Shown here piece by piece: positions 1-64,000 of a stretch of 64,000 nt of DNA. How positions within the stretch are numbered: the stretch's first letter is position 1; the number at the start of each line of letters is the position of its first letter. Both the position numbers and the translations under genes were made by a program. This DNA is from an uncultured Prevotellaceae bacterium (GTDB lineage Bacteria > Bacteroidota > Bacteroidia > Bacteroidales > Bacteroidaceae): NCBI GenBank assembly GCA_902762325.1, contig CACWNV010000020.1, positions 23,523 through 87,522 on the forward strand. The letters run 5' to 3'. The notes below the pieces were generated by a model. It was given only the letters and a program-made list of their open reading frames with translations, searched no databases and was not told the DNA's origin.

Positions 1-734
1 CAGATCCAGTCGCCGAGAATCAGCATACGTGCCCGTCCTTTTTCATGCAGCTCATTGCCGTTCTTATCATCCTTTATCGGCTTGTTCAACATCAGGTCAA
101 GCTCGATGTGGCGATGTCCGTAAATGAAGTAATCGATGTTGGGATGCGACTTGATGTATTCCTTCGTGTAAAGGACAAGATACTCCTTGTCTTCTCCCAT
201 ATAGGGTTCCTCCTTCCCGTCTGCACGTTTCATTCGCGAATGCCGAGCCCAACTCAGTCCCAACTGCATGCCCCATCGGGGATGGACAAAGTTTAGCAGT
301 TTCTGACAGAAAGGATTATGAAACATCTTACGCAAGAACTTGAATTGTGAATCCGGGTCGCCCAACCCGTCACCATGCGCAAGGTAGAAGACCTTTCCAT
401 ATATCTCCAGTGTCGTGGGCTGACGATGCAGGAGAACACCACACTCCTCCTCAAGATAGCCATAGGTCCAGATGTCATGATTGCCCGTAAAGAAGTGGAC
501 ATCGACTCCCATGTCTGTCAGCTCGGATATCTTACCGAGGAAACGGGTGTAGCCTTTGGGGACTACATACTTGTATTCATTCCAAAAGTCAAACATATCG
601 CCCAGCAAATAAACGGCACTTGCCTTATGCTTGATGCTGTCAAGGAAGCGCACCAGCCGCCGCTCCTGCATCCGGGCATGCGGGATGGCAAGAGAACCCA
701 GATGGGCATCTGAAAGGAAATATATATTTTTCAT
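1..734 (-). CDS. lpxH: UDP-2,3-diacylglucosamine diphosphatase LpxH; C-terminus runs off the window start
   Basis: Own translation of minus strand from ATG 734..732: MKNIYFLSDAHLGS...LGDMFDFW...FFTGNHDIW...AHGDGLG...YGHRH. These are metallophosphoesterase motifs in LpxH order. Absent from the ORF track because there is no stop inside the window. Confidence 0.8.
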   Translation of the reverse strand, partial: MKNIYFLSDAHLGSLAIPHARMQERRLVRFLDSIKHKASAVYLLGDMFDFWNEYKYVVPKGYTRFLGKISELTDMGVDVHFFTGNHDIWTYGYLEEECGVLLHRQPTTLEIYGKVFYLAHGDGLGDPDSQFKFLRKMFHNPFCQKLLNFVHPRWGMQLGLSWARHSRMKRADGKEEPYMGEDKEYLVLYTKEYIKSHPNIDYFIYGHRHIELDLMLNKPIKDDKNGNELHEKGRARMLILGDWI

Positions 735-735
735 A

Positions 736-1041
736 TCATTCGAATCCTAATTCCACACGAGCTTCTTCAGACATCATGCTCTGATCCCATGCGGGCTCAA
801 AGACCAGGTTGACGGTCGCCGACTTCACACCTTCTACGCTCTCAACCTTTGTACGCACATCCTCCAGGATAAAATCTGCCGCAGGACACGATGGGGCTGT
901 AAACGTCATGTCGATCTCTACATTTCCATCATCATCTACATCCACACGGTAAATCATTCCTAAATTCCAGATGTCAACAGGTATTTCAGGGTCATAGACT
1001 GTCTTCAGGACATCTACTATTCGCTCTTCTATCATTGCCAT
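736..1041 (-). CDS. DUF59 / SufT-like Fe-S cluster assembly protein
   Basis: 101 aa; VYDPEIPVDIWNLGMIY...FTAPSCP motif typical of the DUF59 (MIP18/SufT/PaaD-like) family. Confidence 0.8.
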   Translation of the reverse strand: MAMIEERIVDVLKTVYDPEIPVDIWNLGMIYRVDVDDDGNVEIDMTFTAPSCPAADFILEDVRTKVESVEGVKSATVNLVFEPAWDQSMMSEEARVELGFE

Positions 1042-1079
1042 TTCTTTTTTCTTTTCAATGTTATCAACTTACGCTGCCA

Positions 1080-1853
1080 TCAGTTCATCTCCTTGGCAAG
1101 CACTGCCTCTAACTCCTCTGCCGAGAGTCGTAGCCGGAAATCGCCCTTGATGGCAACAGCTATACGTCCGGTCTCCTCACTCACCACGATGGCAATGGCA
1201 TCGCTGTCTTGCGACATGCCAAGTGCAGCCCTGTGGCGAAGACCTAATTCCTTGGGAATATCAAGATTGTGGGACACCGGAAGAATACAGCCGGCAGCCT
1301 TGATACGCTTCTTCGAGATAATCATTGCACCATCATGCAAAGGGGAGTTCTTAAAGAAGATGTTCTCAATCAGACGCTGGTTGATGTTGGCATCGATACG
1401 GTCGCCCGTGTCCACAATATCATCCAGAGGAGCACCCCGCTCAATAACAATCAGAGCACCGACTTTCTGGCGCGACATGTTCATACATGCCAGCACAATC
1501 GGCATGATCGTCTCCTTGTCTTCCTCTTGTTCCTTCTTGTTTGAATTAGTAAAAAAGGAATACAACGACTTGAATCGCTGATGGGCACCAAGAGAATACA
1601 GAAACTTTCTGATTTCTTCCTGGAAGAGAACAATTAATGCGATGACACCGACACTGACCAACTTGTCCATGATGGAACCCAACAGCTTCATCTCAAGCAC
1701 CTGACTCACAAACAGCCAGACAACGACAAAAATCAGAATGCCGCTGAAGACATTAAGTGAACGGCTCTCCTTCATCAGCCGATAGATGTAGTAAAGCATC
1801 ATGGCAACCAGCAGGATGTCGATTAAATCTTTTAACCCGAAATCAAAAGGCAT
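1080..1853 (-). CDS. cdaA: Diadenylate cyclase CdaA (c-di-AMP synthase), membrane-anchored
   Basis: 257 aa; three N-terminal TM helices, then a DisA_N/DAC domain (GALIVIE...DGAMII...HRAALG...SEETG). Confidence 0.88.
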   Translation of the reverse strand: MPFDFGLKDLIDILLVAMMLYYIYRLMKESRSLNVFSGILIFVVVWLFVSQVLEMKLLGSIMDKLVSVGVIALIVLFQEEIRKFLYSLGAHQRFKSLYSFFTNSNKKEQEEDKETIMPIVLACMNMSRQKVGALIVIERGAPLDDIVDTGDRIDANINQRLIENIFFKNSPLHDGAMIISKKRIKAAGCILPVSHNLDIPKELGLRHRAALGMSQDSDAIAIVVSEETGRIAVAIKGDFRLRLSAEELEAVLAKEMN

Positions 1854-1884
1854 TGTTCTATATTTTTGATATTTTTGTCATTTG

Positions 1885-2715
1885 TTACTTCGAAGCATTC
1901 AGTTTCTGCATCAGGCGCACCGTTTCGACAGCCTCGCGCACATCATGTACCCGAAGGATGGAAGCTCCTTTCTGCAAAGAAAGCGTATGAAGAACCGTCG
2001 TTCCGTTTAAGGCTGTATCTGGAGTACCGTCCAACACCTTCCATATCATGCTTTTACGGGACACGCCTACTAACAGAGGCAACCGCATGACCTGTAGTTT
2101 CTCCAGTTCTGTCATGACGGCATAGTTCTCCTCAACGGTCTTCCCGAAGCCGAAACCCGGGTCGAGGATGATGTCTTTCACTCCGAGCGCATGCAGCCGG
2201 TTCACCTCTTCAGACCAATGAATCAGCATGTCATGAATGGTGGGTTGAACAGACATAAGGATATAGGGGACACCCAGCTCTGCCACCGTCTCAAACATCG
2301 ACTCCCTGACATCAAGAGGCGTGTTGACAATCCCAGTCTTTCCTCCCTCGCTCACGTCGTTGATGATATCCGCCCCCCACTCTTCCACGCATCGGCGAGC
2401 CACGCGGGAACGATAAGTGTCCACACTGATCATCACATCAGGGAGGACATTCCGGACAACGGCAAGTGCTCTTTGCAACCGATCCGTCTCTTCTTCCTCA
2501 CTGACAAGTGACGCTCCCGGACGGGTGGAGAATGCACCGACATCAATGATGGAGCCTCCCTCGGCAACAATCTGCAAGGCACGCTGCGCTATCTCCTCTT
2601 CCGTCTGTTTTCTACTACCGGCAAAAAAGGAGTCTGGTGTGGCATTGAGAATGCCCATCACTTGCGGCTGGCTCAAGTCGACAAGTCGGCCTCGGACATT
2701 GATTGAATAATCCAT
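1885..2715 (-). CDS. folP: Dihydropteroate synthase
   Basis: Pterin-binding domain motifs (GILNATPDSFF, IIDVGAFSTRPG, INDVS, DPGFGFGK). Start moved to MDYSINV; the upstream 18 aa of the track ORF look non-native. Confidence 0.9.
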   Translation of the reverse strand: MDYSINVRGRLVDLSQPQVMGILNATPDSFFAGSRKQTEEEIAQRALQIVAEGGSIIDVGAFSTRPGASLVSEEEETDRLQRALAVVRNVLPDVMISVDTYRSRVARRCVEEWGADIINDVSEGGKTGIVNTPLDVRESMFETVAELGVPYILMSVQPTIHDMLIHWSEEVNRLHALGVKDIILDPGFGFGKTVEENYAVMTELEKLQVMRLPLLVGVSRKSMIWKVLDGTPDTALNGTTVLHTLSLQKGASILRVHDVREAVETVRLMQKLNASK

Positions 2716-2793
2716 TCTGGACGCAAAGATAATGATTTTCGGACTAATAACAAAAAAACAAGTTGTCAAATAGGTTTTATTCTTTTTTTTTCA

Positions 2794-2801
2794 TACCTTT
2801 G
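2794..2801 (+). promoter_or_regulatory. Bacteroidota sigma-A -7 box TAccTTTG upstream of murF
   Basis: Exact match to the TAnnTTTG consensus, 24 nt before the murF ATG. Confidence 0.45.
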
Positions 2802-2824
2802 CCCCTGTCTTAATCAAAGTATTT

Positions 2825-4180
2825 ATGGATATCAAGCAACTATATCAATTATATCAGAAAAACCCCGTCATCACAACAGACTCCCGGAACTGTCCTGAAG
2901 GCAGTATCTTCTTTGCCTTGAAGGGGGCATCGTTCGATGGTAATCTGTTCGCCATCCAGGCTCTGGAGAAGGGATGTGCATACGCCGTTATCGACGACCC
3001 GCAAGTGGCTGAAGATAAACAAGCAGAGGAAAAAGGACTCCATGACCGCCTGATTCTGGTTGACAATGTCCTCCGGACGTTTCAACAACTGGCACGTGAG
3101 CACCGCAGACAGTTCAACATCCCTGTTGTGGGAATCACCGGTACGAACGGAAAGACCACGACAAAGGAACTCACGAATGCTGTGTTGTCGGAGAAATACA
3201 ATGTGCTTGCCACGCAAGGAAACTTCAACAACGACATCGGCGTGCCGAAGACTCTCTTCAATCTGAAGCCAGAGCATGAGGTTGCCATCATTGAAATGGG
3301 TGCCAGTCACCCTGGAGATATCAAGGTTTTGGCGGAGACGGCAGAACCGACATGCGGCATCATCACCAACGTGGGAAAAGCACACCTGCAAGGCTTCGGC
3401 TCATTTCAGGGCGTCATCAGCACGAAGGGAGAACTATACGACTTCCTAAGCAGCAGAGAGGAAAGTGTCATCTTCATTGATGCAGATAATCAATACCTGA
3501 CAGACATCCTTCCAGACAATGCGTGGGTAACTCCCTACACTACGAATGAGAACAATGCAGAAGGATGTGTCTGCGGTCAACTGGTGGCTTGTGACCCGTA
3601 CCTGAGATTCAAATGGAGAGAGTCCGGGCTCGACCTTGAAGACCGTGAGGAAGAACCTGTATGGTATGAGGTGCAGACAAAGCTCATCGGATCATATAAC
3701 CTGGGCAATGCACTGGCTGCTATCACCATCGGACTCCAGTTTGCCATCGAACCGGAAAAGATATGTCATGCGCTGGAGAATTACACTCCGACCAATAACC
3801 GTTCACAACTCATCACGACACCTCATAATCATCTTGTGATGGATGCCTACAATGCCAATCCCACTTCTATGGAAGCGGCACTGACAGACTTCAGCCACAT
3901 GGAAGTGAGTCCTAAGATGGCAATCATCGGAGAGATGCGTGAACTGGGAGAAACAAGCCGTGAGGAACATGGCCATATCGTCAAAGTGCTCAAGCGATTG
4001 AAGTTCGACAAAGTATGGGTGGTGGGTGACGAGTTTGCCAACATCAAGTGCCATTTCCGTAAATTCCATGATGTCGAGGAAGTGAAAGCTGCCATCGCTG
4101 AGGAACAGCCTCAAGGCTACTATATCTTTATCAAAGGTAGCAATGGAAACAAGCTGTCTCAATTGCAAGAGGTACTATAG
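2825..4180 (+). CDS. murF: UDP-N-acetylmuramoyl-tripeptide--D-alanyl-D-alanine ligase
   Basis: 451 aa; Mur ligase P-loop [20 protein letters not shown], and a C-terminal Mur ligase domain. Confidence 0.92.
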   Translation: MDIKQLYQLYQKNPVITTDSRNCPEGSIFFALKGASFDGNLFAIQALEKGCAYAVIDDPQVAEDKQAEEKGLHDRLILVDNVLRTFQQLAREHRRQFNIPVVGITGTNGKTTTKELTNAVLSEKYNVLATQGNFNNDIGVPKTLFNLKPEHEVAIIEMGASHPGDIKVLAETAEPTCGIITNVGKAHLQGFGSFQGVISTKGELYDFLSSREESVIFIDADNQYLTDILPDNAWVTPYTTNENNAEGCVCGQLVACDPYLRFKWRESGLDLEDREEEPVWYEVQTKLIGSYNLGNALAAITIGLQFAIEPEKICHALENYTPTNNRSQLITTPHNHLVMDAYNANPTSMEAALTDFSHMEVSPKMAIIGEMRELGETSREEHGHIVKVLKRLKFDKVWVVGDEFANIKCHFRKFHDVEEVKAAIAEEQPQGYYIFIKGSNGNKLSQLQEVL

Positions 4181-4192
4181 TATATAAACAAC

Positions 4193-4222
4193 AAGCCTTG
4201 GAAGAATCATCCTCCAAGGCTT
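4193..4222. terminator. Hairpin between convergent murF and tRNA-Phe
   Basis: AAGCCTTGGA / TCCAAGGCTT 10-bp stem with a 10-nt loop; flanking U-runs are weak on both strands. Confidence 0.4.
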
Positions 4223-4254
4223 AAATAAATTCAGCAAGCTAACGGCTTAGATAG

Positions 4255-4327
4255 TGGTACCTCCAGGAATCGAACCGGGGACACACGGATTTTCAGTCCG
4301 ATGCTCTACCAACTGAGCTAAGGCACC
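4255..4327 (-). tRNA. tRNA-Phe (anticodon GAA)
   Basis: Minus-strand read GGTGCCTTAGCTCAGTTGGTAGAGCATCGGACTGAAAATCCG...GGTTCGATTCC...AGGTACCA. The cloverleaf folds by eye; anticodon loop CUGAAAA; no encoded CCA. Confidence 0.9.
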
Positions 4328-4346
4328 CTTTAATCTTATTGCGGTG

Positions 4347-4354
4347 CAAAGATA
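4347..4354 (-). promoter_or_regulatory. -7 box TAtcTTTG for tRNA-Phe
   Basis: Plus-strand CAAAGATA is TATCTTTG on the minus strand, about 20 nt upstream of the tRNA 5' end. Confidence 0.5.
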
Positions 4355-4418
4355 CGGATTTTTATGCTAATCCACAAATTTTTCTGTAAAAAAATGCACG
4401 TTTTTCATTTTTTTGCTG

Positions 4419-4426
4419 TACCTTTG
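4419..4426 (+). promoter_or_regulatory. -7 box TAccTTTG for tRNA-Pro
   Basis: TACCTTTGCA, the same extended motif as upstream of tRNA-Glu, 31 nt before the tRNA 5' end. Confidence 0.5.
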
Positions 4427-4457
4427 CACCCGCAAAAGCGAAAAGCTCCTTGCGGAG

Positions 4458-4530
4458 CGGGATGTAGCGCAGTTGGTAGCGCACTACGTTCGGGACGTAG
4501 GGGTCGGGCGTTCGAGTCGCCTCATCCCGA
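4458..4530 (+). tRNA. tRNA-Pro (anticodon CGG)
   Basis: CGGGATGTAGCGCAGTTGGTAGCGCACTACGTTCGGGACGTAG...GGTTCGAGTC...CATCCCGA. 7-bp acceptor stem, anticodon loop UUCGGGA. Confidence 0.88.
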
Positions 4531-4535
4531 CTTTT

Positions 4536-4580
4536 AAGAGGTCTAACTGATAAGATTGTCAGCGGCCTCTTATTTTTTTA
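4536..4580 (+). terminator. Rho-independent terminator after tRNA-Pro
   Basis: AAGAGGTC...GGCCTCTT stem (plus inner CTGA/TCAG) followed by ATTTTTTTA. Confidence 0.6.
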
Positions 4581-4700
4581 TTCCGCTATTATTAGCATAT
4601 TTTGAATTCCACACACTCTAAAGCTTCACGTACATAGATTTCGGCCTGCTAAACTATCAGTTTTGTTTAATAGCAAAGTTAAATTTAGTATTTCCCTCTG

Positions 4701-4747
4701 AAAAAAGAAAACCGTCTAGAATCTCTCTGCTTACAAGATTCTAGACG
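4701..4747 (-). terminator. Terminator of the 4804..5349 lipoprotein gene
   Basis: CGTCTAGAATC / GATTCTAGACG 11-bp stem; on the minus strand it is followed by TTTTCTTTTTT. Confidence 0.65.
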
Positions 4748-4803
4748 ATTTCAAAGGTTTCATTTTTGCATTTAGCTAATGTTTATATACAGACTTTTTT
4801 GTT

Positions 4804-5349
4804 TTAAATTGTTATACCATATTTTCCACTTATAACTACAGATTTTTTTTCATAGAACATTGTAACTTTAAATATACCGCAAACTTGAACGCCATACTTA
4901 GTTTTATTAATTGAGGTAACTTGATGAGATCCACTTTTAAGTTTATAATCATTGTCATCCTTCTTGTACGAAGGGTACAAGCATAAATTCTCTGGTTCAT
5001 CGTCTATCGAGATCACAGCTCCAACCCCATAGTTTCCAAGACTTGATGAAAGCAACTTGTCAATATTCTTTGAATGTGTCAATGCCAAGAAAAAACTAAA
5101 ACCATCATCATCAAATACATCTTCTGTCATAGCTGTTACAACCATGTCTTTTTCTCCTATTCCAGCTTCCACATATATACCAATCATTTTCTGGAAATAG
5201 GTCTTCCCATTAATAGTTACTTCAATGAAATCGCTAGTGTCATATAATTTATCATTAATTTCATCATCTTCACTACCACCGCAAGCAGTTAAACTCAAAG
5301 CTGTTACCATCATGGCTAGCATCAAAATCTTAGAATACAGTTTCTTCAT
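4804..5349 (-). CDS. Hypothetical lipoprotein (orphan, AT-rich islet)
   Basis: 181 aa; signal peptide plus lipobox LSLTAC-GG; no family recognised; visibly AT-rich codon usage compared with neighbours. Confidence 0.6.
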   Translation of the reverse strand: MKKLYSKILMLAMMVTALSLTACGGSEDDEINDKLYDTSDFIEVTINGKTYFQKMIGIYVEAGIGEKDMVVTAMTEDVFDDDGFSFFLALTHSKNIDKLLSSSLGNYGVGAVISIDDEPENLCLYPSYKKDDNDYKLKSGSHQVTSINKTKYGVQVCGIFKVTMFYEKKSVVISGKYGITI

Positions 5350-5634
5350 AATTGTAATGTTGATTAGATTAATTAAATAATTCTATATATTCTCAATAAT
5401 GGATGTCTCATAATTTCTCTTTATGTGGTATCTATTGGGGACTACAAAACTACAAAAATATTTCTACATACGATTTTAAAATGCAAATTTTCTACATACA
5501 ATTTCTTCCATTTTGCATATTAAAGAAAAGCTGTGGAATATAATAGTTAAAAAAAGAGTATTTATATCAATGGATTACTCTAATAGCAGAGTAAATATCT
5601 TGAATTGTTAAATCTTCATTCCTTACTACAAGTT

Positions 5635-5679
5635 TTCGTAGTAGATATTTCCACAATACGAAAATTCGTAGTATATTTG
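5635..5679 (+). promoter_or_regulatory. Promoter with duplicated operator-like motif upstream of the small-ORF pair
   Basis: TTCGTAGTAgATATT (5635-5650) and TTCGTAGTAtATTTG (5665-5679) are direct repeats. The second lies in the perfect palindrome TACGAAAATTCGTA and overlaps the -7 box TATATTTG (5672-5679). ATG at 5704. Confidence 0.45.
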
Positions 5680-5703
5680 CAGTACCTTAAATTAATATTA
5701 AAC

Positions 5704-5862
5704 ATGAAACAAGAATTAGAATGGGTGCAGTTAACATCAGAAGAAATAGATCTGATTGCAGCGATACGAAATTATAACAAATCGTACCCCGATGGTTACC
5801 CAGAATTACTATGGTATGCACAACAGTTGTTTGACAACATGCTCCGTCAGCCATACAATTAA
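5704..5862 (+). CDS. Hypothetical small protein (52 aa)
   Basis: First ATG after the predicted promoter: MKQELEWVQLTSEEIDLIAAIRNY... No family recognised. Confidence 0.4.
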   Translation: MKQELEWVQLTSEEIDLIAAIRNYNKSYPDGYPELLWYAQQLFDNMLRQPYN

Positions 5863-5897
5863 AACAAAAACAAAGTACAATCATAAAAAAGAACGAT

Positions 5898-6155
5898 ATG
5901 GAAGAAATGGTTTTAGAATGCCCAACATTGGTAACTGATATGAAGAAGAAAGTGAAGGATATTCAGATGGCAATATCCTGGCGTGATTTCGCCAACACTT
6001 ATTTTCAGCGTTCATCCTCATGGTTCTATCACAAGATGGACGGTATAGACGGAAATGGTGGTGTAGGCGGATTCAGCAAAGAAGAAGCCGAGCAGATGCG
6101 TGGTGCTTTGATAGACTTATCTAATCGCATTCGCAGGGCTGCAGAGAATATTTAG
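5898..6155 (+). CDS. Small protein resembling the DUF5053-type proteins of Bacteroidales mobile/phage regions
   Basis: 85 aa; ISWRDFANTYFQRSSSWFYHKMDGIDGNGGVGGFSKEEAEQMRGALIDLSNRIRRAAENI matches my memory of that family (needs an HMM check). Confidence 0.5.
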   Translation: MEEMVLECPTLVTDMKKKVKDIQMAISWRDFANTYFQRSSSWFYHKMDGIDGNGGVGGFSKEEAEQMRGALIDLSNRIRRAAENI

Positions 6156-6276
6156 GTGAGACCTTCTTTTGTGTTATTTTTGTCAATTATTCTTGTGAGA
6201 TGGATTACAGAATAGAGTTTGATGAAAAATGGGATAGATTATCTGTGTATAATAACATCAAACCGTAAGTTGAAAT

Positions 6277-6680
6277 ATTGTCAAGAAATATTCGAATTTT
6301 GAGCCCAAAAAACAGGGGGTATTGCTCACGAAAGAGTCATTCGGTCGAAAAAACGCCATTTTTTGATGTTTTTCGTAATTCACTGATTGACATATAGTTA
6401 CACGGATTTACAACTGTAAACGGGCGGTTTACAAAAAATGAATTTGCCAAAGGTATCGTTTTGGTGCGCGAAAGGTAAGGTTTCGTCGTGTGAAAGGTTA
6501 TGTTTGAGGCGGTGAAACATGGTCTTTGGCGCGGTCAAAGGTAAGGTATGGGGGTGAGAAACCTAAGCTTTCGCAAAATCAGGAATGAAGAATGATGAGC
6601 GAAGAAGTGGTTTTTACAGATTTTAACTTCTCTTTCATCACTTTTCGCCGACAAGTTTTTGTCAATATATTTGGTAAAAT
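6277..6680 (+). repeat. Copy 1 of a ~400-bp interspersed non-coding element
   Basis: Aligns by eye along its whole length with 32021-32425 and 53361-53765 (shared blocks TATTCGAATTTT, GTTACACGG, TTTGCCAAAGGTA, GTTTCGTCGTGTGAAAGGT, ATGTTTGAGGCG, GAATGAAG, TTTTGTCAA). Confidence 0.85.
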
Positions 6681-6719
6681 AAAAAAAGCCGAATGACAAG
6701 ATTCGGCTTTTCCTTTTCA
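6675..6719. terminator. Bidirectional hairpin terminator downstream of the 6763..7749 gene
   Basis: AAGCCGAAT / ATTCGGCTT stem; A-run on the left (a U-run for the minus-strand transcript) and TTTTCCTTTTC on the right. Confidence 0.6.
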
Positions 6720-6762
6720 CCACCCTTGCGGCAGTACGATATTCTCTACATCGTGCGCCTGT

Positions 6763-7749
6763 TCAAACAACGGGGATATTTTGCTTAGCAAACGCTATGA
6801 ACTCGTCAACATACGGACGGATGGTTTCCACGCCTCCCTGCATTGTCGGGATGGCATAGCTCTGTCCTTGCAGGCCTACGCCCTGCCCCATGATGGCACC
6901 AAACTTGCGGAAGGCAACGTATGCAGCACCACCGCCATGCATTCCCTTCAGATTGCTGCCAAAGACGAAAATCTCGTTTGGCTGTAGTTGTGTGATAAAC
7001 TCTGGTGTTGTTCTTTTCTGTTCCATATCTCCTGATATTGTAATTTCCATTTCTTTGTAAGCCACTTGCGCTGCAGAAGAACCTTTGTCGTAACGCATGA
7101 CACTTGGCATTGCTCCCGATGCCTCCTCGTAGACAACCATTCGCTCGTCCATTACCTCCGGCATGTCTAAGTCCATGTCGAAATATTTCTTGAAGTACGG
7201 TATGACAATCTCCTCTTTCAGCTTCTTGTACTTCTGCGAAATGGCCGAAGGAGTCATTCCCATCTGCTCTGCTATCTCCTTCCCCTTGAATCCCTGCAAC
7301 AGCATCATGTTAATGATAAGCCTGTCCTGTCGGCTCAACGGAGCATGGTCACAAATATCCTCCACCATCCGATTGAACTGTAAACGCAAGTCGCTGGTCA
7401 TGTCAAACGACTGCAGATAGTCTTCAAAGGTGATCGTCCCGTATTCCCGGTGGTACCATTTCAGCGCATCGAGCACCACGAAGCGGAACCCGTTGATAAT
7501 CCATGTCTTCAGACTGACCTCCGGCGAATGGTTCTCCAGAGGCTTCCAGTTGTGCTCCATCAGATAGATTGCATATTGGTGTGCCAGTGACATGAAATCC
7601 AAGTTCTCCTTTTCACTCAACTGATAACGCTGGTCGAAGACGTAATAGCCCGCCCGGCAATATCCATAGAAGTATTCACGGAAGATGTCGGCATCACCCC
7701 TACGGAAGCCCTCAATGATTCTTTTGTCTGAAAGACGCTGATGGTACAT
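6763..7749 (-). CDS. Fusion protein: sigma-70 region-4-like HTH plus a C-terminal SLOG/LOG-like domain (GSNxxGxHGGGAA...GQSYAIPT) that ends early
   Basis: LSRQDRLIINMMLLQGFKGKEIAEQMGMTPSAISQKYKKLKEE is a sigma70_r4/LuxR-type HTH. NEIFVFGSNLKGMHGGGAAYVAFRKFGAIMGQGVGLQGQSYAIPT matches my memory of the A1S_2505-type phage non-structural (SLOG-like) family. Start set at MYHQRLSD. Confidence 0.6.
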   Translation of the reverse strand: MYHQRLSDKRIIEGFRRGDADIFREYFYGYCRAGYYVFDQRYQLSEKENLDFMSLAHQYAIYLMEHNWKPLENHSPEVSLKTWIINGFRFVVLDALKWYHREYGTITFEDYLQSFDMTSDLRLQFNRMVEDICDHAPLSRQDRLIINMMLLQGFKGKEIAEQMGMTPSAISQKYKKLKEEIVIPYFKKYFDMDLDMPEVMDERMVVYEEASGAMPSVMRYDKGSSAAQVAYKEMEITISGDMEQKRTTPEFITQLQPNEIFVFGSNLKGMHGGGAAYVAFRKFGAIMGQGVGLQGQSYAIPTMQGGVETIRPYVDEFIAFAKQNIPVV

Positions 7750-7872
7750 AGTCAATGAATTTGCCGCTAAATTACAAAAAAATTGCATACGAGCTTAATT
7801 TTTCTTCAAAATCATCTTCTAAGAGATAAAGAAAGTTTTTCAAATAGTATTCAACTTTTAAATAATTAGATT

Positions 7873-8520
7873 ATGAAGAAACAGAATGAATCCAAGACAA
7901 AGCGTGTGTTCAACCTGATTATCGTCGATGAAAGCGGCTCGATGTCTATCATCCGCAAGCAGGCTTTCACAGGTATGAACGAGACCCTACAGACCGTCCG
8001 TCTGATGCAGAAGAAGTTTACCGACCAGGAACAATACGTTACCCTCGTCACCTTTGACTCCGAGCACACCAAATGGCACTATGACAACACACCGGCAGCC
8101 CGCACTCATAACCTGGAATGGAAAGACTATAACCCGTGTGGCGGCACCCCTCTCTACGATGCAATGGGCAAAGCGATCTCGAAAATGAATGCGCTGATCA
8201 GCGATAACGATAATGTACTGGTTACCGTCATCACCGATGGCGAAGAAAACTGTAGTGAAGAATGGACGCTGAAGATGATCCGTAGGATGATTGAAAAGCT
8301 GAAGAAGCATCACTGGACCTTTACGCTTATCGGCACCGACAACCTCGATGTAGAGACGATGGCACATTCATTTGCCATCGAAGAACACATGGAGTTTCAT
8401 CAGGACGTGGAAGGAACAAAAGCGATGTTTGCCCGCGAGCGACGTTGCCGCGAACGCTACAACTGCTGTGTTGCCGAAGAGACGAGCATGCCTGTGGGCA
8501 AGTTCTTTGAAGAGAAATAG
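7873..8520 (+). CDS. Cytoplasmic von Willebrand factor A (vWA) domain protein with intact MIDAS
   Basis: 215 aa; no signal peptide; IIVDESGSM (DxSxS), GGTPLYDA, VITDGEEN. Confidence 0.75.
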   Translation: MKKQNESKTKRVFNLIIVDESGSMSIIRKQAFTGMNETLQTVRLMQKKFTDQEQYVTLVTFDSEHTKWHYDNTPAARTHNLEWKDYNPCGGTPLYDAMGKAISKMNALISDNDNVLVTVITDGEENCSEEWTLKMIRRMIEKLKKHHWTFTLIGTDNLDVETMAHSFAIEEHMEFHQDVEGTKAMFARERRCRERYNCCVAEETSMPVGKFFEEK

Positions 8521-8539
8521 CAGGACAAGTGGAGGCTTG

Positions 8540-8989
8540 TCACTCGCTCATTTCATCGTAGCTCTTGTCAAGTTCTATAGCCGTTATCTGACCGTCAATC
8601 ACTCTTAACTTCGTGATGCCACTGATTCCCATATCGAGATAGCTCACTTCATACCAGTGATCCTTTAACGGTTTGATTTCTGAAATCTCACTCTTTGGCA
8701 TAGGGCCGTCCTGTGCCGAAGTCCTGAAGAGCCAAACGGCATAGCAGTCATTGCTTTCACAGTCATATTCATAGGAGTCTTTCAGGAACTTCACCATCTC
8801 AGATGAGAAATGAGTATGAACATAGGCACTGTCGAGCAGCTGGTCTCCAAAGACATACTGCACATAGAGAGATCTCAGCAAATCCACATCGGATGTGTTT
8901 TGGGTTTGTCCTCCACATGAAACAAACACAGATGCACTCGTCAGAACGATCGACAGCAATAATGACATTATTGATTTTTTCATTATCAT
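8540..8989 (-). CDS. Hypothetical lipoprotein
   Basis: Signal peptide plus lipobox FVSC-GG; 149 aa; family not recognised. Confidence 0.6.
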   Translation of the reverse strand: MIMKKSIMSLLLSIVLTSASVFVSCGGQTQNTSDVDLLRSLYVQYVFGDQLLDSAYVHTHFSSEMVKFLKDSYEYDCESNDCYAVWLFRTSAQDGPMPKSEISEIKPLKDHWYEVSYLDMGISGITKLRVIDGQITAIELDKSYDEMSE

Positions 8990-9067
8990 CACAATTAAAA
9001 AGTTTTTAACCCAAGGGCTGGATTATTTGTATATAACCCAGCCCCTCACTATAATTCACAGATATGT

Positions 9068-10627
9068 TTACCCGACAATCCAACTGACAAGATAGATGAC
9101 TATTGGAATCGTAACACAGGCAATGCCAATGATATCGATTAAGACACCCGTCTTTATCATCTTCGTTATCGGAATATATCCACTTGCATAGACTATCGCG
9201 TTAGGTGGCGTTGACACTGGCAGCATGAAGCCGAGAGATGACGACAAGGCAATACCTACAGCGACAGGAATCGGATTGTATCCGGCAGAGAGTGCTGCAC
9301 CGATAGCCAACGGGCCAATCATATTGGTGGCAGCCGTATGCGACGTGAGTTCTGACAATAACAATGCCATGACACAGAACACAGCTACCAGAACGATCTG
9401 TGACGGGCTACCGCCGAGCATAGCTATAATCTGCTGACCAATCCAATCGGAAAGACCTGTGGAATACATCATTCCACCCATGGCAAGACCACCGCCAAAG
9501 AGCAGCAGTGTACCCCACTCTACACCCTGAACGGCATCCTTCCAGCGAAGCGTCATCTTCGACCAGCCTTTATCTACCGGCAGGAAGAACAACAGCAAAG
9601 CACCTATCATGGCAGCGATTGCCTCGGGGAAATACTTGTTGTATTCCTTCAGTATCTCACTGTCAGAGCCACATACCATACTGATAACACCTGGGGTAAC
9701 CCAAAGAATGACTGCGACGATAAATGCAATCAGGGTATTTTTCTCAGCAATGTTCCACTTACCTAATGCCAGACGCTTCTTCTCAATGAGGTCATGAGCA
9801 CCTTCAATATGGTCGACATCTGGTGGGAACATTCTTGAAAGGATGAAGTAAGTGATGATGAAATAGATGACCATCGCAACAAATCCCCAAATCATCCACT
9901 GGAAGAACGAGATGTGAATATTGGCGAGTTCATCGAGGAAACCCAACATTATAATATTAGGAGGAGTACCGATAGGAGTCAGCACACCACCTATAGAACA
10001 GGCGTATGCCGTCATCAGCATCAATCCCGTTGCATATTTGTAAGTCTTCAGGTTAATTACCTTGCCATGGTGGGCCATCATCTCACGAATAGCATCCAAC
10101 AGACCCAAAGCGATGGGGAACATCATTGCTGCAGTAGCCGTGTTGCTAATCCATCCCGAACAAAGCATACAGACAAAGCCAATGGCAAAGAAGATACGAC
10201 GAGGGCTGTCACCTACCCATTTCATCGACATAATGCTGTAGGCAATACGCTTGTCAAGGCCGTTTACCATCATCGCCTTGGCAATGATGAATCCACCCAT
10301 GAAGAGGAAGATCATGGGATTGGAGAACGCAGCAAAAGCATCCTTCATCTTTGTCACTCCAAGAATTACACAGAGTGTGGGACCAAATAACGAGGTAACG
10401 GGAATGGGTACAGGTTCTGTAATCCACCACAATGCCACAAGGGTCATAATTGCTAATAGTGTGTGTGCCTCTGGTGTTAAATCACTAATCGGGGTCATCC
10501 ATACTAGTAAAGCACAAATCGGACCAAAAATAGCTCCCGCGATACGACGTTTCCTATCGAAAGCCGTCTCGCGGTTCACAACTTCCAAGTCGACAGTTGA
10601 CGGCTTTTCACTTTTCGAATTATCCAT
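9068..10627 (-). CDS. SLC13/DASS family Na+-coupled anion (di/tricarboxylate or sulfate) symporter
   Basis: 519 aa polytopic protein; duplicated hairpin motifs (SNTATAAMM ... PVSTPPNAIVY) typical of DASS permeases. Confidence 0.85.
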   Translation of the reverse strand: MDNSKSEKPSTVDLEVVNRETAFDRKRRIAGAIFGPICALLVWMTPISDLTPEAHTLLAIMTLVALWWITEPVPIPVTSLFGPTLCVILGVTKMKDAFAAFSNPMIFLFMGGFIIAKAMMVNGLDKRIAYSIMSMKWVGDSPRRIFFAIGFVCMLCSGWISNTATAAMMFPIALGLLDAIREMMAHHGKVINLKTYKYATGLMLMTAYACSIGGVLTPIGTPPNIIMLGFLDELANIHISFFQWMIWGFVAMVIYFIITYFILSRMFPPDVDHIEGAHDLIEKKRLALGKWNIAEKNTLIAFIVAVILWVTPGVISMVCGSDSEILKEYNKYFPEAIAAMIGALLLFFLPVDKGWSKMTLRWKDAVQGVEWGTLLLFGGGLAMGGMMYSTGLSDWIGQQIIAMLGGSPSQIVLVAVFCVMALLLSELTSHTAATNMIGPLAIGAALSAGYNPIPVAVGIALSSSLGFMLPVSTPPNAIVYASGYIPITKMIKTGVLIDIIGIACVTIPIVIYLVSWIVG

Positions 10628-10719
10628 GTGAATATTGTTTAGGTAGTATATTCAATGATTTTATCCCACAAAATTAGAAAAAAATATTCTATTATTGCTA
10701 CAGAAAACGAAAAAAATTG

Positions 10720-10727
10720 TATATTTG
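10720..10727 (+). promoter_or_regulatory. -7 box TAtaTTTG upstream of the 10801 gene
   Basis: Exact TAnnTTTG match, flanked by direct repeats CTACAGAAAACGAAAA / CCACAGAAAACCAAAA. Confidence 0.35.
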
Positions 10728-10800
10728 CCACAGAAAACCAAAATTATTAACAGTTTCAACCAAGAATTCATTACGTAAAACGTCAAAACACCTTAAGATT

Positions 10801-11106
10801 ATGAGCACTATGAGCATGAGCCATATTACTGTGATGACAATTATCATACTTGCGCTGTGTTTCGCTATTGTCATTTTCAACTATCTACACAAAAAGCACA
10901 TTCGGTATAATGTAGATGATCTTAAAAAGACTATTGAGAAGATATTTGAAGATGCCGAAGCTACAACCATATCAAAAAAGCATTTCATCATCCGCATGAA
11001 AAACAAATACACCTGCTCAGGAAAGGATGCAATGTATCTGATAGGAAAGGCACGTGAGAATCATTTCATTTCCATTGAGAACGACCAAGTGAAACTTGAG
11101 AAATAA
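10801..11106 (+). CDS. Hypothetical N-terminally anchored membrane protein
   Basis: 101 aa from MSTMSMSHITVMTIIILALCFAIVIF; one TM helix then a charged soluble domain; no family recognised. Confidence 0.5.
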   Translation: MSTMSMSHITVMTIIILALCFAIVIFNYLHKKHIRYNVDDLKKTIEKIFEDAEATTISKKHFIIRMKNKYTCSGKDAMYLIGKARENHFISIENDQVKLEK

Positions 11107-11117
11107 GTCCTGACTTA

Positions 11118-12032
11118 TCAGAACTCGACATACGGCTTTAACTTCTCGATGGCCTGAGGAGGAAACTCCTTTAACAAGCTCAGGTCATCGAGACTTTTTA
11201 TGTGTCCACGAAGCCGTCTGTAGTCTACGATTGCCTTCGCCTGAAAGAAGCTGACGTATGGATGGCTCTTCAGGCGGTTCAGGGTAAACGTGTTGAGGTT
11301 GATCTTCTGTATCTCCGCCTCCCCCATCTTAAAATACGACAAGGCTTCATCGGGGAACCCATCTATCTCCATCAACTGACCGACACGTACATATCCTCCC
11401 AGTCTTTTTCCATATTCCACCACCCGACGGGCATAATAGCTCCCCACTCCCGGCACCTTTTTCAACATGTTCGTATCGTTGCAGTTCAGTTCCACCTGCT
11501 CGTTTTGTTTCAACTTCTCGGGGTATATAGCTTTTCTCATTGTATCACGAACAGCCTTTTCATGCTGCTTCTTCTCGAAAAGCGTTGAAGCGGGCTGATA
11601 GTCGGAAGATATACGAATGAAAGGTTCCAGCTCCCGATACTGTTTGACTGTCAGTCCATATAAGCGTGCAAAATCCTCTGGGGTACGGTAGATTCCTCCA
11701 CGAGCCCGATATTTATAGATATTACGCACCTGCCATGGCTTCAGTCCCAACCGGAGAAATTGCGTGCTATCAGCTGTATTAGGATCGAAAAGAAACCGTT
11801 CTGCCTGTTCGGCGTCCACCCGGTAATACTGCCTGGCTCCCATAGTCTCATGCTGGATTGGACTTTTCATTCCATTGGAAGAGGCAACGCTATCAGCTGG
11901 AACCGCAGATGTCTGAGTCTTTCCACTACCAATGCCATGAATCACGGCAGTAGAAATCACAGCAATCAACAACAAAACAATCAATACGGAGCGATCGGAC
12001 TTCTGAAAATAGAAGAACTCATTAATGTGCAT
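11118..12032 (-). CDS. ComEA-like helix-hairpin-helix DNA-binding protein
   Basis: N-terminal TM helix then repeated HhH units (LKKVPGVGSYYARRVVEY...; LKSHPYVSFFQAKAIVDYR...). Confidence 0.75.
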   Translation of the reverse strand: MHINEFFYFQKSDRSVLIVLLLIAVISTAVIHGIGSGKTQTSAVPADSVASSNGMKSPIQHETMGARQYYRVDAEQAERFLFDPNTADSTQFLRLGLKPWQVRNIYKYRARGGIYRTPEDFARLYGLTVKQYRELEPFIRISSDYQPASTLFEKKQHEKAVRDTMRKAIYPEKLKQNEQVELNCNDTNMLKKVPGVGSYYARRVVEYGKRLGGYVRVGQLMEIDGFPDEALSYFKMGEAEIQKINLNTFTLNRLKSHPYVSFFQAKAIVDYRRLRGHIKSLDDLSLLKEFPPQAIEKLKPYVEF

Positions 12033-12115
12033 AGTACTACGATTTTGGTTTAACGTCGCAAATATAAACAATTATCACGACATACCAAAACGTAAAACCG
12101 CTAACTTTTGATAAA

Positions 12116-13534
12116 TCAGATGATTCCGAACTGGTGAAGGAAAATGGCAGCGATTCCCACCGGGCAGACAAATCGCACGGTATAGAACCAGATGTTGAAG
12201 AATGTCCCTTTCAAGGTATCCCAGTTAGTGAACTCGTTCCATACAATCTTCTTCGGAACATACCAGCCAATGAAGATGCAGGTGAGGAAACCGCCAAGCG
12301 GCAACAGAATCTGTGCTGTCAGGTAGTCACAGAAGTTCAGGAACTCCATGCCAAAAAGCTTCAGTGAGTCTACTGCCCCCATAGAAAGAGAACAGATCAC
12401 GCCGATGACACAACAGACCACCGTCTCTATCCATGCTCCCTTCCCTCGCGAGATATGAAGTTCTTCGTAGAAGAATGCTGTCCCTATCTCATGCATGGAA
12501 ATCGTTGACGTGAGTGCTGCCAAGGCCAGCAATCCATAGAAGAGGATGCTGATGACATAACCCATGCCAGGCACCGCCGAGAAAGCTTGCTGGAACACAT
12601 TGGGTAATGTAATAAAGATAAGTGAAGGCCCAGAGTCGGGATTCACTCCGACAGAGAAGGCTGCCGGGAAAATCATCAGTCCTGCAAGGATAGCTATCAC
12701 TGAATCGAGTATTGCTATCTGTACTGCCGAACGGAGCAAGTTGGTCTGCCGGCTGAAATAACTGGCATAAGTGCACAGGCAGGCTGTCCCCAACGAAAGG
12801 GAAAAGAATGCCTGTCCAAGTGCTTCAAGCAGTACGCTGCCGTTCACCTTAGAGAAATCTGGATGGAAAAGGAACTCGATGCCTCGTCCTGCTCCTGGAA
12901 GCATACACGATGCAACGACTATGACGACAAGCAATAGAAGCAATGTGGGCATCAGCAGATTAGAAGCTCTCTCTATACCGTTACGTACTCCATTGGCAAC
13001 GACGAAATGCGTTATCAGGATAAATACGACGGTCCAAGCCAAAGGCTTAAAAGGATCTGAGGAAAAGGTGACAAAATAGTTTGTCACAAAGTCGCTGTTT
13101 CCTTGCAGTTCCCCCATCACCGAGGCAAAAAGATATTGCAGACACCAGCCAGCGACCACGGAATAAAAACCGAGGATAATCATGGAGGTGATCACTCCCA
13201 TATAACCGATCATTCTCGATAGACGATTCATGACCATAGCCAGTCCTCCTCGTATTGTTAAGGAGCCATTGACGTCGGCTTGGGCTTCTTCCGACAGACG
13301 GGAATATGCCCGTGCCGCATTAGCAGCAGAATGGCGGCCAATGATGAACTCGCTTAGCATTCCGGGGATTCCCAGCAACAGCACACAGGCAAAATAAATA
13401 ATGATGAAGGCAGCTCCACCGTTATGACCTGTCATATATGGGAAACGCCAGATGTTTCCTAAGCCGACAGCCGAACCTGCCGTGGCCAATACGACTCCCA
13501 TCTTTGTCCCGAAGTTTCCTCTTTCGCTGCTCAT
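12116..13534 (-). CDS. Sodium-dependent transporter, NSS (SNF) family
   Basis: 472 aa; LATAGSAVGLGNIWRFPY signature near the N-terminus; about 12 TM helices. Confidence 0.9.
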   Translation of the reverse strand: MSSERGNFGTKMGVVLATAGSAVGLGNIWRFPYMTGHNGGAAFIIIYFACVLLLGIPGMLSEFIIGRHSAANAARAYSRLSEEAQADVNGSLTIRGGLAMVMNRLSRMIGYMGVITSMIILGFYSVVAGWCLQYLFASVMGELQGNSDFVTNYFVTFSSDPFKPLAWTVVFILITHFVVANGVRNGIERASNLLMPTLLLLLVVIVVASCMLPGAGRGIEFLFHPDFSKVNGSVLLEALGQAFFSLSLGTACLCTYASYFSRQTNLLRSAVQIAILDSVIAILAGLMIFPAAFSVGVNPDSGPSLIFITLPNVFQQAFSAVPGMGYVISILFYGLLALAALTSTISMHEIGTAFFYEELHISRGKGAWIETVVCCVIGVICSLSMGAVDSLKLFGMEFLNFCDYLTAQILLPLGGFLTCIFIGWYVPKKIVWNEFTNWDTLKGTFFNIWFYTVRFVCPVGIAAIFLHQFGII

Positions 13535-13548
13535 AGTAATTTAGTGAA

Positions 13549-14907
13549 TCAGATTACATTGAACTGGTGGAGGAAAATCGCCAGGATTGCCACCGGACAA
13601 ACAAAGCGGATGAGGAAGAGATAGATACCGAAGAATGTTGCCCGCACGGTTCCCCAGTTCGTGAATTCATCGCGGACAATGTTCAAAGGAACAAACCATC
13701 CCACAAACAGACAGGTGAGGAATCCGCCGACGGGCAAGAAGATCTGGCCTGTTACAAAGTCGAAGACATCGAAAAGAGATTTCCCGCCGACAGACAACCC
13801 GTCGACAGCCCCTAATGAAAGGGAACAGAACATTCCGATGATGCAGGTGACAACCGTAACAATGAGTGCGCCCTTCTTTCGGGAGATATGCAGTTCTTCA
13901 AAGAAAAAGGCTGTGCTCACCTCGTGCAAAGAGATGAGAGAAGTAAGTGCCGCCAGGGACAGCAACAGGTAGAACATCAGCGAGATGACCCAGCCTATCA
14001 ACGGCATGCCAGCAAAAGCTGTATTAAACACATTGGGGAGCGTGATGAAGATGAGCGATGGTCCTGAATCAGGATTCACCCCCACCGAGAACGCAGCTGG
14101 GAAAATCATCAGGCCTGCCAGAATAGCCACGAATGAATCCACCAAGGATATCTGCACTGCCGAGTTCAGCAGATTGGTCTGCCGGCTGTAGTAGCTGGCA
14201 TAAGTGCAGATACACCCCATCGCAATCGAAAGAGAATAAAACGACTGTCCGAGAGCTCCAAGGAAGACATTCTTGTCCATTTTATCGAAATCGGGCTTGA
14301 AAAGGAATTCTATTCCCTTCTCTGCATTGGGAAGCAGACAGGAAGCAACCACGATGACAAGCAACAGGATGAACAGTGCCGGCATCAATAACTTGGAAGC
14401 CCTCTCTATCCCTCTTCGAACACCATTTATTATAATAAGGTGTGTGGTGACAAGGATGACAACGGTCCATAAGACTGGAAGAAAAGCAGAACTGGAAAAC
14501 TCCTGAAAGTATTGTGCCACGAAGGTGGAGTCGCCTTTGATTTCTCCCAAGACAGATGCACAGACATATTGCAGGCACCAGCCGGAGACGACGGCATAAT
14601 AACCTGTAATGAGAAAGCCTGTGAGAACGCCCATGTAGCCCACCCACTTCCATGGAGAACCTCCAGAGAGCTTTGTATAAGCCCGCGCTGTGTTACTTGC
14701 GCCATGCCGACCAATGATAAACTCACTGACCATGCACGGTATTCCCAACAACAGAATACACGCGAGATAAACCAATATGAAGGCAGCACCACCGTTCTGT
14801 CCAGTCATATAGGGGAAACGCCATACATTTCCTAATCCCACAGCGGATCCTGCCGTAGCTAAAATCACACCAAGTTTACTTCCAAAATTAGCTCTTTCTT
14901 CTGTCAT
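13549..14907 (-). CDS. Sodium-dependent transporter, NSS (SNF) family; tandem paralog
   Basis: 452 aa from MTEERANFGSKLG; LATAGSAVGLGNVWRFPY; collinear with the downstream paralog. Confidence 0.9.
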   Translation of the reverse strand: MTEERANFGSKLGVILATAGSAVGLGNVWRFPYMTGQNGGAAFILVYLACILLLGIPCMVSEFIIGRHGASNTARAYTKLSGGSPWKWVGYMGVLTGFLITGYYAVVSGWCLQYVCASVLGEIKGDSTFVAQYFQEFSSSAFLPVLWTVVILVTTHLIIINGVRRGIERASKLLMPALFILLLVIVVASCLLPNAEKGIEFLFKPDFDKMDKNVFLGALGQSFYSLSIAMGCICTYASYYSRQTNLLNSAVQISLVDSFVAILAGLMIFPAAFSVGVNPDSGPSLIFITLPNVFNTAFAGMPLIGWVISLMFYLLLSLAALTSLISLHEVSTAFFFEELHISRKKGALIVTVVTCIIGMFCSLSLGAVDGLSVGGKSLFDVFDFVTGQIFLPVGGFLTCLFVGWFVPLNIVRDEFTNWGTVRATFFGIYLFLIRFVCPVAILAIFLHQFNVI

Positions 14908-14982
14908 ATTGTGTAATTTATCCTCTTTCTGCTGCAAAATTATAAAAAATACTTTAATTTTGCAGCAAAAATATAAGTCAAC

Positions 14983-15378
14983 ATGAAGTATTTGCACGAT
15001 TTAGTTAAAAAACAACCCTTCACTTCCTGTCTCATCGTTATCATCTGGATACTTTGTCTGATGCCCATTCCCGAACAAGTTCCGTTAAAGGATGTTCCCA
15101 TGATGGACAAGTGGACTCATTTTGTGATGTACGGAACGCTTTGCCTGACTATCTGGATTGAGTATCTCAAAAGACATAAAAAAACGAACAAAAAGAGAAT
15201 CTTTCTGTTCGCTATTATTGCTCCAATTCTGATGAGTGGCATCATCGAACTGGCACAAGCCTATTGTACAGGAGGCCGAAGAAGTGGCGAGCTGCTCGAC
15301 TTCGCAGCCAATTCCATAGGGGTAGGTCTTGGAAATGCTATCGGTATTCTTCTGGGATGGTTCCGCGCCAAAGTATAA
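14983..15378 (+). CDS. VanZ-like family membrane protein
   Basis: 131 aa, 4 TM helices; DKWTHFVMYGTL ... GGRRSGELLDFAANSIGVGLG pattern of VanZ-like proteins. Confidence 0.7.
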   Translation: MKYLHDLVKKQPFTSCLIVIIWILCLMPIPEQVPLKDVPMMDKWTHFVMYGTLCLTIWIEYLKRHKKTNKKRIFLFAIIAPILMSGIIELAQAYCTGGRRSGELLDFAANSIGVGLGNAIGILLGWFRAKV

Positions 15379-15838
15379 AAGGAAAGCGCAACATGTGCTT
15401 ATTATAAAAGCGCGCGTCGCCCGTCACCTCTATACCGACAAAGTCGGGCTTCTCATAAGGTTCAAATTCATTGTTGAGTTCCACCTCCGCCATGACAAGA
15501 CCTTCATTGTCTCCATAGAATTCGTCTATCTCAAACACATGCTTTCCGCTTTTAACAAGATATCGACGTTTATCGATCATTCCCCCATGGCAGAGTTCAA
15601 ATAGATGGTTGGCTTCATCCATTGTTATTTCTTTCTCAAACTCGTAACGGGCAAGACCACCGTCTTTCGACTTGCCTTTGATGGTAAGAAACGCCTGATC
15701 ATCACGCGTCCGTATCCTCACCGTTGCATAGTCACATGGTATATAGCCTTGTTTAATATGACTACTTGAAAAGGCGGCGCGTTTATATGCGTCGCCTTTT
15801 TTTACCAAGAACTTTCTCTCAATTTCAAAGCCACTCAT
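15338..15838 (-). CDS. CYTH domain protein (CyaB-like / triphosphate tunnel metalloenzyme)
   Basis: 166 aa beginning FEIERKFLV (the ExExK CYTH signature). Confidence 0.85.
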   Translation of the reverse strand: MSGFEIERKFLVKKGDAYKRAAFSSSHIKQGYIPCDYATVRIRTRDDQAFLTIKGKSKDGGLARYEFEKEITMDEANHLFELCHGGMIDKRRYLVKSGKHVFEIDEFYGDNEGLVMAEVELNNEFEPYEKPDFVGIEVTGDARFYNKHMLRFPFILWRGTIPEEYR

Positions 15839-15839
15839 G

Positions 15840-15977
15840 TTATAACAGAATTGTCCAGATCATATAAATCAAAGCCGCCACAACGAGGACTCCGAAAATC
15901 CAGTTCACTACTTTTTTCCCTTGTTCTTCCTGTTTCTTGGCATAAGCTTCACGCTTAAGATTCTTCTTTTTACTCAT
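15840..15977 (-). CDS. Possible 45-aa membrane peptide between prfB and the CYTH gene
   Basis: Own translation: MSKKKNLKREAYAKKQEEQGKKVVNWIFGVLVVAALIYMIWTILL*. Basic N-terminus plus one TM helix. It fills the gap exactly (stop one base before the CYTH start). Below the ORF-track size cutoff. Confidence 0.45.
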   Translation of the reverse strand: MSKKKNLKREAYAKKQEEQGKKVVNWIFGVLVVAALIYMIWTILL

Positions 15978-16003
15978 AGGTATAATTATTTTTAGGTTTT
16001 ATT

Positions 16004-17125
16004 TTATTCTTCATCTGTTGTGGGGAACTCCATCAGATAGGCTTTGATGAAACCGTCTATCTTTCCGTCCATTACCCCATCGACATCAGCAGTCTGATAA
16101 TTTGTGCGATGGTCTTTCACACGTCGATCATCAAAGACATAGGAACGGATCTGACTGCCCCACTCTATCTTCTTCTTACCTGCCTCTATCTTGGCCTGTG
16201 CCTCCAGACGTTTCTTCATGGCACGGTCGTATAACTGTGACTTCAGCAGCAATAAGGCTTTTTCCTTGTTCTTAGGTTGGTCACGTGTCTCTGTGTTCTC
16301 GATGAGGATTTCCTCTTCCTCGCCGGTATCAGGATCCGTATACCAATAACGGAGTCGCACTCCCGACTCAACCTTATTCACGTTCTGCCCGCCTGCACCA
16401 CTACTGCGGAAGGTATCCCAGGAGAGCTTGGCTGGGTCGACATAGACTTCTATCGTGTCATCGACCAAAGGAGTTACGAAGACCGATGCAAAGGATGTCA
16501 TGCGCTTGCCCTGAGCATTGAAGGGAGACACACGCACCAGGCGATGGACACCATTCTCACTTTTAAGAAAGCCATAGGCATATTCACCGCCTTCTATCTC
16601 CATCGTCACACTTTTGATACCCGCCTCATCGCCATCTTGAAGGTTCGAAATCGTCACCTTATGTCCGTGAGCCTCTGCCCAACGCATATACATTCGCATG
16701 AGCATCTGCGCCCAGTCCTGACTCTCAGTACCTCCAGCGCCAGAATTGATTTTAAGCACACAGTCCATCGGATCTTCCTTCTGGCGAAGCATGTTTTTGA
16801 GTTCAAGATCTTCTATCAGACTTATAGCTCGCTGATAATCTGCATCCACCTCTTCTTCTGTCACCATTTCATCGTGAAAGAAATCAAAAGCCAGTTGCAA
16901 TTCATCAGCAGCCTGTCGTACCTCGTTATATCCTTTAATCCATTTTTCGATGTCCTTCACCTTCTTCATCTGAGCCTGTGCCCGCTTCACGTCTTCCCAG
17001 AAATCGGGCGCCTGCGTCCTCAACTGCTCTTCTTCGAACTCTACCATCTTCTGGTCGATATTCAAATAGCGATGCAGCGATTCGGCTCTGTCAAGTACAT
17101 CTTTGAGTTGATCCTGTGTTATCAT
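16004..17125 (-). CDS. prfB: Peptide chain release factor 2, encoded in a single frame
   Basis: 373 aa; SPF tripeptide (RVSPFNAQ) and GGQ (SGAGGQNVNK); N-terminus aligns with E. coli RF2 across the usual frameshift site. Confidence 0.93.
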   Translation of the reverse strand: MITQDQLKDVLDRAESLHRYLNIDQKMVEFEEEQLRTQAPDFWEDVKRAQAQMKKVKDIEKWIKGYNEVRQAADELQLAFDFFHDEMVTEEEVDADYQRAISLIEDLELKNMLRQKEDPMDCVLKINSGAGGTESQDWAQMLMRMYMRWAEAHGHKVTISNLQDGDEAGIKSVTMEIEGGEYAYGFLKSENGVHRLVRVSPFNAQGKRMTSFASVFVTPLVDDTIEVYVDPAKLSWDTFRSSGAGGQNVNKVESGVRLRYWYTDPDTGEEEEILIENTETRDQPKNKEKALLLLKSQLYDRAMKKRLEAQAKIEAGKKKIEWGSQIRSYVFDDRRVKDHRTNYQTADVDGVMDGKIDGFIKAYLMEFPTTDEE

Positions 17126-17130
17126 TTCAT

Positions 17131-18939
17131 CTATTCTACGTACATTTTGTCTATAACATCCTTGTAGTTCTTGCTGATAACACTACGCTTCAGTTTAAGC
17201 GTATTGGTCAGTTCCCCACTCTCCATAGAGAAATGATGAGGAATAAGTGTGATACGCTTAACCTGTTCATAATGAGCCAGCCGCTGCTGCAGGGTGTCTA
17301 CACGCTCCATGAGCATATCGTGAACCTGCTGATTGGCACAAAGTTCTTCTCGAGAATCAAACTTCAAGCCCTTTTCCCTTGCCCATTCTTCTACGACACG
17401 GAATTCGGGAACTACCAGCGCAGACACGAACTTACGCTGGTCGGCTATCACAGCAATCTGATCGATATACTTGTCAACCAGCATCATGGCCTCAACCATC
17501 TGAGGAGCAATGTACTTTCCGTTACTTGTCTTATATAAATCCTTAATGCGCTCTGTCAGGAACAGCTCACCGTCACGCATGTATCCAGCATCTCCTGTAT
17601 GGAAATAGCCGTCTGCATCAAAAGCAGTTTTGTTCACATCATCCCGGTTGAAATAACCACAGGTGATGGTCGGACCCTTCAGCAGGATTTCATTGTTCTC
17701 GCTGATTTTAATGTCAATACCTTCTATCGGCCTTCCGACAGATCCGATGGTATATGGTTCGCCGCGATGGTCACAAGAAACTGTGGCAAGGCTCTCCGTG
17801 AGTCCATAGCCGACAATCATATCAATACCGACAGAATGGACGAATTCCTCAACCTCAGGTGAAACGTATGCGCCGGCTGTCGGGAAGAAGTTGGCATTCT
17901 CCAAGCCAATCTCCTTACGAACAAGACTTAATATCGAATTGTTTATAAACTTATACTCTAAAGCTAATGCCAAAGGCGGGCGCTTACCACGACTCAGATA
18001 GTCAATGTTATATTTGCGACCAACCGACAAAGCATGTCTGAATATCATCTGTTTAGCCTTGCTCGATGCTCCTATCTTCTCCTTCACAGCGATAAACACT
18101 TTCTCCCAGAAACGTGGAACGCTCGACATACAGGTAGGATGAGTCTCGCGCATCGACTGCTGAATCTCTTTCGGATAGGTATTCAGAATCAGCTCTGCTC
18201 CGACTGTCAAACAAAGATACGACCATCCCCGTTCAAAAATATGGGCCAAAGGAAGGAAATTAATGACCCTGTCTTTATTTGTAATGGGCACACATTTCCC
18301 ATTTGCCTCCATGGCAGCGTGATACTGGCTGTATTTAAGGATAACGCCTTTCGAGTCACCTGTCGTGCCACTCGTATAGATAATATTACAGATATCCTCT
18401 TCATTGGCCTGCTTCCAGAGTTCCTCCACTTGTGACTGACGTGGAAGATTCTCACCTAAAGCAATAAAGTCTTCGAAATAAAGGGCGTTGGGATCGTGTG
18501 AACTGACCCTGACACTATGGTCAAAAATAATGATCCGCTCCAATGTCGGGCAAAGAGGGAACACACGATGAGCCTTGTCATACTGCTCCTGTTCACCCAC
18601 AAAAAGGAATCGCACCTTTGCATCCTGAACAACATATTGTATTTGTTGTTCACTTGATGTGGCATAAATAGGAATAGAAACTACCCGTATGCCATAAGCA
18701 CCGAAGTCTGTATACAGATACTGGATACAATTCTGGGAGAAGACGGCTATGTTTTCCTGGGGAACCATTCCCAGATTCAACATGGCATTACTTACTTGTT
18801 TAACCCTTAATGAGAATTGTTTCCATGAAACACTCTTCCACTCTAAGCTGCCGAAAGCCCTAAAAGTAAGAGCCGGACGAGCACCATATACCTTTGCCTG
18901 CTCGTGAATCAGCACCGAAAGATGACTTTTGTTCTGCAT
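17131..18939 (-). CDS. Long-chain fatty acid--CoA ligase (AMP-dependent synthetase)
   Basis: 602 aa; AMP-binding motif IYTSGTTGDSKGV, GYGLTE, TGDAG. Confidence 0.88.
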   Translation of the reverse strand: MQNKSHLSVLIHEQAKVYGARPALTFRAFGSLEWKSVSWKQFSLRVKQVSNAMLNLGMVPQENIAVFSQNCIQYLYTDFGAYGIRVVSIPIYATSSEQQIQYVVQDAKVRFLFVGEQEQYDKAHRVFPLCPTLERIIIFDHSVRVSSHDPNALYFEDFIALGENLPRQSQVEELWKQANEEDICNIIYTSGTTGDSKGVILKYSQYHAAMEANGKCVPITNKDRVINFLPLAHIFERGWSYLCLTVGAELILNTYPKEIQQSMRETHPTCMSSVPRFWEKVFIAVKEKIGASSKAKQMIFRHALSVGRKYNIDYLSRGKRPPLALALEYKFINNSILSLVRKEIGLENANFFPTAGAYVSPEVEEFVHSVGIDMIVGYGLTESLATVSCDHRGEPYTIGSVGRPIEGIDIKISENNEILLKGPTITCGYFNRDDVNKTAFDADGYFHTGDAGYMRDGELFLTERIKDLYKTSNGKYIAPQMVEAMMLVDKYIDQIAVIADQRKFVSALVVPEFRVVEEWAREKGLKFDSREELCANQQVHDMLMERVDTLQQRLAHYEQVKRITLIPHHFSMESGELTNTLKLKRSVISKNYKDVIDKMYVE

Positions 18940-19146
18940 AAGTAATCGTGTTATTTATTGCAAAAGTAGTGTAAAATGGGCAAAAAAGCAAATAAATCAT
19001 CATTTATTTTGGCAATTTGTTCAAATTGTATGTTTTTAGCCCAAGTCAGTCATCATAAAGTTGTTCGTGCTTGTTTTCCTATTTGTATTTGGTTGGCTGC
19101 CAATATTTTAGTATATCATACTTAAGAAGCAGGAAGATAACTTGTT

Positions 19147-20253
19147 CTATAATACGACTTTCTTACCTTTTTTTATATAAATACCACGCGATGGATTATC
19201 CACCCGCTGCCCGTTCAGGGAATACAGGATATCCTTTTCCTTTGAATCATTAACAAGATGTGCAGACACTGACGACACCGGGAGCGACAGCGTGACAGAG
19301 ATATTGCTCTGCCCTCCCTTAAGGAACGCTTTAAGTTCATCAGCCGAGAGGCCGGCTATCTTGCCTAAACGGGTGTAACTATACGAATTAGAACCATAGA
19401 AGATACAGATATTACTGCCACCATAGAGGACGACATCACCAGGCTGACCATTGATATACTCATTGCTTGTAGGCAGAGAGAAACCCAGTGAGCCCCAAAT
19501 CTCAAAGTCTCCGTTGGTGTTGAGAGTCACTGTGACTGCACCTTCCTGAAGCTTCGCAACAAGTGCCTGTGTGGCAGCATTATCAACGAGTGTCACAGCC
19601 TGCACCTTGCCGTCGATAGTCAGATTCATTGTCTGTGTTTCCATATTGCTTTGCTTGAAATTCAGTTTCTTAAGCCAATCCTGCAGCAGAGAGGCTGTTT
19701 TGCTACGATTCGAGTTGTTTATCCAAAGTGCATCGCCCATCCATGTCACATCAGGCAAGAGCCGTTTGGCATCAGCCACCACGCCACTTATACCACTCGA
19801 ATGGCTCGACACGACGAGGGCTACATTCTTGCCCGACAATTTCGAAGCATTCTGGAAGAGGTATGACTGCATGATTGCCGCCATCTGACTCCACCAAAGG
19901 GGAGTCACGATGATGACATTCTGATAACTGTCAAGTGAAGTCTGGACAGGATCGATGGCTGGATAGCTGTTACCATCATTAGGATTGGCTTTGATTGCAT
20001 TGAGCAACTGCGTTCCCAAAGCATAGTTGTTAGCTTCATATTTCAGTCCTTTTTCGGCAGGTTGAACCTCCAACACATCAGCCTCCAACTGTTTAGTCAT
20101 CGTGTTTACAATGGCACTACAGTTACCCGTATAGCTATAATAGACTATCAATGTTTTCCCCTTATTCACGACCGGATTACTCTCCTGAGCCTCGTTCTCG
20201 GTTGAACATCCCATCAACAGGATGGACAGAAGAATGATTATTTGCCTATACAT
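19147..20253 (-). CDS. Lipoprotein with flavodoxin-like and cyclophilin-like domains and a short T9SS-CTD-like tail
   Basis: Lipobox LLMGC; KTLIVYYSYTGN (flavodoxin-like); GDVVLYGGSNICIFYGSNSYSYTRLG (cyclophilin-like fold family); tail ILYSLNGQRVDNPSRGIYIKKGKKVVL. Confidence 0.65.
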   Translation of the reverse strand: MYRQIIILLSILLMGCSTENEAQESNPVVNKGKTLIVYYSYTGNCSAIVNTMTKQLEADVLEVQPAEKGLKYEANNYALGTQLLNAIKANPNDGNSYPAIDPVQTSLDSYQNVIIVTPLWWSQMAAIMQSYLFQNASKLSGKNVALVVSSHSSGISGVVADAKRLLPDVTWMGDALWINNSNRSKTASLLQDWLKKLNFKQSNMETQTMNLTIDGKVQAVTLVDNAATQALVAKLQEGAVTVTLNTNGDFEIWGSLGFSLPTSNEYINGQPGDVVLYGGSNICIFYGSNSYSYTRLGKIAGLSADELKAFLKGGQSNISVTLSLPVSSVSAHLVNDSKEKDILYSLNGQRVDNPSRGIYIKKGKKVVL

Positions 20254-20298
20254 CGCCTATAATAATATTGGAATGATAAACATTTCGAAATAGCAATC

Positions 20299-21408
20299 TT
20301 ATTTCAGGTTCTCTTTGAAGAACGAATCCATCTTGTCGTAAGGAATCACTCCTGCCTCATCGTCATAGAGGTCAACGTGTGAGGCTCCTGGGATAATAAG
20401 CAGTTCCTTATTACTAACGACCTTGCTTTCCCCCTCCACATGAATCCCAGTCATCTTCTCAAAAGCATACTCACTGAAGTAGCGGCTATGAGCCTTTTCA
20501 CCATGAATAAGCAACACGGGGTTCTCTATCTCCTGTGCCCATGCAAGGAGGGGCTGGTTGAGGAATGACTGGCAACCGATCGTATTCCATCCGTCATTTG
20601 AGTTGCCACTGCGCTTGTGGTAGCCGCGCTTTGTTTTGTAGTAGGCATGATAATCCTTGACAAACCAGGGGGCATCTTCAGGCAACGGGTCGATAACACC
20701 GCCAGCACGCTGATAGCTACCTGCCTTATAATCGGCAGTACGTTGAGCAGCCAGTGCCTTGCGTTTTTCCATACGCTGTTGTGGTGTGTCCTCGCTTTTG
20801 AAGTATCCCTCCACATTCACCTTGCTCATGTCGTACATCGTCGAAGCAACTGTAGCCTTAATGCGCGGGTCAAGGGCTGCGGCATTGACAGCCATGCCAC
20901 CGAAACCGCAAATACCAATGATACCGATACGCTCAGGATCGACATTATCCTGCACGGAAAGGAAATCTACTGCGGCAAGGAAGTCTTCTGTGTTGATGTC
21001 GGGCGAAGCCATGCGACGAGGCTCTCCACCGCTCTCTCCCGTGAATGAAGGGTCAAAAGCAATAGTGAGGTATCCGCGCTCTGCCATGTGCTGGGCATAG
21101 AGGCCGCTCGACTGTTCCTTAACAGCTCCGAAAGGACCGGAAACTGCGATAGCAGCCAACTTACCCTCAGCATTCTTGGGGGTGTACATATCGGCAGCGA
21201 GTTCGATGCCATAACGGTTGTGGAACGTTACTTTCTTATGATCTACTTTGTCACTCTTAGGAAAAGTCTTATCCCATTCTTCAGTCAGTTGCAATGTTGT
21301 TTTCATATTATTGTTACTTGTTTGATTGTTTGTCTCTTTATTGTTGCATGCTGTGAGCATTCCCGCAACAAGTAATAATGTTATTAATCTCGTTTTCATC
21401 ATAATCAT
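20299..21408 (-). CDS. Alpha/beta hydrolase lipoprotein
   Basis: Lipobox MLTAC; nucleophile elbow GICGFGG; PGASHVDLY near the C-terminus. Confidence 0.75.
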   Translation of the reverse strand: MIMMKTRLITLLLVAGMLTACNNKETNNQTSNNNMKTTLQLTEEWDKTFPKSDKVDHKKVTFHNRYGIELAADMYTPKNAEGKLAAIAVSGPFGAVKEQSSGLYAQHMAERGYLTIAFDPSFTGESGGEPRRMASPDINTEDFLAAVDFLSVQDNVDPERIGIIGICGFGGMAVNAAALDPRIKATVASTMYDMSKVNVEGYFKSEDTPQQRMEKRKALAAQRTADYKAGSYQRAGGVIDPLPEDAPWFVKDYHAYYKTKRGYHKRSGNSNDGWNTIGCQSFLNQPLLAWAQEIENPVLLIHGEKAHSRYFSEYAFEKMTGIHVEGESKVVSNKELLIIPGASHVDLYDDEAGVIPYDKMDSFFKENLK

Positions 21409-21584
21409 TTTATTACAGGCTTTCTTTCAGTTCAGTTATTCTGAATGCAAAGATACTCACATTATTATATATATACATTACACAAAAAGCATAAAAGTCT
21501 ACCAATTTTACAGATTTTCTTATAATTCTAGATTATTTCCAACCTTTTTTTACAACTATCATCTGGAGTTCACGCATTTATTAG

Positions 21585-21592
21585 TATCTTTG
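21585..21592 (+). promoter_or_regulatory. -7 box TAtcTTTG, 5 nt before the AraC-family ATG
   Basis: TATCTTTGCAACAATG: the box ends at 21592 and the ATG is at 21598. Confidence 0.45.
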
Positions 21593-21597
21593 CAACA

Positions 21598-22491
21598 ATG
21601 AAGAAGATACTGAAAGTTGATAATCCCAATGTCTATGCCCGGCATGTGAGTGCACCGGAGTTGCACCCATTACTGAGCATCATTCACTATGATGACGTGT
21701 CACCCCTTCATAACAGTCTGAACAACTATGGCGTGTACGGACTATTCATACAGCGTGAGTTTCCTAAGAATCTGTCTTACGGCACCCGCATGCTGCAAGT
21801 GAGTGATGCCTCCATCATTGCCGTGGCCCCAGGACAGTTAGGAGGTGCTGAAGACAATGGAGAACTGTTGACTCTGAGCGGATGGGCTGTGCTGTGGTCA
21901 CCTGAACTGATGCACAATACCGACTTGGAAGCAAGAATGCGCGACTACCATTTCTTTTCCTATTTCGTGACGGAATCCTTGCAGATGGAACCTTCCGAGT
22001 GGCTCTTCATTACGCAACTGATCAGTCAGATGCGACAAGAACTGGAGATGAACGAAGACTCTCCTTCCCTCCGCAAAGTCCTGTTAGGCTATCTGCGCCT
22101 GCTGTTGGAATATTGTAACAGAATCTACCTGCGCCAGCTCTCTGCAGATACCAAGGACACGACTGATATACTGAAGCGCTTCCATGCACTGCTCGAACAG
22201 TATTTCTTTGATGGCAAACAACATCAGTTGGGGTTGCCTACCGTATCATATTGTGCCTCTGAAATGGCCTATTCATCACACTACTTCGGTGACCTTTTCC
22301 GTCGGGCGACAGGCACAACGGCTATCAACTATATTCACACCTATGTTATAAATATAGGTAAGAGCCTGCTGATGCAGGGACACAACATCAGCGAGACATC
22401 CCGCATGCTGGGTTTTGAGTTCCCCCACCATTTCACACGGCTTTTCAAGAAGATTACCGGTATCACGCCCAGTGAGTTTTTAGGGAAATAG
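21598..22491 (+). CDS. AraC family transcriptional regulator
   Basis: 297 aa; C-terminal double HTH (ETSRMLGFEFPHHFTRLFKKITGITPSEF). Confidence 0.88.
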   Translation: MKKILKVDNPNVYARHVSAPELHPLLSIIHYDDVSPLHNSLNNYGVYGLFIQREFPKNLSYGTRMLQVSDASIIAVAPGQLGGAEDNGELLTLSGWAVLWSPELMHNTDLEARMRDYHFFSYFVTESLQMEPSEWLFITQLISQMRQELEMNEDSPSLRKVLLGYLRLLLEYCNRIYLRQLSADTKDTTDILKRFHALLEQYFFDGKQHQLGLPTVSYCASEMAYSSHYFGDLFRRATGTTAINYIHTYVINIGKSLLMQGHNISETSRMLGFEFPHHFTRLFKKITGITPSEFLGK

Positions 22492-22593
22492 CAACGAAGA
22501 ATAAAAAGACTGGAAGATTCCTGCCTTTATTTTCATTCTCTTTTGTATTTTTGTAGCCGAAAAAAAGATAACCGTCAGAAAAAGAACCAGATA

Positions 22594-23670
22594 ATGAATA
22601 TTACTCCTTACACCAATGATGCTGTGGCATTGCTTCAAAAGCTGATTAGCATTCCCCGCACAAGCAGGGATGAGACAAAAGCTGCCGACCTACTTGAACA
22701 ACAACTGCACAACTGGGGGATAGCCTGCAAGCGAGATGGAAACAACATCTGGTGCATCTGTTCTGACTATCAACCCGAACAAGAAACGATCCTGCTCAAC
22801 GCTCATATAGACACCGTGAAGCCAGTGAATTCTTGGACACGCAATCCTTTTGTTCCGTCAATTGAAGGCGATACAATCTATGGATTGGGAAGCAACGATT
22901 GTGGCGGCGGACTGGTTAGCCTGCTCATGGCATTCAGGATCCTGACAGACAACGGGCGGAGACAGACAGAGATTGACGGGAGGAAATACAATCTGATCTA
23001 TCTCGCTTCAGCTGAAGAAGAAGTGTCCGGGCAGAACGGCATCAGCAGTGTTCTTCCGCTATTACCTCCCATCAGTGTGGCAATCGTCGGAGAACCCACA
23101 AGCATGCAGCCTGCCGTGGCAGAAAAGGGATTGATGGTAATCGACATGAAAGCACTGGGGAAAAGCGGTCATGCAGCACGTGGTGAGGGAATCAATGCTA
23201 TCTATCAGATGCTGGATGACCTGACATGGATTCGCAACTATCGTTTTGAGAAGGTCAGTGAGTTCTTGGGACCGACACAGATGCAGGTAACTGTGATTAA
23301 TGCAGGAACCCAGCACAATGTCGTGCCAGACGTCTGTTCTGCCATCATTGATGTGCGGACCAATGAACTATACACCAATGAGGAAGTTTTCGAACTGATT
23401 CGCAATCACGTGAAGTCTGAAGTCAAAGCACGGTCTTTCCGCCTGCATTCATCCTGCATCGACACCAGCCATCCTCTCATCAGAAAACTCGAAGAAATGG
23501 GGAAAAAGCCGTTCGGTTCTCCGACATTAAGCGACCAGGCACTCATGCCTTTCCCGTCCTTCAAGCTCGGACCTGGTGACAGCTGTCGTTCGCACTCGGC
23601 TGATGAGTTCATCAAAATAAAAGAGATTCAGGATGCCATAGAAACATACCTGAATCTCCTTCGGTCATAA
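22594..23670 (+). CDS. M20 family metallohydrolase (ArgE/DapE-like deacylase)
   Basis: 358 aa from MNITPYTNDAVALLQKLISIPRTS; LNAHIDTV, EEEVSG, and a dimerisation domain. Confidence 0.8.
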   Translation: MNITPYTNDAVALLQKLISIPRTSRDETKAADLLEQQLHNWGIACKRDGNNIWCICSDYQPEQETILLNAHIDTVKPVNSWTRNPFVPSIEGDTIYGLGSNDCGGGLVSLLMAFRILTDNGRRQTEIDGRKYNLIYLASAEEEVSGQNGISSVLPLLPPISVAIVGEPTSMQPAVAEKGLMVIDMKALGKSGHAARGEGINAIYQMLDDLTWIRNYRFEKVSEFLGPTQMQVTVINAGTQHNVVPDVCSAIIDVRTNELYTNEEVFELIRNHVKSEVKARSFRLHSSCIDTSHPLIRKLEEMGKKPFGSPTLSDQALMPFPSFKLGPGDSCRSHSADEFIKIKEIQDAIETYLNLLRS

Positions 23671-23683
23671 TTGATTTATCCTT

Positions 23684-25333
23684 TTATCTTTTCAGCCAAG
23701 CTTCAGGATTCAGCTTCGCCTTCTCATGGCGTAGCTGGAACTGTAGGATATTGTCTGTTCCGACAGAACCCATCGCCTGACCTGTAGACACTTTCTGTCC
23801 CCTACTCACAGTCACCGACTTCAGATTACAATAGACGGATATATATGCGCCATGACGAACCATGACAACCCATGTACCGGCATAACTGAAGACAGCACTC
23901 ACCTCTCCATCATAGATGGAACGAGCCATGCATCCGGGCTTTCCGAGAATGTTGATACCCTTATTGTCAAGTGTCACATTCTTTAACCCCTCCACATTGT
24001 ACTGTCCAAAGTGGCTCACAATCTTATAACTACCTGTGATAGGCATTGGCAGACGACCTTTGTTTGCGGCAAAGCCACCACTCATCATCCTGTCGATAGA
24101 GCTCATCCGCATGCCCTCGTCGTTCTCCTTCACGACTTCCTCTATCTCTTTCTTGGCACGCTCTTCCTCTGCACGAGCCTTACGCTCGACAGCCAGACGC
24201 TCCGCCTCGGCTTCACGGGCGGCCTGTTCTGCACGTGCCTTTCGGTCTGATGCAGCAGCGATAGCTGCTTCACGAGCCTCTTCACGCTTTGCCTTCGCTT
24301 CAGCCAAAGCTGCATCACGGGCTTCAGCCTTTGCCTTTTCCTCACGTTCTCTTGCTTCAGCCAACCGGCGGTTATTCTCACGGGCAGCAGCCTCAGCTGC
24401 AGCTTTCTTTCGTGCCAGCTGTTCCTCGGCACGTTTCTTTGCCGCGGCTTCAGCTGCGGCTTTACGCTTAGCCTCTGCCTCGGCACGCACACGTGCCTTC
24501 TCCACTTCTATGGCTATCAACCGGTCAATCTGTGCATTAAGGGCAGCATCTTTCTTACGTTGCTCAACAAGAATGCCTTGAATGGTTTTCTGTTGCTTTT
24601 GCAACGAAGAGACAATCTTTTTCTGCTCGTCCTGCTGAACCTCTAAGGTCTGACGTTCCTTTTTGTCTTTCGACAACAGCACATGCTTCTGTCCCTTGAC
24701 ATTCTCAAGCTGTTTCTGTTTATCCGTCACCTGTGCCTGCTTGGCTTTTACCAGTTCTCCCTGAGCACGCTGATAGTCAGCATACTGATGGACAAAACGG
24801 ACACGACGGAACATCTGGGCAAAATTCTTGGCAGAGAAAACAAACATCAGTTTATCCTGCACATTCCGATAACGGGCAAGATAACGCATCGACTGCACAT
24901 ATTTCTCTTTGCGGTCTTCAAGTTGTGTCTTCAATGTCTGGAGCTGTGCCTTCAGAATATTGATGTTCCCATCGATATTGGTAATATCCTGTTGTATGCC
25001 CTCAATGCTTTTCTGCCGTTCATCAATGGCTGTATTCAGCAGCAGCAGATTCTGTAGACGCTGCTTCACATCTTCCTGATTGGCCTTGAGAGCCTTCTCC
25101 TGAACATGAATCTCTTTCTGGATCTGCGTACGTTGATTCTGCAGTCCTTTAATTGAAGGTGTAGAGTAGTCAGACTTATTCACCGTCGTCTTTGCAGATT
25201 TTCCCTTTTTCTTCTGCACCGGCTTCTTGGTGACGGTGGTCGTCTGTTTCTTTTTCTGTACAGGCTTCTTGTTCTGAGCACCCAATGGTAACGTCAAAAG
25301 AGAAACCAGCAGAATACCGATTATCTTTCTCAT
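23684..25333 (-). CDS. M23 family peptidoglycan DD-metalloendopeptidase / EnvC-like murein hydrolase activator
   Basis: 549 aa; signal peptide, long coiled-coil with an A/E/K/R low-complexity core, C-terminal LytM/M23 domain. Confidence 0.85.
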   Translation of the reverse strand: MRKIIGILLVSLLTLPLGAQNKKPVQKKKQTTTVTKKPVQKKKGKSAKTTVNKSDYSTPSIKGLQNQRTQIQKEIHVQEKALKANQEDVKQRLQNLLLLNTAIDERQKSIEGIQQDITNIDGNINILKAQLQTLKTQLEDRKEKYVQSMRYLARYRNVQDKLMFVFSAKNFAQMFRRVRFVHQYADYQRAQGELVKAKQAQVTDKQKQLENVKGQKHVLLSKDKKERQTLEVQQDEQKKIVSSLQKQQKTIQGILVEQRKKDAALNAQIDRLIAIEVEKARVRAEAEAKRKAAAEAAAKKRAEEQLARKKAAAEAAARENNRRLAEAREREEKAKAEARDAALAEAKAKREEAREAAIAAASDRKARAEQAAREAEAERLAVERKARAEEERAKKEIEEVVKENDEGMRMSSIDRMMSGGFAANKGRLPMPITGSYKIVSHFGQYNVEGLKNVTLDNKGINILGKPGCMARSIYDGEVSAVFSYAGTWVVMVRHGAYISVYCNLKSVTVSRGQKVSTGQAMGSVGTDNILQFQLRHEKAKLNPEAWLKR

Positions 25334-26257
25334 TTATAGTTTCAATAGCTTACTCAATAGAACATTAGCATCAACTCTCTTATACTTAGAAGACACCTGT
25401 GTGCGCGTTTCCCATCCGTCCTTGTCCTTCGGATCCGACATGTCAATCGTCACCTTCACATTCTTTGCCGTTTTGGTGGCTGTCGTTGAGAACTGGAACT
25501 CCTGACGGGCAGGGTATAACTTCGTACCGATGTTCTTAAAGTCAGAGTATAACCACATCAGGGAAGACGCACCGCTACCCGTGCTGACATATTCTACGTT
25601 CGTCATCAGGATCTGACCTGTCGAATTGGATGCTGTCCAGTTGTATTTCAGGTTTCCTTTTTCAAGCACCACAGGAGTGCTGGTTGCCGTCACAGCACTG
25701 CCCAGCTTAAACATATTAAAATCGTTTTGAGATACCGTCTTCACCCCAGGGGCAGACAACTCATTCCAGAACAGAGCCTGAAGGGTATAGAAGCTGATAC
25801 CATTATTGCGCAGGAAGTCCAGCGCATTGTAGTCACCTCTCAGATATTCCTTGTGCATACGGTCTATAATGAGTACCTCGTTGGGCGTAAACTCAATACG
25901 TCCGACCTCCGTCCCCAGCAAGGGGATGAACAATTGCAGACGGATCACTTCATCACGGCGCATGTGGACTGAGCCGGGTACCGTAATGTCATTGTTGCCG
26001 GACTTGAGTGTAAACGACATATCAGACACGATGTTCTTTGCATACACTCTGTTGGCTGCCACCTTTTCAAGGAAGGCATACGATTCAACAGACTGTGACT
26101 GCTGACCTGCCGAAGCTTTGCCACTGACCGGGACAACTGCTGACCCAGTATTTTTACCTGTCTCGGAAACTGCATTTTTCTGTGTGCGGCATGATACGAG
26201 CAGCAACATACAGGTAATTGCTGACAATATCAACCAGTTATTTCTATTCATCTTCAT
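25334..26257 (-). CDS. DUF4292 (LolB-like) lipoprotein
   Basis: Lipobox LLVSC; sits in the TPR - DUF4292 - M23 gene order that I recall as conserved in Bacteroidales. Confidence 0.65.
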   Translation of the reverse strand: MKMNRNNWLILSAITCMLLLVSCRTQKNAVSETGKNTGSAVVPVSGKASAGQQSQSVESYAFLEKVAANRVYAKNIVSDMSFTLKSGNNDITVPGSVHMRRDEVIRLQLFIPLLGTEVGRIEFTPNEVLIIDRMHKEYLRGDYNALDFLRNNGISFYTLQALFWNELSAPGVKTVSQNDFNMFKLGSAVTATSTPVVLEKGNLKYNWTASNSTGQILMTNVEYVSTGSGASSLMWLYSDFKNIGTKLYPARQEFQFSTTATKTAKNVKVTIDMSDPKDKDGWETRTQVSSKYKRVDANVLLSKLLKL

Positions 26258-27989
26258 TCTTTATATATCTCTTTTCGTTAATTTTCTGAGGTAGTATCGG
26301 GTTGTCTGAACCGGCATCCTGTGCCTTTTTCCACAGTTCCACCGCCTTTTCTATATCTCCGTTCATGGCATAGATGTCCCCCGCATGCTCTATGATCACA
26401 TCACTCTGCAAAGAGTCAGTATCGTTAGCCAATGCCTGATCGATATAGATCTGTGCCTCGGCAAAGCGTTCCTGCTTAAACAATATCCATGCGTAAGTAT
26501 CAAGATAGGTCGGGTTGGTCGGCTCGGCTTTCACCGTCTTGTAGCTCATCTGCTCGGCCTTCTGCAAATCATTTCCCTTCAGACTGAGGAAGTAAGCATA
26601 GTTATTGAGTGCGCCGATATTATCATCCTTCCACTGGAGACAACTATCATAAGCAGCGAATGCGTCGTTGTCAAGTCCTTTCTTGTGGAGTATGTCTCCC
26701 ATTATCGCATAGAAATCTGACACGATCTCCTTATTGCTCTGATCATTGATTTCGTCAACCCCACGGCGAAAGGCATCAAGGGCGTTATCCTCATCGTCTT
26801 TCTGGTAATACGAGAGTCCCATGAAATAATAGAAAGCCATCTCGTCGGGATTGTATTGCACGGCAGGCTTGCACAATTCGATAATCTGATCCCAGTCTTT
26901 TTTGGGCCATAGGTTCTGAATGATCTGAAGACGTACACCGGCATTGTCGGGTGCAATCTTCAGCACATCACGCAACGCCTGATTCACTGAATCGAGAGGA
27001 AACTGCTTCAATGACATATAGACGGCCTTCAGCTCTGCCATGTCGGCATCTTGCGGGTTTGCCTGAAGGATTTTGTCAAAGAGGTTCTTCACTTCCAGAC
27101 TGTCTCCGTTCTCCCGCTGATTGTCCTGAATCACCTGCCTCATCATCGTTGCCTTCGTCTCTGTCGATGTTTTACTGCTCATCAGTATATCTTCCATCAT
27201 CTGACGTGCCAGCGAATCTTCACCTACTGCCTGATAATAGTCGTACATCGATGTCTGGACAAAAGAGTTGTCGGGCTCCTCTTTCAGTGCTTTCTGGAAT
27301 ATCTTATAGGCTTTCTTCTGCTTATTGTTCTGCATCAGCCAGTTTCCCATCATCACCTTATAGTTCAAGTCACTGGGATGTTCATCAGAAAGTGACCTCA
27401 ATGCCTTCCAAGCTGATTTCTTGTCGCCCTTGGCTTCATAGATGCGCATCTTCGTCAGAGTGAGTTCCTCACTGTTACCTTCGACCGACTCAATACGGTT
27501 TACTACTTTCAGCATTTTGTCATACTCTCTGTCCTGCTGATACAGTTGTGCGAGTATGCCCAGCAGGTCCACCCGTTCATGGTTGTCTGCTACGACAGCC
27601 TCATAGACCTCTTCAGCCTTCGTGTAGTCCTTGGCATTCACATAGAGTTCTGCCAGTCGTTCCTGATAATAGGAGTTCTTTGGATTCAGACTCACTGCCT
27701 TTTTCAGGTTTGCCATGGCAAGTGAGTCTTTTTTCATCTCCGACATGAACATCGAACGGAGATACCATGCCTCCGAAGCATTAGGATTAATCGTCAGGCA
27801 ATGTTCCAGCAGGTCGAATGCAGCATCGAAATGGCTGGCATTCAACTGCCGTTCGGCTTCAATGAAGAAATAGTTATAGCGCACGGAATCAGCGGCACTG
27901 ATACCACGCCCATCACCCCGCGTCACTCCTGTCGCCATACACAGCAGAAACAGGAAGACCATCATGCGGCTGCCAATTTTAACGATCAT
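26244..27989 (-). CDS. Tetratricopeptide repeat protein
   Basis: 581 aa; repeated 34-aa TPR units (A..Y...G..Y...A...F..AL..P) throughout. Confidence 0.85.
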   Translation of the reverse strand: MIVKIGSRMMVFLFLLCMATGVTRGDGRGISAADSVRYNYFFIEAERQLNASHFDAAFDLLEHCLTINPNASEAWYLRSMFMSEMKKDSLAMANLKKAVSLNPKNSYYQERLAELYVNAKDYTKAEEVYEAVVADNHERVDLLGILAQLYQQDREYDKMLKVVNRIESVEGNSEELTLTKMRIYEAKGDKKSAWKALRSLSDEHPSDLNYKVMMGNWLMQNNKQKKAYKIFQKALKEEPDNSFVQTSMYDYYQAVGEDSLARQMMEDILMSSKTSTETKATMMRQVIQDNQRENGDSLEVKNLFDKILQANPQDADMAELKAVYMSLKQFPLDSVNQALRDVLKIAPDNAGVRLQIIQNLWPKKDWDQIIELCKPAVQYNPDEMAFYYFMGLSYYQKDDEDNALDAFRRGVDEINDQSNKEIVSDFYAIMGDILHKKGLDNDAFAAYDSCLQWKDDNIGALNNYAYFLSLKGNDLQKAEQMSYKTVKAEPTNPTYLDTYAWILFKQERFAEAQIYIDQALANDTDSLQSDVIIEHAGDIYAMNGDIEKAVELWKKAQDAGSDNPILPQKINEKRYIKNEDE

Positions 27990-28018
27990 CTCTTTCCCTT
28001 TCGTCTGAACAAGTCTTT

Positions 28019-28480
28019 TTATTTCACACCAGTGTGCCCATAGCCGCCAGTTCCTCTCTCCGTTTCATCAAGCTGGTCCACCTTGATGAAATTCCCCTGC
28101 TCATGTCGGGCTATCACCATTTGGGCGATACGTTCGCCGTCATTCACGACAAAGTCGGTGTTGGAAAGATTTACAAGCAGCACTCCTATCTCGCCACGAT
28201 AATCGGCATCGATTGTTCCTGGAGCATTGAGCACTGTAATGCCATGCTTGAAAGCCAAACCGCTACGCGGGCGCACTTGTGCCTCATAGCCTTCGGGCAG
28301 CGAAATAAAAAGACCGGTGGGTATCAGACGATGCTCCAATGGATGCAACACGATTGATTCATCAAGATTTGCACGTAAATCCATACCGGCACTCTGTGCC
28401 GTTGCATAGGCTGGCAGCGGCTGATGCCCTCGGTTTACCACCTTTATATCTAACTTGTTCATCTTTAATATATTACTCAT
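28019..28480 (-). CDS. dut: dUTP diphosphatase
   Basis: [45 protein letters not shown]; the true start may be the internal MNKLDIK (28462). Confidence 0.92.
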
Positions 28481-28544
28481 TTGCTTCTAAGACAGAATCT
28501 TGTTTCTATGTCTGAAAAACATCATTGCTTCTGCCTTTAAAGTG

Positions 28545-28552
28545 CAAAGGTA
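28545..28552 (-). promoter_or_regulatory. -7 box TAccTTTG for the dut/TPR/DUF4292/M23 operon
   Basis: Plus-strand CAAAGGTA is TACCTTTG on the minus strand, 65 nt upstream of dut. Confidence 0.4.
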
Positions 28553-28666
28553 GGAAAAAAAAACAGATTAGCAGGGCAATGAATTAACAATTAACAAATT
28601 TACAGATAAAGAGGGCAATATGTTAACAGGTAATTCGTTTCTAAGATAACAAGCAACAGATGAATA

Positions 28667-30001
28667 ATGGATTGGCAAAGACTCATTTCTAACAAACGAT
28701 TCGGACAAGAGGAAAGGCATGAACTGCGCACCGACGACCGCTCAGAATTCAAACGTGATTACGACCGGCTTATCTTCTCTGCTCCTTTCCGGCGGATGCA
28801 GAACAAGACTCAAGTGTTCCCGCTTCCGGGTAGCATCTTTGTTCATAACCGACTGACTCATAGTCTTGAAGTGGCGAGTGTCGGCCGCTCTTTAGGTGAC
28901 GATGTGGCAAGACAGCTGAAAAGAACGCATCCTGAGCTGACAGGAACTCCTTTCGAAGAAATCGGAACGATTGTCTCAACGGCTTGTCTGGCTCACGACA
29001 TGGGAAATCCTCCTTTCGGCCACAGCGGTGAAAAGGCCATTCAGGCCTATTTCTCGGAGAGTTCGGGGGAGTTCCTTCGCGAAAAGGTCAGCGAACAGTT
29101 CTGGAATGACATCACCCACTTTGAAGGTAACGCCAATGCATTCAGACTTCTTACCCACAGATTCAAAGGGCGCCGCAAAGGAGGATTTGTCCTTACCTAC
29201 TCCACGCTGGCAAGCATCGTGAAATATCCGGTCTCATCTAATGCCACAAATTCGGACATGCACAACAAGTTTGGCTTCTTCAACACCGAGGCGGATGCCT
29301 ACAGGAAGATTGCCGGAGAACTGGGCATTACCGTAAAAAAGGAAAATGAATGTTTTGCACGTCATCCGCTGGTCTTTCTCGTCGAAGCTGCCGATGACAT
29401 CTGCTATGAGATCATGGACATTGAAGATGCCCATAAGCTGAAGCTTCTCACTTTCAGCGAGACAGAAGAACTCCTTTTGGGCTTCTTTGATGAGGACATG
29501 AGAAAAATGATTCGCGAGCGAATCGTTCAGGAAGGCTTGGAAGACAACAATGAGAAAGTCGTTTATCTGCGTGCAAGAGTCATCGGTCTGCTGGAAGCTG
29601 AGTGTGCCCAGGCATTTGTCAATCATGAAGAAGAGATTCTGGCTGGAACGTTCAACGGTTCACTCATCGACCACACATCTCCTCTCGTTGTCGATGCTTA
29701 TAAGCGCTGCATCAAAGTGTCGAAGAAGAAGATTTACCAGAGCAAGCCCGTATTAGACGTTGAATTGAGCGGTTATCATATCATGGAGACGCTGATGAAC
29801 AAGCTCATTGCTGCCGCGGTCAACCCGCAGAAGTACCATTCTCAGCAACTCATCCATCGCTTCAGCAACCAATACGACATCCTCAGCGATGACTTGGAAA
29901 CCCGCATCATGGCCGTCATTGACTATATCAGCGGCATGACGGATGTCTATGCTCTGGATATTTATCAAAAAATAAACGGAATCTCACTGCCTATCGTATG
30001 A
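28667..30001 (+). CDS. dgt: dGTP triphosphohydrolase-like HD-domain protein
   Basis: 444 aa; FRRMQNKTQVF, NRLTHSLEV, AHDMGNPPFGH, ADDICY. Confidence 0.88.
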   Translation: MDWQRLISNKRFGQEERHELRTDDRSEFKRDYDRLIFSAPFRRMQNKTQVFPLPGSIFVHNRLTHSLEVASVGRSLGDDVARQLKRTHPELTGTPFEEIGTIVSTACLAHDMGNPPFGHSGEKAIQAYFSESSGEFLREKVSEQFWNDITHFEGNANAFRLLTHRFKGRRKGGFVLTYSTLASIVKYPVSSNATNSDMHNKFGFFNTEADAYRKIAGELGITVKKENECFARHPLVFLVEAADDICYEIMDIEDAHKLKLLTFSETEELLLGFFDEDMRKMIRERIVQEGLEDNNEKVVYLRARVIGLLEAECAQAFVNHEEEILAGTFNGSLIDHTSPLVVDAYKRCIKVSKKKIYQSKPVLDVELSGYHIMETLMNKLIAAAVNPQKYHSQQLIHRFSNQYDILSDDLETRIMAVIDYISGMTDVYALDIYQKINGISLPIV

Positions 30002-30014
30002 TGGCAGGAACAAC

Positions 30015-31004
30015 TTATTTCTCCCGATAAATCACATTGTTGGCTCCACTGGTGATACACAGAGCCTCAGGATGATCCTTGATGAAGCTGTCGACATGGC
30101 GTACACGCTTTTCTTCGAGAATCTCATCCAAGGCTATCAGGATGCCAGTCTCTTCCACGTCGCCGAATCCATAGTTGATTGCCGTACCGAAAAGTTTCAT
30201 CGTCGGACTCAGACTCATATAGGCATTCACCAGCGGCGGGATGTTAAACCCGAGCTTACGGATTTCAGAATTCAGGATACGATAGTCTTTCCGGAAGTCG
30301 TCTTCACAGAAAATAGCCTCCAACTCCTTAGGGTCGGTCTCAATTTTCAGCGGATTCATCGGGACAATCAGGTTCTCCTTGTCATCAAAATGCTTCTTTA
30401 AGAAGTAAAGAATCATATCTCTTCCGCGACGGATATACGAAGGATACATCGTCATCTTCCCGAAGAAATACTTCACTTTAGGATTGATGACCGTGAGTGC
30501 ACCCAGTCCGTCCCATAGGTTATCGAGGGCAAAAATGCTCTTGCTGTTCTTGCGTACATTCTGGTATTCCAGTGAGACGAAAGAACGGCCCAGTTCTACG
30601 GTGTAAGGCATATACTCCTTTAGGAACTTTTCTGAGAAACGGAACATGTGACTTGTAGCCAATATCGGCTGGCCGCTTTCATCCAACTCCCACTCAGAAC
30701 CGTACAGATACCGATACCCTCCGATAATCTCTTCGCTCTCCGGATTCCAGACAATGAGCTGCTTGTAACAGTTTTCACAGATATCAAACTCGTCAATATC
30801 CACTTCTTTTCCTGTTCCTCCGCCAGCTTCACGGAAAGCGATTTCACGTAAGCGGCCTATTTCCCGCATTACATTCGGTGCATCATGAGCAGTGACAACG
30901 TATATCTCATTATGACTCTTGTTGGTCATACGGAGTTGTTTCTCTGGCGTAAGCTCACTTTTCAGCAGTTCCTTACTTACGGGATCGATGATTCTTTGTT
31001 CCAT
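30015..31004 (-). CDS. glsB: GNAT-fold N-acyltransferase of the OlsB/GlsB type (amino-acid lipid synthesis)
   Basis: 329 aa; hemolysin-like acyl-ACP N-acyltransferase fold; directly follows a PlsC-type acyltransferase as in the Bacteroides glycine-lipid locus. Confidence 0.6.
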   Translation of the reverse strand: MEQRIIDPVSKELLKSELTPEKQLRMTNKSHNEIYVVTAHDAPNVMREIGRLREIAFREAGGGTGKEVDIDEFDICENCYKQLIVWNPESEEIIGGYRYLYGSEWELDESGQPILATSHMFRFSEKFLKEYMPYTVELGRSFVSLEYQNVRKNSKSIFALDNLWDGLGALTVINPKVKYFFGKMTMYPSYIRRGRDMILYFLKKHFDDKENLIVPMNPLKIETDPKELEAIFCEDDFRKDYRILNSEIRKLGFNIPPLVNAYMSLSPTMKLFGTAINYGFGDVEETGILIALDEILEEKRVRHVDSFIKDHPEALCITSGANNVIYREK

Positions 31005-31006
31005 TA

Positions 31007-31822
31007 TTATAGTTCGTAGACTTTATTTTTTACATATTCTGCCCATTCAGATGCAGTTTTCGATTTGTCAAAAGTTTGCCATGGGATTGGCTTTCCGATG
31101 CTGACATTGAATGTCTTTCCTACATTCTTATACATCTCGTCAACAAGAAACAGCATTGCAATGTTGACTTTCTTGATGTGACTGTCACAGAAGTTAGCCA
31201 GCCGATAGAACTTCTCGGAATTCTGACCGCTGAAATGAATCGGGACAACATCACGATGTGTCTCCACACTCTTCGAGATGAACGTCTTCTTCCAGGGTAA
31301 GTCACGGATGACGCCATCCTTCTTGCGAGAGCAGAGACCGGCAGGAAACATCAGCATGTGATGGTCGCTCTTGAAACCAGCCTCAACCATTGCAGGGAAG
31401 TCGCGGCTCTGTTTTCCCGTCTTGTTGATAGGTATACAGAGGGGGGCTAATCCCGGGAGATTCATCAGCAGGTCGTTCACAAGATAGCGGAAGTTGCTGT
31501 CATAGTGCCGGCCGATGATTGCACCAAGCGCCACACCGTCAGCACCGCCAAGCGGATGGTTGGAAACAAACGTATAGAGTTTTCCGTCGTTTTTATCGGG
31601 TAAGTTCTCTTTTCCTTCCACTTTCAGGGTCATCTCCAGATACTTAACGCATGCCTCAAGCCACGGTGTACCAGTGAGTTCACGACTCTCCCAAAGGAAA
31701 GCATTCACCTGGTCTTGATGGATGACGCGCTTGAGCCAGTTCACCAAGGGACTGGGCACCCACTTTGCCTTATCACCCATCTTATTCTTGAGAATAACGT
31801 CTAAATCTATCGTTTTTTCCAT
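31007..31822 (-). CDS. glsA: Lysophospholipid (PlsC-type) O-acyltransferase, GlsA-like
   Basis: 271 aa; VSNHPLGGADG (HX4D-like block) and FPAG...R block of the LPLAT family. Confidence 0.6.
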   Translation of the reverse strand: MEKTIDLDVILKNKMGDKAKWVPSPLVNWLKRVIHQDQVNAFLWESRELTGTPWLEACVKYLEMTLKVEGKENLPDKNDGKLYTFVSNHPLGGADGVALGAIIGRHYDSNFRYLVNDLLMNLPGLAPLCIPINKTGKQSRDFPAMVEAGFKSDHHMLMFPAGLCSRKKDGVIRDLPWKKTFISKSVETHRDVVPIHFSGQNSEKFYRLANFCDSHIKKVNIAMLFLVDEMYKNVGKTFNVSIGKPIPWQTFDKSKTASEWAEYVKNKVYEL

Positions 31823-32020
31823 GTTTTTTCTTTGCTTTCTTTCAGCTTTCTTTCTTTAAATTGCAAATTTAGCATAAGTTTTTTAAAATACGGCTTTTTT
31901 GGACAAAAATGTTCCTAAAAATATTCTTTTAGTTGCATTTTCGTGCTTTATCTCCTCAATAGACAACATCTAAGGATGAATTTCTTCTTTTTTGACTCAT
32001 AAAGAGCCGCAAGTAATAGA

Positions 32021-32425
32021 ATTGTCAAGATTTATTCGAATTTTAGCCCCAAATTAAGGCCATCTGAACGAACGAAAAGTTTCTCGGTTGAAAATAACGC
32101 GATTTTTGAGGCTTTTTGTAAAGCGTTGATTGGCAGACGGTTACACGGATGTTAATCTGTAATCGGTTGGTTTGCATAAAATGGATTTGCCAAAGGTATC
32201 GTTTCGCTGCGCCAAAGACCATGTTTCGTCGTGTGAAAGGTCATGTTTGAGGCGGTGAAACATGGTCTTTGGTGCGCTCAAAGCTTAGGTTTGGCGGTGC
32301 GAAAGCTGAGCTTTCCCAAAATTAGGAATGAAGTATGAAGAGTGAAGAATCATGTTTTACACAATTTAACATCTCTTTCACCACTTTTTCCCAACAAGTT
32401 TTTGTCAAGATTATTGACGGTAATT
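32021..32425 (+). repeat. Copy 2 of the ~400-bp interspersed non-coding element (upstream of mraZ)
   Basis: Same block order and orientation as 6277-6680 and 53361-53765; contains a perfect 16-bp hairpin stem, 32212-32227 / 32257-32272. Confidence 0.85.
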
Positions 32426-32677
32426 CGTCACTTAATTGGTAAATTGTTGTACCCCAATATCGGGATATCGCCTCTTTCTGAGAGCAAATGTTTACATGCT
32501 CGAAAGAACAAATAACGAAGTATTTTGATAAAACCGATGATAAAACAAATGCTTTCTCAAGAACTACAGGAATAAACCTGAATAGTCCGTTTATTCATAA
32601 TTCTTTACAGTCTGTATGTAACCCATAAGATGACAGATTAATTTTTATCAATTTTTTCCTCTTTTTTTAGAATTTTT

Positions 32678-32707
32678 GTGGGGAATTGTGGGGGATTGTG
32701 GAATAAA
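32678..32707 (+). promoter_or_regulatory. MraZ operator: three GTGGG-type repeats at 10-bp phasing
   Basis: GTGGGGAATT GTGGGGGATT GTGGAATAAA; matches the known MraZ box architecture (direct GTGG[GT] repeats, 10-bp spacing) upstream of mraZ. Confidence 0.7.
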
Positions 32708-32712
32708 ATATG

Positions 32713-32720
32713 TATCTTTG
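32713..32720 (+). promoter_or_regulatory. dcw cluster promoter -7 box TAtcTTTG
   Basis: Exact TAnnTTTG match, 5 nt after the third MraZ box and 30 nt before the mraZ ATG. Confidence 0.5.
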
Positions 32721-32750
32721 GCAACGAATTTCCAAAAAGGAAACTAGTCG

Positions 32751-33242
32751 ATGAGATTCTTAGGTAACATAGAGGCTAAGATTGACGCAAAAGGAAGGGT
32801 TTTTCTTCCATCCGTCTTCCGCAAGGTGCTTCAGGCATCGGGCGAGGAGAACATGGTGCTTCGCAAAGATGTTTTCCAGTCGTGCCTGGTGTTATATCCA
32901 GAATCCGTGTGGAATGAACAGATGGATGCGCTCCGACAACGACTAAGTCGTTGGAATGCCGCCCATCAGCAGATATTCCGGCAGTTTGTCCATGACTTGG
33001 AGATTCTTACTCTCGACGGCAACGGCCGTTTCCTCATTCCAAAGCGTTATCTCAAAAAGGCTGAAATAGAACAGACGGTCAGATTCATCGGAATGGGCGA
33101 CACCATCGAAATATGGAATGCAGAGAATGGCAGCAAGCCATTCATGGATGCCGAAGAATTCAGTCAGGCACTGGAATCGATTATGGGCACCACTGCTTCA
33201 GATTCGAATGGAACGGAAACGGACGGCGCTGGCCGACTATGA
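32751..33242 (+). CDS. mraZ: Transcriptional regulator MraZ
   Basis: 163 aa; duplicated SpoVT/AbrB-like units with KGRVFLPSVFRK and NGRFLIPKRY. Confidence 0.92.
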   Translation: MRFLGNIEAKIDAKGRVFLPSVFRKVLQASGEENMVLRKDVFQSCLVLYPESVWNEQMDALRQRLSRWNAAHQQIFRQFVHDLEILTLDGNGRFLIPKRYLKKAEIEQTVRFIGMGDTIEIWNAENGSKPFMDAEEFSQALESIMGTTASDSNGTETDGAGRL

Positions 33243-33267
33243 ATAACAAGACAATTATTCTGTTTAA

Positions 33268-34224
33268 ATGGTGAAGACCGCACAAACATATCACGTTCCT
33301 GTCCTACTCAAGGATAGCGTTAACGGATTGAACATCCGTCCCGGAGGCATCTATGTAGATGTCACCTTCGGAGGTGGCGGGCATTCACGCGAGATCCTGT
33401 CAAGGCTGACGGCTGACGCCCATCTATACAGTTTCGACCAGGATGAGGACGCTGAACAGAATCTTTTTCTGAAAGAAGGGATGACGAAAGATGATAATCT
33501 CCAAGATTCAAACATCCAGAACTTCACCTTCGTCCGTTCCAATTTCAGGTATCTGAAGAACTGGATGCGTTACTACGGTGTCGAACACATCGACGGTCTG
33601 TTAGCCGATCTGGGAGTATCTTCTCATCACTTTGATGATGCCACCCGAGGGTTTTCCTTCCGCTACGATGCCCCTCTGGACATGCGAATGAACAAAAGGG
33701 CACAGCAGAAGGCTTCGGATGTGATAAACGAGTATGGCGAGAAGGAACTGGCAGACATCTTCTATCTCTACGGAGAGATGAAGAATGCCAGACAGATTGC
33801 CTCGACAATCGTAAGAGAGAGAAGCAAGAAGCCCTTTCTCACGACACAGGACCTGCTCACCGTCATTGATCCCCTGTTCAGACGAGAGAGAGAAAAGAAA
33901 GACATGGCAAAACTGTTCCAGGCATTGCGCATCGAGGTGAATCATGAGCTGGAAGCCTTACACGAGATGCTGAAAGGTGCCACCGAACTGCTAAGACCTG
34001 GCGGACGACTGTCGGTCATCACCTATCACTCGCTCGAAGATCGCATCGTGAAAAACATGATGAAGACGGGAAACATTGAAGGAAAGGTACAGCAGGACTT
34101 CTTCGGAAGAGTGGAAAGCCCTTACATACTGATAAACAACAAAGTCATCCTACCCGATGCAGAAGAACAAGAGTTGAATCCGCGAAGCAGAAGTGCCAAA
34201 CTTAGAATTGCAGAGAAAAAATGA
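33268..34224 (+). CDS. rsmH: 16S rRNA (cytosine1402-N4)-methyltransferase
   Basis: HVPVLL, YVDVTFGGGGHS, DLGVSSHHFD, NPRSRSAKLR. Confidence 0.93.
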   Translation: MVKTAQTYHVPVLLKDSVNGLNIRPGGIYVDVTFGGGGHSREILSRLTADAHLYSFDQDEDAEQNLFLKEGMTKDDNLQDSNIQNFTFVRSNFRYLKNWMRYYGVEHIDGLLADLGVSSHHFDDATRGFSFRYDAPLDMRMNKRAQQKASDVINEYGEKELADIFYLYGEMKNARQIASTIVRERSKKPFLTTQDLLTVIDPLFRREREKKDMAKLFQALRIEVNHELEALHEMLKGATELLRPGGRLSVITYHSLEDRIVKNMMKTGNIEGKVQQDFFGRVESPYILINNKVILPDAEEQELNPRSRSAKLRIAEKK

Positions 34225-34718
34225 TCAGAGACGAAATAGATAGAGAGAAGAAGCGACAGGCTGCCATCGAGGCGGCAGAAAGGGCTGAGCGTGAAGAGAT
34301 AAAGCGCGAGGAAGATGCGAGGAGGGCTGCTGAAGAAGGTCCTTCGCTTAAGGAAGTCATCCAGGAAAAGGCAATAGAGGAGGAAGAACCGCTATCCAGC
34401 AAGTTCACTCTGAGCAAAATCCTTGGAGGAGACATCCTGAACACATCTGCCATCCGACGACAGGTGCCTCTTCTGATACTCATCACCTTTTTTATTATTA
34501 TATATGTGTCGAACCGATACAGCTGTCAGAAAGACCTCATCGAGATTGACAAACTTAACAAGGAACTGGTGAATGCGAAATACAAAGCTCTATCAACATC
34601 AAGTCAGCTGACGGAGAAAAGCCGTGAAAGCCATATTCTTGAAATGCTAAAGCAGAACCATGACAGTGTACTGAAGATTTCCTCTCAGCCACCTTTTATT
34701 ATATATGAACAGGAATAA
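34221..34718 (+). CDS. ftsL: FtsL-like cell division protein with a long charged N-terminal extension
   Basis: Position between rsmH and ftsI; single TM helix (LLILITFFIIIYV) followed by a coiled-coil; ATGA overlap with rsmH. Confidence 0.7.
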   Translation: MIRDEIDREKKRQAAIEAAERAEREEIKREEDARRAAEEGPSLKEVIQEKAIEEEEPLSSKFTLSKILGGDILNTSAIRRQVPLLILITFFIIIYVSNRYSCQKDLIEIDKLNKELVNAKYKALSTSSQLTEKSRESHILEMLKQNHDSVLKISSQPPFIIYEQE

Positions 34719-34772
34719 AGGAAAAAACAGAAGGAGAAGTAATAGCACGTCAAAATCCAAACACCGAAGGTT

Positions 34773-36932
34773 ATGAGTAAATTCGACTATAAAAAGATAA
34801 TGCCCCGCTATGTCGGCTTTGCTGTCGTGATGGCAATCATTGCGCTCATTGTTATCATGAGGACGCTTTACATCATGACCGCCCAGCACGAATACTGGAC
34901 AGAAGTAGCATCCAAATTGTCTACCGACAGTCTGCCTGTTGCCCCTACCCGTGGAAACATTCTCAGCTGTGACGGGCAACTGATGGCATCAACATTGCCA
35001 GAATACAAGATATACATGGACTTCAAAGCCCTGAAAGAATCAAAGACTGACACACTCTGGCCCGTAAAGGTTGATTCCATCTGCATGATGCTGCATGAGA
35101 TCTTCCCCGAACGGAGTGCGCAGGCTTTCAAGGACTCATTGGAAAAAGGCCGCACAAAGTTAGCCCGCCACTACCCTATCTGGAAAAGGCGTATCAACTA
35201 CAACACGTTCCTGCAAGTCAAGGATCTGCCTATCTTCAAGCTGAAGCCCTATAAGAGCGGTTTCCATTTTGAACGTAACAATGCCCGGCAGAAACCTTAC
35301 GGGTCACTTGCAAGCAGAACCATTGGCGACATGTATGCCGGTCAGGAAGGTGCCCGCTTTGGACTTGAATTGTCGTTCGACACGCTCTTGCACGGCAAAA
35401 ACGGATATATCCATCGCCGTAAGGTGCTTAACAGTCCGAACTTAGGAATCATGCTGACACCTGCCGAGGACGGAAAAGACATCGTAACGACGATTGATGT
35501 GGGAATGCAGGACTTGGCTGAGCGGGCTGTCATCGACGAGCTTAAGCTGATTAACGGCAACGTCGGTGTCGCCATTGTCATGGAAGTGGCAACGGGAGAC
35601 ATCAAAGCCATCGTCAACATGGAAAAATGTGGGGACGGAGAATACCGCGAACGAAAGAACCATGCCGTTAACGACCTGCGCGAACCTGGTTCCGTTTTCA
35701 AGACGGCTTCTCTGCTGGTAGCACTCGACGACGGAGTGGTTGACACAACCTATCGGGTGGAAACAGGATCTGGTGTCTGGCCGATGTACGGACGTGAGAT
35801 GAAAGACCACAACTGGCGTAAAGGCGGTTATGGAAACCTCACTCTGCCACAGACGCTCCACTTCAGTTCCAATATCGGTGTCAGCAGGATTATCGACGAG
35901 TTCTACCATAAGACACCGGAGAAGTTTGTGGAAGGTATCTATCGCACGGGAATAGCCGACGACCTGCATATTCCCATTAAGGGTGCTACTCCCGCACGTA
36001 TCCGCAAGCCCAAGAAAGATAAACGGGGCAAGGATTATGCCAACTGGAGTAAGACAGCCCTGGCGTGGATGAGCATTGGCTATGAGACACAGATCCCGCC
36101 AATCTCAACGCTCACCTTCTATAATGCCATCGCCAACAACGGCAAGATGATGCGCCCACGACTGGTAAAGCAAGTACAACAGGACGGAGTGGTCGTTCAG
36201 GAGTTCCCGCCGGTTGTCCAGCGCGAACAGATAGCCAAGCCTCAGACCATCAAGATCATGCAGACCATCCTTGAGCAGGTGGTCAGCCGAGGATTGGGTA
36301 AGAAAGCCGGCTCGAAAACATTCAAGGTGGCTGGAAAGACGGGTACGGCACAGATTGCCGACGAACATGGCGGATACCATAGCGGTATCACACGTTACCT
36401 GTTGTCGTTTGCCGGATACTTCCCTGCAGATGCTCCCCGCTACAGCTGTATCGTCTGTATTCAGAAAGACGGTCTTCCCGCTTCCGGCGGTGGCATGAGC
36501 GGCGTCGTGTTCCATCATATCGCTGAAGGCATCATGGCACAGAGTCTGAAACTGGATGTGAAAGATGCACGTGACTCCACCTCTATCCTGATTCCTGACG
36601 TAAAGGACGGTAACATCACAGCCGCCGACTACGTGCTGAAACATCTGGGAATCAAGGCACGCACTGACTGGAACGGCTCCTACACGGACGGCAATCCTAT
36701 CTGGGGTAAAGCCACTATCTCCAACAAACTCATCTCACTCAACCAACAGAAGCAGCCCGCGCGTGATGAGATTCCTGACGTAATCGGCATGGGTGCCCGC
36801 GACGCTGTATTCAGAATAGAGAGTCTTGGCGTGAGAGTAAGGCTGCAAGGCAGAGGTAAGGTGACAAAGCAAAGCCTCGAACCCGGCCATAAGATTAAGA
36901 AAGGCGAGGTCTGCATGCTGCTGCTGGAATAA
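34773..36932 (+). CDS. ftsI: Penicillin-binding protein 3-type transpeptidase (FtsI)
   Basis: 719 aa; N-terminal TM helix, PBP dimerisation domain, SVFK (SxxK), SSN, KTGT; extra PASTA-like C-terminal domain. Confidence 0.9.
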   Translation: MSKFDYKKIMPRYVGFAVVMAIIALIVIMRTLYIMTAQHEYWTEVASKLSTDSLPVAPTRGNILSCDGQLMASTLPEYKIYMDFKALKESKTDTLWPVKVDSICMMLHEIFPERSAQAFKDSLEKGRTKLARHYPIWKRRINYNTFLQVKDLPIFKLKPYKSGFHFERNNARQKPYGSLASRTIGDMYAGQEGARFGLELSFDTLLHGKNGYIHRRKVLNSPNLGIMLTPAEDGKDIVTTIDVGMQDLAERAVIDELKLINGNVGVAIVMEVATGDIKAIVNMEKCGDGEYRERKNHAVNDLREPGSVFKTASLLVALDDGVVDTTYRVETGSGVWPMYGREMKDHNWRKGGYGNLTLPQTLHFSSNIGVSRIIDEFYHKTPEKFVEGIYRTGIADDLHIPIKGATPARIRKPKKDKRGKDYANWSKTALAWMSIGYETQIPPISTLTFYNAIANNGKMMRPRLVKQVQQDGVVVQEFPPVVQREQIAKPQTIKIMQTILEQVVSRGLGKKAGSKTFKVAGKTGTAQIADEHGGYHSGITRYLLSFAGYFPADAPRYSCIVCIQKDGLPASGGGMSGVVFHHIAEGIMAQSLKLDVKDARDSTSILIPDVKDGNITAADYVLKHLGIKARTDWNGSYTDGNPIWGKATISNKLISLNQQKQPARDEIPDVIGMGARDAVFRIESLGVRVRLQGRGKVTKQSLEPGHKIKKGEVCMLLLE

Positions 36933-36965
36933 TCAAATGTGTAAAAATCAACAAACTATCAAGAT

Positions 36966-38441
36966 ATGCAACTAATTGAATTACTCAAGAATATCAAGCC
37001 GACAGCCATCATCGGGAAGACAGAAGTGGACATCACGGATGTGGACATCGATTCCCGTAAGGTCGGGAAAGGCCATCTGTTCGTCGCCATCAAAGGAACA
37101 CAGGTTGACGGTCATAAGTTCATCCCGACAGCAGTCAGCCAGGGGGCAAGTGCCGTGCTCTGTGAGGTGCTTCCCGAAGACGCCGAAAACACAGTAAACG
37201 GTGAGGGTGAACAGGTCACCTTTGTACAGGTTGCATCCACCGAAGATGCAATCGGTAAAGTGGCAACGCTTTTCTTTGGTGACCCATCAAAGAAGGTGAA
37301 GTTAGTTGGAGTTACAGGTACAAACGGAAAGACGACCGTCGCCACCTTATTATATAATATGTTCCGGAAGATGGGACATAAATGCGGGCTGCTCAGTACG
37401 GTCTGCAACTATATTGAAGACGAGGCCATCCCTGCCACACACACCACGCCCGACCCGGTTGAACTGAACAAGCTGTTAAGTCGGATGGTTGATGCGGGTT
37501 GCGAATATGTATTCATGGAGTGCTCCAGTCATGCCATTGCCCAGAAGCGCATTGGCGGGTTGAAGTTTACGGGCGGCCTGTTCACGAATCTCACTCGCGA
37601 CCATCTGGACTACCACAAGACATTTGAGAACTACCGTGATGCAAAGAAGGCGTTCTTCGACAATCTGCCCAAGACGGCTTTTGCCATCATCAATGCCGAT
37701 GACAAGAACGGCAGTGTGATGGTGCAGAACTGCAAAGCTCAGGTCAAGACCTACTCCACCCGCTCAATGGCAGACTTCAAGGCGCGTATCCTGGAGTGTC
37801 ACTTCGAAGGGATGTATCTTGAGATAGACGGCCATGAAGTCGGAGTGCAATTCATCGGGAAATTCAATGTCAGCAACCTTCTTGCCGTGTATGGAGCTGC
37901 CGTCATGTTGGGAAAAGCACCCGAAGACATCCTGGTGACCATGAGTACGCTGAAGAGTGTCAACGGAAGACTCGACCCAATCCGTTCTCCGGAGGGCTAT
38001 ACAGCCATCGTCGACTATGCGCACACTCCTGATGCACTGGCCAATGTCCTGAATGCCATTCACGAAGTGCTCAACAAGAAAGGACAGGTCATCACGGTAT
38101 GCGGAGCCGGAGGCAACAGGGACAAAGGCAAACGGCCGCTGATGGCACAGGAGGCTGTGCGCCAGAGCGACCGTGTAATCATAACATCGGATAACCCTCG
38201 CTTCGAAGAACCGCAGGACATCATCAACGACATGCTCGCTGGACTTGACCAGAAACAGATGAAGAAGGTCATCAGCATCCCCGACCGTCGTGAGGCCATC
38301 CGTACCGCCTGTATGCTGGCTCAAAAGGATGATGTCATCCTCATTGCCGGTAAAGGCCACGAGAACTATCAGGAAATCAAGGGAGTGAAGCACCATTTCG
38401 ACGACAAAGAGGTGGTACATGAAATCTTCGGACAGGCATAG
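36966..38441 (+). CDS. murE: UDP-N-acetylmuramoyl-L-alanyl-D-glutamate--2,6-diaminopimelate ligase
   Basis: [23 protein letters not shown] motif (meso-DAP type). Confidence 0.92.
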
Positions 38442-38507
38442 ACAAATGTCGCTCAGTTACATATAATTCAGTTTTACAGGTCATTCATCTAAACAAGCGT
38501 AAAAGAT

Positions 38508-39779
38508 ATGTTATACTATTTCTTTAGATTCTTGGAACAATATGATATACCGGGAGCCAGAATGTGGATGTATATTTCATTCCGCGCCCTACTTACACTC
38601 ATCCTCTCGCTGATTATTTCAGCCTGGTTTGGTGAGAAGTTCATCAAGTTCATGAAACGGAGGAATATTTCTGAGACCGCCCGCGATGCTTCCATTGATC
38701 CCTTTGGAGAAAAGAAGAAAGGGGTTCCTACGATGGGAGGCATCATCATTGCCGTATCCATCCTTATTCCCGTCCTTCTGCTGGGACGAATGCGAAACAT
38801 CTATCTGCTGTTAATGATCGGGACAACGGTGTGGCTGGGCTTCCTCGGCTTTCTGGATGACTACATCAAGATATTCAGAAAGAATAAGGAAGGACTGAAG
38901 GGAAAGTATAAGATTGTCGGTCAGGTAAGCATCGGACTGATTGTCGGGCTTGTCCTGTGGGCCAGCCCCGATGCCATTATCCGTGAGAACATCACAACCG
39001 AGAAGTTAGGAACGGCAATGGTCGTGACACATAAATCGGAGCCGGTGAAGTCGTTGAAGACAACCATTCCTTTTGTCAAGAATCATAATCTCGACTATTC
39101 GGAAATCATGTCGTTCTGCGGTAAGAACAAGAATGCCTTCGGATGGATACTCTTTGTCTTCATGACTATCCTCGTTGTAACCGCCGTCAGCAATGGCGCC
39201 AACCTGAATGACGGAATGGACGGCATGTGTGCGGGTAATGCGGCGGTGATAGGTGTGGCACTCGGCATACTATCGTATGTGAGCAGTCACATCGAGTTTG
39301 CCTCCTATCTGAACATCATGTACATCCCCGGTTCCCAGGAACTGGTGGTCTTCCTCTGTGCTTTCATCGGCGCAATGATTGGTTTCCTATGGTACAATGC
39401 CTATCCTGCCCAGATCTTCATGGGTGATACCGGCTCGCTGATGATCGGCGGTATCATTGGCGTAGGGGCAATCATCATCCATAAAGAACTGCTGCTCCCC
39501 ATCCTCTGCGGTATCTTCTTTGTAGAGAGCCTCTCTGTCATCATCCAGACACAGGTGTTCAAGCTATACAAGAGAAAGAACAAGCGGGTTCGCGTCTTCC
39601 GGGCTACGCCTATCCATGACAACTTCCGGAAGCTGGACTCACAGCTGGATGCGACAAGCCATTATATTTTCAAGGGCTGGCCTCAACGTCAGTTCCATGA
39701 GTCAAAGATTACTGTGCGATTCTGGATTACAACCATCATTCTGGCCGCACTCACGATAATAACATTAAAGATAAGATAA
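38508..39779 (+). CDS. mraY: Phospho-N-acetylmuramoyl-pentapeptide transferase
   Basis: 423 aa polytopic protein; GFLDDYIKI, NLNDGMDG, FMGDTGS. Confidence 0.93.
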   Translation: MLYYFFRFLEQYDIPGARMWMYISFRALLTLILSLIISAWFGEKFIKFMKRRNISETARDASIDPFGEKKKGVPTMGGIIIAVSILIPVLLLGRMRNIYLLLMIGTTVWLGFLGFLDDYIKIFRKNKEGLKGKYKIVGQVSIGLIVGLVLWASPDAIIRENITTEKLGTAMVVTHKSEPVKSLKTTIPFVKNHNLDYSEIMSFCGKNKNAFGWILFVFMTILVVTAVSNGANLNDGMDGMCAGNAAVIGVALGILSYVSSHIEFASYLNIMYIPGSQELVVFLCAFIGAMIGFLWYNAYPAQIFMGDTGSLMIGGIIGVGAIIIHKELLLPILCGIFFVESLSVIIQTQVFKLYKRKNKRVRVFRATPIHDNFRKLDSQLDATSHYIFKGWPQRQFHESKITVRFWITTIILAALTIITLKIR

Positions 39780-39783
39780 GAAA

Positions 39784-41115
39784 ATGAAGAGAATTGTAGT
39801 CTTAGGTGCAGCCGAAAGCGGCACTGGTGCAGCTATCCTGGCAAAGAAAGAAGGATACGACGTGTTTGTTTCTGACATGTCGGCTATTCACGACCGCTAC
39901 AAGAAAATGCTCGACGACCGACAAATCGAATGGGAAGAAGGACATCATACTGAAGAGAAGGTTCTCATTGCCGACGAGATCATCAAGAGCCCGGGGATTC
40001 CCGACACGGCTCCCATCATCAGAAAAGCCATTGAGAAAGGCATTCACATCATCAGCGAGATTGAGTTTGCAGGACGCTACACCGATTCGAAGATGATCTG
40101 CATCACGGGTTCGAACGGCAAGACGACAACGACCTCGCTCATCTATCATATCTTCAAGAATGCCGGCTACGATGCAGGGCTTGCCGGAAACATCGGTAAC
40201 TCACTGGCTTTGCAGGTTGCAGAAGACCCGCACCAGTACTATATCATCGAGCTTAGCTCATTCCAGCTGGACAACATGTATGACTTCAGGGCAAACATCG
40301 CCATCCTGCTGAACATCACTCCCGATCATCTAGACCGCTACGACAACTGTATGCAGAACTATGTCGATGCAAAGATGAGGATTGTACAGAACCAGACGCC
40401 ACAAGACTCTTTCATCTACTGGAATGATGATCCAATCATCAAAAAAGAACTGGAGAAGTATGACATCAAGTCTATCAAGTATCCATTCTCTGAACTCAAG
40501 CAAAAAGGAGTCATCGGCTACATCGAGGAAGGACAATACAAAATCGAAAAGCCTACCCCGTTTAACATGGAACAGGAGGAACTGTCGCTCACAGGACGAC
40601 ATAACATCTACAACTCACTGGCTGCCGGTATTGCAACAAACATTGCAGGCATCAAGAAAGAGATCATCAGGAAAAGTCTTAGTGATTTCCCGGGGGTGGA
40701 ACACCGTCTGGAAAAGGTCTGCATGGTGGGCGGAGTCCAATACATCAACGACTCAAAGGCTACCAATGTGGATGCCTGCTGGTATGCGCTGGAGAGTATG
40801 AAGACGCCTACCATTCTTATCGTCGGCGGTAAGGATAAAGGCAATGACTATGAGCCTATCAAACAACTGGTCAAAGAGAAATGTGTGGGAATAGTCTATC
40901 TGGGTGCAGACAACACGAAGCTACATGACAACTTCGATGGAATGGGCATTCCGGTGAGAGATACGCACTCGATGAAAGAGTGTGTCGAGGCATGCTACGA
41001 GATGGCACGCCCGGGCGACACCGTCCTGCTTTCTCCCTGCTGCGCTTCCTTCGACCTTTTCAAGAACATGGAAGACCGGGGTGAACAGTTCAAATCACTG
41101 GTCAGAAGCCTTTAA
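39784..41115 (+). CDS. murD: UDP-N-acetylmuramoylalanine--D-glutamate ligase
   Basis: VLGAAESG, ITGSNGKTTT, NDSKATN. Confidence 0.92.
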   Translation: MKRIVVLGAAESGTGAAILAKKEGYDVFVSDMSAIHDRYKKMLDDRQIEWEEGHHTEEKVLIADEIIKSPGIPDTAPIIRKAIEKGIHIISEIEFAGRYTDSKMICITGSNGKTTTTSLIYHIFKNAGYDAGLAGNIGNSLALQVAEDPHQYYIIELSSFQLDNMYDFRANIAILLNITPDHLDRYDNCMQNYVDAKMRIVQNQTPQDSFIYWNDDPIIKKELEKYDIKSIKYPFSELKQKGVIGYIEEGQYKIEKPTPFNMEQEELSLTGRHNIYNSLAAGIATNIAGIKKEIIRKSLSDFPGVEHRLEKVCMVGGVQYINDSKATNVDACWYALESMKTPTILIVGGKDKGNDYEPIKQLVKEKCVGIVYLGADNTKLHDNFDGMGIPVRDTHSMKECVEACYEMARPGDTVLLSPCCASFDLFKNMEDRGEQFKSLVRSL

Positions 41116-41170
41116 AGACAGCAACTGATCCGCGGCATGCGGAAAGAATAAGATATAATTATTCAATAGG

Positions 41171-42454
41171 ATGAACAATAAACTTAGCAATATATTCAAA
41201 GGAGACAAGGTGATATGGATGGTGTTTTTCTTCCTTTGCATCATCAGTATCGTGGAAGTGTATTCCGCTTCCTCACAGCTCACCTATGGCACCGACAGCT
41301 ATCTGGGGCCTGTTTCCAAGCACTTCAGCATCATGGCTGTCGGATTCGTGCTTATGCTTCTCACGCAGAACATCAAATGCCGCTACTTTAAAATCGTGAC
41401 GCCCTTCATGCTGATTATCTCAATACTCACGCTTATCTACGTGTTTATTGCAGGTCATGCTACGAATGGGGCGCAGAGATGGATTCCTCTTTTCGGTTTC
41501 CAGTTCCAGCCATCTGAACTGGCAAAGGGAACCATGATTCTGGCAACAGCGCAGATTCTGAGTGCGATGCAGACAGAGAACGGAGCCGACAGACAGGCTT
41601 TTAAATACATCCTCATAGTCGGGGCGACGATTATCCCGCTGATTTTCGTTGAGAACTTTTCAACTGCCGCTCTGCTCAGTGCCGTGGTCTTCATGATGAT
41701 GGTCATCGGTCGTGTACCGACTCAGCAGTTAGGAAAGCTGCTCGGGGTCAGTGTCACTCTTGTCGGTCTTTTCATTGCGGTAGTCCTGATATTCGGAAAG
41801 GAAGAGAAACCGCTGGACAAAGACAAGAAACTCACAGAGAAAGTGGAGCTCGCTTCTGACGATAAGGCAAAGGAAGAAGAGGGACTTGTCTCAAAAGTAT
41901 TCCACCGGTTCGGTACCTGGAAGGGACGTATCCTTAAGTTTGCCAGCAATGAAGAGGTGCTGGCAAAAGACTATGACCTCGACGAGAATGGACAGGTGGG
42001 ACATGCCAACATCGCCATCGCTTCTTCAAACATTGTGGGAAAAGGACCCGGAAACTCAGAGTCACGCGACTGGCTTCCACAGGCTTTCTCGGATTTTATC
42101 TTTGCCATCATCATCGAGGAACTTGGACTGCTGGGGGCGATTGTCGTGGCTTTCCTCTATATCATCCTGCTCATGAGGGCAGGAAGGATTGCCAACAGGT
42201 GTGAAAACACCTTCCCTGCTTTTCTCGCTATGGGGCTGGCATTGCTGATAGTCACCCAGGCACTCTTCAACATGTGTGTTGCAGTCGGACTTGCACCGGT
42301 TACCGGACAGCCTCTTCCTCTTGTCAGCAAAGGCGGTACATCGACCATCACGAGCTGTATCTATATCGGTATGATCCTCAGCATCAGCCGTTCGGCAAAA
42401 AAGAAACAAGGCGAAGAAGATGAGACTTCCAAGAAGAACATCGTCAAGGCTTAA
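41171..42454 (+). CDS. ftsW: SEDS family peptidoglycan polymerase FtsW
   Basis: 427 aa polytopic protein; FQPSELAK, P...SDFIFA, PLPLVSKGGTS. Confidence 0.9.
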   Translation: MNNKLSNIFKGDKVIWMVFFFLCIISIVEVYSASSQLTYGTDSYLGPVSKHFSIMAVGFVLMLLTQNIKCRYFKIVTPFMLIISILTLIYVFIAGHATNGAQRWIPLFGFQFQPSELAKGTMILATAQILSAMQTENGADRQAFKYILIVGATIIPLIFVENFSTAALLSAVVFMMMVIGRVPTQQLGKLLGVSVTLVGLFIAVVLIFGKEEKPLDKDKKLTEKVELASDDKAKEEEGLVSKVFHRFGTWKGRILKFASNEEVLAKDYDLDENGQVGHANIAIASSNIVGKGPGNSESRDWLPQAFSDFIFAIIIEELGLLGAIVVAFLYIILLMRAGRIANRCENTFPAFLAMGLALLIVTQALFNMCVAVGLAPVTGQPLPLVSKGGTSTITSCIYIGMILSISRSAKKKQGEEDETSKKNIVKA

Positions 42455-42508
42455 ATGTCATTATTTCATAAAATAACACAAAAAATACGGAAAGATAAAA
42501 AAAATGAT

Positions 42509-42516
42509 TATCTTTG
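42509..42516 (+). promoter_or_regulatory. Candidate internal dcw promoter (-7 box TAtcTTTG) before murG
   Basis: Exact TAnnTTTG match in the 83-nt ftsW-murG gap, 21 nt before the murG ATG at 42538. Confidence 0.4.
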
Positions 42517-42537
42517 CATGTTGGCAACATAGCATCT

Positions 42538-43662
42538 ATGGAGAAAGAGACAAGAATCATCATTAGCGGCGGCGGAACAGGTGGCCATATATTTCCGGCA
42601 ATTTCGATTGCCAATGCGATAAAAAGCAAGGAACCAAAGGCGAAAATTCTATTTGTAGGTGCTCTTGGTCGTATGGAGATGCAGCGTGTCCCTGCTGCCG
42701 GATACGAGATAAAAGGGCTTCCGATCTGCGGTTTCGACCGTAAGAACCTTCTGAAGAACATCAGCGTGTTGTTCAAGATATGGAAAAGCCAGCGCATGGC
42801 GAAAAGAATCATCAAAGATTTCAAGCCACAGGCTGCAGTAGGTGTAGGAGGCTATGCCAGCGGACCAACGCTTAACGTCAGTGCATCGATGGGTATTCCC
42901 TGTCTGATTCAGGAACAGAACTCATACGCAGGTGTCACTAATAAGCTGTTGGCCAAGAAAGCCGAGAAGATTTGCGTTGCCTACGAGGGCATGGAACGCT
43001 TCTTCCCAGCCGACAAGATTGTGATGACGGGTAACCCTGTCAGGCAGTCGGTAGTGGAAAGTCATTACAGTAAGGAAGAGGCATCAAAGCTCTTCGGCGT
43101 CGACCCGGCAAAGAAGACCATTCTGATTGTAGGTGGAAGTCTGGGAGCACGCACACTCAACGAAAGCGTCATACAACATCTTGACATCGTAGAGAGCAGC
43201 GGCGTACAGTTCATCTGGCAGACTGGAAAATACTATAACGAAGAAATCCGACAGCGTCTTACCGATACAGGCAAGGAACTGCCGATGCTTCATGTAACCG
43301 ATTTCATCAGTGACATGGGAGCAGCCTACACAGTTGCCGACCTTATCATCAGTCGTGCAGGAGCCAGTTCTATCAGTGAGTTCTGTCTCATAGGAAAGCC
43401 TGTCATCCTGGTGCCGTCGCCCAACGTGGCGGAAGACCACCAGACGAAGAACGCGATGGCACTGGTCAACAAGGGAGCTGCCATCTGTGTGAAAGACGCA
43501 GAGGCTCCCGGCAAATTGCTGCAGATGGCTGTTGATACCGTAAACGATGACAAGCAATGTGCCAGACTGAGCGAAAACGTCCTTGGACTGGGACTCAAGG
43601 ACTCTGCCAACGTCATCGCTGATGAGGTCCTGAAGCTGGCTACAGCTTACAAAAACAAGTAA
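42538..43662 (+). CDS. murG: Undecaprenyldiphospho-muramoylpentapeptide beta-N-acetylglucosaminyltransferase
   Basis: IIISGGGTGGHIFPA; the C-terminal half carries the GT28 motif (GGSLGA...SRAGAS). Start set at the first ATG (MEKETR); the track ORF begins at an upstream TTG. Confidence 0.92.
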   Translation: MEKETRIIISGGGTGGHIFPAISIANAIKSKEPKAKILFVGALGRMEMQRVPAAGYEIKGLPICGFDRKNLLKNISVLFKIWKSQRMAKRIIKDFKPQAAVGVGGYASGPTLNVSASMGIPCLIQEQNSYAGVTNKLLAKKAEKICVAYEGMERFFPADKIVMTGNPVRQSVVESHYSKEEASKLFGVDPAKKTILIVGGSLGARTLNESVIQHLDIVESSGVQFIWQTGKYYNEEIRQRLTDTGKELPMLHVTDFISDMGAAYTVADLIISRAGASSISEFCLIGKPVILVPSPNVAEDHQTKNAMALVNKGAAICVKDAEAPGKLLQMAVDTVNDDKQCARLSENVLGLGLKDSANVIADEVLKLATAYKNK

Positions 43663-43669
43663 ATAGAAC

Positions 43670-45046
43670 ATGGAATTAAAAGATATAAAAGCAGTTTATT
43701 TCATTGGTGCAGGTGGCATTGGAATGAGTGCCATCGCCCGATATTTTATCAACAAGGGACTGGTGGTGGCTGGTTATGACCGTACTCCTTCCGACCTGAC
43801 ACACAGGCTGGAAAAGGAAGGCATGGTAATCCACTACGAGGAAGACATTGAGGACATCCCGCATGCTTGTAAGAAGCCCGAATCTTGTCTGATTATCTAT
43901 ACTCCTGCCATTCCTGCTGACAACAAAGAACTGCTCTATTTCCGTGAAAATGGATTCGTCATCCAAAAACGTGCTCAGGTACTGGGGACACTGACAACAG
44001 CTCACAAAGGTCTGTGCTTCGCCGGCACTCATGGCAAGACAACAACTTCCACGATGTGCGCCCATCTCATGCATCAGAGTCACCTTGACTGTAACGCTTT
44101 CCTGGGAGGCATATCCAAGAACTACGGCACCAACTACATCCTCTCAAACGAGAGTGACTACGTGGTGATTGAGGCTGATGAGTTCGACCGCTCTTTCCAT
44201 TGGCTCCGCCCGTGGATGAGCGTCATCACCGCCACCGACCCTGACCATCTGGATATCTATGGCACAAAAGAGGCTTATCTGGAGAGCTTCCGTCATTATA
44301 CTACGCTCATCCAGCCAGGCGGCGCCCTCATTATCCACAAGGGACTTGAGCTGAAACCTGCTGTTCAGGAGAACGTGAAGGTCTATGAATACAGCATCGA
44401 TGAAGGCGATTTCCATGCTGAGAACGTCCGAATCAAGAATGGGGAGATAAAGTTCGACCTCGTTTCGCCCGTCGAGAACATCAAGAACATTGAGCTCGGA
44501 CATCCCGTTCCCATAAACATCGAGAATGGTATCGCAGCCTTGGCAATGGCACAGTTGAACGGCTGCACCGCCGAAGAACTGAAGATTGGCATGAAGACCT
44601 ATTATGGTGTGGACCGTCGTTTCGACTTTAAGATCAAGAACGACCGCCACGTGCTTCTTTCAGACTATGCCCACCATCCCCAGGAAATCTATCAGAGCGC
44701 ACGAAGCATCAGGCAACTATACGAGGACCGGAAGATCACGGCCATCTTCCAGCCTCATCTGTACACACGCACCCGCGACTTCTACAAGGAGTTTGCTGAT
44801 GCACTGAGCCAGCTCGACGAGGTAATCCTTTGCGACATCTACCCCGCCCGTGAACAGCCCATACCGGGTGTTACGTCACAGCTGATCTATGACAACCTCA
44901 AGCCTGGAGTGGAAAAAAGCCTTATCAGAAAAGAAGAGGTGGTGCAGCTGGCTAAAAGCAGAGACTTCGACGTCTTGGTCATCCTCGGTGCAGGCGACCT
45001 TGACAACTACGTACCACAAATTGCAAAGATTATCAGAAACAAATGA
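43670..45046 (+). CDS. murC: UDP-N-acetylmuramate--L-alanine ligase
   Basis: FIGAGGIGMSA, GTHGKTTTS, DYAHHP. Confidence 0.93.
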   Translation: MELKDIKAVYFIGAGGIGMSAIARYFINKGLVVAGYDRTPSDLTHRLEKEGMVIHYEEDIEDIPHACKKPESCLIIYTPAIPADNKELLYFRENGFVIQKRAQVLGTLTTAHKGLCFAGTHGKTTTSTMCAHLMHQSHLDCNAFLGGISKNYGTNYILSNESDYVVIEADEFDRSFHWLRPWMSVITATDPDHLDIYGTKEAYLESFRHYTTLIQPGGALIIHKGLELKPAVQENVKVYEYSIDEGDFHAENVRIKNGEIKFDLVSPVENIKNIELGHPVPINIENGIAALAMAQLNGCTAEELKIGMKTYYGVDRRFDFKIKNDRHVLLSDYAHHPQEIYQSARSIRQLYEDRKITAIFQPHLYTRTRDFYKEFADALSQLDEVILCDIYPAREQPIPGVTSQLIYDNLKPGVEKSLIRKEEVVQLAKSRDFDVLVILGAGDLDNYVPQIAKIIRNK

Positions 45047-45846
45047 AGCTGAGATTAAAATGGAAGAAGATGCTGACCATTGTCGCCGACATCGTTTTGG
45101 CGGTCTATCTGGTCCTGGCATTCACCACCTTCAACAAACCGAAGGAGGCTGTTCCGTATTGCAGCATCGTCAACATCATCATTGAAGACGAGGACACCAA
45201 TGGCTTCATTAAGACAAAAGAAATCAAGGACAGACTGAAGAGCTGCCATCTGTACCCTATTGAAAAGCCGATGGCTTTCGTTGACTCGCGTAAGATAGAA
45301 GAGACGCTGAAGATGAGTCCTTTCGTCAAGACCGCCGAATGTTACAAGACGGTCGACGGACACGTGAACATCAGCATAACACAGCGGATGCCTATCGTCA
45401 GAATCAAGGCAAACAATGGTGAGGATTATTACCTTGACGACCACGACTGCGTGATGCCTAACTCTCAGTACACTTCCGACTTGATTATTGCAACGGGAAA
45501 CATCAACAAGTGGTTTGCCTCCAACTACATCTCTCCGCTTAGCAAGTCGATCATGAAGGATGAGCTTTGGAAGAACCAGATCGAACAGGTCAACGTGCTC
45601 TCCGACCGCAGCATCGAACTTGTTCCTCGCGTCGGCAACCACGTCATCTGCATCGGCAGAATGCCCGAAAGCAAGAAGAAGGAAGACAGGGAGGCCTTGA
45701 TAGACACCTACTTCAAGAAGAAAATGAACCGGCTGGAGAAGTTCTACAAGTACGGACTTTCCGAAGCTGGCTGGAACAAATATGCATATATAAACTTAGA
45801 ATTCGACAATCAGATTATCTGTAAGAAAAGAAAAAAAATAAATTGA
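45043..45846 (+). CDS. ftsQ: Cell division protein FtsQ
   Basis: Position between murC and ftsA; N-terminal TM helix plus POTRA-like domain; ATGA overlap with murC. Confidence 0.75.
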   Translation: MKLRLKWKKMLTIVADIVLAVYLVLAFTTFNKPKEAVPYCSIVNIIIEDEDTNGFIKTKEIKDRLKSCHLYPIEKPMAFVDSRKIEETLKMSPFVKTAECYKTVDGHVNISITQRMPIVRIKANNGEDYYLDDHDCVMPNSQYTSDLIIATGNINKWFASNYISPLSKSIMKDELWKNQIEQVNVLSDRSIELVPRVGNHVICIGRMPESKKKEDREALIDTYFKKKMNRLEKFYKYGLSEAGWNKYAYINLEFDNQIICKKRKKIN

Positions 45847-45864
45847 TAAAATATTCATAACGTT

Positions 45865-47298
45865 ATGCCAAAGGATTTTATTGTAGCTATTGAACTCGGC
45901 TCATCCAAGATGACCGGAATCGCAGGAAAGAAGAATCTCGACGGCAGCATCTCCGTGCTGGCTGTTGTCAGAGAGGACTCCACATCTTGCATCCGCAAAG
46001 GTGTGGTCTATAATATTGACAAAACCGTACTCTGTCTGACCAATATCATCAATAAGTTGGAGACAGCCCTCAAGACAAAGATTGCCCAAGTATATGTGGG
46101 TGTAGGAGGACAAAGCATTCGAAGCATGAAGAATGTCATCATCAAGGACTTACCTGCAGGTACTATCGTCAATCAGGAGATGATTAACGAACTGGAAGAC
46201 ACCAACCGCAGCATGTCTTACACAGACCTGGAGATTCTTGATGCCGCCACACAGGAGTACAAGGTTGACTCTCAATACCAGCTCGACCCTGTTGGCATCC
46301 AGTGCTCTCGTCTCGAAGGTAATTACCTCAATATTCTTTGGCGCAAGTCGTTCTATCGCAACCTCAACAAGTGCTTCGAGAATGCCGGCATCCGTATTGC
46401 CGAGCTGTATCTCGCTCCGATGGCTTTGGCTGACAGCATCCTGACAGAAGCAGAAAAGCGCTCTGGCTGCGTGCTCGTCGACCTTGGAGCAGACACCACC
46501 ACCGTTTCGGTTTATTACAAGAACATCCTTCGCCACCTTGCTGTCATCCCTCTGGGAGGCAACAACATCACAAAAGACATCGCTACCATGCAGATGGAGG
46601 AAAAGGAGGCCGAGGCTATCAAGCTTAAATACGGATGTGCCTATACTGACAGCAACGCCATTGACAACACTCTGGAATTGAAGATTGATGACGACCGCAA
46701 GATCGAGAGCCGCAAGCTTATCGACATCATCGAAGGACGTCTGGAGGAAATCATTGAGAACGTGCGCTATCAGGTTCCCAGTGAGTATCTCGACAAGCTC
46801 ATCGGCGGCATCATCCTCACCGGTGGAGGTTCGAACATGAAGGAAATCGAGACAGCTTTCCGCAACTACACACATATCTCCAAGATCAGAGTGGCTAAGT
46901 TCGTGACTCAGACCATCAACTCCAAGAATGCTGACATCAACGCTCACGATGGTACGATGAACACCATTCTCGGCCTGCTGGAGAAGGGCGACTACAACTG
47001 TGCAGGCGAAGACATCACCAACGACCTCTTCAATGCTGGCCAGGAGCCCACTCGTCCAACCCGCGTCAACGGTGGCAATCCTCGTCCGGGCGTGATCCCG
47101 ACAGAGGCAGAGAGAAAGGCTGCTGCTGAAGAGGAGGCACGTAAGAAGAAGGAAAAGGAAGAAGAGGAAGCTCGCAAGAAGAAGGAGAAGGAAGAGGAGG
47201 AAGCTCGCATTGCCAAGGAAAAGCGCGAGAACAACCTGCTCAACAAGATCTGGAAGAGTGCCAAGAAAATCGGCGAGAAACTGATAGTGGAAGAATAA
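45865..47298 (+). CDS. ftsA: Cell division protein FtsA with a repeat-expanded C-terminal linker
   Basis: Actin-fold motifs (IELGSSKM, VDLGADTT, ILTGGGS); C-terminal amphipathic helix LLNKIWKSAKKIGEKL. Confidence 0.92.
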   Translation: MPKDFIVAIELGSSKMTGIAGKKNLDGSISVLAVVREDSTSCIRKGVVYNIDKTVLCLTNIINKLETALKTKIAQVYVGVGGQSIRSMKNVIIKDLPAGTIVNQEMINELEDTNRSMSYTDLEILDAATQEYKVDSQYQLDPVGIQCSRLEGNYLNILWRKSFYRNLNKCFENAGIRIAELYLAPMALADSILTEAEKRSGCVLVDLGADTTTVSVYYKNILRHLAVIPLGGNNITKDIATMQMEEKEAEAIKLKYGCAYTDSNAIDNTLELKIDDDRKIESRKLIDIIEGRLEEIIENVRYQVPSEYLDKLIGGIILTGGGSNMKEIETAFRNYTHISKIRVAKFVTQTINSKNADINAHDGTMNTILGLLEKGDYNCAGEDITNDLFNAGQEPTRPTRVNGGNPRPGVIPTEAERKAAAEEEARKKKEKEEEEARKKKEKEEEEARIAKEKRENNLLNKIWKSAKKIGEKLIVEE

Positions 47299-47326
47299 TA
47301 ACTGAAAATAGAAAAGAATAAATATT

Positions 47327-48640
47327 ATGCCAGAAGTATTAGATTTCGGGACTCCCGAACAGGGAAACAGCATCATCAAGGTGATTGGTGTTGGCGGTGG
47401 CGGCGGTAATGCTGTCAACCACATGTATCGTGAAGGTATTCACGATGTGACTTTCGTACTCTGTAATACTGACAATCAGGCACTCGATGATTCTCCTGTT
47501 CCTGTTCACCTCCAACTGGGAAAAGAGGGTCTGGGAGCCGGCAATAAGCCTGAAAAGGCAAGAGCTGCTGCCGAGGAAAGCATTGAGGATGTACGCAAGA
47601 TGCTTAACGACGGCACACGCATGTCGTTCATCACTGCAGGTATGGGTGGCGGTACAGGAACCGGAGCTGCTCCTGTCATTGCCCGTGTATCAAAGGAACT
47701 GGGTATCCTGACCGTAGGTATCGTAACCATTCCTTTCCGTTTTGAGGGCGACCGCAAGATCGACCAGGCTCTCGACGGGGTCGAGGAGATGTCCAAGCAT
47801 GTTGACGCACTGCTCGTCATCAACAATGAGCGCCTGCGCGAGATTTATCCTGAGCTGTCGGTCATCGATGCTTTCAGCAAGGCCGACGACACACTGAGCG
47901 TTGCTGCAAAGAGTATCGCAGAGATCATCACCACTCACGGTATGATCAACCTCGACTTCAACGACGTGAAGACAGTGCTCAAGGACGGTGGCGTTGCCAT
48001 CATGAGTACAGGCTACGGTGAAGGTGACGGACGTGTGAAGAAGGCTATTGAAGACGCTCTTCATTCTCCGCTGCTCAACGACAACGATGTATTCAACTCC
48101 AAGAAGATTCTTCTCAGCATCAACTTCAGCAACGAAAAGGGCGACAACTCCGGCCTGATGATGGACGAGATGAACGATGTTCATGAGTTCATGTCGAAGT
48201 TCTCAAGCGACTTCGAGATCAAATGGGGTATGGCTATCGACCCTGAGCTTGGAAAGAAGGTGAAGGTTACCATTCTTGCTACCGGCTTCGGCATCGAGGA
48301 CGTGGACGGCATGAATGCACACCTTGGTAAGAAATACACGCAGGAAGAGGCTAACCGAATTGCCGAGGAGGAAGAGAAGCGAGTCATTCGTGAGGATCGT
48401 CGTAAGCGTTACTATAACGACGACCCGAACCACTCACAGAAGAAGCGCCGCAAACACATCTTCCTGTTCGGAATGGAGGACCTTGACAATGAGGATGTCA
48501 TCCTTGCTGTCGAGAACACGCCCACCTATAAGCGTACCCGCCAGATGCTGGAGGAAATCAGCAATCAGGCTTCAGGCAACTCTCCAAAGAAGGATAAGGA
48601 TGAGTCTGAGAACGTACAGCCGGGCATCATCAAGTTCTAA
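47327..48640 (+). CDS. ftsZ: Cell division GTPase FtsZ
   Basis: IGVGGGGGNAVN, GGGTGTGAAP (tubulin signature), NLDFNDV. Confidence 0.95.
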   Translation: MPEVLDFGTPEQGNSIIKVIGVGGGGGNAVNHMYREGIHDVTFVLCNTDNQALDDSPVPVHLQLGKEGLGAGNKPEKARAAAEESIEDVRKMLNDGTRMSFITAGMGGGTGTGAAPVIARVSKELGILTVGIVTIPFRFEGDRKIDQALDGVEEMSKHVDALLVINNERLREIYPELSVIDAFSKADDTLSVAAKSIAEIITTHGMINLDFNDVKTVLKDGGVAIMSTGYGEGDGRVKKAIEDALHSPLLNDNDVFNSKKILLSINFSNEKGDNSGLMMDEMNDVHEFMSKFSSDFEIKWGMAIDPELGKKVKVTILATGFGIEDVDGMNAHLGKKYTQEEANRIAEEEEKRVIREDRRKRYYNDDPNHSQKKRRKHIFLFGMEDLDNEDVILAVENTPTYKRTRQMLEEISNQASGNSPKKDKDESENVQPGIIKF

Positions 48641-48667
48641 GTTCCTGCTTTGAGGATTCATTATTCA

Positions 48668-48710
48668 GAAAGACTGCAAGTCATCAGAGATTTGCAGTCT
48701 TTCTTTTTTT
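48668..48710. terminator. Terminator between convergent ftsZ and recO
   Basis: GAAAGACTGCAA / TTGCAGTCTTTC 12-bp stem followed by TTTTTTT. Confidence 0.75.
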
Positions 48711-48736
48711 ATCGGACAAGTAAAGCTCTGATGTCG

Positions 48737-49462
48737 TCACACGAACAGTGTCTTCAGCACCGGCAGCGACCTCAGCTCGGGAAAGCCAGGAATATGCAGC
48801 CGATAATAGGAAAGCATCAGGTCGACACATCTGTTGCGCTCTGTACGCGAGAACTCAAACAGGCGCATCGTCTCAAAATTCATGCGCATCAGCAGACTGA
48901 TCTTCTCGGCTTCATGCGCCTGCAGGAAGTTTTCATGCAGGGGAAGAGATGAGGTGAAACAAGCCTGACGGAGGTCAAAATAATCCCCTGGGTGATAGTC
49001 GTCAAGGTTTGGATAGAACCCCAGGAAAAGGGAAAGCTTCATCATGAATACCAGATGGAAGTTGGAGAAGTCACGCTTACAACCGTCGAGCCAAAGCAGT
49101 CCCGTCTCGATGTACTGATAGAGAGGATTATTATACTGTTCTCCCTTCGTGGCATAATAAAGAAACTCTGCCAGGAAAAGCGAGATGCCCAGCTTAAACG
49201 AATCGAAGGGCAAGGAAGTGTAAGGACTTAGGATCCTCACGCCTTTCAGATGCTGTAGCTGAACCGTCGGACGATGGTCGAAAGTCACCTCCAGAAGACT
49301 GAGCGGCTGGAACATCTGCTTCTTGATTTTCCCATGCGATGTCTTAGGAATACGGCAGACAAACGACACCCTCCCCTGCTGCTCAGTGAACGTGTCGACA
49401 ATCAGTTTCGAGTCGCCAAACTTGATGGATCGAAGAACAACCGCTTTCGTTTTTATCATCAT
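48737..49462 (-). CDS. recO: DNA repair protein RecO
   Basis: 241 aa; N-terminal OB-fold pattern KTKAVVLRSIKFGDSKLIVDTFTEQQGRVSF. Confidence 0.85.
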   Translation of the reverse strand: MMIKTKAVVLRSIKFGDSKLIVDTFTEQQGRVSFVCRIPKTSHGKIKKQMFQPLSLLEVTFDHRPTVQLQHLKGVRILSPYTSLPFDSFKLGISLFLAEFLYYATKGEQYNNPLYQYIETGLLWLDGCKRDFSNFHLVFMMKLSLFLGFYPNLDDYHPGDYFDLRQACFTSSLPLHENFLQAHEAEKISLLMRMNFETMRLFEFSRTERNRCVDLMLSYYRLHIPGFPELRSLPVLKTLFV

Positions 49463-49540
49463 AACAGGCCAAAATTACAAAAAAAAGCACATTCAAAGAA
49501 AATTTTTGAAAGAAAACTTGCACATGTCAATAAAAGTCCA

Positions 49541-49548
49541 TACCTTTG
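49541..49548 (+). promoter_or_regulatory. -7 box TAccTTTG upstream of tRNA-Glu (and probably rpsT)
   Basis: TACCTTTGCACCCGC, near-identical to the tRNA-Pro promoter context; 21 nt before the tRNA 5' end. Confidence 0.5.
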
Positions 49549-49569
49549 CACCCGCTAATGAAGTCGCAT

Positions 49570-49641
49570 GGTCCCTTCGTCTATCGGTTAGGACGAGAGA
49601 TTTTCATTCTCTAAAGAGGAGTTCGACTCTCCTAGGGACTA
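49570..49641 (+). tRNA. tRNA-Glu (anticodon UUC)
   Basis: GGTCCCTTCGTCTATCGGTTAGGACGAGAGATTTTCATTCTCT...GGAGTTCGACTCTCCTAGGGACTA; anticodon loop UUUUCAU. Confidence 0.88.
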
Positions 49642-49667
49642 CAAACAAAAATAAAGAATAAGTAAAG

Positions 49668-49922
49668 ATGGCAAATCACAAATCATCATTAAAGAGAATC
49701 CGTCAGACAAAGACGAGAACTCTTCACAACAAATACTACGCAAAGACAATGCGTAACGCTGTGCGCAAATTACGTGCTACTACTAACAAAGAGGAAGCTA
49801 TTAAGATGTATCCTGCTATCCAGAAGATGCTGGACAAGCTGGCTAAGACAAACATTATTCACAAGAACAAGGCAGCTAACCTCAAGTCAAGTCTCTGTTT
49901 GCATATCAGCAAGCTGGGTTAA
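49668..49922 (+). CDS. rpsT: 30S ribosomal protein S20
   Basis: 84 aa; [17 protein letters not shown]... Confidence 0.93.
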
Positions 49923-49950
49923 TAACCAGAGTGTTTAAGATATCCTTTAA

Positions 49951-49983
49951 AGGCTGTATCCCAAGAGATGCAGCCTTTTTTGT
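49951..49983 (+). terminator. rpsT terminator
   Basis: AGGCTGTATC / GATGCAGCCT stem followed by TTTTTTTG. Confidence 0.7.
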
Positions 49984-50006
49984 TATTTCTATAAGTCAGA
50001 AAATCA

Positions 50007-50687
50007 TCAGTAGTATCCCCCACTGTGCCCTTTGCGCAGATACTGCTCTATCTCGGGATACCTGAGACGATAGGCGGCACCGGTATAGTTCACGGCAGGA
50101 CCTATCACAATCACCCAGCCGTCAATATAGCCGGCCTCACCGACCACAAGCTCCTTTGCCGACCCGACAGCCATCGGCAGATCTCCCCTGTATTCCCACA
50201 TCAGTTCCTTTATCTTCGATTCGCCACAGGCAAAAATCTCATCCACCGTCAGCCGATGTCCGTCACGCTTGCTGAACGTGGCACAGTCCTGTGAAATCCA
50301 TTTCTCGCTATCCTTGTCGATGACCTCTGCTTCGAAGGTGACACAACTCTCATCCTCATAACTACGGTAGATCTCGATGCTCCGCTCCGTTCCGTCGGCA
50401 TCAATCAGAAACTGCCCGCAGCAGTTACGAAGAAGCGAACGGAAATCTGCCTCTTCCAGCTTGTCGGGTACATCTGTTTCCAAGATACTGCAAATCCATT
50501 CCCGCACAGCTCCCAATGATTTTTTCTCCCCTGAGACGGGGTATTCGATGGAAGCCGAGAAAGACGTCCGACGGTCACCCTTCTCACTACAAGTGACCGT
50601 GGTGGTCGAAAAGAAAGTCTGCGCTACAGCAGTCACGGAGAACAACAGAGCAAACAACAAGACTGTAGTTTTTCTATTCATATTCAT
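50007..50687 (-). CDS. Hypothetical secreted protein (possibly DUF3298/DUF4163-like)
   Basis: Signal peptide LLFALLFSVTAVAQ; Cys-containing soluble domain; the family assignment is only an impression. Confidence 0.5.
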   Translation of the reverse strand: MNMNRKTTVLLFALLFSVTAVAQTFFSTTTVTCSEKGDRRTSFSASIEYPVSGEKKSLGAVREWICSILETDVPDKLEEADFRSLLRNCCGQFLIDADGTERSIEIYRSYEDESCVTFEAEVIDKDSEKWISQDCATFSKRDGHRLTVDEIFACGESKIKELMWEYRGDLPMAVGSAKELVVGEAGYIDGWVIVIGPAVNYTGAAYRLRYPEIEQYLRKGHSGGYY

Positions 50688-50780
50688 AGCTAAATGCAAA
50701 GGTACTAAAAATGCGGAAAATGCAGTCGTTTTTAACGCATTTTTTGCAATTAAACATTTCGTTAATTGACGGATTTTTAG

Positions 50781-50788
50781 TAACTTTG
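50781..50788 (+). promoter_or_regulatory. -7 box TAacTTTG upstream of gyrB
   Basis: TAACTTTGCA, 25 nt before the gyrB ATG. Confidence 0.5.
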
Positions 50789-50813
50789 CACGTAATTATA
50801 CCGAAAACAAAAA

Positions 50814-52784
50814 ATGGCAGAAAATCAGATTAAAGAGAATAATTATTCAGCCAGTAACATTCAGGTGCTCGAAGGTCTTGAGGCCGTTCGCAAACGCCCT
50901 GCAATGTATATTGGTGACATCAGTGAGAAAGGCCTGCATCATCTTGTCAATGAGACGGTTGATAACTCCATCGACGAGGCAATGGCAGGGTTCTGCAAGA
51001 ACATCGAAGTAACTATCAACGAAGATAATTCCATAACAGTACAGGATGACGGACGCGGCATCCCTGTCGACGAACACGAGAAGATGCACAAGAGTGCATT
51101 GGAAGTCGTCATGACTGTGCTCCATGCCGGAGGTAAGTTCGATAAGGGCTCCTACAAGGTGAGTGGCGGACTCCACGGCGTAGGTGTCAGCTGTGTGAAC
51201 GCCCTTTCAGCCCACATGATTTCACAGGTCTACCGCGACGGAAAGATCTATCAGCAGGAATATGAAAAGGGAAAACCGCTCTATCCCGTCAAGGTGATTG
51301 GCGAGACCACCCAACGCGGTACACGCCAGCAGTTCTGGCCCGACCCCACCGTCTTCACCACCACCGTTTACCAGTGGGACATCATCGCACGCCGCATGCG
51401 TGAGCTGGCATATCTGAACGCCGGCATCACCATCAAGCTCACTGACCTGCGCAAGGATGCAGAGGGAAAGATTAAGCAGGTGACGTTCCATGCCAAGGAA
51501 GGTCTGAAGGAATTCGTGCGCTACGTGGACCGTCACCGCACTCATCTCTTCGACGACGTCATCTATCTGAAGACCGAGAAGCAAGGCATTCCCATCGAAG
51601 TGGCTGTGATGTACAACACCGACTACTCCGAGAACATCCATTCGTACGTGAACAATATCAACACGATAGAAGGCGGTACTCACCTGACGGGATTCCGTAT
51701 CGCGCTCACCCGCACGCTGAAGGCGTATGCCGACTCAGAGCCGACCATATCCAAACAGATTGAGAAGTCGAAGATTGAGATTGCCGGAGAGGATTTCCGC
51801 GAGGGACTGACAGCCGTTATCTCCATCAAGGTGGCCGAACCGCAGTTTGAAGGACAGACCAAGACCAAGCTGGGTAACTCCGAGGTGACCGGTGCCGTAC
51901 AACAGGCCGTGGGTGAAGCGCTCTCCTATTATCTGGAGGAACACCCGAAGGAGGCTAAGCTGATCTGTGAGAAGGTGGTACTGGCTGCCACTGCTCGTAT
52001 CGCCGCACGTAAGGCACGTGAGAGCGTACAGCGCAAGAACCCGATGAGCGGAGGCGGACTGCCCGGTAAGCTGGCTGACTGCTCCAACAAGGATCCCAAG
52101 GAATGTGAGATCTTCCTCGTCGAGGGTGACTCTGCAGGTGGCTCAGCTAAACAGGGACGCGACCGCTATACACAGGCCATCCTTCCACTGAGGGGTAAGA
52201 TTCTCAACGTAGAGAAAGTGCAATGGCACCGTGTGTTCGAGGCTGAATCGGTGATGAACATCATCCAGTCTATCGGTGTCCGCTTCGGCGTTGACGGAGA
52301 AGCCGACAGAGAGGCTAACATCGACAAGCTGCGCTACGACAAGATCATCATCATGACCGACGCCGATGTCGATGGTTCTCACATCGACACACTGATCATG
52401 ACGCTCTTCTTCCGCTTCATGCCTCGCGTCATCGAGGAAGGTCACCTCTACATCGCCACGCCACCACTCTACAAGTGTACGTATAAGAAGGTGAGCGAGT
52501 ACTGCTACACGGAACAGCAGCGTCAGGCTTTCATCGACAAGTACGTGAATGGCAACGATGAAGACAAGGCGTTACACACGCAGCGATACAAAGGTCTGGG
52601 AGAAATGAATCCCGAACAGCTTTGGGAGACGACAATGGATCCAAAGACCCGTCTGCTGAAACAGGTAACCATTGAGAATGCAGCACAGGCTGACGAGATC
52701 TTCTCGATGCTCATGGGCGACGATGTGGAGCCACGTCGCGAATTCATTGAGCAGAACGCCACCTATGCGAACATCGATGCTTAA
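50814..52784 (+). CDS. gyrB: DNA gyrase subunit B
   Basis: 656 aa; LEAVRKRPAMYIG, GLHGVG, PGKLADC, EGDSAGG, IMTDADVDGSHI. Confidence 0.96.
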   Translation: MAENQIKENNYSASNIQVLEGLEAVRKRPAMYIGDISEKGLHHLVNETVDNSIDEAMAGFCKNIEVTINEDNSITVQDDGRGIPVDEHEKMHKSALEVVMTVLHAGGKFDKGSYKVSGGLHGVGVSCVNALSAHMISQVYRDGKIYQQEYEKGKPLYPVKVIGETTQRGTRQQFWPDPTVFTTTVYQWDIIARRMRELAYLNAGITIKLTDLRKDAEGKIKQVTFHAKEGLKEFVRYVDRHRTHLFDDVIYLKTEKQGIPIEVAVMYNTDYSENIHSYVNNINTIEGGTHLTGFRIALTRTLKAYADSEPTISKQIEKSKIEIAGEDFREGLTAVISIKVAEPQFEGQTKTKLGNSEVTGAVQQAVGEALSYYLEEHPKEAKLICEKVVLAATARIAARKARESVQRKNPMSGGGLPGKLADCSNKDPKECEIFLVEGDSAGGSAKQGRDRYTQAILPLRGKILNVEKVQWHRVFEAESVMNIIQSIGVRFGVDGEADREANIDKLRYDKIIIMTDADVDGSHIDTLIMTLFFRFMPRVIEEGHLYIATPPLYKCTYKKVSEYCYTEQQRQAFIDKYVNGNDEDKALHTQRYKGLGEMNPEQLWETTMDPKTRLLKQVTIENAAQADEIFSMLMGDDVEPRREFIEQNATYANIDA

Positions 52785-52803
52785 TGCACTCATATACCAC
52801 AAT

Positions 52804-52841
52804 AAGGCCTGTAGGACAAATCCTGCAGGCCTTTTCTTTTT
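52804..52841 (+). terminator. gyrB terminator
   Basis: AAGGCCTGTAGGA / TCCTGCAGGCCTT 13-bp stem followed by TTCTTTTT. Confidence 0.75.
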
Positions 52842-52878
52842 AATGCCGTGGGAATTAGACGTTAGATTTATGTTGTAC

Positions 52879-53300
52879 CGCAACGGAAGAAATAACGTAG
52901 GCATTATATTTGGGGTTGTGCCGTAACGGAAGAAATGCCAGAGGCATTAGACAATGGTAGCCAGCCATACAGAAACGCCCTTGGGTGTTTCGAAATGGCT
53001 GGTATTGGATTGCCCCCAATAATATAAGCCTGCCCTTGGGTAGGCGACATGAGCGGCTCTTGTCCCTTACCTAGCGGCAAGGTTCCGGATGTGTGGTCCA
53101 TCTTTACCAGCCATTTCGCCGTACCCATAGGCACGGCTGTATGGCTGGCTACCTTTGTCTGATGCCTATCGGCATCCTTTCCTTACTAACTGCCCCTTGT
53201 CTGATGCCTCTGGCATCCTCTTTGCAAACGGCCTAACTGCATCCTCTCCTTGCTAACCGCCCCCTGTATGCTGCCAACGGCATCTTCTTTACTGACTATC
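52879..53300. repeat. Nested inverted-repeat complex built from hairpin-containing units (~33-45 nt; conserved 20-nt core)
   Basis: Left arm 52935-53004 vs reverse complement of 53105-53176: GGTAGCCAGCCATACAG 17/17, CGAAATGGCTGGTA 14/14. The unit core TTGTCTRATGCC-N3/4-GGCAT is present 2x on the left (as its complement) and 3x on the right. Confidence 0.8.
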
Positions 53301-53360
53301 ACTATCTGATTGCAAATGCACGGCTCATTGCAATTGAATTGCGGATTCGGCATCGCGACA

Positions 53361-53765
53361 ATTTGTAAAGGAATATTCGAATTTTGACCCAAAAAAACAG
53401 GGGGTGCTGATCACGAAAGGGTCATTCGGTCGAAAAAACGTCGTTTTTTGACGTTTTTGGTAATTCGTTGACTGACAGACGGTTACACGGTTATTTATCT
53501 GTAATCTAACGGTTTACAAAATACATATTTGCCAAAGGTAAGGTTTCGCTGCGCGAAAGGTTATGTTTCGTCGTGTGAAAGGTGATGTTTGAGGCGATGA
53601 AACATAACCTTTGGTGCGGTCAAAGCTAAGCTTTCGCGATGCGAGAGCTATGCTCTCGCAAAATGAAGAATGAAGAGTGAAGAGTGAAGAATCGATTTTT
53701 ACAAAAATTAACCTCTATTTCATCACTTTTCCCCGACAAACTTTTGTCAACATAATTGACAACGA
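53361..53765 (+). repeat. Copy 3 of the ~400-bp interspersed non-coding element
   Basis: Same block order and orientation as copies 1 and 2; 14-bp hairpin stem 53556-53569 / 53599-53612. Confidence 0.85.
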
Positions 53766-53810
53766 AACAAAAGAAAAAGACGTGCTGCACGGATTACTAT
53801 GCAGCACGTC
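53765..53810 (-). terminator. Terminator of the 53837..55219 gene
   Basis: GACGTGCTGC / GCAGCACGTC 10-bp stem; on the minus strand it is followed by TTTTTCTTTTGTTT. Confidence 0.7.
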
Positions 53811-53836
53811 TTCCTGTCTCGACAGAACGATTCCTA

Positions 53837-55219
53837 TTACCTCAGAATGAACTTCCTGCCGTCACGGATTATTATCTGGCTCTTTCTTGCTTCTTTTATC
53901 TGTCGGCCAGATAAATCGTATTTCTTATCTGACAGTTGGGATTCATCTGTTGTCACATGTTTGACACCTAACATTTCCTTGCATACCTCAGGGATATCCC
54001 GATAATATAGCGTATCACCGTTCAAGGTCACAGATGTCAGGAAACCATATTTCCCCATGATAGGGCATACTTCGAATAAGTCCTGGTAGGTAGAACCGAT
54101 GCCCTCTATCCATGTGACATCTTTATATCCCCAGTGCCATCCGTCACGGTCGCTGTCCCATTGAAAGACATGCACCTTGTAATCCTGGCCATGATGAACT
54201 TCACCCTCACGAATCTCCACTAATTTCAAGTGGTATCTATCATTGTCAACCGTGAAAGTATCGCCAACCTGATGGGAGAAGTCATATAACAGTTGGTGAA
54301 ACCATTGGTCGGTGGTGTTGTAAACATTATCGACCAGATACACTTTCCCTTCTTCCTCATATAGTCCACCCAAGAAACAAATGGGTTCGTAGGGCACGTG
54401 ATAGTCATAATGGTCGCCATATAGCTTCTTGCATTCCTTTCCACCCATGATGGTGTCTCCCTGAATGAAAAGGGAAAAGAAGTGCATATACGCTGGAGGT
54501 GCTGTCCTGAGGTAAGTCCACACCTTCCCGTCTTCTACAAACTTCACCCGCTCCCCCTCTTTTGCGAGTGCCTGCAGTGCCTCGAAATCCTCAGAGCTGA
54601 AAAGCGTCTGTCCGTTCTCTGCATAGCCGACGAAGTCAACACGACCTCCCGTCTTCCCCTGACTGACAGGATTGAACGGATTCGGACCGCCAATACCCTC
54701 TACCCACGGCTCATCGAAATAACTGCCGTTAGACACCCATGTCCTGACAATCATTACCTTGCGGTAACAACCGGCGAGAAACAGCGTATCGACGGACTGC
54801 ACCTTTACGGTTGTTCCGTTTACCTTTCCCTCACTTCCCGCTACAAGGCTGATGTCGTATAGCAGTGCCACACTGTTGTTGGAGGAGGACACCATATATA
54901 CTTTCCCGTCTTCTTCATAGAGTGCACCCCTATAGAAACCCACCTCATGTTGAGGATAAATGGCTGACGGGAAGTTCTCCTGATCAGTGGTCATATACAG
55001 CTTCATGCATTTCTTGTCATTCAGCAGGGTGTCACCTGACAGGAAGTAGTGGTCATTGTAATAGAACGAGTTCTCATATACCCAACGGTGTATGTCCCAT
55101 GATTTCCCCTCTGAAACAAAAGGAAGAGATGTATAAGATTCGAATGAGCGGTAAGGCTCCTGAGCTTCAGCTATCTGTAATCCCAGCGTCAAAAACAAGA
55201 AAGTAAATAAATGTCTCAT
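53837..55219 (-). CDS. Secreted protein with an internal domain duplication and a short T9SS-CTD-like tail
   Basis: Signal peptide ...LQIAEAQ; two homologous halves (GALYEEDGKVYMV...LLYDIS...WVEGIGG / GGLYEEEGKVYLV...LLYDFS...WIEGIGS); tail KKYDLSGRQIK...IIIRDGRKFILR. Confidence 0.6.
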   Translation of the reverse strand: MRHLFTFLFLTLGLQIAEAQEPYRSFESYTSLPFVSEGKSWDIHRWVYENSFYYNDHYFLSGDTLLNDKKCMKLYMTTDQENFPSAIYPQHEVGFYRGALYEEDGKVYMVSSSNNSVALLYDISLVAGSEGKVNGTTVKVQSVDTLFLAGCYRKVMIVRTWVSNGSYFDEPWVEGIGGPNPFNPVSQGKTGGRVDFVGYAENGQTLFSSEDFEALQALAKEGERVKFVEDGKVWTYLRTAPPAYMHFFSLFIQGDTIMGGKECKKLYGDHYDYHVPYEPICFLGGLYEEEGKVYLVDNVYNTTDQWFHQLLYDFSHQVGDTFTVDNDRYHLKLVEIREGEVHHGQDYKVHVFQWDSDRDGWHWGYKDVTWIEGIGSTYQDLFEVCPIMGKYGFLTSVTLNGDTLYYRDIPEVCKEMLGVKHVTTDESQLSDKKYDLSGRQIKEARKSQIIIRDGRKFILR

Positions 55220-55453
55220 GATATCAATAGTTTTATTATTTAGGGTTACAAAGAAATACTTTATTCATCAGTAGAAACATTCTTATCATAATTTCATTGC
55301 AAATATAGTTGTTTATTTTTTACCAGCCAAATTTCAGACAAGATTGAACAGAGAACTATAGATAAAACAAGAATACTATCAACAATCGATGTTTCATATT
55401 GCAAAAATACAAAATAAATAACACGAATCTTCAAGTTATCAAAGATAATTTGT

Positions 55454-55461
55454 TAACTTTG
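55454..55461 (+). promoter_or_regulatory. -7 box TAacTTTG upstream of the GH95 gene
   Basis: TAACTTTGCC, 53 nt before the ATG. Confidence 0.4.
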
Positions 55462-55514
55462 CCAATGTTTATTGACTACTAACGGATAAAAAACAAAAGT
55501 AAAAGACTGAGGAT

Positions 55515-57935
55515 ATGAAATTCAAAAGAACAATTATCGTACTGGTAACAATCTGCATCTGCCTGACAACGGATGCCCAACAGCAACCAATGAAACTATG
55601 GTATGACCGTCCTGCTGAATTCTTCGAGGAGTCGCTTCCCATCGGCAACGGGAAAATCGGTGCTTTGATCTACGGCAATCCTGATGACAACATCCTCTAT
55701 CTGAATGACATCACACTGTGGACCGGCAAGCCATACGACAGGGCGATGGATGCCGACGCTCACTTCTGGATCTCAGACATCCGAAGAGCCTTAGCCGAAG
55801 AAGACTATGCTAAAGCCGATTCGCTGCAACTGCATGTGCAAGGTCCGAACTCACAGTTCTATCAGCCTTTGGCTACGCTCCACATCAAGAACAAGAACGA
55901 GGGAGCCATTGCCGGGTATTACCGCGAACTGGATATTGACAGTGCCCTTTGCCATGACCGTTACACACAGGACGGCATCACCTATACACGTGAATACTTC
56001 GCCAACAATCCCGATAAGGTGATTGCCATCCGCATAAAGTCGTCTGTCCCTGCAAAAATCAACTGCGAGGTGATGCTGACCTCACAGGTGCCTCATGGCA
56101 TCAAGGTTTCCGACAACCAGCTGACACTGACCGGCCACGCCATCGGCGACCCGAAAGAGAGCATCCACTACTGTTCAATCCTCAGAGCCAACAGTAATGA
56201 CGGAACGATAACTGCCAGTGACAGTACGATTGTCGTCCGTGATGCCTCAGAACTGATACTCTACTTCGTCAACGAGACCAGCTTCAACGGTTTTGACAAG
56301 CATCCCGTGAAGGAAGGGGCTGCCTACATCGAGAATGCGATGGACGACGCCTGGCATCTCGTCAACTATTCATATCAGCAGCTGCGCGACAGACATGTGG
56401 CAGACTACCGGAAGTTCTATAGCCGGATGACGCTTGACCTGGAGGGAGCCGTCGCCGACATGAGCCGCACGACGGAACAGCAGCTGAAGGACTATACCGA
56501 CAAGGGAGGGAACAATCCCTATCTGGAAACACTCTACATGCAGTATGGACGCTATCTGCTCATCAGTTGCTCACGCACTCCGGGCGTTCCTGCCAACCTG
56601 CAAGGACTGTGGACTCCGCATAAGTTCTCACCTTGGCGCGGCAACTATACCGTGAACATCAACCTGGAAGAGAACTACTGGCCCGCAGAGGTGAGCAACC
56701 TGAGCGAGATGACCGAACCGCTTTGGGGATTCATGCAGGGACTGGCTGAAAACGGGAAATACACGGCAAAGAACTACTACGGCATCAATCACGGATGGTG
56801 TTCCAGCCACAACAGCGACATCTGGGCGATGACCAATCCCGTGGGCGAGAAGCGAGAGAGTCCGGAATGGAGCAACTGGAACATGGGCGGTGCCTGGCTC
56901 ACACAAAATCTGTGGGACCATTACCTGTTTACTCAGGACGGAGACTTTCTGAAGAAGACTGCCTTCCCACTGATGAAGGGCGCCACGGAGTTCATGCTCG
57001 ACTGGTTGATTGAAAACCCGAAGAATCCGACAGAGTTGATTACTTCGCCAAGTACTTCTCCAGAGAATGAATACAAGACCGACAGAGGCTACCACGGAAC
57101 GACCTGCTACGGCGGTACTGCCGACCTCGCCATCATCCGTGAACTGCTGACCAACACCTATTATTCCATCGGTGTGCAGCGTATCGGCGTTGCCAACACG
57201 GTGTGGGCAGCAACAAGTGAAATCGGCAAGGAACTGCCTCTCATGGAGAAGATCAAAACCACCCTGTCGTGCCTGCATCCCTACGTCATCGGACATCAGG
57301 GCGACCTGAACGAATGGTACTACGACTGGGACGACTGGGATCCCCATCACCGCCATCAGTCGCACCTCATCGGACTGTACCCCGGCCATCACCTCTCTGT
57401 TGACAAGACACCCGATATCGCTGAGGCATGTGTCAAGACACTGGAACAGAAAGGTGACAAGACCACAGGATGGAGCACAGGCTGGCGCATCAACCTGTGG
57501 GCACGCCTGCACCGACCCGACCAGGCGTATCATCTCTACCAGAAACTGCTCACATACGTTTCACCCGACAACTACAAAGGAGCTGACCGCCGTCACAGCG
57601 GGGGTACTTATCCCAACCTCTTCGATGCCCACCCGCCATTCCAGATTGACGGCAACTTCGGAGGAACAGCCGGTGTGTGCGAGATGCTGATGCAGAGCAC
57701 CGCCGTCTTCTTCCCAAAGACCATCTCACGCATCGAACTGCTTCCTGCCCTACCGGCAGCATGGCGTTCGGGGACTGTGAGCGGACTGAAGGCAAGAGGC
57801 GGATATACCGTAAGCTTCAGCTGGAAAGACGGAGTCGTGACCAGCTACAGCATCACGGGCGCTAAGAAGGAAAAGGTACAACTGAAAGTGAACGGGAAGA
57901 TTAAAACGGTCAATGTAAAAGTCGTTAAGCCATGA
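55515..57935 (+). CDS. Glycoside hydrolase family 95 (alpha-L-fucosidase type)
   Basis: 806 aa; signal peptide; N-terminal LWYDRPA..FEESLPIGNGKIGA and central NLQGLW...NINLEENYW blocks typical of GH95. Confidence 0.85.
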   Translation: MKFKRTIIVLVTICICLTTDAQQQPMKLWYDRPAEFFEESLPIGNGKIGALIYGNPDDNILYLNDITLWTGKPYDRAMDADAHFWISDIRRALAEEDYAKADSLQLHVQGPNSQFYQPLATLHIKNKNEGAIAGYYRELDIDSALCHDRYTQDGITYTREYFANNPDKVIAIRIKSSVPAKINCEVMLTSQVPHGIKVSDNQLTLTGHAIGDPKESIHYCSILRANSNDGTITASDSTIVVRDASELILYFVNETSFNGFDKHPVKEGAAYIENAMDDAWHLVNYSYQQLRDRHVADYRKFYSRMTLDLEGAVADMSRTTEQQLKDYTDKGGNNPYLETLYMQYGRYLLISCSRTPGVPANLQGLWTPHKFSPWRGNYTVNINLEENYWPAEVSNLSEMTEPLWGFMQGLAENGKYTAKNYYGINHGWCSSHNSDIWAMTNPVGEKRESPEWSNWNMGGAWLTQNLWDHYLFTQDGDFLKKTAFPLMKGATEFMLDWLIENPKNPTELITSPSTSPENEYKTDRGYHGTTCYGGTADLAIIRELLTNTYYSIGVQRIGVANTVWAATSEIGKELPLMEKIKTTLSCLHPYVIGHQGDLNEWYYDWDDWDPHHRHQSHLIGLYPGHHLSVDKTPDIAEACVKTLEQKGDKTTGWSTGWRINLWARLHRPDQAYHLYQKLLTYVSPDNYKGADRRHSGGTYPNLFDAHPPFQIDGNFGGTAGVCEMLMQSTAVFFPKTISRIELLPALPAAWRSGTVSGLKARGGYTVSFSWKDGVVTSYSITGAKKEKVQLKVNGKIKTVNVKVVKP

Positions 57936-58816
57936 AAGCAAGCTCAACCATTGAAGAAGTGACCATTGAATCATTGAAAGAGATGTCCAAAGGAGGGCAT
58001 ATTGACAATGATCTGATTCTCTTCGACGACATAGCTTCCGTCCCCTTTCCCTACGGTCCTCGACGCATGGGCTGTCTGCTCTTGGCTCTCTGTCTGAAAG
58101 GCAAGGCTCAGTATAGTGTCAACACAGAGAAACACGAGGTGGAACAGAATCACATCATCATCATCAACGAAGGACAGGTGACCGATGACTTCCTGCTCAG
58201 TCGTGACTGCAATGGCATCGCACTGCTGATCTCCACATCGTTCTTCAGAGAGATTATCAAGAATGTCCACGAACTGTCTTCCCTCCTTCTCTTCTCCCGT
58301 AATCATCCTGTCTGGAAACTCACTCCCAACGAGACGAAGACCATCGTGGAGTACTTCAGACTGTTGAAAGCGAAAGTGAATGACAAGGAGCATCATTTCA
58401 GGAAAGATACTGTCAGGCTGCTGCTTACCACCATGATCTACGACTTGAGCAATGCCATCTATAAAGCCCAGCAGACCACGAACGAGAAGAAACAGACACG
58501 AGCCGAGCATATCTTTACGGAGTTCATCCGCATGGTGGAACAGAACTTCCGCAACGAGCGGCGCGTGAGCTGGTACGGACAGCAGCTCTGTATCACACCC
58601 AAATACCTGTCGGAAGCCATCAAACAGGTCAGCCATCGCACACCGAACGAGTGGATAGACAATTACGTAACACTGGAAATCCGCGTGTTGCTGAAGAACT
58701 CAACAAAAAGTATCAAGGAGATAGCTCAGGAACTGCATTTCCCCAACCAGTCGTTTCTGGGGAAATACTTCAAGGAACATGTGGGCTGTAGTCCAAGCGA
58801 CTACCGCAAAAGCTGA
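57932..58816 (+). CDS. AraC family transcriptional regulator
   Basis: 294 aa; C-terminal HTH pair (YLSEAIKQVSHRTPNEWI...IAQELHFPNQSFLGKYFKEHVGCSPSDYR); ATGA overlap with the GH95 stop. Confidence 0.88.
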   Translation: MKASSTIEEVTIESLKEMSKGGHIDNDLILFDDIASVPFPYGPRRMGCLLLALCLKGKAQYSVNTEKHEVEQNHIIIINEGQVTDDFLLSRDCNGIALLISTSFFREIIKNVHELSSLLLFSRNHPVWKLTPNETKTIVEYFRLLKAKVNDKEHHFRKDTVRLLLTTMIYDLSNAIYKAQQTTNEKKQTRAEHIFTEFIRMVEQNFRNERRVSWYGQQLCITPKYLSEAIKQVSHRTPNEWIDNYVTLEIRVLLKNSTKSIKEIAQELHFPNQSFLGKYFKEHVGCSPSDYRKS

Positions 58817-59403
58817 CCAATCTCTTCGGCAAGGGCACACAGTTCATTGTACCATGCCCGTCCGAACCGCCGCACCAGCGGCTCTTCGAGGAACCGATAG
58901 ACCGGCATGCCGAGTTCCTTCCCTTTGACGACAGCATCCTTGCACACCGTCCATCTATTGTAATTCAGTCCTGTCATCCCGTTCCCGAACTTCTTCTCGC
59001 GAATGGGATACAAAGCGCATGAGATGGGTTTGATGAAGCGTGTCTTTCCCGCCCGGTAAGCCTTTTCTAACGCACAAAGGCAGTTGTCACCGTCATAGCA
59101 CGTGAAGACACAATCCTTGCCATTCACTATGCTTGTCACCATATCGCCCTCCTGGTCGATATACGCCACTCCCTGACGGTCGATAACAGCCTGGGCAGCA
59201 GCGGACAAGTCTTGCCAGACATCATCCACAGCCTCTTCTATCTGTGCCACTTCATCTGTCGTGACGGGTGCACCGGCGTCGCCCTCAATACAGCAGATGC
59301 CCTTGCACTTCTCGTAATCACAGCAGAAGTATTCGGTCAGAATATCGGGAGACAACAACACATCCCCCACTTGTAATATCGGAAGAACAGATTTATTACT
59401 CAT
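58801..59403 (-). CDS. DUF3109 family Cys-rich protein
   Basis: 200 aa; FCCDYEKCKGICCIEGDAGAP pattern that I recall for DUF3109. Confidence 0.6.
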   Translation of the reverse strand: MSNKSVLPILQVGDVLLSPDILTEYFCCDYEKCKGICCIEGDAGAPVTTDEVAQIEEAVDDVWQDLSAAAQAVIDRQGVAYIDQEGDMVTSIVNGKDCVFTCYDGDNCLCALEKAYRAGKTRFIKPISCALYPIREKKFGNGMTGLNYNRWTVCKDAVVKGKELGMPVYRFLEEPLVRRFGRAWYNELCALAEEIGQLLR

Positions 59404-59431
59404 TTTTCGTCCCTCTTCACTTTCTTATTTC

Positions 59432-60097
59432 TCACCATTGAATGGGTTCTATCCCATTCTGAAGCAGATACGCATTACAGCGTGAGAACTGATGCTGGCC
59501 GAACCATCCGCCACGGTTGGCAGACAAGGGAGAAGGATGCACCGATTCCAGCACGAGGTTGCGCGACTTGTCAATCATATAAGCCTTCCCCCTTGCAAAG
59601 CCTCCCCACAACATATAGACGATATGGTCACGCTGCGTGGCAAGCGCATGAATGGCTGCATCGGTGAATGTCTGCCATCCCAAAGAGGCATGGCTATTGG
59701 CAAGATGTGCCCTCACCGTGAGTGTGGCATTGAGCAGTAACACCCCCTGCTCCGCCCATCGGGTAAGGTTTCCCGACTGGGGAATCGGACTGCCCAAGTC
59801 ATCGTGTATCTCCTTGAAGATGTTCTGCAGAGAAGGCGGGAAAGGCACCCCGTCCTGCACCGAGAAGCTCAGTCCGTGAGCCTGCCCCGGCTCATGATAC
59901 GGGTCCTGGCCGATGATTACCACCTTCACCTTCTCAAAAGGACATAGATTGAAGGCATTGAAGATGAAACGGCCCGGGGGATAACAGGTAGTCTTCCCAT
60001 ATTCCTGCCGCACGCCATCGGTCAGCCGCTGGAAGTACGGCTTCTCGAATTCCTGCTGCAACTGCACCTTCCACGATTGCTCTATCTGTACATTCAT
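59432..60097 (-). CDS. ung: Uracil-DNA glycosylase (family 1)
   Basis: GQDPYHEPGQAHGLSFSV, LLLN, HPSPLSA. Confidence 0.93.
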   Translation of the reverse strand: MNVQIEQSWKVQLQQEFEKPYFQRLTDGVRQEYGKTTCYPPGRFIFNAFNLCPFEKVKVVIIGQDPYHEPGQAHGLSFSVQDGVPFPPSLQNIFKEIHDDLGSPIPQSGNLTRWAEQGVLLLNATLTVRAHLANSHASLGWQTFTDAAIHALATQRDHIVYMLWGGFARGKAYMIDKSRNLVLESVHPSPLSANRGGWFGQHQFSRCNAYLLQNGIEPIQW

Positions 60098-60222
60098 CGT
60101 TTCTCTGTTTTACTCTTCTGCCTCTGTCTGCAAAGTTATATTTTTTCAACGAGAAATCCGACTTTTTTATTTATTATCAGCACATTTTCACAATGAGAGT
60201 AAATAAGAAGGAGAAAAATTCG

Positions 60223-60230
60223 TATATTTG
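60223..60230 (+). promoter_or_regulatory. -7 box TAtaTTTG upstream of pepT
   Basis: TATATTTGCA, 41 nt before the ATG. Confidence 0.45.
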
Positions 60231-60271
60231 CATTCACGAATAACAAAAACAATTATCATATAACAAAAATC

Positions 60272-61495
60272 ATGGATATAACCGAACGATTTTTAAATTA
60301 CACCAAGTTTGACACGCAGTCAAGTGAAGAATCAGAAAGCGTACCGAGCACGTCAAAACAGCTCATCTTTGCCAATTATCTGAAGGAAGAGCTTGAAAGA
60401 GAAGGTCTGAGTGATGTGGAAATGGATGAAATGGGATACATCTATGCCACCCTGAAAGCAAATACAAAGAAGAAGACGCCGACCATCGGCTTTATCTCCC
60501 ACTATGACACAAGCCCCGACTGCAGCGGTGCAAACATCAAGGCACGCATCGTGCGCAACTATGACGGAGGCGACATTGAACTGAGCGAAGGAATCGTCTC
60601 GTCACCTTCAAAGTTCCCTGAGCTGAAGGCTCACGTCGGCGAAGACCTCATCGTGACCGACGGAACAACACTGCTGGGAGCAGACGACAAGGCAGGCATC
60701 GCAGAGATAGTGGAAGCCATGTGCTGGCTTCGCGACCATAACGAAGTCAAACACGGGGAAATTCGCGTGGCATTCAATCCCGACGAAGAGATTGGCATGG
60801 GTGCCCACCACTTCGATGTCGAGAAGTTCGGCTGTGAATGGGCATACACCATGGACGGCGGAGACCTGGGCGATCTGGAGTTTGAGAACTTCAACGCTGC
60901 CAGTGCCAAAATCAACATCAAGGGTGTCAGCGTACATCCGGGATATGCCAAAGGCAAGATGATCAATGCCAACCGACTGGCTGCTGAGTTTGCTGCCATG
61001 CTGCCCGCTGACGAGACCCCTGAAGAGACAGAGGGCTATGAGGGATTCTACCATCTGCTCGGCATCAACAGTAATATCGAGAAGGCTACTTTGTCGTACA
61101 TCATCCGTGACCACGACCGTGAGCGGTTTGAAGACCGCAAGGACTTCATCGAGGAATGTGTCAGGAAGATGCAGGAGAAATACGGTGAAGACATCATCAA
61201 GGTTGACATCAAGGATCAGTATTACAATATGAAAGAGAAGATTGATCCAAACATGCACGTCATAGACATCGTACTGAAGGCTATGCAGGAAAGCGGCGTT
61301 ACTCCGAAAGTGGAGCCTATCCGCGGCGGCACCGACGGTGCACAGCTCTCTTTCCGAGGTCTGCCCTGTCCGAACATCTTCGCAGGAGGAGTCAACTTCC
61401 ACGGTCCCTACGAGTTTGTTTCCATTCAAGTGATGGAAAAAGCTGTCGAAGTAATCACGAAGATCTGTGAAATCACAGAAGCCTATAACGATTAA
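60272..61495 (+). CDS. pepT: Peptidase T (tripeptide aminopeptidase, M20B)
   Basis: 407 aa; [35 protein letters not shown]. Confidence 0.9.
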
Positions 61496-61518
61496 AGAAC
61501 AAGCATAACAACGGAAAA

Positions 61519-63792
61519 ATGGCAGAAATACCTGCATTAGTACAAGACCTTGCACTGATTCTGGTAGTAGCAGGTGCAGTAACCTTATTATTCAAAAGGC
61601 TCAAACAGCCGTTGGTGCTGGGATATATTGTAGCCGGTTTTCTGGTATCTCCCCACATGCCCTATACCATGTCGGTCGTTGACGAGTCTGACATTCAGAC
61701 ATGGGCTGACATTGGGGTAATCTTCCTGCTTTTCTCTCTTGGTCTTGACTTCTCTTTCAAGAAAATCATCAAAATGGGCATGTCGCCCGTGATTGCTGCC
61801 CTGTCCATCATCTTCTCAATGATGACACTGGGAATCTGTACAGGGCATGCGTTCGGATGGAAGAACATGGACAGCATCTTCCTCGGCGGAATGTTGGCAA
61901 TGTCTTCTACGACAATCATTTATAAAGCCTTCGACGATCTGGGGCTACGACAGCAGCGCTTTGCCAGTCTGGTGATGAGCGTGCTCATCCTTGAGGACAT
62001 CCTCGCCATCGTGATGATGGTGATGCTATCAGCCATTGCCAGCGGCTCCAATCCTAATGGCGGGCAGATGGTGCAGAGCATATTTATGATTATGTTCTTC
62101 CTCATCCTGTGGTTCATTGTAGGTATCTTCCTCATCCCACTTTTCCTTCGTTCAACGCGAAGACTGATGAACAATGAAACCTTGCTCATCGTGGCATTAG
62201 GACTATGCTGCCTGATGGCTGTGGTCAGTACAGCCGTCGGATTCAGCAGTGCCTTCGGAGCGTTCGTCATGGGAAGCATCCTTGCTGAAACCATTGAAGC
62301 CGACAAGATTATCCGACTGGTTGAACCTGTAAAGAACCTGTTCGGTGCCATCTTCTTCGTGTCTGTCGGCATGCTGGTAGACCTGAACATTCTGATCGAC
62401 TATGCAGTTCCCATCATCCTGCTGGTACTTACCATCCTTTTCGGTCAGGCCATTCTGGGTTCCTTCGGCTTCTTGCTGAGTGGCCAGACATTGAGAACTG
62501 CCATGAGCTGCGGTTTCTCCATGGCACAAATCGGTGAGTTCGCATTCATCATCGCTTCTCTCGGCCTTTCATTAGGAGTCATCAGTGACTTCCTCTATCC
62601 TGTTGTCGTGGCTGTATCGGTCATCACAACCTTCCTGACTCCTTACATGATTCGTGCCTCCAAACCGTGTTATGAATATCTGGAAAAGAAACTGCCAAAG
62701 AAATGGCTTCGCCGGATAAACCGCTTTGAAAATACACAAAGTGGAACAATTGAAGAAGAAAACCTGTGGAAATCCCTTTTCAAGCAGGTGGCTCTCTATA
62801 CAATCGTCTACTCAATCTTGTCGTTTGCCGTCATTGCCCTTATGCTGACCTCCTTCATGCCTTTCATAGAAAGACTGATACCCAATGATGACATGAACTG
62901 GTTGGTAGAAGGAATAACGGGAATACTGACCATCATGCTGATCTCGCCTTTCCTCAGAGCAATGATCATGAAGAAAGCCCACAGCAAGGAGGTGAAGGCA
63001 CTCTGGACTCAGAACAGGATGAACCGTCTGCCTATCTTATTTACGATTCTGCTGAGAATCGGTATTGCAGCCGCCTTTGTCTTCTATATATGCAGCTATC
63101 TTACCCAGTTTACCAATGCCCTGATTATCACCATCGCACTGTTAGCCATTATCTTAATGATTATGTCAAGGTCGTTGAAAAGCCGGAGCATCAGACTGGA
63201 GCGTCTCTTCATACAGAATCTTCGTTCACGCGATATTGAAGCGCAAGTGCATGGCAAGCGGAAGCCGTTATTCGAAGGTCGTCTGCTGGACAGGGATATC
63301 CACATCTACGAGTTTGAAGTTCCCGACGACTCGCTATGGGCTGGTAAACAGTTGGGCGAGCTGCGCATAGGCAATCGCTTCGGGGTTCACGTGAGCAGCA
63401 TTCTCAGAGGTATCCAACGCATCAACATTCCCAATGGCAACAACGTCATCTTCCCAGGTGACAAGATACAGGTTATCGGCAATGACTCTCAGCTTCACAC
63501 GTTCGGAGAAGCCATCCGCAACGAACTGATGGCTGAAGACCCGGAAATCGAAAAGAGGGAGATGCACCTGAGAAAAATGACGCTGGGAGAAAACAGTATC
63601 TTCATCGGAAAGACACTACGCAACAGTGGCATCAGAGATGACTATAATTGCATGGTTGTAGGAGTGGAAGAAGGTCAGCAGAACCTGACACTTATCAACC
63701 CTGAACGGAAATTTGTGAAAGGCGATACCATCTGGATTGTAGGTGAAGAAGATGACATCCTTAGATTAAGAACAAAAAATGAAGAGCAATGA
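61519..63792 (+). CDS. CPA2-type cation:proton antiporter with an extra TM block and two C-terminal TrkA-C (RCK_C) domains
   Basis: 757 aa; Na+/H+ exchanger fold at the N-terminus (LGYIVAGFLVSP...), two repeats of the IxxGD.I.V.G pattern at the C-terminus. Confidence 0.8.
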   Translation: MAEIPALVQDLALILVVAGAVTLLFKRLKQPLVLGYIVAGFLVSPHMPYTMSVVDESDIQTWADIGVIFLLFSLGLDFSFKKIIKMGMSPVIAALSIIFSMMTLGICTGHAFGWKNMDSIFLGGMLAMSSTTIIYKAFDDLGLRQQRFASLVMSVLILEDILAIVMMVMLSAIASGSNPNGGQMVQSIFMIMFFLILWFIVGIFLIPLFLRSTRRLMNNETLLIVALGLCCLMAVVSTAVGFSSAFGAFVMGSILAETIEADKIIRLVEPVKNLFGAIFFVSVGMLVDLNILIDYAVPIILLVLTILFGQAILGSFGFLLSGQTLRTAMSCGFSMAQIGEFAFIIASLGLSLGVISDFLYPVVVAVSVITTFLTPYMIRASKPCYEYLEKKLPKKWLRRINRFENTQSGTIEEENLWKSLFKQVALYTIVYSILSFAVIALMLTSFMPFIERLIPNDDMNWLVEGITGILTIMLISPFLRAMIMKKAHSKEVKALWTQNRMNRLPILFTILLRIGIAAAFVFYICSYLTQFTNALIITIALLAIILMIMSRSLKSRSIRLERLFIQNLRSRDIEAQVHGKRKPLFEGRLLDRDIHIYEFEVPDDSLWAGKQLGELRIGNRFGVHVSSILRGIQRINIPNGNNVIFPGDKIQVIGNDSQLHTFGEAIRNELMAEDPEIEKREMHLRKMTLGENSIFIGKTLRNSGIRDDYNCMVVGVEEGQQNLTLINPERKFVKGDTIWIVGEEDDILRLRTKNEEQ

Positions 63793-63813
63793 TCACACTG
63801 CTCTTCATTTTTC
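63781..63813 (+). terminator. Terminator overlapping the antiporter stop codon
   Basis: GAAGAGC / GCTCTTC stem followed by ATTTTTC. Confidence 0.55.
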
Positions 63814-63834
63814 TATTATAAAAACCACAAAAGT

Positions 63835-64000
63835 TTAGTCCTGAATCAGGTTCTCACCTGTCATGTCCTTCGGCTGCTCAAGTCCCATGATGTGAAGAAT
63901 AGAAGGAGCCACATCAGCCAGACGTCCGTCTTTCACTGTAGCCGAGTTATTGTCAGTAACATAGATGAACGGAACAGGATTCAAGGAGTGAGCCGTATTA
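63835..64000 (-). CDS. gpmI: 2,3-bisphosphoglycerate-independent phosphoglycerate mutase, C-terminal fragment (5' part beyond the window)
   Basis: Own translation of the minus strand: ...[54 protein letters not shown]. This matches the iPGM C-terminus. Confidence 0.8.

Follow-up and report, generated by a model that had tools for sequence, protein, structure and literature searches.

The window, by which we mean the whole 64-kb stretch of DNA analysed here, carries three + strand copies of one element that match end to end in alignment: copy A at 6277-6680, copy B at 32021-32425 and copy C at 53361-53765. Similarity between them falls abruptly at these edges, a separate repeat search of the 64-kb window returned the identical trio, and three diagnostic motifs occur three times each in the window against 0.01-0.05 occurrences expected by chance. 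Alignment, repeat search and motif counts thus confirm what a first, sequence-only reading of this DNA had proposed, namely three full-length copies on the same strand; all three are also recovered by nhmmer (E=1e-150 for copy A).

Copy B occupies a 928-bp gap between an acyltransferase gene (31007-31822, - strand) and mraZ (32751-33242, + strand). GTGGGG-type boxes (TTGTGGGGAATTGTGGGGGATTGTGG) that look like MraZ operator repeats lie upstream of mraZ at 32676-32727 and are kept in a locus (L114, 2926-2977) where MraZ is only 76% identical. Copy A lies between an 85-aa ORF (5898-6155, +) and a 341-aa ORF (6763-7788, -), and its surroundings (4800-8600) look like an accessory island, with the 341-aa ORF being sigma-70-like and accompanied by small ORFs and a vWA-like 215-aa ORF. 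Copy C has the gyrB terminator on one side and the terminator of a convergent 460-aa gene on the other. Both gap lengths first reported are right, the one upstream of mraZ measuring 928 bp and the one after gyrB 1052 bp. Just after the gyrB terminator, at 52872-52949, two 35-nt direct repeats (GTTGTACCGCAACGGAAGAAAT..GGCATTA) stand 43 bp apart.

The MraZ and GyrB proteins of the window are identical to those of an uncultured Prevotella sp. MAG (MBQ2196710.1 and MBQ2196726.1); the next nearest MraZ proteins share ~76-82% identity, and those with a named source are labelled Prevotella sp. Copies A and C have orthologues at 93% identity in the metagenomic loci L063 and L018, respectively, and at the locus of copy B the element was found in six other assemblies. 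The flanks of copy A are only 72-85% identical to those of the orthologous L063 locus.

An invariant 18-mer of the element, run against a metagenome collection, yielded 97 stretches, and an nhmmer profile built from the three window copies gave 92 matches above 150 bits, of which 74 were full length and 68 were left after copies at >=97% identity had been dropped. About 80 further copies from metagenomes beyond the window were collected in this way. The 68 non-redundant copies share common boundaries at a mean pairwise identity of 78%, and their core measures 388-390 nt without exception (68/68), with indels in 26 of 26,452 alignment cells. The sample was ascertained by one exact 18-mer and is to that extent biased; L120, a copy found without the 18-mer, still carries TTTCGTCGTGTGAAAG, so that the core is truly conserved and not merely selected by the search.

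Scanning a genome collection with the same 18-mer gave eight chance matches in unrelated phyla, the sole Bacteroidales match lying inside a coding region; the representative genome of the source species in that collection is apparently masked or lacks the exact 18-mer. Phage, plasmid and viral-contig collections contained no match by two motifs or by BLASTN. In the literature, we found no described Prevotella interspersed repeat. The sRNA atlas of S. copri, which differs from the uncultured Prevotella host, mentions no repeat family; its supplements lack the motifs of the element, and its sRNA probe oligos have no match in the window or the loci (bioRxiv 10.1101/2024.04.05.588293). The repeat family is real and apparently undescribed, and the best-supported reading of its distribution is that it is lineage-specific, residing in uncultured Prevotella.

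Modular architecture and direct ends

The element is about 405-410 bp long and its parts follow a fixed order. The left end, TTTGTCAA-N14-TTGAC, includes TATTCGAATTTT and leads into a leader of ~170 bp, after which comes the array of six degenerate 22-bp units. The array gives way to an exchangeable module rich in purines, then to a tail of ~50 bp that is highly conserved, and finally to a right end, TTTGTCAA-N5-TTGAC, which repeats the left end in direct orientation. Every block listed by the sequence-only reading is present in the window copies, with copy-specific exceptions visible in the alignment and its coordinates. Specifically, the left edge carries TTGTCAAGA/TATTCGAATTTT, the A/T-run hairpin, degenerate in copy B, has the form TCGGTCGAAAAAACGTCGTTTTTTGA in copy C, the blocks GTTACACGG and TTTGCCAAAGGTA follow, the heptamer tract is GAATGAAG, and copies B and C carry the right-edge TTTTGTCAA-N5-TTGAC without mismatch, copy A terminating in TTTGG.

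On the + strand of copy B, the left terminal motif TTGTCAAGATTTATTCGAATTTT spans 32022-32044, as placed by column conservation and a boundary listing of 66 copies; it holds an imperfect palindrome, GTCAA...TTCGAA...TTGAC, and family conservation starts there. The A/T-run hairpin region (32084-32109), whose family consensus in the 68-copy alignment is TCGGTCGAAAAAACG.CGTTTTTTGA, corresponds to a helix (helix 2) without covariation, in which only 70% of cells pair. Next comes a block conserved in primary sequence, GTTGACTGACA / GGTTACACGG / CTGTAA / GGTTTACAAA (32122-32177; columns >=90% in the 68 copies).

The array of six degenerate 22-bp units (32192-32323, consensus AAAGGTAATGTTTCGCGGTGTG) was delimited by lag self-identity and unit register, its self-identity reaching 0.58 at lag 22 and 0.52 at lag 44 over a background of 0.25 +/- 0.08, which bears out the ~22-bp repeat array described from the three copies. 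AAA and TTT tracts within it are phased ~11 bp apart, several units read CGAAAG-N6-TTTCG, and the unit number is six in 68/68 copies. Tandem Repeats Finder did not report this internal array. Units 5-6 and the purine heptamer tract together form an exchangeable patch (32275-32357), defined by comparing seven strains at one locus, for which there are alternative modules, A (the GAATGAAG heptamers) and B (GGAATTAGGAAGGAGGAAGTGATTC). The conserved tail, TTTTACA..TTTAAC.TCTCTTTCA.CACTTTTCCCCGACAAG (32352-32398), lies outside the search pattern and is the top-conserved bin of the 68-copy alignment, with a mean major-allele frequency of 0.97. The right terminal motif TTTTTGTCAAGATTATTGAC (32399-32418; boundary listing and column conservation) repeats the left end directly but in shortened form, and one subfamily carries an alternative right end, TTTTTGTCGGGATTTTTCAT, consisting of a GC-rich hairpin followed by a T run.

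Conservation across the family begins at (A/T)TTGTCAA and stops at TTTTTGTCAA-N5-TTGAC, the same places at which the edges had been drawn from the window alone (column conservation and boundary listing). The direct repetition of the left edge at the right edge and the non-inverted termini noted there hold as well, with TTTGTCAA in direct orientation at both ends and an inverted part of merely 5 bp, GTCAA/TTGAC. In the 66 copies with listed boundaries, left flanks are heterogeneous ahead of (A/T)TTGTCAA, the bases after TTTGTCAA vary independently at the left and right ends, and the flanks show no copy-specific target-site duplication. Direct rather than inverted ends, together with the lack of a target duplication, would point to a mobilising enzyme other than a DDE transposase. 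A search of the window for solo att-like sites, TTGTCAA-N3-16-TTGAC, matched only the right ends of the elements themselves.

Genomic placement and mosaic variation

As first described for the window, the genomic contexts are unrelated: copies occupy unrelated intergenic sites in either orientation. The left end of the element faces 26 5' ends and 16 3' ends of neighbouring genes and the right end 15 and 18, respectively, and 82 neighbouring proteins represent 74 Pfam families, none of which is enriched. We saw no transposase within the copies or next to them, the neighbours are not enriched in any transposase family, and neither the window nor ~0.7 Mb of related loci contains an autonomous partner or a transposase with matching ends. 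Partial or solo module matches were considered as a possible autonomous relative and rejected, the adjoining ORFs being ordinary (ndk, an enolase-superfamily protein and a lipoprotein-like ORF).

A Prevotella with a 76% identical MraZ has the same flanking genes and a 272-bp gap upstream of mraZ from which the element is absent; this is the only element-free mraZ site seen, and it belongs to a distant species whose divergence makes the junctions illegible. The samples revealed no presence/absence polymorphism, all three window copies being conserved in others, so that recent mobility of the element is unsupported. Decay products occur as well: the truncated L040 copy (2002-2268) breaks off after ~270 nt, the one in L119 (701-1002) has lost units 1-4 through an internal deletion of ~100 bp, and L058 and L068 hold solo right ends. 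One locus, L039, holds two copies in opposite orientation 10 kb apart.

Many copies abut, cluster or nest with other repeats, namely a palindromic MITE-like family and hairpin repeats. The window contains a ~260-bp palindromic MITE-like element at 52923-53186, with 82-nt inverted arms that are 76% complementary, and members of this family lie, in both orientations, directly beside many copies of the 400-bp element in metagenome contigs. Short hairpin repeats, GATGCC-N4-GGCATC, are found at 53150-53290, each preceded by CTACCTTTGTCT with a TAnnTTTG promoter-like box; in L107 (1938-2186), 4-5 copies of the same hairpin unit are arranged as a 63-bp tandem array.

The most unusual result concerns variation within the family, which consists almost entirely of alleles shared between copies. 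Biallelic columns, with the minor allele in >=8 of 61 copies, make up 134 of 389, and there are only 91 singleton variants versus thousands of shared minor-allele cells. Linkage falls from r2 = 0.19 below 20 bp to 0.03-0.05 past 40 bp, all four allele combinations are present in more than 90% of column pairs, and 8 of the 12 possible module combinations were seen (three first-hairpin forms, two purine-tract forms and two right ends). The ratio of transitions to transversions, 66/80, argues against recurrent mutation. At the mraZ locus of seven near-identical strains (L001-L006 and the window), the 83-bp patch at 32275-32357 varies at 35 of its 83 sites (42%); the flanks vary by 1.5-5% and the remainder of the element by 2.4%. 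One of these strains, L005, has the alternative module B in this patch. Repeated short-tract exchange between copies, with reshuffling over 20-40 bp, would give variation of this kind.

Part of the mosaic could come from short-read assemblies switching between copies. Independent assemblies of one locus give the same mosaic at 98-99.8% identity, however, which indicates that it is probably mostly real. In L051 (reverse complement), identity to the mraZ locus is 97.6% as far as TTTTTGTC (position 2017, equivalent to window 32406), beyond which the right end and flank are different ones; this switch of partner stems either from ectopic recombination at the repeat or from chimeric assembly.

Private mutations are about as frequent in conserved columns (0.26 per column) as in variable ones (0.24), so that there is no sign of ongoing purifying selection on single copies. 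The pattern fits neutral decay after insertion, and the scarcity of private decay, not constraint, accounts for the constant length.

Functional and coding alternatives

Each copy might be a non-coding RNA gene or a cis-acting part, either as a + strand transcript of ~400 nt ending at the right-end hairpin or as a minus-strand transcript of ~100-170 nt starting from the TACCTTTG box in unit 1; in both versions, the exchangeable purine-rich module would be a variable interaction surface. We consider this unlikely. Both strands do outfold their dinucleotide shuffles (z = -4.5 for + and -3.7 for -) and the + strand folds better in 66/68 copies, but the strand asymmetry also appears in the shuffles and therefore stems from base composition. 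The end of one subfamily, an 8-bp GC-rich stem followed by ATTTTT, resembles intrinsic terminators, and the conserved TCACTTTTC has a complement in GAAG(A)GTGA, which both forms of the module contain (judged by eye in the alignment). Against these points, RNAalifold finds a weak consensus of -20 kcal/mol over 424 columns, in which 3 of 52 pairs are compensated, and the covariation test on the family, which the sequence-only reading had implied would be worth building a covariance model for, yields nothing beyond shuffled controls.

In that test, 98 pairs were taken from the best single-sequence folds and partners were permuted among sequences for the control. Paired cells amount to 79.7% compared with 79.5% after shuffling (107 of 500 shuffles attain the observed value), the covariation score is 0.095 versus 0.094, and 19 pairs show double changes where 20.0 are expected. 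Even the arms of the most convincing hairpins vary independently, as at columns 278/294, where 21 copies have CG, 17 have GC and 30 are unpaired. Complementary variants of units 2 and 4 are not enriched (13 observed versus ~17 expected), and the ratio of G.U to A.C, 1.84, stays inside the range of slid controls (1.0-1.84). A custom helix search was too noisy owing to the A/T runs. A novel structured RNA is accordingly not supported, given that the evidence for it from RNAalifold, pair counts, strand folding and G.U/A.C ratios is no greater than base composition provides; we conclude that the hairpins are a by-product of repeated, partly palindromic units rather than selected structures.

That the sequence-only reading could not match the element to a described RNA family agrees with Rfam, which at gathering score identifies only three tRNAs in the window and, in a permissive scan of copies B and C with their flanks, returns chance-level eukaryotic miRNA and snoRNA models and unrelated bacterial sRNA models, all far below gathering. 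As for the minus-strand transcript, the TACCTTTG box does occur in all three window copies, and it is indeed shared with tRNA promoters, at window positions 4419 and 49541, upstream of two tRNA genes. The distance from box to gene is 30-40 nt for both tRNA-Pro (4458) and tRNA-Glu (49570). The box does not stand as a family feature, since only 23 of the 68 non-redundant copies have it at that position, the other 45 lacking it and TACCTCTC or TAAGCTCTC being the commonest variants; it is a property of the subfamily that holds the window copies. That private mutations are not depleted in the conserved blocks also speaks against an RNA function.

Somewhat less probable still is that the element serves the host, from the outset or by later adoption, as a DNA-level platform, whose phased 22-bp units and conserved blocks would be bound by a DNA-binding or nucleoid-associated protein, conservation reflecting recognition by that protein. 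Enterobacterial BIMEs/REPs bind IHF and gyrase and have a comparable modular, mosaic organisation. A platform of this type would suit the strict 22-bp periodicity in all copies, a conservation that resides in primary sequence and not in pairing, a length held constant at 388-390 nt in 68 copies, and the keeping of copies at orthologous loci across strains; blocks conserved at >=95%, together with the constant length, could reflect a host function rather than the needs of mobility. Yet no binding protein is known or encoded nearby, the conserved columns are not depleted of private mutations, and little private decay also accounts for the constant length. Moreover, truncated and internally deleted copies are tolerated, including the loss of units 1-4, and a related Prevotella does without the element at the same locus.

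A further reading, which we hold to be improbable, makes the element functional, as a ~400-nt RNA or as a DNA scaffold to which protein binds; within an otherwise conserved frame, copies would swap the cassette at 32275-32357 (units 5-6 and the purine tract) inside a species, and a recombinase acting on the direct TTTGTCAA...TTGAC ends would mobilise the element. Were it true, the cassette would represent dispersed, recombination-driven variation of a non-coding specificity module.

That the copies are fragments of a decayed protein-coding gene, or of a minus-strand small-protein gene family, is very improbable, and a protein-coding remnant was rejected on account of stops, inconsistent frames and the lack of codon-phase variation. 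Every reading frame is interrupted by stops, and which frame stays open differs from copy to copy. The longest ORF has a median of 47-61 codons on the minus strand and 31-40 on the plus strand, and in the three window copies no minus-strand frame is free of stops. The three codon phases show a flat profile of variability (0.54, 0.55 and 0.52), with no 3-base periodicity. Some support for a gene comes from the few copies that are open on the minus strand over 112-136 codons, but these use two different minus frames; the ORFs of copies A and C share a frame, but copy B has a stop there. The sequence-only reading was right that no frame is conserved across the copies, and a consistent frame in a wider alignment, which it had named as the mark of a decayed gene, was sought across the family and not found; its mention of a single ORF needs a small correction, because copies B and C, too, are overlapped by mechanical ORFs of >=50 aa. 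Its observation that the element contains no transposase is borne out, the element encoding nothing. Gene callers have nevertheless made 45 clusters of 'hypothetical proteins' (P0001-P0045 in a public protein collection) from the minus strand of the repeat, one of which is in NCBI; apart from three fused ORFs with a PF13310 domain, none of them has a Pfam domain.

Proposed mobility, analogues and significance

Taken together, we favour, with a probability of roughly one half, a lineage-specific, non-autonomous, MITE-like interspersed mosaic repeat that diversifies by ectopic gene conversion, and we infer both its mobility and any effect on the host. Shared boundaries, non-coding content, dispersed sites, an element-free related locus, decay products, clustering with other repeats and mosaicism speak for a mobile repeat; the absence of an autonomous partner, the mere 5 bp of inverted ends, the missing target duplication and the lack of presence/absence polymorphism speak against it. 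Under this mobile-repeat model, the element would be copied to new intergenic sites, as selfish DNA, by a function supplied in trans, for which a site-specific or single-strand recombinase (of the HUH or tyrosine type) would be likelier than a DDE transposase. Dispersed copies would later swap short patches by ectopic gene conversion, giving rise to the extreme mosaic and to the module swaps between strains, and effects on neighbouring genes, such as those of the terminator-like right end in one subfamily, would be incidental to the landing site.

The closest architectural analogue, judged by its published description, is BrickBuilt (MITEPgRS) of Porphyromonas gingivalis. It is strictly intergenic, has 1 to 23 tandem repeats of 23 nt between its leader and its tail, measures 84 to 991 nt and is bounded by 12-nt terminal inverted repeats of IS5 type (GAGACCTTTGCA...TGCAAAGGTCTC) that match ISPg elements (Klein et al. 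2015, PMC4596501). Both are non-coding, strictly intergenic repeats of a Bacteroidota host, with tens of copies and a limited host range, in which a leader and a tail surround an array of 22-23-nt direct repeats; long stem-loops are predicted in both, Rfam matches are lacking and internal differences distinguish strains. Unlike BrickBuilt, the present element has direct ends, no IS5-type 12-nt inverted repeats and no visible parent IS, and its array is fixed at six degenerate units in a constant length.

BIMEs/REP clusters and the BOX elements of Streptococcus pneumoniae are likewise modular, interspersed intergenic repeats with alternative forms and no coding capacity, often located between convergent genes. 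REP units are ~35-bp palindromes mobilised by RAYT transposases, and BOX elements contain boxB modules in variable number; by contrast, the element described here is a single ~410-bp unit of fixed order with no overall palindromic symmetry. The PATEs, non-autonomous derivatives of IS200/IS605, also have neither terminal inverted repeats nor a target duplication, and their small same-orientation palindromes near both ends recall the GTCAA...TTGAC found here at left and right. The terminal stems of the present element are merely 5-7 bp, however, no TnpA or TnpB was seen, and a conserved target tetranucleotide is inseparable from the element's own (A/T)TTG edge. IS200/IS605 elements show strict strand bias, and such a bias is not evident here, given the opposite orientation of the two L039 copies. 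With classical DDE-derived MITEs, the element shares its small size, its non-coding nature and its many copies dispersed in intergenic DNA; a classical MITE was rejected, since the ends are direct repeats of TTTGTCAA, inverted over only 5 bp, and there is no target duplication.

Direct ends without a target duplication would point to a non-DDE mobilising enzyme, one that would merit identification. Prevotella is dominant in ruminant and human guts and genetically little explored. If the favoured reading, a non-autonomous mosaic repeat, is true, a gut lineage of this genus harbours a previously undescribed repeat family, one that breaks short-read assemblies, seeds spurious ORFs in public protein sets (the 45 clusters) and supplies dispersed homology for rearrangements. 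With one third of its positions biallelic and linkage gone within ~40 bp, the family would offer a natural and clean example of ectopic gene conversion over short tracts, acting between dispersed bacterial repeats.

Follow-up and report, generated by a model that had tools for sequence, protein, structure and literature searches.

A six-unit array of phased A/T tracts within a dispersed intergenic repeat of a rumen Prevotella lineage

The closest described system to the repeat considered here appears to be BrickBuilt, a MITE of Porphyromonas gingivalis. BrickBuilt elements of this Bacteroidales species are strictly intergenic, occur in tens of copies and consist of a leader, units of 23 nt in tandem and a tail; the number of monomers ranges from 1 to 22.8 and the length from 84 to 991 nt, the terminal inverted repeats are of the IS5 type (GAGACCTTTGCA) and there are some target duplications (PMC4596501). 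Segments of these elements show promoter activity in both directions (PMC4596501). The BOX, RUP and SPRITE repeats of pneumococci have been judged parasitic, with an old proliferation and a low present rate of transposition (PMC3049150). In enterobacteria, REP sequences and BIMEs are intergenic, alternating imperfect palindromes that bind gyrase and IHF, and BIME-2 elements serve as strong gyrase sites (PMC6379681; PMC3333891). The gyrase motif spans 130 bp and has two-fold symmetry and a 10.75-bp phasing of A/T versus G/C (PMC6379681).

The array described here occupies positions 32190-32323 of a 64,000-nt stretch of DNA from an uncultured Prevotellaceae bacterium (the window, meaning the whole stretch analysed). 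It is an internal module, the middle third, of a non-coding intergenic direct repeat 399-401 bp long, which is present in three copies in the window (Table 1). Searched with a profile constructed from these copies, the window yields full matches at exactly three places, each on the + strand. The favoured reading, held with slightly more than even confidence, is that the array is the core of a new, lineage-restricted family of dispersed intergenic repeats and is a probable DNA-level binding or bending module; the specific mechanism of the array is put forward with less confidence than this overall picture.

Further copies were collected from JGI metagenome contigs using an exact 19-base pattern of unit 3, followed by a profile search and alignment. 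The 84 stretches matched were in rumen contigs, the majority from one sample series, and gave 67 different full-length copies of 397-401 bp, with flanks that diverge sharply on both sides. The boundaries of the repeat were placed at the point of flank divergence in the alignment of 58-67 copies. Removal of copies at least 97% alike left 58 copies for the alignment; their mean pairwise identity is 79% (minimum 69%) and hardly any indels separate them. According to the clustering of flanks, the copies are distributed over at least about 49 different genomic sites.

The repeat is organised as a leader of ~170 bp beginning with TTTGTCAAGAWWTATT, six units of 22 bp and a tail of ~95 bp. The leader of copy 2 includes a hairpin consisting of an A-run, a GC-core and a T-run, together with the conserved blocks TATTCGAATTTTG, GGTTACACGG and GGTTTRCA. 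The tail comprises, in this order, a purine-rich block that exists as two length-matched cassettes, a pyrimidine-rich block partly complementary to it and a terminal hairpin, GACAA-GTTT-TTGTC; the purine-rich block found in copy 2 is replaced in other copies by a cassette of equal length, GGCGGAAGGAGGAATTAGGAAGGAGGAAG. Both ends of the repeat carry a common direct motif, TTTGTCAAGAWWTATT, the right-end version of which is TTGTCAAGATTATTGAC, and TTGTCAAGATTATT at the right end of copy 2 is a repetition of the left-end motif. Another form of the right end, CCCGACAA-GTTT-TTGTCGGG followed by ATTTTT, has the shape of an intrinsic terminator on the + strand and was counted by hand in about 20 of the 58 copies. 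No conserved ORF longer than 44 codons was found in the repeat in a coding-potential check.

Table 1. Positions in the window of the three copies of the repeat and of the parts of copy 2
Feature	Position	Strand	Description	Basis
Copy 1	6276..6675 (array 6447-6580)	+	Downstream of DUF5053 gene; abuts the terminator of a convergent gene	
Copy 2	32020..32418	+	Between acyltransferase gene (-) and mraZ (+)	
Leader, copy 2	32020..32189	+	Starts TTGTCAAGATTTATT (32022-32036)	Conservation profile
Array, copy 2	32190..32323	+	Six 22-bp units	
Purine-rich block, copy 2	32324..32351	+	Degenerate 7-nt repeats (GAATGAA)	
Pyrimidine-rich block, copy 2	32366..32392	+	Conserved, TTAAC-TCTCTTTCAYCACTTTTCCCC	
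Right end, copy 2	32393..32418	+	Hairpin (G/A)ACAA-GTTT-TTGTC, then TTGTCAAGATTATT (32402-32415)	
Copy 3	53361..53760 (array 53532-53665)	+	Between gyrB/parE-like gene (+) and a convergent 460-aa gene	

The first-pass annotation of this DNA had described six mini-palindromic units of ~22 bp, and both this description and the sequence quoted for it are correct: the unit starts are exactly 22 bp apart, with AAAG, or AAAC in unit 4, beginning at 32192, 32214, 32236, 32258, 32280 and 32302 in copy 2. A pattern of two successive units, AAAS-N5-STTT-N9-AAAS-N5-STTT, matches 12 times in the window, always on the + strand, and gives 0 matches in 100 dinucleotide shuffles. Its matches are confined to three arrays (6449-6527, 32192-32314 and 53534-53634), which bears out the claim that the array is common to copies 1, 2 and 3. 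Among the three window copies, TRF reports the 22-bp period in copy 3 only (53534-53590, 2.6 copies, 80% matches, score 65), the units of the others being too degenerate. Loss of the periodicity in a larger alignment had been set beforehand as the refuting outcome; the 22-bp register is in fact kept in 58/58 non-identical metagenome copies, each with six units and no indels, and the length of the array is 132-134 bp. The view of the units as tandem repeats is right with regard to the 22-bp period, but they are not simple direct repeats, as the array alternates between A3 and T3 tracts at 11-bp steps, with variable 5-nt cores and G+C-rich spacers in between.

Because of this alternation, dyad centres occur at 11-bp intervals throughout the array, the best being at alignment columns 240 and 229. 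In a profile search the array is matched by its own reverse complement (E about 1e-8), and the profile of the repeat hits each array on the reverse strand as well, so that each array is globally palindromic. The A3/T3 columns are invariant across the 58 copies and the unit cores are not; the invariance of unit 3 is partly an artefact of the 19-base unit-3 pattern used for collecting the copies. The cores are drawn from a small vocabulary that includes the reverse-complement pairs CTAAG/CTTAG, ACCAT/ATGGT and GTTAT/ATAAC, and they are interchanged between copies. Within the array the AAA/TTT tracts are strongly periodic at 11 bp; A/T tracts of the leader and tail show a weaker period of 10.5-11.5 bp, for which p in single copies ranges from 0.16 to below 0.001.

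Differences between copies are modular and mosaic rather than scattered point changes. Mutual information is due mainly to whole cassettes, at alignment columns 33-52 and 303-340, which exist in two forms and are freely combined, and the alternative cassettes are length-matched. When 11 strains are compared at the orthologous copy-2 site, the leader and units 1-4 hardly vary; units 5-6 and the purine-rich block vary in clustered tracts, the latter being hypervariable. The values of pi at this site are 0.009 for the leader, 0.047 for the array and 0.067 for the tail, compared with 0.004-0.023 for unique intergenic flanks and 0.004-0.009 for neighbouring genes. In strain L005 (1753-2151), units 5-6 and the purine-rich block are represented by the alternative cassette, unlike in L001-L010 at the same site. 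Such tract-clustered diversity is the mark of gene conversion, and the L005 cassette is direct evidence of conversion between dispersed copies. Changes between strains are evenly spread at the copy-3 site, so no fixed hot spot is claimed. Three truncated copies are also present (L029, L061 and L053): two stop after unit 4 or 5, and one starts in the spacer that separates unit 1 from unit 2.

Within the collections searched, the repeat appears to be restricted to one uncultured rumen Prevotella lineage. The 19-base unit-3 pattern has 0 matches in 185,579 GTDB representative genomes, and the tail pattern has 5 matches there, which fall in unrelated phyla and are compatible with chance. The exact unit-3 pattern also has 0 matches in IMG/VR, and BLAST searches of plasmids (PLSDB) and phages (INPHARED) gave 0 matches. 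Proteins from rumen-type samples that bear the label MAG Prevotella sp. share 99-100% identity with the RsmH encoded beside copy 2. Copy 2 was found in 11/11 strains examined and also in a lineage with 94-95% RsmH identity, the contigs of which begin inside the right end of the repeat. In a species with 76% RsmH identity, the repeat is absent upstream of mraZ; the intergenic region is shorter and unrelated, and conservation is limited to the mraZ operator and promoter. Copy 3 occurs in each of the four strains found, with length differences due to other small repeats. There are no clean empty sites at the copy-2 and copy-3 loci among close strains, every strain being filled.

The region just upstream of mraZ in the window (32676-32719) contains 2.6 direct repeats of TTGTGGGGAA with a 10-bp period, followed by TATCTTTG, and looks like an MraZ operator with a Bacteroidetes -7 box. 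The GTGGGG repeats upstream of mraZ are kept in the species with 76% RsmH identity, unlike the remaining intergenic region.

All copies are located outside called ORFs, and their orientation with respect to neighbouring genes is mixed. The neighbours are acyltransferase, mraZ-rsmH-ftsL-PBP, DUF5053, sigma-70-like, gyrB/parE-like and GH95 genes; recO is another neighbouring gene, and the neighbours are of the housekeeping type, including the dcw cluster. No rep, par, transposase or integrase genes are present near the examined copies, in agreement with the earlier remark that rep and par genes are missing from the vicinity. Only ordinary genes separate full copies from solo right-end fragments in L049 and L059, where an autonomous element had been sought. 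GC skew provides no usable replication direction.

The end sequences contain no terminal inverted repeats beyond a weak 8-of-10 match, GTCAAnAA, and a scan of boundary offsets showed no consistent target-site duplication of 2-9 nt. The BrickBuilt/IS5 terminal-repeat pattern was matched 7 times versus 6.5 expected, with 0 matches at element ends. Mobility of the repeat can only be inferred, since such terminal repeats and duplications are lacking and no autonomous partner or transposase is adjacent. Copies on one contig are always co-oriented: 3/3 in the window, 2/2 on contig Ga0247611_10001453 (L014, L019) and 2/2 on L040. The cases are few, but this would fit a strand-biased mechanism of insertion or selection.

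Other repeats occur close to the copies. A second family, palindromic and about 264-280 bp long, has inverted arms of 82 nt and ends like GCCAGAGGCATTAGACAATGGTAGCCAGCCATACAG; it is represented at 52923-53186 of the window and is also found in the flanks of L091, L026, L036 and others. About half of the copies of the ~400-bp repeat abut a member of this family, on either side and in either orientation. Copy 3 adjoins other repeat families, and a 67-bp tandem repeat (1.9 copies, 53164-53290) is situated just upstream of it; in L091, a related array (period ~64 bp) is found on the right-hand side of the ~400-bp repeat. In strains L097 and L098, a 324-bp insertion splits the hairpin GATGCCTC|TGGCATC between window positions 53217 and 53218, and a 28-bp segment of L097-L099 is missing from the window at about 53305. 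Upstream of copy 1, divergent tRNA-Phe and tRNA-Pro genes (4254-4531 and 5898-6155) are followed by small ORFs, including that of the DUF5053 protein; this region is possibly what is left of an integrated element. A 33-bp repeat at 47128-47223 (2.9 copies, GAAGAGGAAGCTCGCAAGAAGAAGGAAAAGGAA), in the region of the dcw/fts genes, probably encodes a repetitive charged linker.

The dispersed-repeat reading is supported by the many unrelated sites, mosaic cassettes, gene conversion, truncated copies, nesting and orthologous absence. Like BrickBuilt, the repeat is found in Bacteroidales, is intergenic and numbers tens of copies, is built of a leader, units (23 nt in BrickBuilt, 22 bp here) and a tail, includes partial copies, has a narrow host range and contains promoter-like segments in both orientations. 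In contrast to BrickBuilt, it has a constant number of six units and a length of 399-401 bp and lacks GAGACCTTTGCA-type ends and target duplications; there is no evident sequence similarity between the two. With BOX, RUP and SPRITE it shares modularity, restriction to a species, intergenic location and extensive potential for secondary structure, and the copies found here are stable among strains. BOX elements (boxA-boxB(n)-boxC), however, vary in the number of boxB modules, which is fixed in the case of the Prevotella units, and lineage and sequences are unrelated. The likeness to REP and BIME lies in clustered imperfect palindromes of alternating orientation in intergenic regions, with dyads every 11 bp; the difference is that the array lacks a GTAG-headed REP hairpin. 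To our knowledge, nothing REP/BIME-like has been described in Bacteroidota. The best reading is that this is a previously undescribed family of the familiar BOX/BrickBuilt/BIME-like kind, and its behaviour is presumably also that of BOX, BrickBuilt and BIME elements, that is, largely selfish or neutral.

The main rival, though an unlikely one, is a family of sRNA genes or other structured RNAs. Each ~400-bp copy would then be an insulated transcription unit: the leader hairpin would stop upstream transcription, and a promoter just before unit 1 would give a transcript of roughly 215 nt (an estimate from alignment columns) that contains units 1-6 and the purine/pyrimidine stem and stops at the terminal hairpin. 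Binding of a protein or of target RNAs would fall to the repeated hairpins or to the variable purine-rich block. The predicted folds of the + strand are indeed strong, with -69.2 kcal/mol (z = -6.75) for the RNA of 32185-32360 in copy 2 and -133 kcal/mol (z = -6.9) for the whole of copy 3, and in 58/58 copies the + strand folds more stably than the - strand. This advantage, however, is mostly compositional, since the excess over shuffles is -25.0 kcal/mol for the + strand and -20.0 kcal/mol for the - strand. In the rod model of the fold, unit 1 pairs with unit 5 and unit 2 with unit 4, unit 3 is apical, unit 6 forms a hairpin and the purine-rich and pyrimidine-rich blocks form a stem. Covariation across the 58 copies does not support the rod: 83.6% of cells are paired in the model and 83.6% in partner shuffles, with scores of 0.097 and 0.099, respectively. 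Block permutation gave no dependence between the cores of units 2 and 4 (p = 0.84) or of units 1 and 5 (p = 0.97), and unit-centred hairpins are paired in 70.9% of cells versus 70.6% after shuffling. Spacer-centred hairpins are marginal; their signal comes from the unit 5/6 hairpin, where some double changes count in favour of an RNA (p about 0.013), and is attributable to units 5 and 6 being adjacent and hence co-inherited. The RNAalifold consensus is weak (covariation term -0.7). G-U pairs are more frequent than A-C pairs, by 661 to 158 cells, yet by only 27 to 18 column pairs, a mild hint in favour of the + strand.

As for signals of transcription, a -7-like octamer, nnAATTTG, at alignment column 169 could serve the proposed RNA; it is exact in 9/58 copies and has at most one mismatch in 33/58, and no exact promoter is conserved across the 58 copies. 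The terminator-like right end is in favour of a transcript in a minority of copies, but the U-tract ending is missing from most. A sigma-70 promoter and terminator scan of copy 2, which is uninformative for Bacteroidota, found no terminator. Only tRNAs were recovered with Rfam 15 at the gathering threshold, and only spurious matches to miRNA hairpins at E up to 10. An RNA role retains some probability because of the + strand stability, the excess of G-U pairs and the terminator-like ends of some copies. A constraint on spacing or bending of DNA is preferred to an RNA fold because of the invariant phased tracts, the 11-bp dyads, the length-matched cassettes and the absence of covariation.

The near-absolute conservation of length and unit number is odd for a decaying selfish repeat, and hints at a host-level or structural function. 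One such function, considered rather improbable, is that of a length-locked nucleoprotein module, in which each dispersed array would offer DNA gyrase or a nucleoid-associated protein a strong wrapping site. The repeat would then be a functional Bacteroidota counterpart of BIME-2, with the leader and tail setting the spacing. If true, this would account for the invariant length, the constant number of units and the phasing of tracts with free intervening sequence. The array resembles the BIME-2 gyrase motif in its length of 132-134 bp, dyad symmetry and ~11-bp phasing, a likeness that is a lead and not a test; it differs in that its periodicity continues through the centre and there are several equivalent dyad centres.

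Somewhat less probable still is an array of -7 boxes, TAnnTTTG in both directions, that fires or titrates RNA polymerase bidirectionally, as for BrickBuilt. Bidirectional promoter activity has been reported for BrickBuilt segments (PMC4596501). On the + strand of the Prevotella array, exact TAnnTTTG is present in unit 3 of 25/58 copies and unit 5 of 15/58; on the - strand, it is present in unit 1 of 23/58 and unit 5 of 26/58. The reverse -7 box CAAAGGTA (the reverse of TAnnTTTG) noticed in the first-pass annotation thus exists, but in unit 1 it is limited to these 23 copies. The summed counts amount to ~1.7 octamers per copy versus a rough chance estimate of ~0.1 per array; this enrichment leaves the proposed titration of RNA polymerase weak, as none of the octamers is conserved in all 58 copies. 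The octamers are treated as a by-product, since the AAAG...TTTG frame combined with TA-containing cores yields matches trivially. In Bacteroidetes promoters, the -33 element TTTG is situated about 20 nt upstream of the -7 box, and the 22-bp period of the array puts the preceding TTTG/TTTC at the wrong distance.

Plasmid and phage iterons and parC-type centromeres are direct repeats with units of 17-22 bp at a single locus beside rep or par. The array resembles them in unit length and in having several sites, six dyad-symmetric ones phased on one helical face, but the suggestion of an iteron or partition site binding a Rep or ParB/ParR-type protein is hardly credible, as the array is a module of a ~400-bp repeat dispersed over about 45-49 or more chromosomal sites, not one locus per replicon (three copies in 64 kb), its units are palindromic and alternating, its neighbours are housekeeping genes (dcw cluster, gyrB/parE-like gene, GH95, recO) with no partner rep or par gene, and no plasmid, phage or viral contig is similar to it (PLSDB, INPHARED, IMG/VR).

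Of the functions suggested earlier for the array, that of a multi-site protein-binding region is the most plausible, and the array is most likely a phased, dyad-symmetric DNA platform for a protein. On the favoured reading, that of a dispersed repeat with a DNA-level module, the family would have spread in the past, and its copies would now be homogenised by recombination and rarely move. The array would work at the level of DNA: its twelve invariant A3/T3 tracts, phased every 11 bp, would amount to six 13-mers of dyad symmetry (AAAG-N5-STTT), all on the same helical face, with cores that are free to vary and spacers rich in G+C. Such a bendable platform could permit the cooperative binding of a putative dimeric protein, candidates for which are the protein that once mobilised the element and a nucleoid-associated or topology protein.

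If this reading is correct, the repeat adds a new lineage-restricted family to the dispersed repeats of bacteria, in a major rumen genus. Short-read assemblies break at the copies, as in the case of contigs L106 and L107, which begin inside the repeat, and gene conversion between loci uses the copies as substrates; one copy is located directly upstream of the mraZ/dcw operon. Should the array be a wrapping site instead, the elements would help to organise the supercoiling domains of Prevotella. A fixed size of ~400 bp at 79% mean identity, with six units and phased tracts, makes the family a good test of a selfish versus a protein-wrapping or topology role.

Follow-up and report, generated by a model that had tools for sequence, protein, structure and literature searches.

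A REPIN-like doublet within a BIME-like hairpin cluster at the gyrB locus of a Prevotellaceae bacterium and its probable link to a resident IS200-like Y1 transposase

Results

Features of the locus

The window, by which we mean the whole 64,000-nt stretch of DNA from an uncultured Prevotellaceae bacterium that was analysed here, contains a cluster of hairpins at 52842-53310, in the neighbourhood of gyrB, an unknown 460-aa ORF, a GH95 glycosidase gene and an AraC-type regulator gene. The cluster comes after a strong intrinsic terminator (52804-52833 followed by a T-run) and lies between two terminators of convergent genes. The Pfam search of the 460-aa ORF and of the strain-specific ORFs gave no families, and the tRNA/tmRNA scan gave none near the cluster.

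The initial annotation had described a large nested inverted repeat at this place, and this repeat is real. In the repeat search of the window, the two arms (52923-53004 and 53105-53186) are 82 nt long and 76% complementary, with a spacer of 100 nt between them, and the nested inverted repeat is single-copy within the 64 kb. The sequence GGTAGCCAGCCATACAG has exactly two occurrences in the window, at 52956-52972 on the + strand and at 53137-53153 on the − strand, with two or more matches being present in only 1 of 100 shuffles; by direct reading, CGAAATGGCTGGTA is located at 52991-53004 and its complement at 53105-53118. The small units of the TTGTCT type that had been noticed before are also present, namely TTGTCTGATGCC-N4-GGCAT at 53155-53175, the N3 variant at 53197-53216 with its inverted partner at 52935-52957 (about 21 of 23 positions matching, 91%), and degenerate copies at 52872-52906 and 53264-53300. 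Moreover, each arm is also a hairpin by itself (52961-53002 and 53107-53148), a feature that was absent from the earlier description. Folding of 52860-53310, which had been suggested as a check, gives −201 kcal/mol for the + strand vs −134 ± 6.6 kcal/mol in the shuffles (z = −10.2), and z = −8.9 for the − strand.

Two ORFs, 52904-53134 and 53186-53392, both on the − strand, are present mechanically in this region. Because the Pfam search gave no match for either of them, we take them as spurious, in agreement with the earlier judgement that they have no coding character. Across the ORF region 52904-53392 the strains are distinguished by insertions and deletions of whole modules.

Architecture of the cluster

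The core of the cluster is a doublet of 241 nt (52935-53175), where each half has three short hairpins, a terminal 5-bp hairpin (P1), a two-tier hairpin with a GTAG foot (the REP-like hairpin) and a core hairpin (P3), so that there are six in all. The left half is read on the + strand. Its P1-left, ATGCC AGA GGCAT, at 52935-52947, belongs to the innermost left unit (52915-52956), which consists of GTTGTGCCGTAACGGAAGAA, then P1-left and then the linker TAGACAATG. The left REP-like hairpin (52957-53002), with the GTAG foot at 52957-52960, has an outer stem CCAGCCAT/ATGGCTGG, then a conserved 3×3 internal loop and then an inner stem of 8 bp, which has a G·T wobble and the tip AAACGCC-CTTG-GGTGTTT. 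The left P3 (53028-53049), GCCTGCC-CTTG-GGTAGGC, also with a G·T wobble and followed by GACA, leads to the centre of symmetry TGAGCGGCTCT at 53050-53060, which is assigned to neither strand and corresponds to the position of the Y1 gene in the full-length relatives described below.

The right half is read on the − strand. The right P3 (53061-53082) mirrors the left one: its − strand is well-formed with G·T, where the + strand has an A·C mismatch. The GTAG foot of the right REP-like hairpin (53107-53152) belongs to the − strand, reading CTAC at 53149-53152 of the + strand, and the tip of this hairpin, CCGTGCC-TATG-GGTACGG on the − strand, is unlike the tip of the left arm. The right linker (CTTTGTCTG on the + strand) and P1-right occupy 53153-53175, with the hairpin ATGCC TATC GGCAT itself at 53162-53175.

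On either side the doublet is flanked by arrays of units of about 42 nt, which are the additional "subterminal units" noticed by the initial annotation. In the left array (+ strand), unit 2 (52861-52914), the type A flank, is a 43-nt tandem duplicate of the innermost left unit, the tandem copies 52872-52906 and 52915-52949 being 83% identical, and contains a decayed small hairpin ATAACGTAGGCAT at 52892-52904; the outermost unit (52842-52860), a degenerate small-hairpin unit (AATGCCGTGGGAATTAGAC), is 79% identical to 52934-52952. In the right array (− strand), which is of type B, unit 2 (53176-53216) is a solo element tip with the linker CCCCTTGTCTG and the hairpin ATGCC TCT GGCAT (53204-53216) but without the REP hairpin, and it is followed by the decaying units 3-4 (53217-53310), which include ...GCAAACGGCCTAACTGCATCC... 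and the hairpin ATGCTGCCAACGGCAT at 53268-53283. The last right-array unit is cut by a 28-nt deletion after 53310 that the strain alignment finds to be specific to the window.

A dispersed repeat family

The 241-nt core is a member of a dispersed, mostly intergenic repeat family of Prevotellaceae, which answers the call of the initial annotation for other copies. A scan of genome contigs for the hairpin pattern gave more than 104 stretches, mostly in Prevotella/Prevotellaceae MAGs, two of which have at least 16 and at least 11 hairpin loci, where the per-genome counts are lower bounds and come from a scan that did not cover the representative genome of the window's own species. With a 23-mer query, 66 metagenome contigs were matched. 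Across species the core aligns with 69-77% identity over about 250 nt. The search of viral contigs and plasmids gave no match to the hairpin element, and in the non-subscription literature we found no report specific to REP, RAYT or MITE in Prevotella or copri.

The distances from GTAG to CTAC fall into three classes, about 48 nt (a single "double-foot" hairpin), 185-199 nt (doublets, with 195 nt in the window) and about 655 nt (gene-bearing copies). The inverted doublet is the prevailing form in both the genome loci and the metagenome contigs: the 35 GTAG-outward pairs of less than 260 nt in the genome loci consist of 10 single double-foot hairpins (27-49 nt) and 25 doublets (140-194 nt), and most of the 66 metagenome contigs have doublets of 190-199 nt. 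Among the matches listed for the pattern-derived loci, there are more than 10 gene-less copies for each gene-bearing one. With 124 hairpins counted in 78 loci, 106 are outside long ORFs and 18 are inside stop-to-stop ORFs of at least 150 aa.

The arrays recur as well. Type A and type B arrays of the window were found again around doublets elsewhere, with type A adjoining 34 of the 72 screened doublets and type B being on the opposite side in 15 of those. Type B is kept in the rumen copies, which differ in how the arm pair is oriented with respect to flanks A and B. The additional units are a conserved part of the family rather than noise.

Covariation and strand asymmetry

It is noted that the hairpins covary, as shown by two alignments. 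In the 38 half-units, the T, A and G of the foot are invariant and its first G is at least 90% conserved, with GTAG standing directly 5′ of the invariant 8-bp stem formed by the outer strands of the REP-like hairpin; 98.5% of cells are paired, and 11 pairs change on both sides (131 cells), which none of 500 shuffles reaches. In the 50 whole doublets, 93.3% of cells are paired and 27 pairs are compensatory, again reached by 0 of 500 shuffles. P1 is 100% paired, and four of its five pairs are compensatory, from ATGCC/GGCAT to GCCCC/GGGGC. The inner stem of the REP-like hairpin has five covarying pairs, with G·T in 31 of the 38 half-units, and P3 has two, with G·T in 37 of the 38. The right linker covaries with the left linker at six pairs, although left and right ends that only had to fit the specificity of one protein would covary in this way too.

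The conserved G·T wobbles belong to the + strand for the left half of the doublet and to the − strand for the right. On the + strand the wobble positions of the right half are A·C, with 46 and 31 of the 50 copies being unpaired there; the former number refers to the right P3 wobble pair (147-157). That the G·T positions switch strand between the halves argues against a single functional transcript. By contrast to the local hairpins, which are 93-98% paired with many compensatory changes, the tips of the hairpins are paired between the arms in only 65% of cells in the 50 copies, under the shuffled mean. Conservation of a continuous inter-arm stem, and with it the earlier idea of one imperfect RNA stem of more than 70 bp, is not supported.

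Variation among strains

At the gyrB locus we compared 10 conspecific contigs. Strains with identical GyrB have one or two copies of the element, the two copies being 592 nt apart. The difference between a filled site (L001) and an empty site (L005), of the kind that the initial annotation had proposed to look for, amounts to exactly one doublet and one terminal hairpin. The additional terminal hairpin is a 13-nt palindrome, and only the 5-nt GGCAT is shared at the junction, so that the classical target-site duplication of host sequence, for which a check had also been proposed, is absent from this one clean filled/empty pair. The difference could have come from a deletion between repeats of 5-13 nt instead of from a transposase event. 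In one of the 10 contigs (L004) the core is inverted (identity 0.60 in the forward and 0.89 in the reversed direction), with the arms keeping their orientation. In six of the 10, ORF118 plus a GC-rich module is inserted directly after the 52842-52860 unit.

A Y1/HUH transposase gene at the centre of full-length relatives

In seven distinct relatives, the same palindromic element has, exactly at its centre, a gene for a Y1/HUH transposase of 150-160 aa (loci L086, L038, L195/L197 with protein P0003, L117/L119 with P0027, L121 with P0037, L124 with P0044 and L198 with P0039). The boundaries in these full-length relatives read ...GGTAGGCGAyA, the gene, and TrTCGCCTACC..., and in all seven the ORF is flanked by the repeats in inverted orientation. 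At two other loci (L087, L158), the Y1 gene adjoins complete doublets and is not inside one. The Y1 transposase is the only gene found between matching ends. Judged from these alignments, the doublet of the window is evidently the gene-less form of a palindromic element whose full-length form in related Prevotellaceae has a central Y1 gene.

The protein matches Pfam Y1_Tnp (PF01797, E = 1.4e-28). It passes the NCBIfam model transpos_IS200 (72.4 bits vs the cut-off of 55) and fails REP_Tyr_transpos (35.6 bits vs the cut-off of 80). The motifs DH[VI]H, WQ and Y...Q..HH are present in 118 of 120 homologues, the last one standing in place of the YIxxNP of class-2 RAYTs. The nearest solved structures in the PDB are TnpA of ISDra2 and of ISHp608, and the structure of E. 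coli TnpA-REP was not among the PDB hits. By these motifs and profiles the protein can be classed as IS200-like and outside the RAYT clade (class 2 TnpA-REP), and it fits the TnpA-Y1 subclass 1.2 of Quentin et al. 2018. Adjoining the hairpins, no class-2 RAYT was found; one distant class-2-like ORF (L077) is about 3.5 kb from a hairpin and is not flanked by hairpins.

Every Y1 variant examined is at one locus. For P0044, P0003, P0039 and P0037 this fixed chromosomal locus has the same neighbours in every sample. P0003 and P0027 are downstream of orthologous AraC-type genes, with the AraC-type proteins being 55% and the Y1 proteins 73% identical. From these neighbourhoods, the Y1 gene appears to be resident at a single locus and vertically inherited. 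P0044 is the one Y1 locus that plausibly, though this is a guess from the accession series, comes from human-gut samples similar to that of the window; its flanks are of a shorter hairpin variant, CCAGCCACG...CGTGGCTGG, and not of the long variant of the window.

Discussion

We propose that the region 52842-53310 is, with high probability, a REPIN/BIME-like non-autonomous cluster that is served in trans by a resident Y1 transposase. It is comparable to a BIME of E. coli and is built around one REPIN-like doublet, 52935-53175. The proposal is based on the observed family membership, architecture, covariation and strand asymmetry, and also on the observed association with the transposase, the fixed position of the transposase gene and the polymorphism among strains. 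Counting against it are the single copy within the 64 kb, the shorter hairpin variant at the P0044 locus, the low score under REP_Tyr_transpos and the membership in a subclass for which the survey of Quentin et al. reported no REPs.

What we infer is that Y1 performs the catalysis, that the active form is single-stranded DNA, and how the arrays originated. In the proposed mechanism, each half of the doublet would fold on its own strand, as single-stranded DNA, into its three short hairpins. The resident Y1 transposase, encoded elsewhere, would recognise the hairpins in single-stranded DNA, such as that of the replication fork, and by cutting and rejoining near them it may copy, move or delete doublets and the end units of about 42 nt. 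Y1/HUH IS200-like enzymes act on single-stranded DNA hairpins, and the steps of recognition and cutting are assumed here on the model of IS608 TnpA and E. coli TnpA-REP. By a separate route, recombination between the many inverted and direct copies could flip the core and change the copy number.

Alternatively, the doublet may be a MITE or PATE, i.e., a short gene-less copy, of an ordinary active insertion sequence of the IS200/IS605 type, which is purely selfish and moves by strand-specific "peel and paste". We regard this as improbable, though less so than the two alternatives that follow. The protein passes the NCBIfam IS200/IS605 transposase model and has its nearest solved relatives in ISDra2 and ISHp608 TnpA, the doublet resembles the full-length element minus the ORF, and the copies are dispersed; the systems also share the Y1/HUH fold family, subterminal hairpin ends and the lack of an evident classical target-site duplication. 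However, in IS608 and ISDra2 the two end hairpins share a strand and the ends do not form inverted repeats, whereas the ends here mirror each other, with the well-formed strand changing from one half to the other. IS608-type elements are, moreover, present as multiple identical gene-bearing copies, whereas here each gene variant is at one fixed locus with its neighbours conserved in all samples, one Y1 locus is conserved between species in which the neighbour gene is only 55% identical, and the gene-less copies exceed the gene-bearing ones by the ratio given above for the matches listed.

A structured non-coding RNA gene, or an element of the gyrB 3′-UTR, is very improbable. The predicted fold is very strong, the stems covary with conservation of G·U-compatible wobbles, and RNA roles have been raised in the REP literature because of G·T pairs (PMC3733652). 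Against this, Rfam 15 gave nothing in or near the region at the gathering score and nothing credible even at E ≤ 10, for both the window and a richer strain version; the element comes after the strong terminator and between convergent genes; read on the same strand, the right half has A·C mismatches at its wobble positions; conservation does not extend to a continuous stem between the arms; and copy number, core orientation and presence vary among strains with identical GyrB.

Slightly less credible still is an inverton, in which recombination at the arms would turn the 100-nt core round and so control a neighbour gene. The inverted core of L004 and the variable orientation of the arm pair among rumen copies are what it would lead one to expect. 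However, any inverted repeat of 40-80 nt can be expected to give such an inversion as a by-product, no recombinase gene is among the neighbours listed above, a scan of the core for sites of the sigma-70 type gave no promoter-like site, and the element is between two terminators.

The MITE idea of the initial annotation holds in that the element is non-autonomous and its symmetric ends match those of a transposase-bearing element, but the partner is of the Y1/HUH type and not a DDE transposase that uses several duplex binding sites, as in Tn7 or Mu. A MITE of a DDE transposon or an end of the Tn7/Mu type, as had been suggested, is not supported, with only an IS200-like Y1/HUH gene and no DDE partner between matching ends and no flanking duplication of host sequence at the one clean filled/empty pair. 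The idea of a replication origin or iterons was dropped because the GC skew has no turn at the region.

Comparison with known systems

For a transposase that has become resident in its host together with its non-autonomous repeats, the textbook example is that of the REP/REPIN-RAYT systems. REPtron systems occur in Proteobacteria and Cyanobacteria, and to our knowledge the REP/REPIN-RAYT systems have been studied almost only in Proteobacteria. The Prevotella repeats resemble the REP/REPIN elements of E. coli (REP with TnpA-REP, YafM) and Pseudomonas (the REPINs of Pseudomonas fluorescens): they are mostly intergenic, multi-copy hairpins with G·T pairs in the stems; the unit is a short imperfect palindrome with the 5′-foot GTAG that has single, inverted-doublet and clustered forms; and a low-copy Y1/HUH gene at a fixed locus is flanked by hairpins in inverted orientation. 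Single double-foot hairpins (GTAG...CTAC) are likewise found in subclass 2.4 (PMC6006769). The differences are that the Prevotella protein, with DH[VI]H, WQ and Y...Q..HH, is placed outside the RAYT clade, that its subclass was not previously linked to such repeats, that the doublet is large (about 241 nt with six hairpins), that the gene is exactly at the centre of symmetry of the doublet, and that the doublet is flanked by conserved arrays of end units of about 42 nt.

With the TnpA-Y1 subclass 1.2 the protein shares the length of about 150 aa, the motifs DH[IV]H, WQ and Y---Q--HH, the low copy number and the occurrence in Bacteroidetes. In the survey, members of this subclass are close to IS200 transposases yet not insertion-sequence-like, have no associated REP and generally have no terminal secondary structures (PMC6006769). 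By contrast, the seven members here are between GTAG-footed hairpins and there are also many gene-less copies.

The cluster is also like the BIMEs of enterobacteria in being a mosaic of palindromic units of alternating orientation mixed with other short motifs, in lying between convergent genes and in varying in composition among strains, whereas the sequences of the units are unrelated. The BIMEs of E. coli are bound by IHF, gyrase or Pol I.

Concluding remarks

Beyond the local cluster, we put forward a wider reading to which we give an even chance, namely that the Prevotellaceae have a previously unrecognised partnership like REPIN-RAYT but of independent origin, in which a class-1, IS200-like Y1 transposase (subclass 1.2), now a resident host gene, maintains the unusually large six-hairpin doublets in mosaic hot spots. 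These hot spots would comprise doublets, end-unit arrays and two companion repeats, namely the GC-rich module of 260 nt and the "element copy" repeat of 400 nt. In abundant bacteria of the gut and rumen they would be a source of structural variation at the strain level. For annotation, the lesson is that ORFs drawn over such hairpin regions are spurious.

If it is true, the existence in Prevotellaceae of a parallel system that uses another Y1 subclass would suggest that the partnership of resident transposase and repeats arose more than once, and an orphan transposase subclass would gain a likely substrate. It would also account for a class of intergenic regions, in major bacteria of the gut and rumen, that break assemblies and vary among strains.

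Results

The element is found in the spacer that separates the gyrB stop codon (gene at 50814-52784, + strand; assigned from the Pfam domains DNA_gyraseB, Toprim and HATPase_c) from the 3' end of a convergent 460-aa ORF (53837-55219, − strand), with a terminator-like hairpin for each flanking gene (52804-52833 for gyrB and 53815-53774 for the 460-aa ORF). All strains conserve the 460-aa ORF, for which Pfam gives no family at E <= 0.01. The large inverted repeat of the initial annotation was recovered by repeat search, with arms of 82 nt (52923-53004 and 53105-53186) that are 76% complementary and 100 nt apart, as were the smaller direct and inverted units, while the two perfect runs in the arms were verified by pattern match and direct reading of the sequence. 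Missed at that stage was that each arm forms its own hairpin (52961-53002 and 53107-53148), the element being a doublet of two mirror-image halves. The 451-nt stretch indeed folds strongly, with −201 kcal/mol versus −134 ± 6.6 for shuffles (z = −10.2; z = −8.9 for the opposite strand). Rfam has no match for the element, and no further similar copy is found elsewhere within the 64-kb window.

Read 5' to 3', each half on its own strand, a half-unit consists of the small terminal hairpin P1 (ATGCC-N3/4-GGCAT), a linker of 9-10 nt leading to GTAG, the REP-like hairpin P2 on this GTAG foot (CCAGCCAT, internal loop ACA/GAA, 8-bp inner stem, 4-nt loop, ATGGCTGG), a spacer of ~25 nt and the core hairpin P3 (GCCTGCC-N4-GGTAGGC), followed by GAyA. 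Covariation among homologues is strong in these local hairpins: over 38 half-units 98.5% of cells are paired and both-sided changes occur at 11 pairs (131 cells), a level reached by 0 of 500 shuffles, with slid controls at 19-40%. The continuous RNA stem of more than 70 bp that had been offered as one reading is not conserved, because the tips of one arm and the other are mutually paired in only 65% of cells, under the shuffled mean of 68.6%.

It is noted that a G·T pair is conserved at one inner-P2-stem position in 31 of the 38 half-units and at one P3 position in 37 of them. When 50 whole doublets are read on a single strand, G·T is retained in the left-half hairpins while the mirror positions of the right half become A·C, unpaired in 46/50 and 31/50 doublets, so that each half is well formed on its own strand. 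Such asymmetry would be expected if single-stranded DNA of either strand were the substrate, and would be contrary to expectation for one transcript. The left linker also covaries with the right linker at 6 pairs (50 doublets), which is compatible either with end-to-end pairing or with a shared protein specificity.

Beyond the window, the element belongs to a family dispersed in Prevotellaceae genomes and metagenomes. The arm-hairpin pattern CCAGCCATNYMG-N14-24-CKRNATGGCTGG, searched against species-representative genomes, gives more than 104 stretches, with at least 16 loci in one MAG and at least 11 in another; among the matches listed, MAGs of Prevotella, Prevotellaceae or Bacteroidales account for nearly all, with the rumen as a frequent source, and the few matches outside these groups, Pseudomonas included, are probably unrelated or due to chance. 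The window core is 69-77% identical to family loci over ~250 nt, and in the multiple alignment the similarity extends from the left ATGCC-N3/4-GGCAT to its mirror-image counterpart at the right end. A 23-mer search of metagenomes added 66 contigs, the majority with doublets of 190-199 nt. By the distance between outward-facing GTAG feet, the genome loci fall into single hairpins with a foot on both sides (~48 nt), doublets (185-199 nt; 195 in the window) and a gene-carrying form (~655 nt). Hairpins lie within stop-to-stop ORFs of at least 150 aa in 18 of 124 cases.

The partner gene was found at locus L087, where two doublets flank a 152-aa ORF whose product matches Pfam Y1_Tnp (E = 1.4e-28) and the NCBIfam model transpos_IS200 (72 bits, cut-off 55) but fails the NCBIfam model REP_Tyr_transpos (35.6 bits, cut-off 80). 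Homologues were found by tblastn at L086, L038 and L158; at L086 and L038 the gene occupies the exact centre of a doublet, in the layout ...P1-GTAG-P2-P3(GGTAGGCGATA)-[ORF]-(TATCGCCTACC)P3'-P2'-CTAC-P1'. A protein database search returned 1200 homologues, named 'IS200/IS605 family transposase' or 'REP element-mobilizing transposase RayT' at source; the motifs DH[VI]H, WQ and Y...Q..HH are present in 118 of 120, and the closest solved structures, the ISDra2 and ISHp608 transposases, are weak matches. The same inverted flanks surround five homologues, with lineage-specific hairpin variants, of the long form, like the window, at P0003 and of short forms, e.g. CCAGCCACG-TCCT-CGTGGCTGG, at P0027, P0037, P0039 and P0044. 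The neighbours of each Y1 variant are identical across all samples, and P0003 and P0027 (73% identical) both lie downstream of AraC-type genes that are 55% identical; these fixed and related neighbourhoods argue that the Y1 gene behaves as resident and vertically inherited rather than as a mobile insertion sequence. In none of the fetched loci does a class-2 RAYT adjoin the hairpins.

The flanks outside P1 are also conserved, as type A (...GTTAGATTTaTGTTGTGTCGCAACGGAAGAA-P1-TAGACAATG), matching the left side of the window, and type B (...GCGGTTAGCAAGGAAAGGATGCAGTTAGGCCGTTTGCAAAGAGG-P1-CAGACAAAG), matching its right side on the − strand. Of 72 screened doublets, 34 have at least one of these flanks; 15 of the 34 combine type A at one end with type B at the opposite end, and no A-A or B-B pair is seen among the 72. 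Tandem arrays of 2-3 end units, each a small hairpin with a GTAG-CCAGC stub, adjoin the Y1 genes themselves (up- and downstream at L117/L119, 100-230 in L086 and 2540-2700 in L038). Almost all contigs carrying P0027 are shorter than 2 kb, which suggests that such arrays break assemblies. Because the flanks recur at other doublets and the arrays at Y1 genes, the subterminal units of the initial annotation are a genuine, conserved part of a ~470-nt composite (52842-53310); they are solo element tips, not a Tn7/Mu-type row of transposase-binding sites.

Strain variation was resolved by BLAST and alignment in ten contigs with identical GyrB protein, in which the spacer from gyrB to the next gene ranges from ~1.07 to 1.69 kb and is built from the element (E), a ~260-nt GC-rich module (G), a module with a 118-aa ORF and right-hand small units. 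The organism belongs to Prevotella/Segatella, the names in its GyrB cluster including Prevotella sp. and Segatella salivae. The arrangements are E alone (window, L004), E-G (L002), E-G-E with a spacing of 592 nt (L003), E-G with a truncated second copy (L009), ORF-G-E (L001, L006, L007, L008, L010) and ORF-G without E (L005); the JGI contigs L166 and L183 have the same gyrB locus, yet other arrangements. L001 and L005 make a clean pair, the empty site of L005 reading ...GAAGAA-ATGCCGTAGGCAT-CCTCTTTGC... and the filled site of L001 ...GAAGAA-ATGCCGTAGGCAT-TAGACAATGGTAG...CTACCTTTGTCCG-ATGCCTATGGCAT-CCTCTTTGC..., the two sites differing by the doublet and a single 13-nt palindromic terminal hairpin. 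The 103-nt inter-arm core of L004 lies in the opposite orientation to that of the window (identity 0.60 forward and 0.89 reversed), whereas all other copies have 0.78-0.94 identity in the forward direction; this flip agrees with the occurrence of both combinations of arm type and flank type.

Two smaller changes were also seen. The window lacks 28 nt (GCTTCTGGCATCATTTACTATCGGACAT) at 53310/53311 that are present in 7/7 other aligned strains, a deletion of most of the fourth small-hairpin unit. An identical insertion of ~33 nt (ACTTTCCCTCGCT..CGCGAACAGTGACCGTTGG), immediately after CCAGCCATTT within the right-arm hairpin, is carried by L004 (6293-6330) and L031 (Prevotella sp. UBA6994), which are two different species.

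Other repeats accompany the doublets. The repeat to the right of the doublet is a separate family of ~400 nt with three window copies (6278-6673, 32022-32418 and 53355-53760; 79-82% identical), with a 50-nt hairpin inside it at 53531-53637; it directly adjoins doublets again in five non-gyrB metagenome contigs (L128, L132, L143, L145, L160), and the two families thus co-cluster. The highly structured, dispersed GC-rich module (L001 6483-6746), not in the window, also occurs beside doublets in L002, L003, L005-L010 and 24 other fetched loci, with 80-95% identity between gyrB-locus and other metagenome contigs. For this module RNAalifold predicts 61 pairs, among which one-sided GC/GU changes are numerous and only 1 pair is compensatory, and Rfam has no match; it could be a second non-autonomous element or an RNA. 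The 118-aa hypothetical ORF (L001 6103-6459) is an insertion that separates the gyrB terminator from the GC-rich module in 6 of the 10 conspecific contigs (L001, L005-L008, L010), and is also in L166. It has no Pfam family, its C-terminus reads like a helix-hairpin-helix, and its 90% cluster has 33 members, the representative alone being on 92 contigs.

Discussion

REPs are imperfect palindromes with a 5' GT[AG]G foot, commonly with G·T pairs in the stem, which occur singly, as inverted doublets (REPINs) or in mosaic clusters (BIMEs), and which flank a single Y1 transposase gene to make a REPtron (PMC3733652, PMC6006769). The Prevotella family shares the foot, the palindrome, the doublet and cluster forms, the flanking of a Y1 gene and the G·T pairs; the exception is that its protein lies outside the RAYT clade. 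In its motifs the protein agrees with subclass 1.2 as defined by Quentin et al., a subclass with proteins of ~148 aa, low-copy in Cyanobacteria and Bacteroidetes and recorded as 'REP: no' (PMC6006769), whereas the Prevotella genes have GTAG hairpin flanks. A 2013 survey of GTAG repeats lists none from Bacteroidetes, and the 2018 survey gave canonical and 'double-foot' REPs to subclass 2.4, which includes Bacteroidetes among other phyla (PMC6006769). Our literature searches yielded nothing on repeats of this kind in Prevotella.

Our observations comprise the doublet architecture, covariation in the stems, the asymmetry between strands and the association with a resident Y1 gene, together with local gain and loss, duplication and inversion of the element. 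As an alternative to transposase activity, these local changes may stem from slippage at, or recombination between, the numerous short repeats. We describe the system as one that works like REPIN/RAYT but outside the classical clade. By analogy with IS608 TnpA and E. coli TnpA-REP, the hairpins would be recognised as single-stranded DNA, the enzyme would cut near the foot and then rejoin the ends, and by such cutting and rejoining the doublets and end units may be spread or lost.
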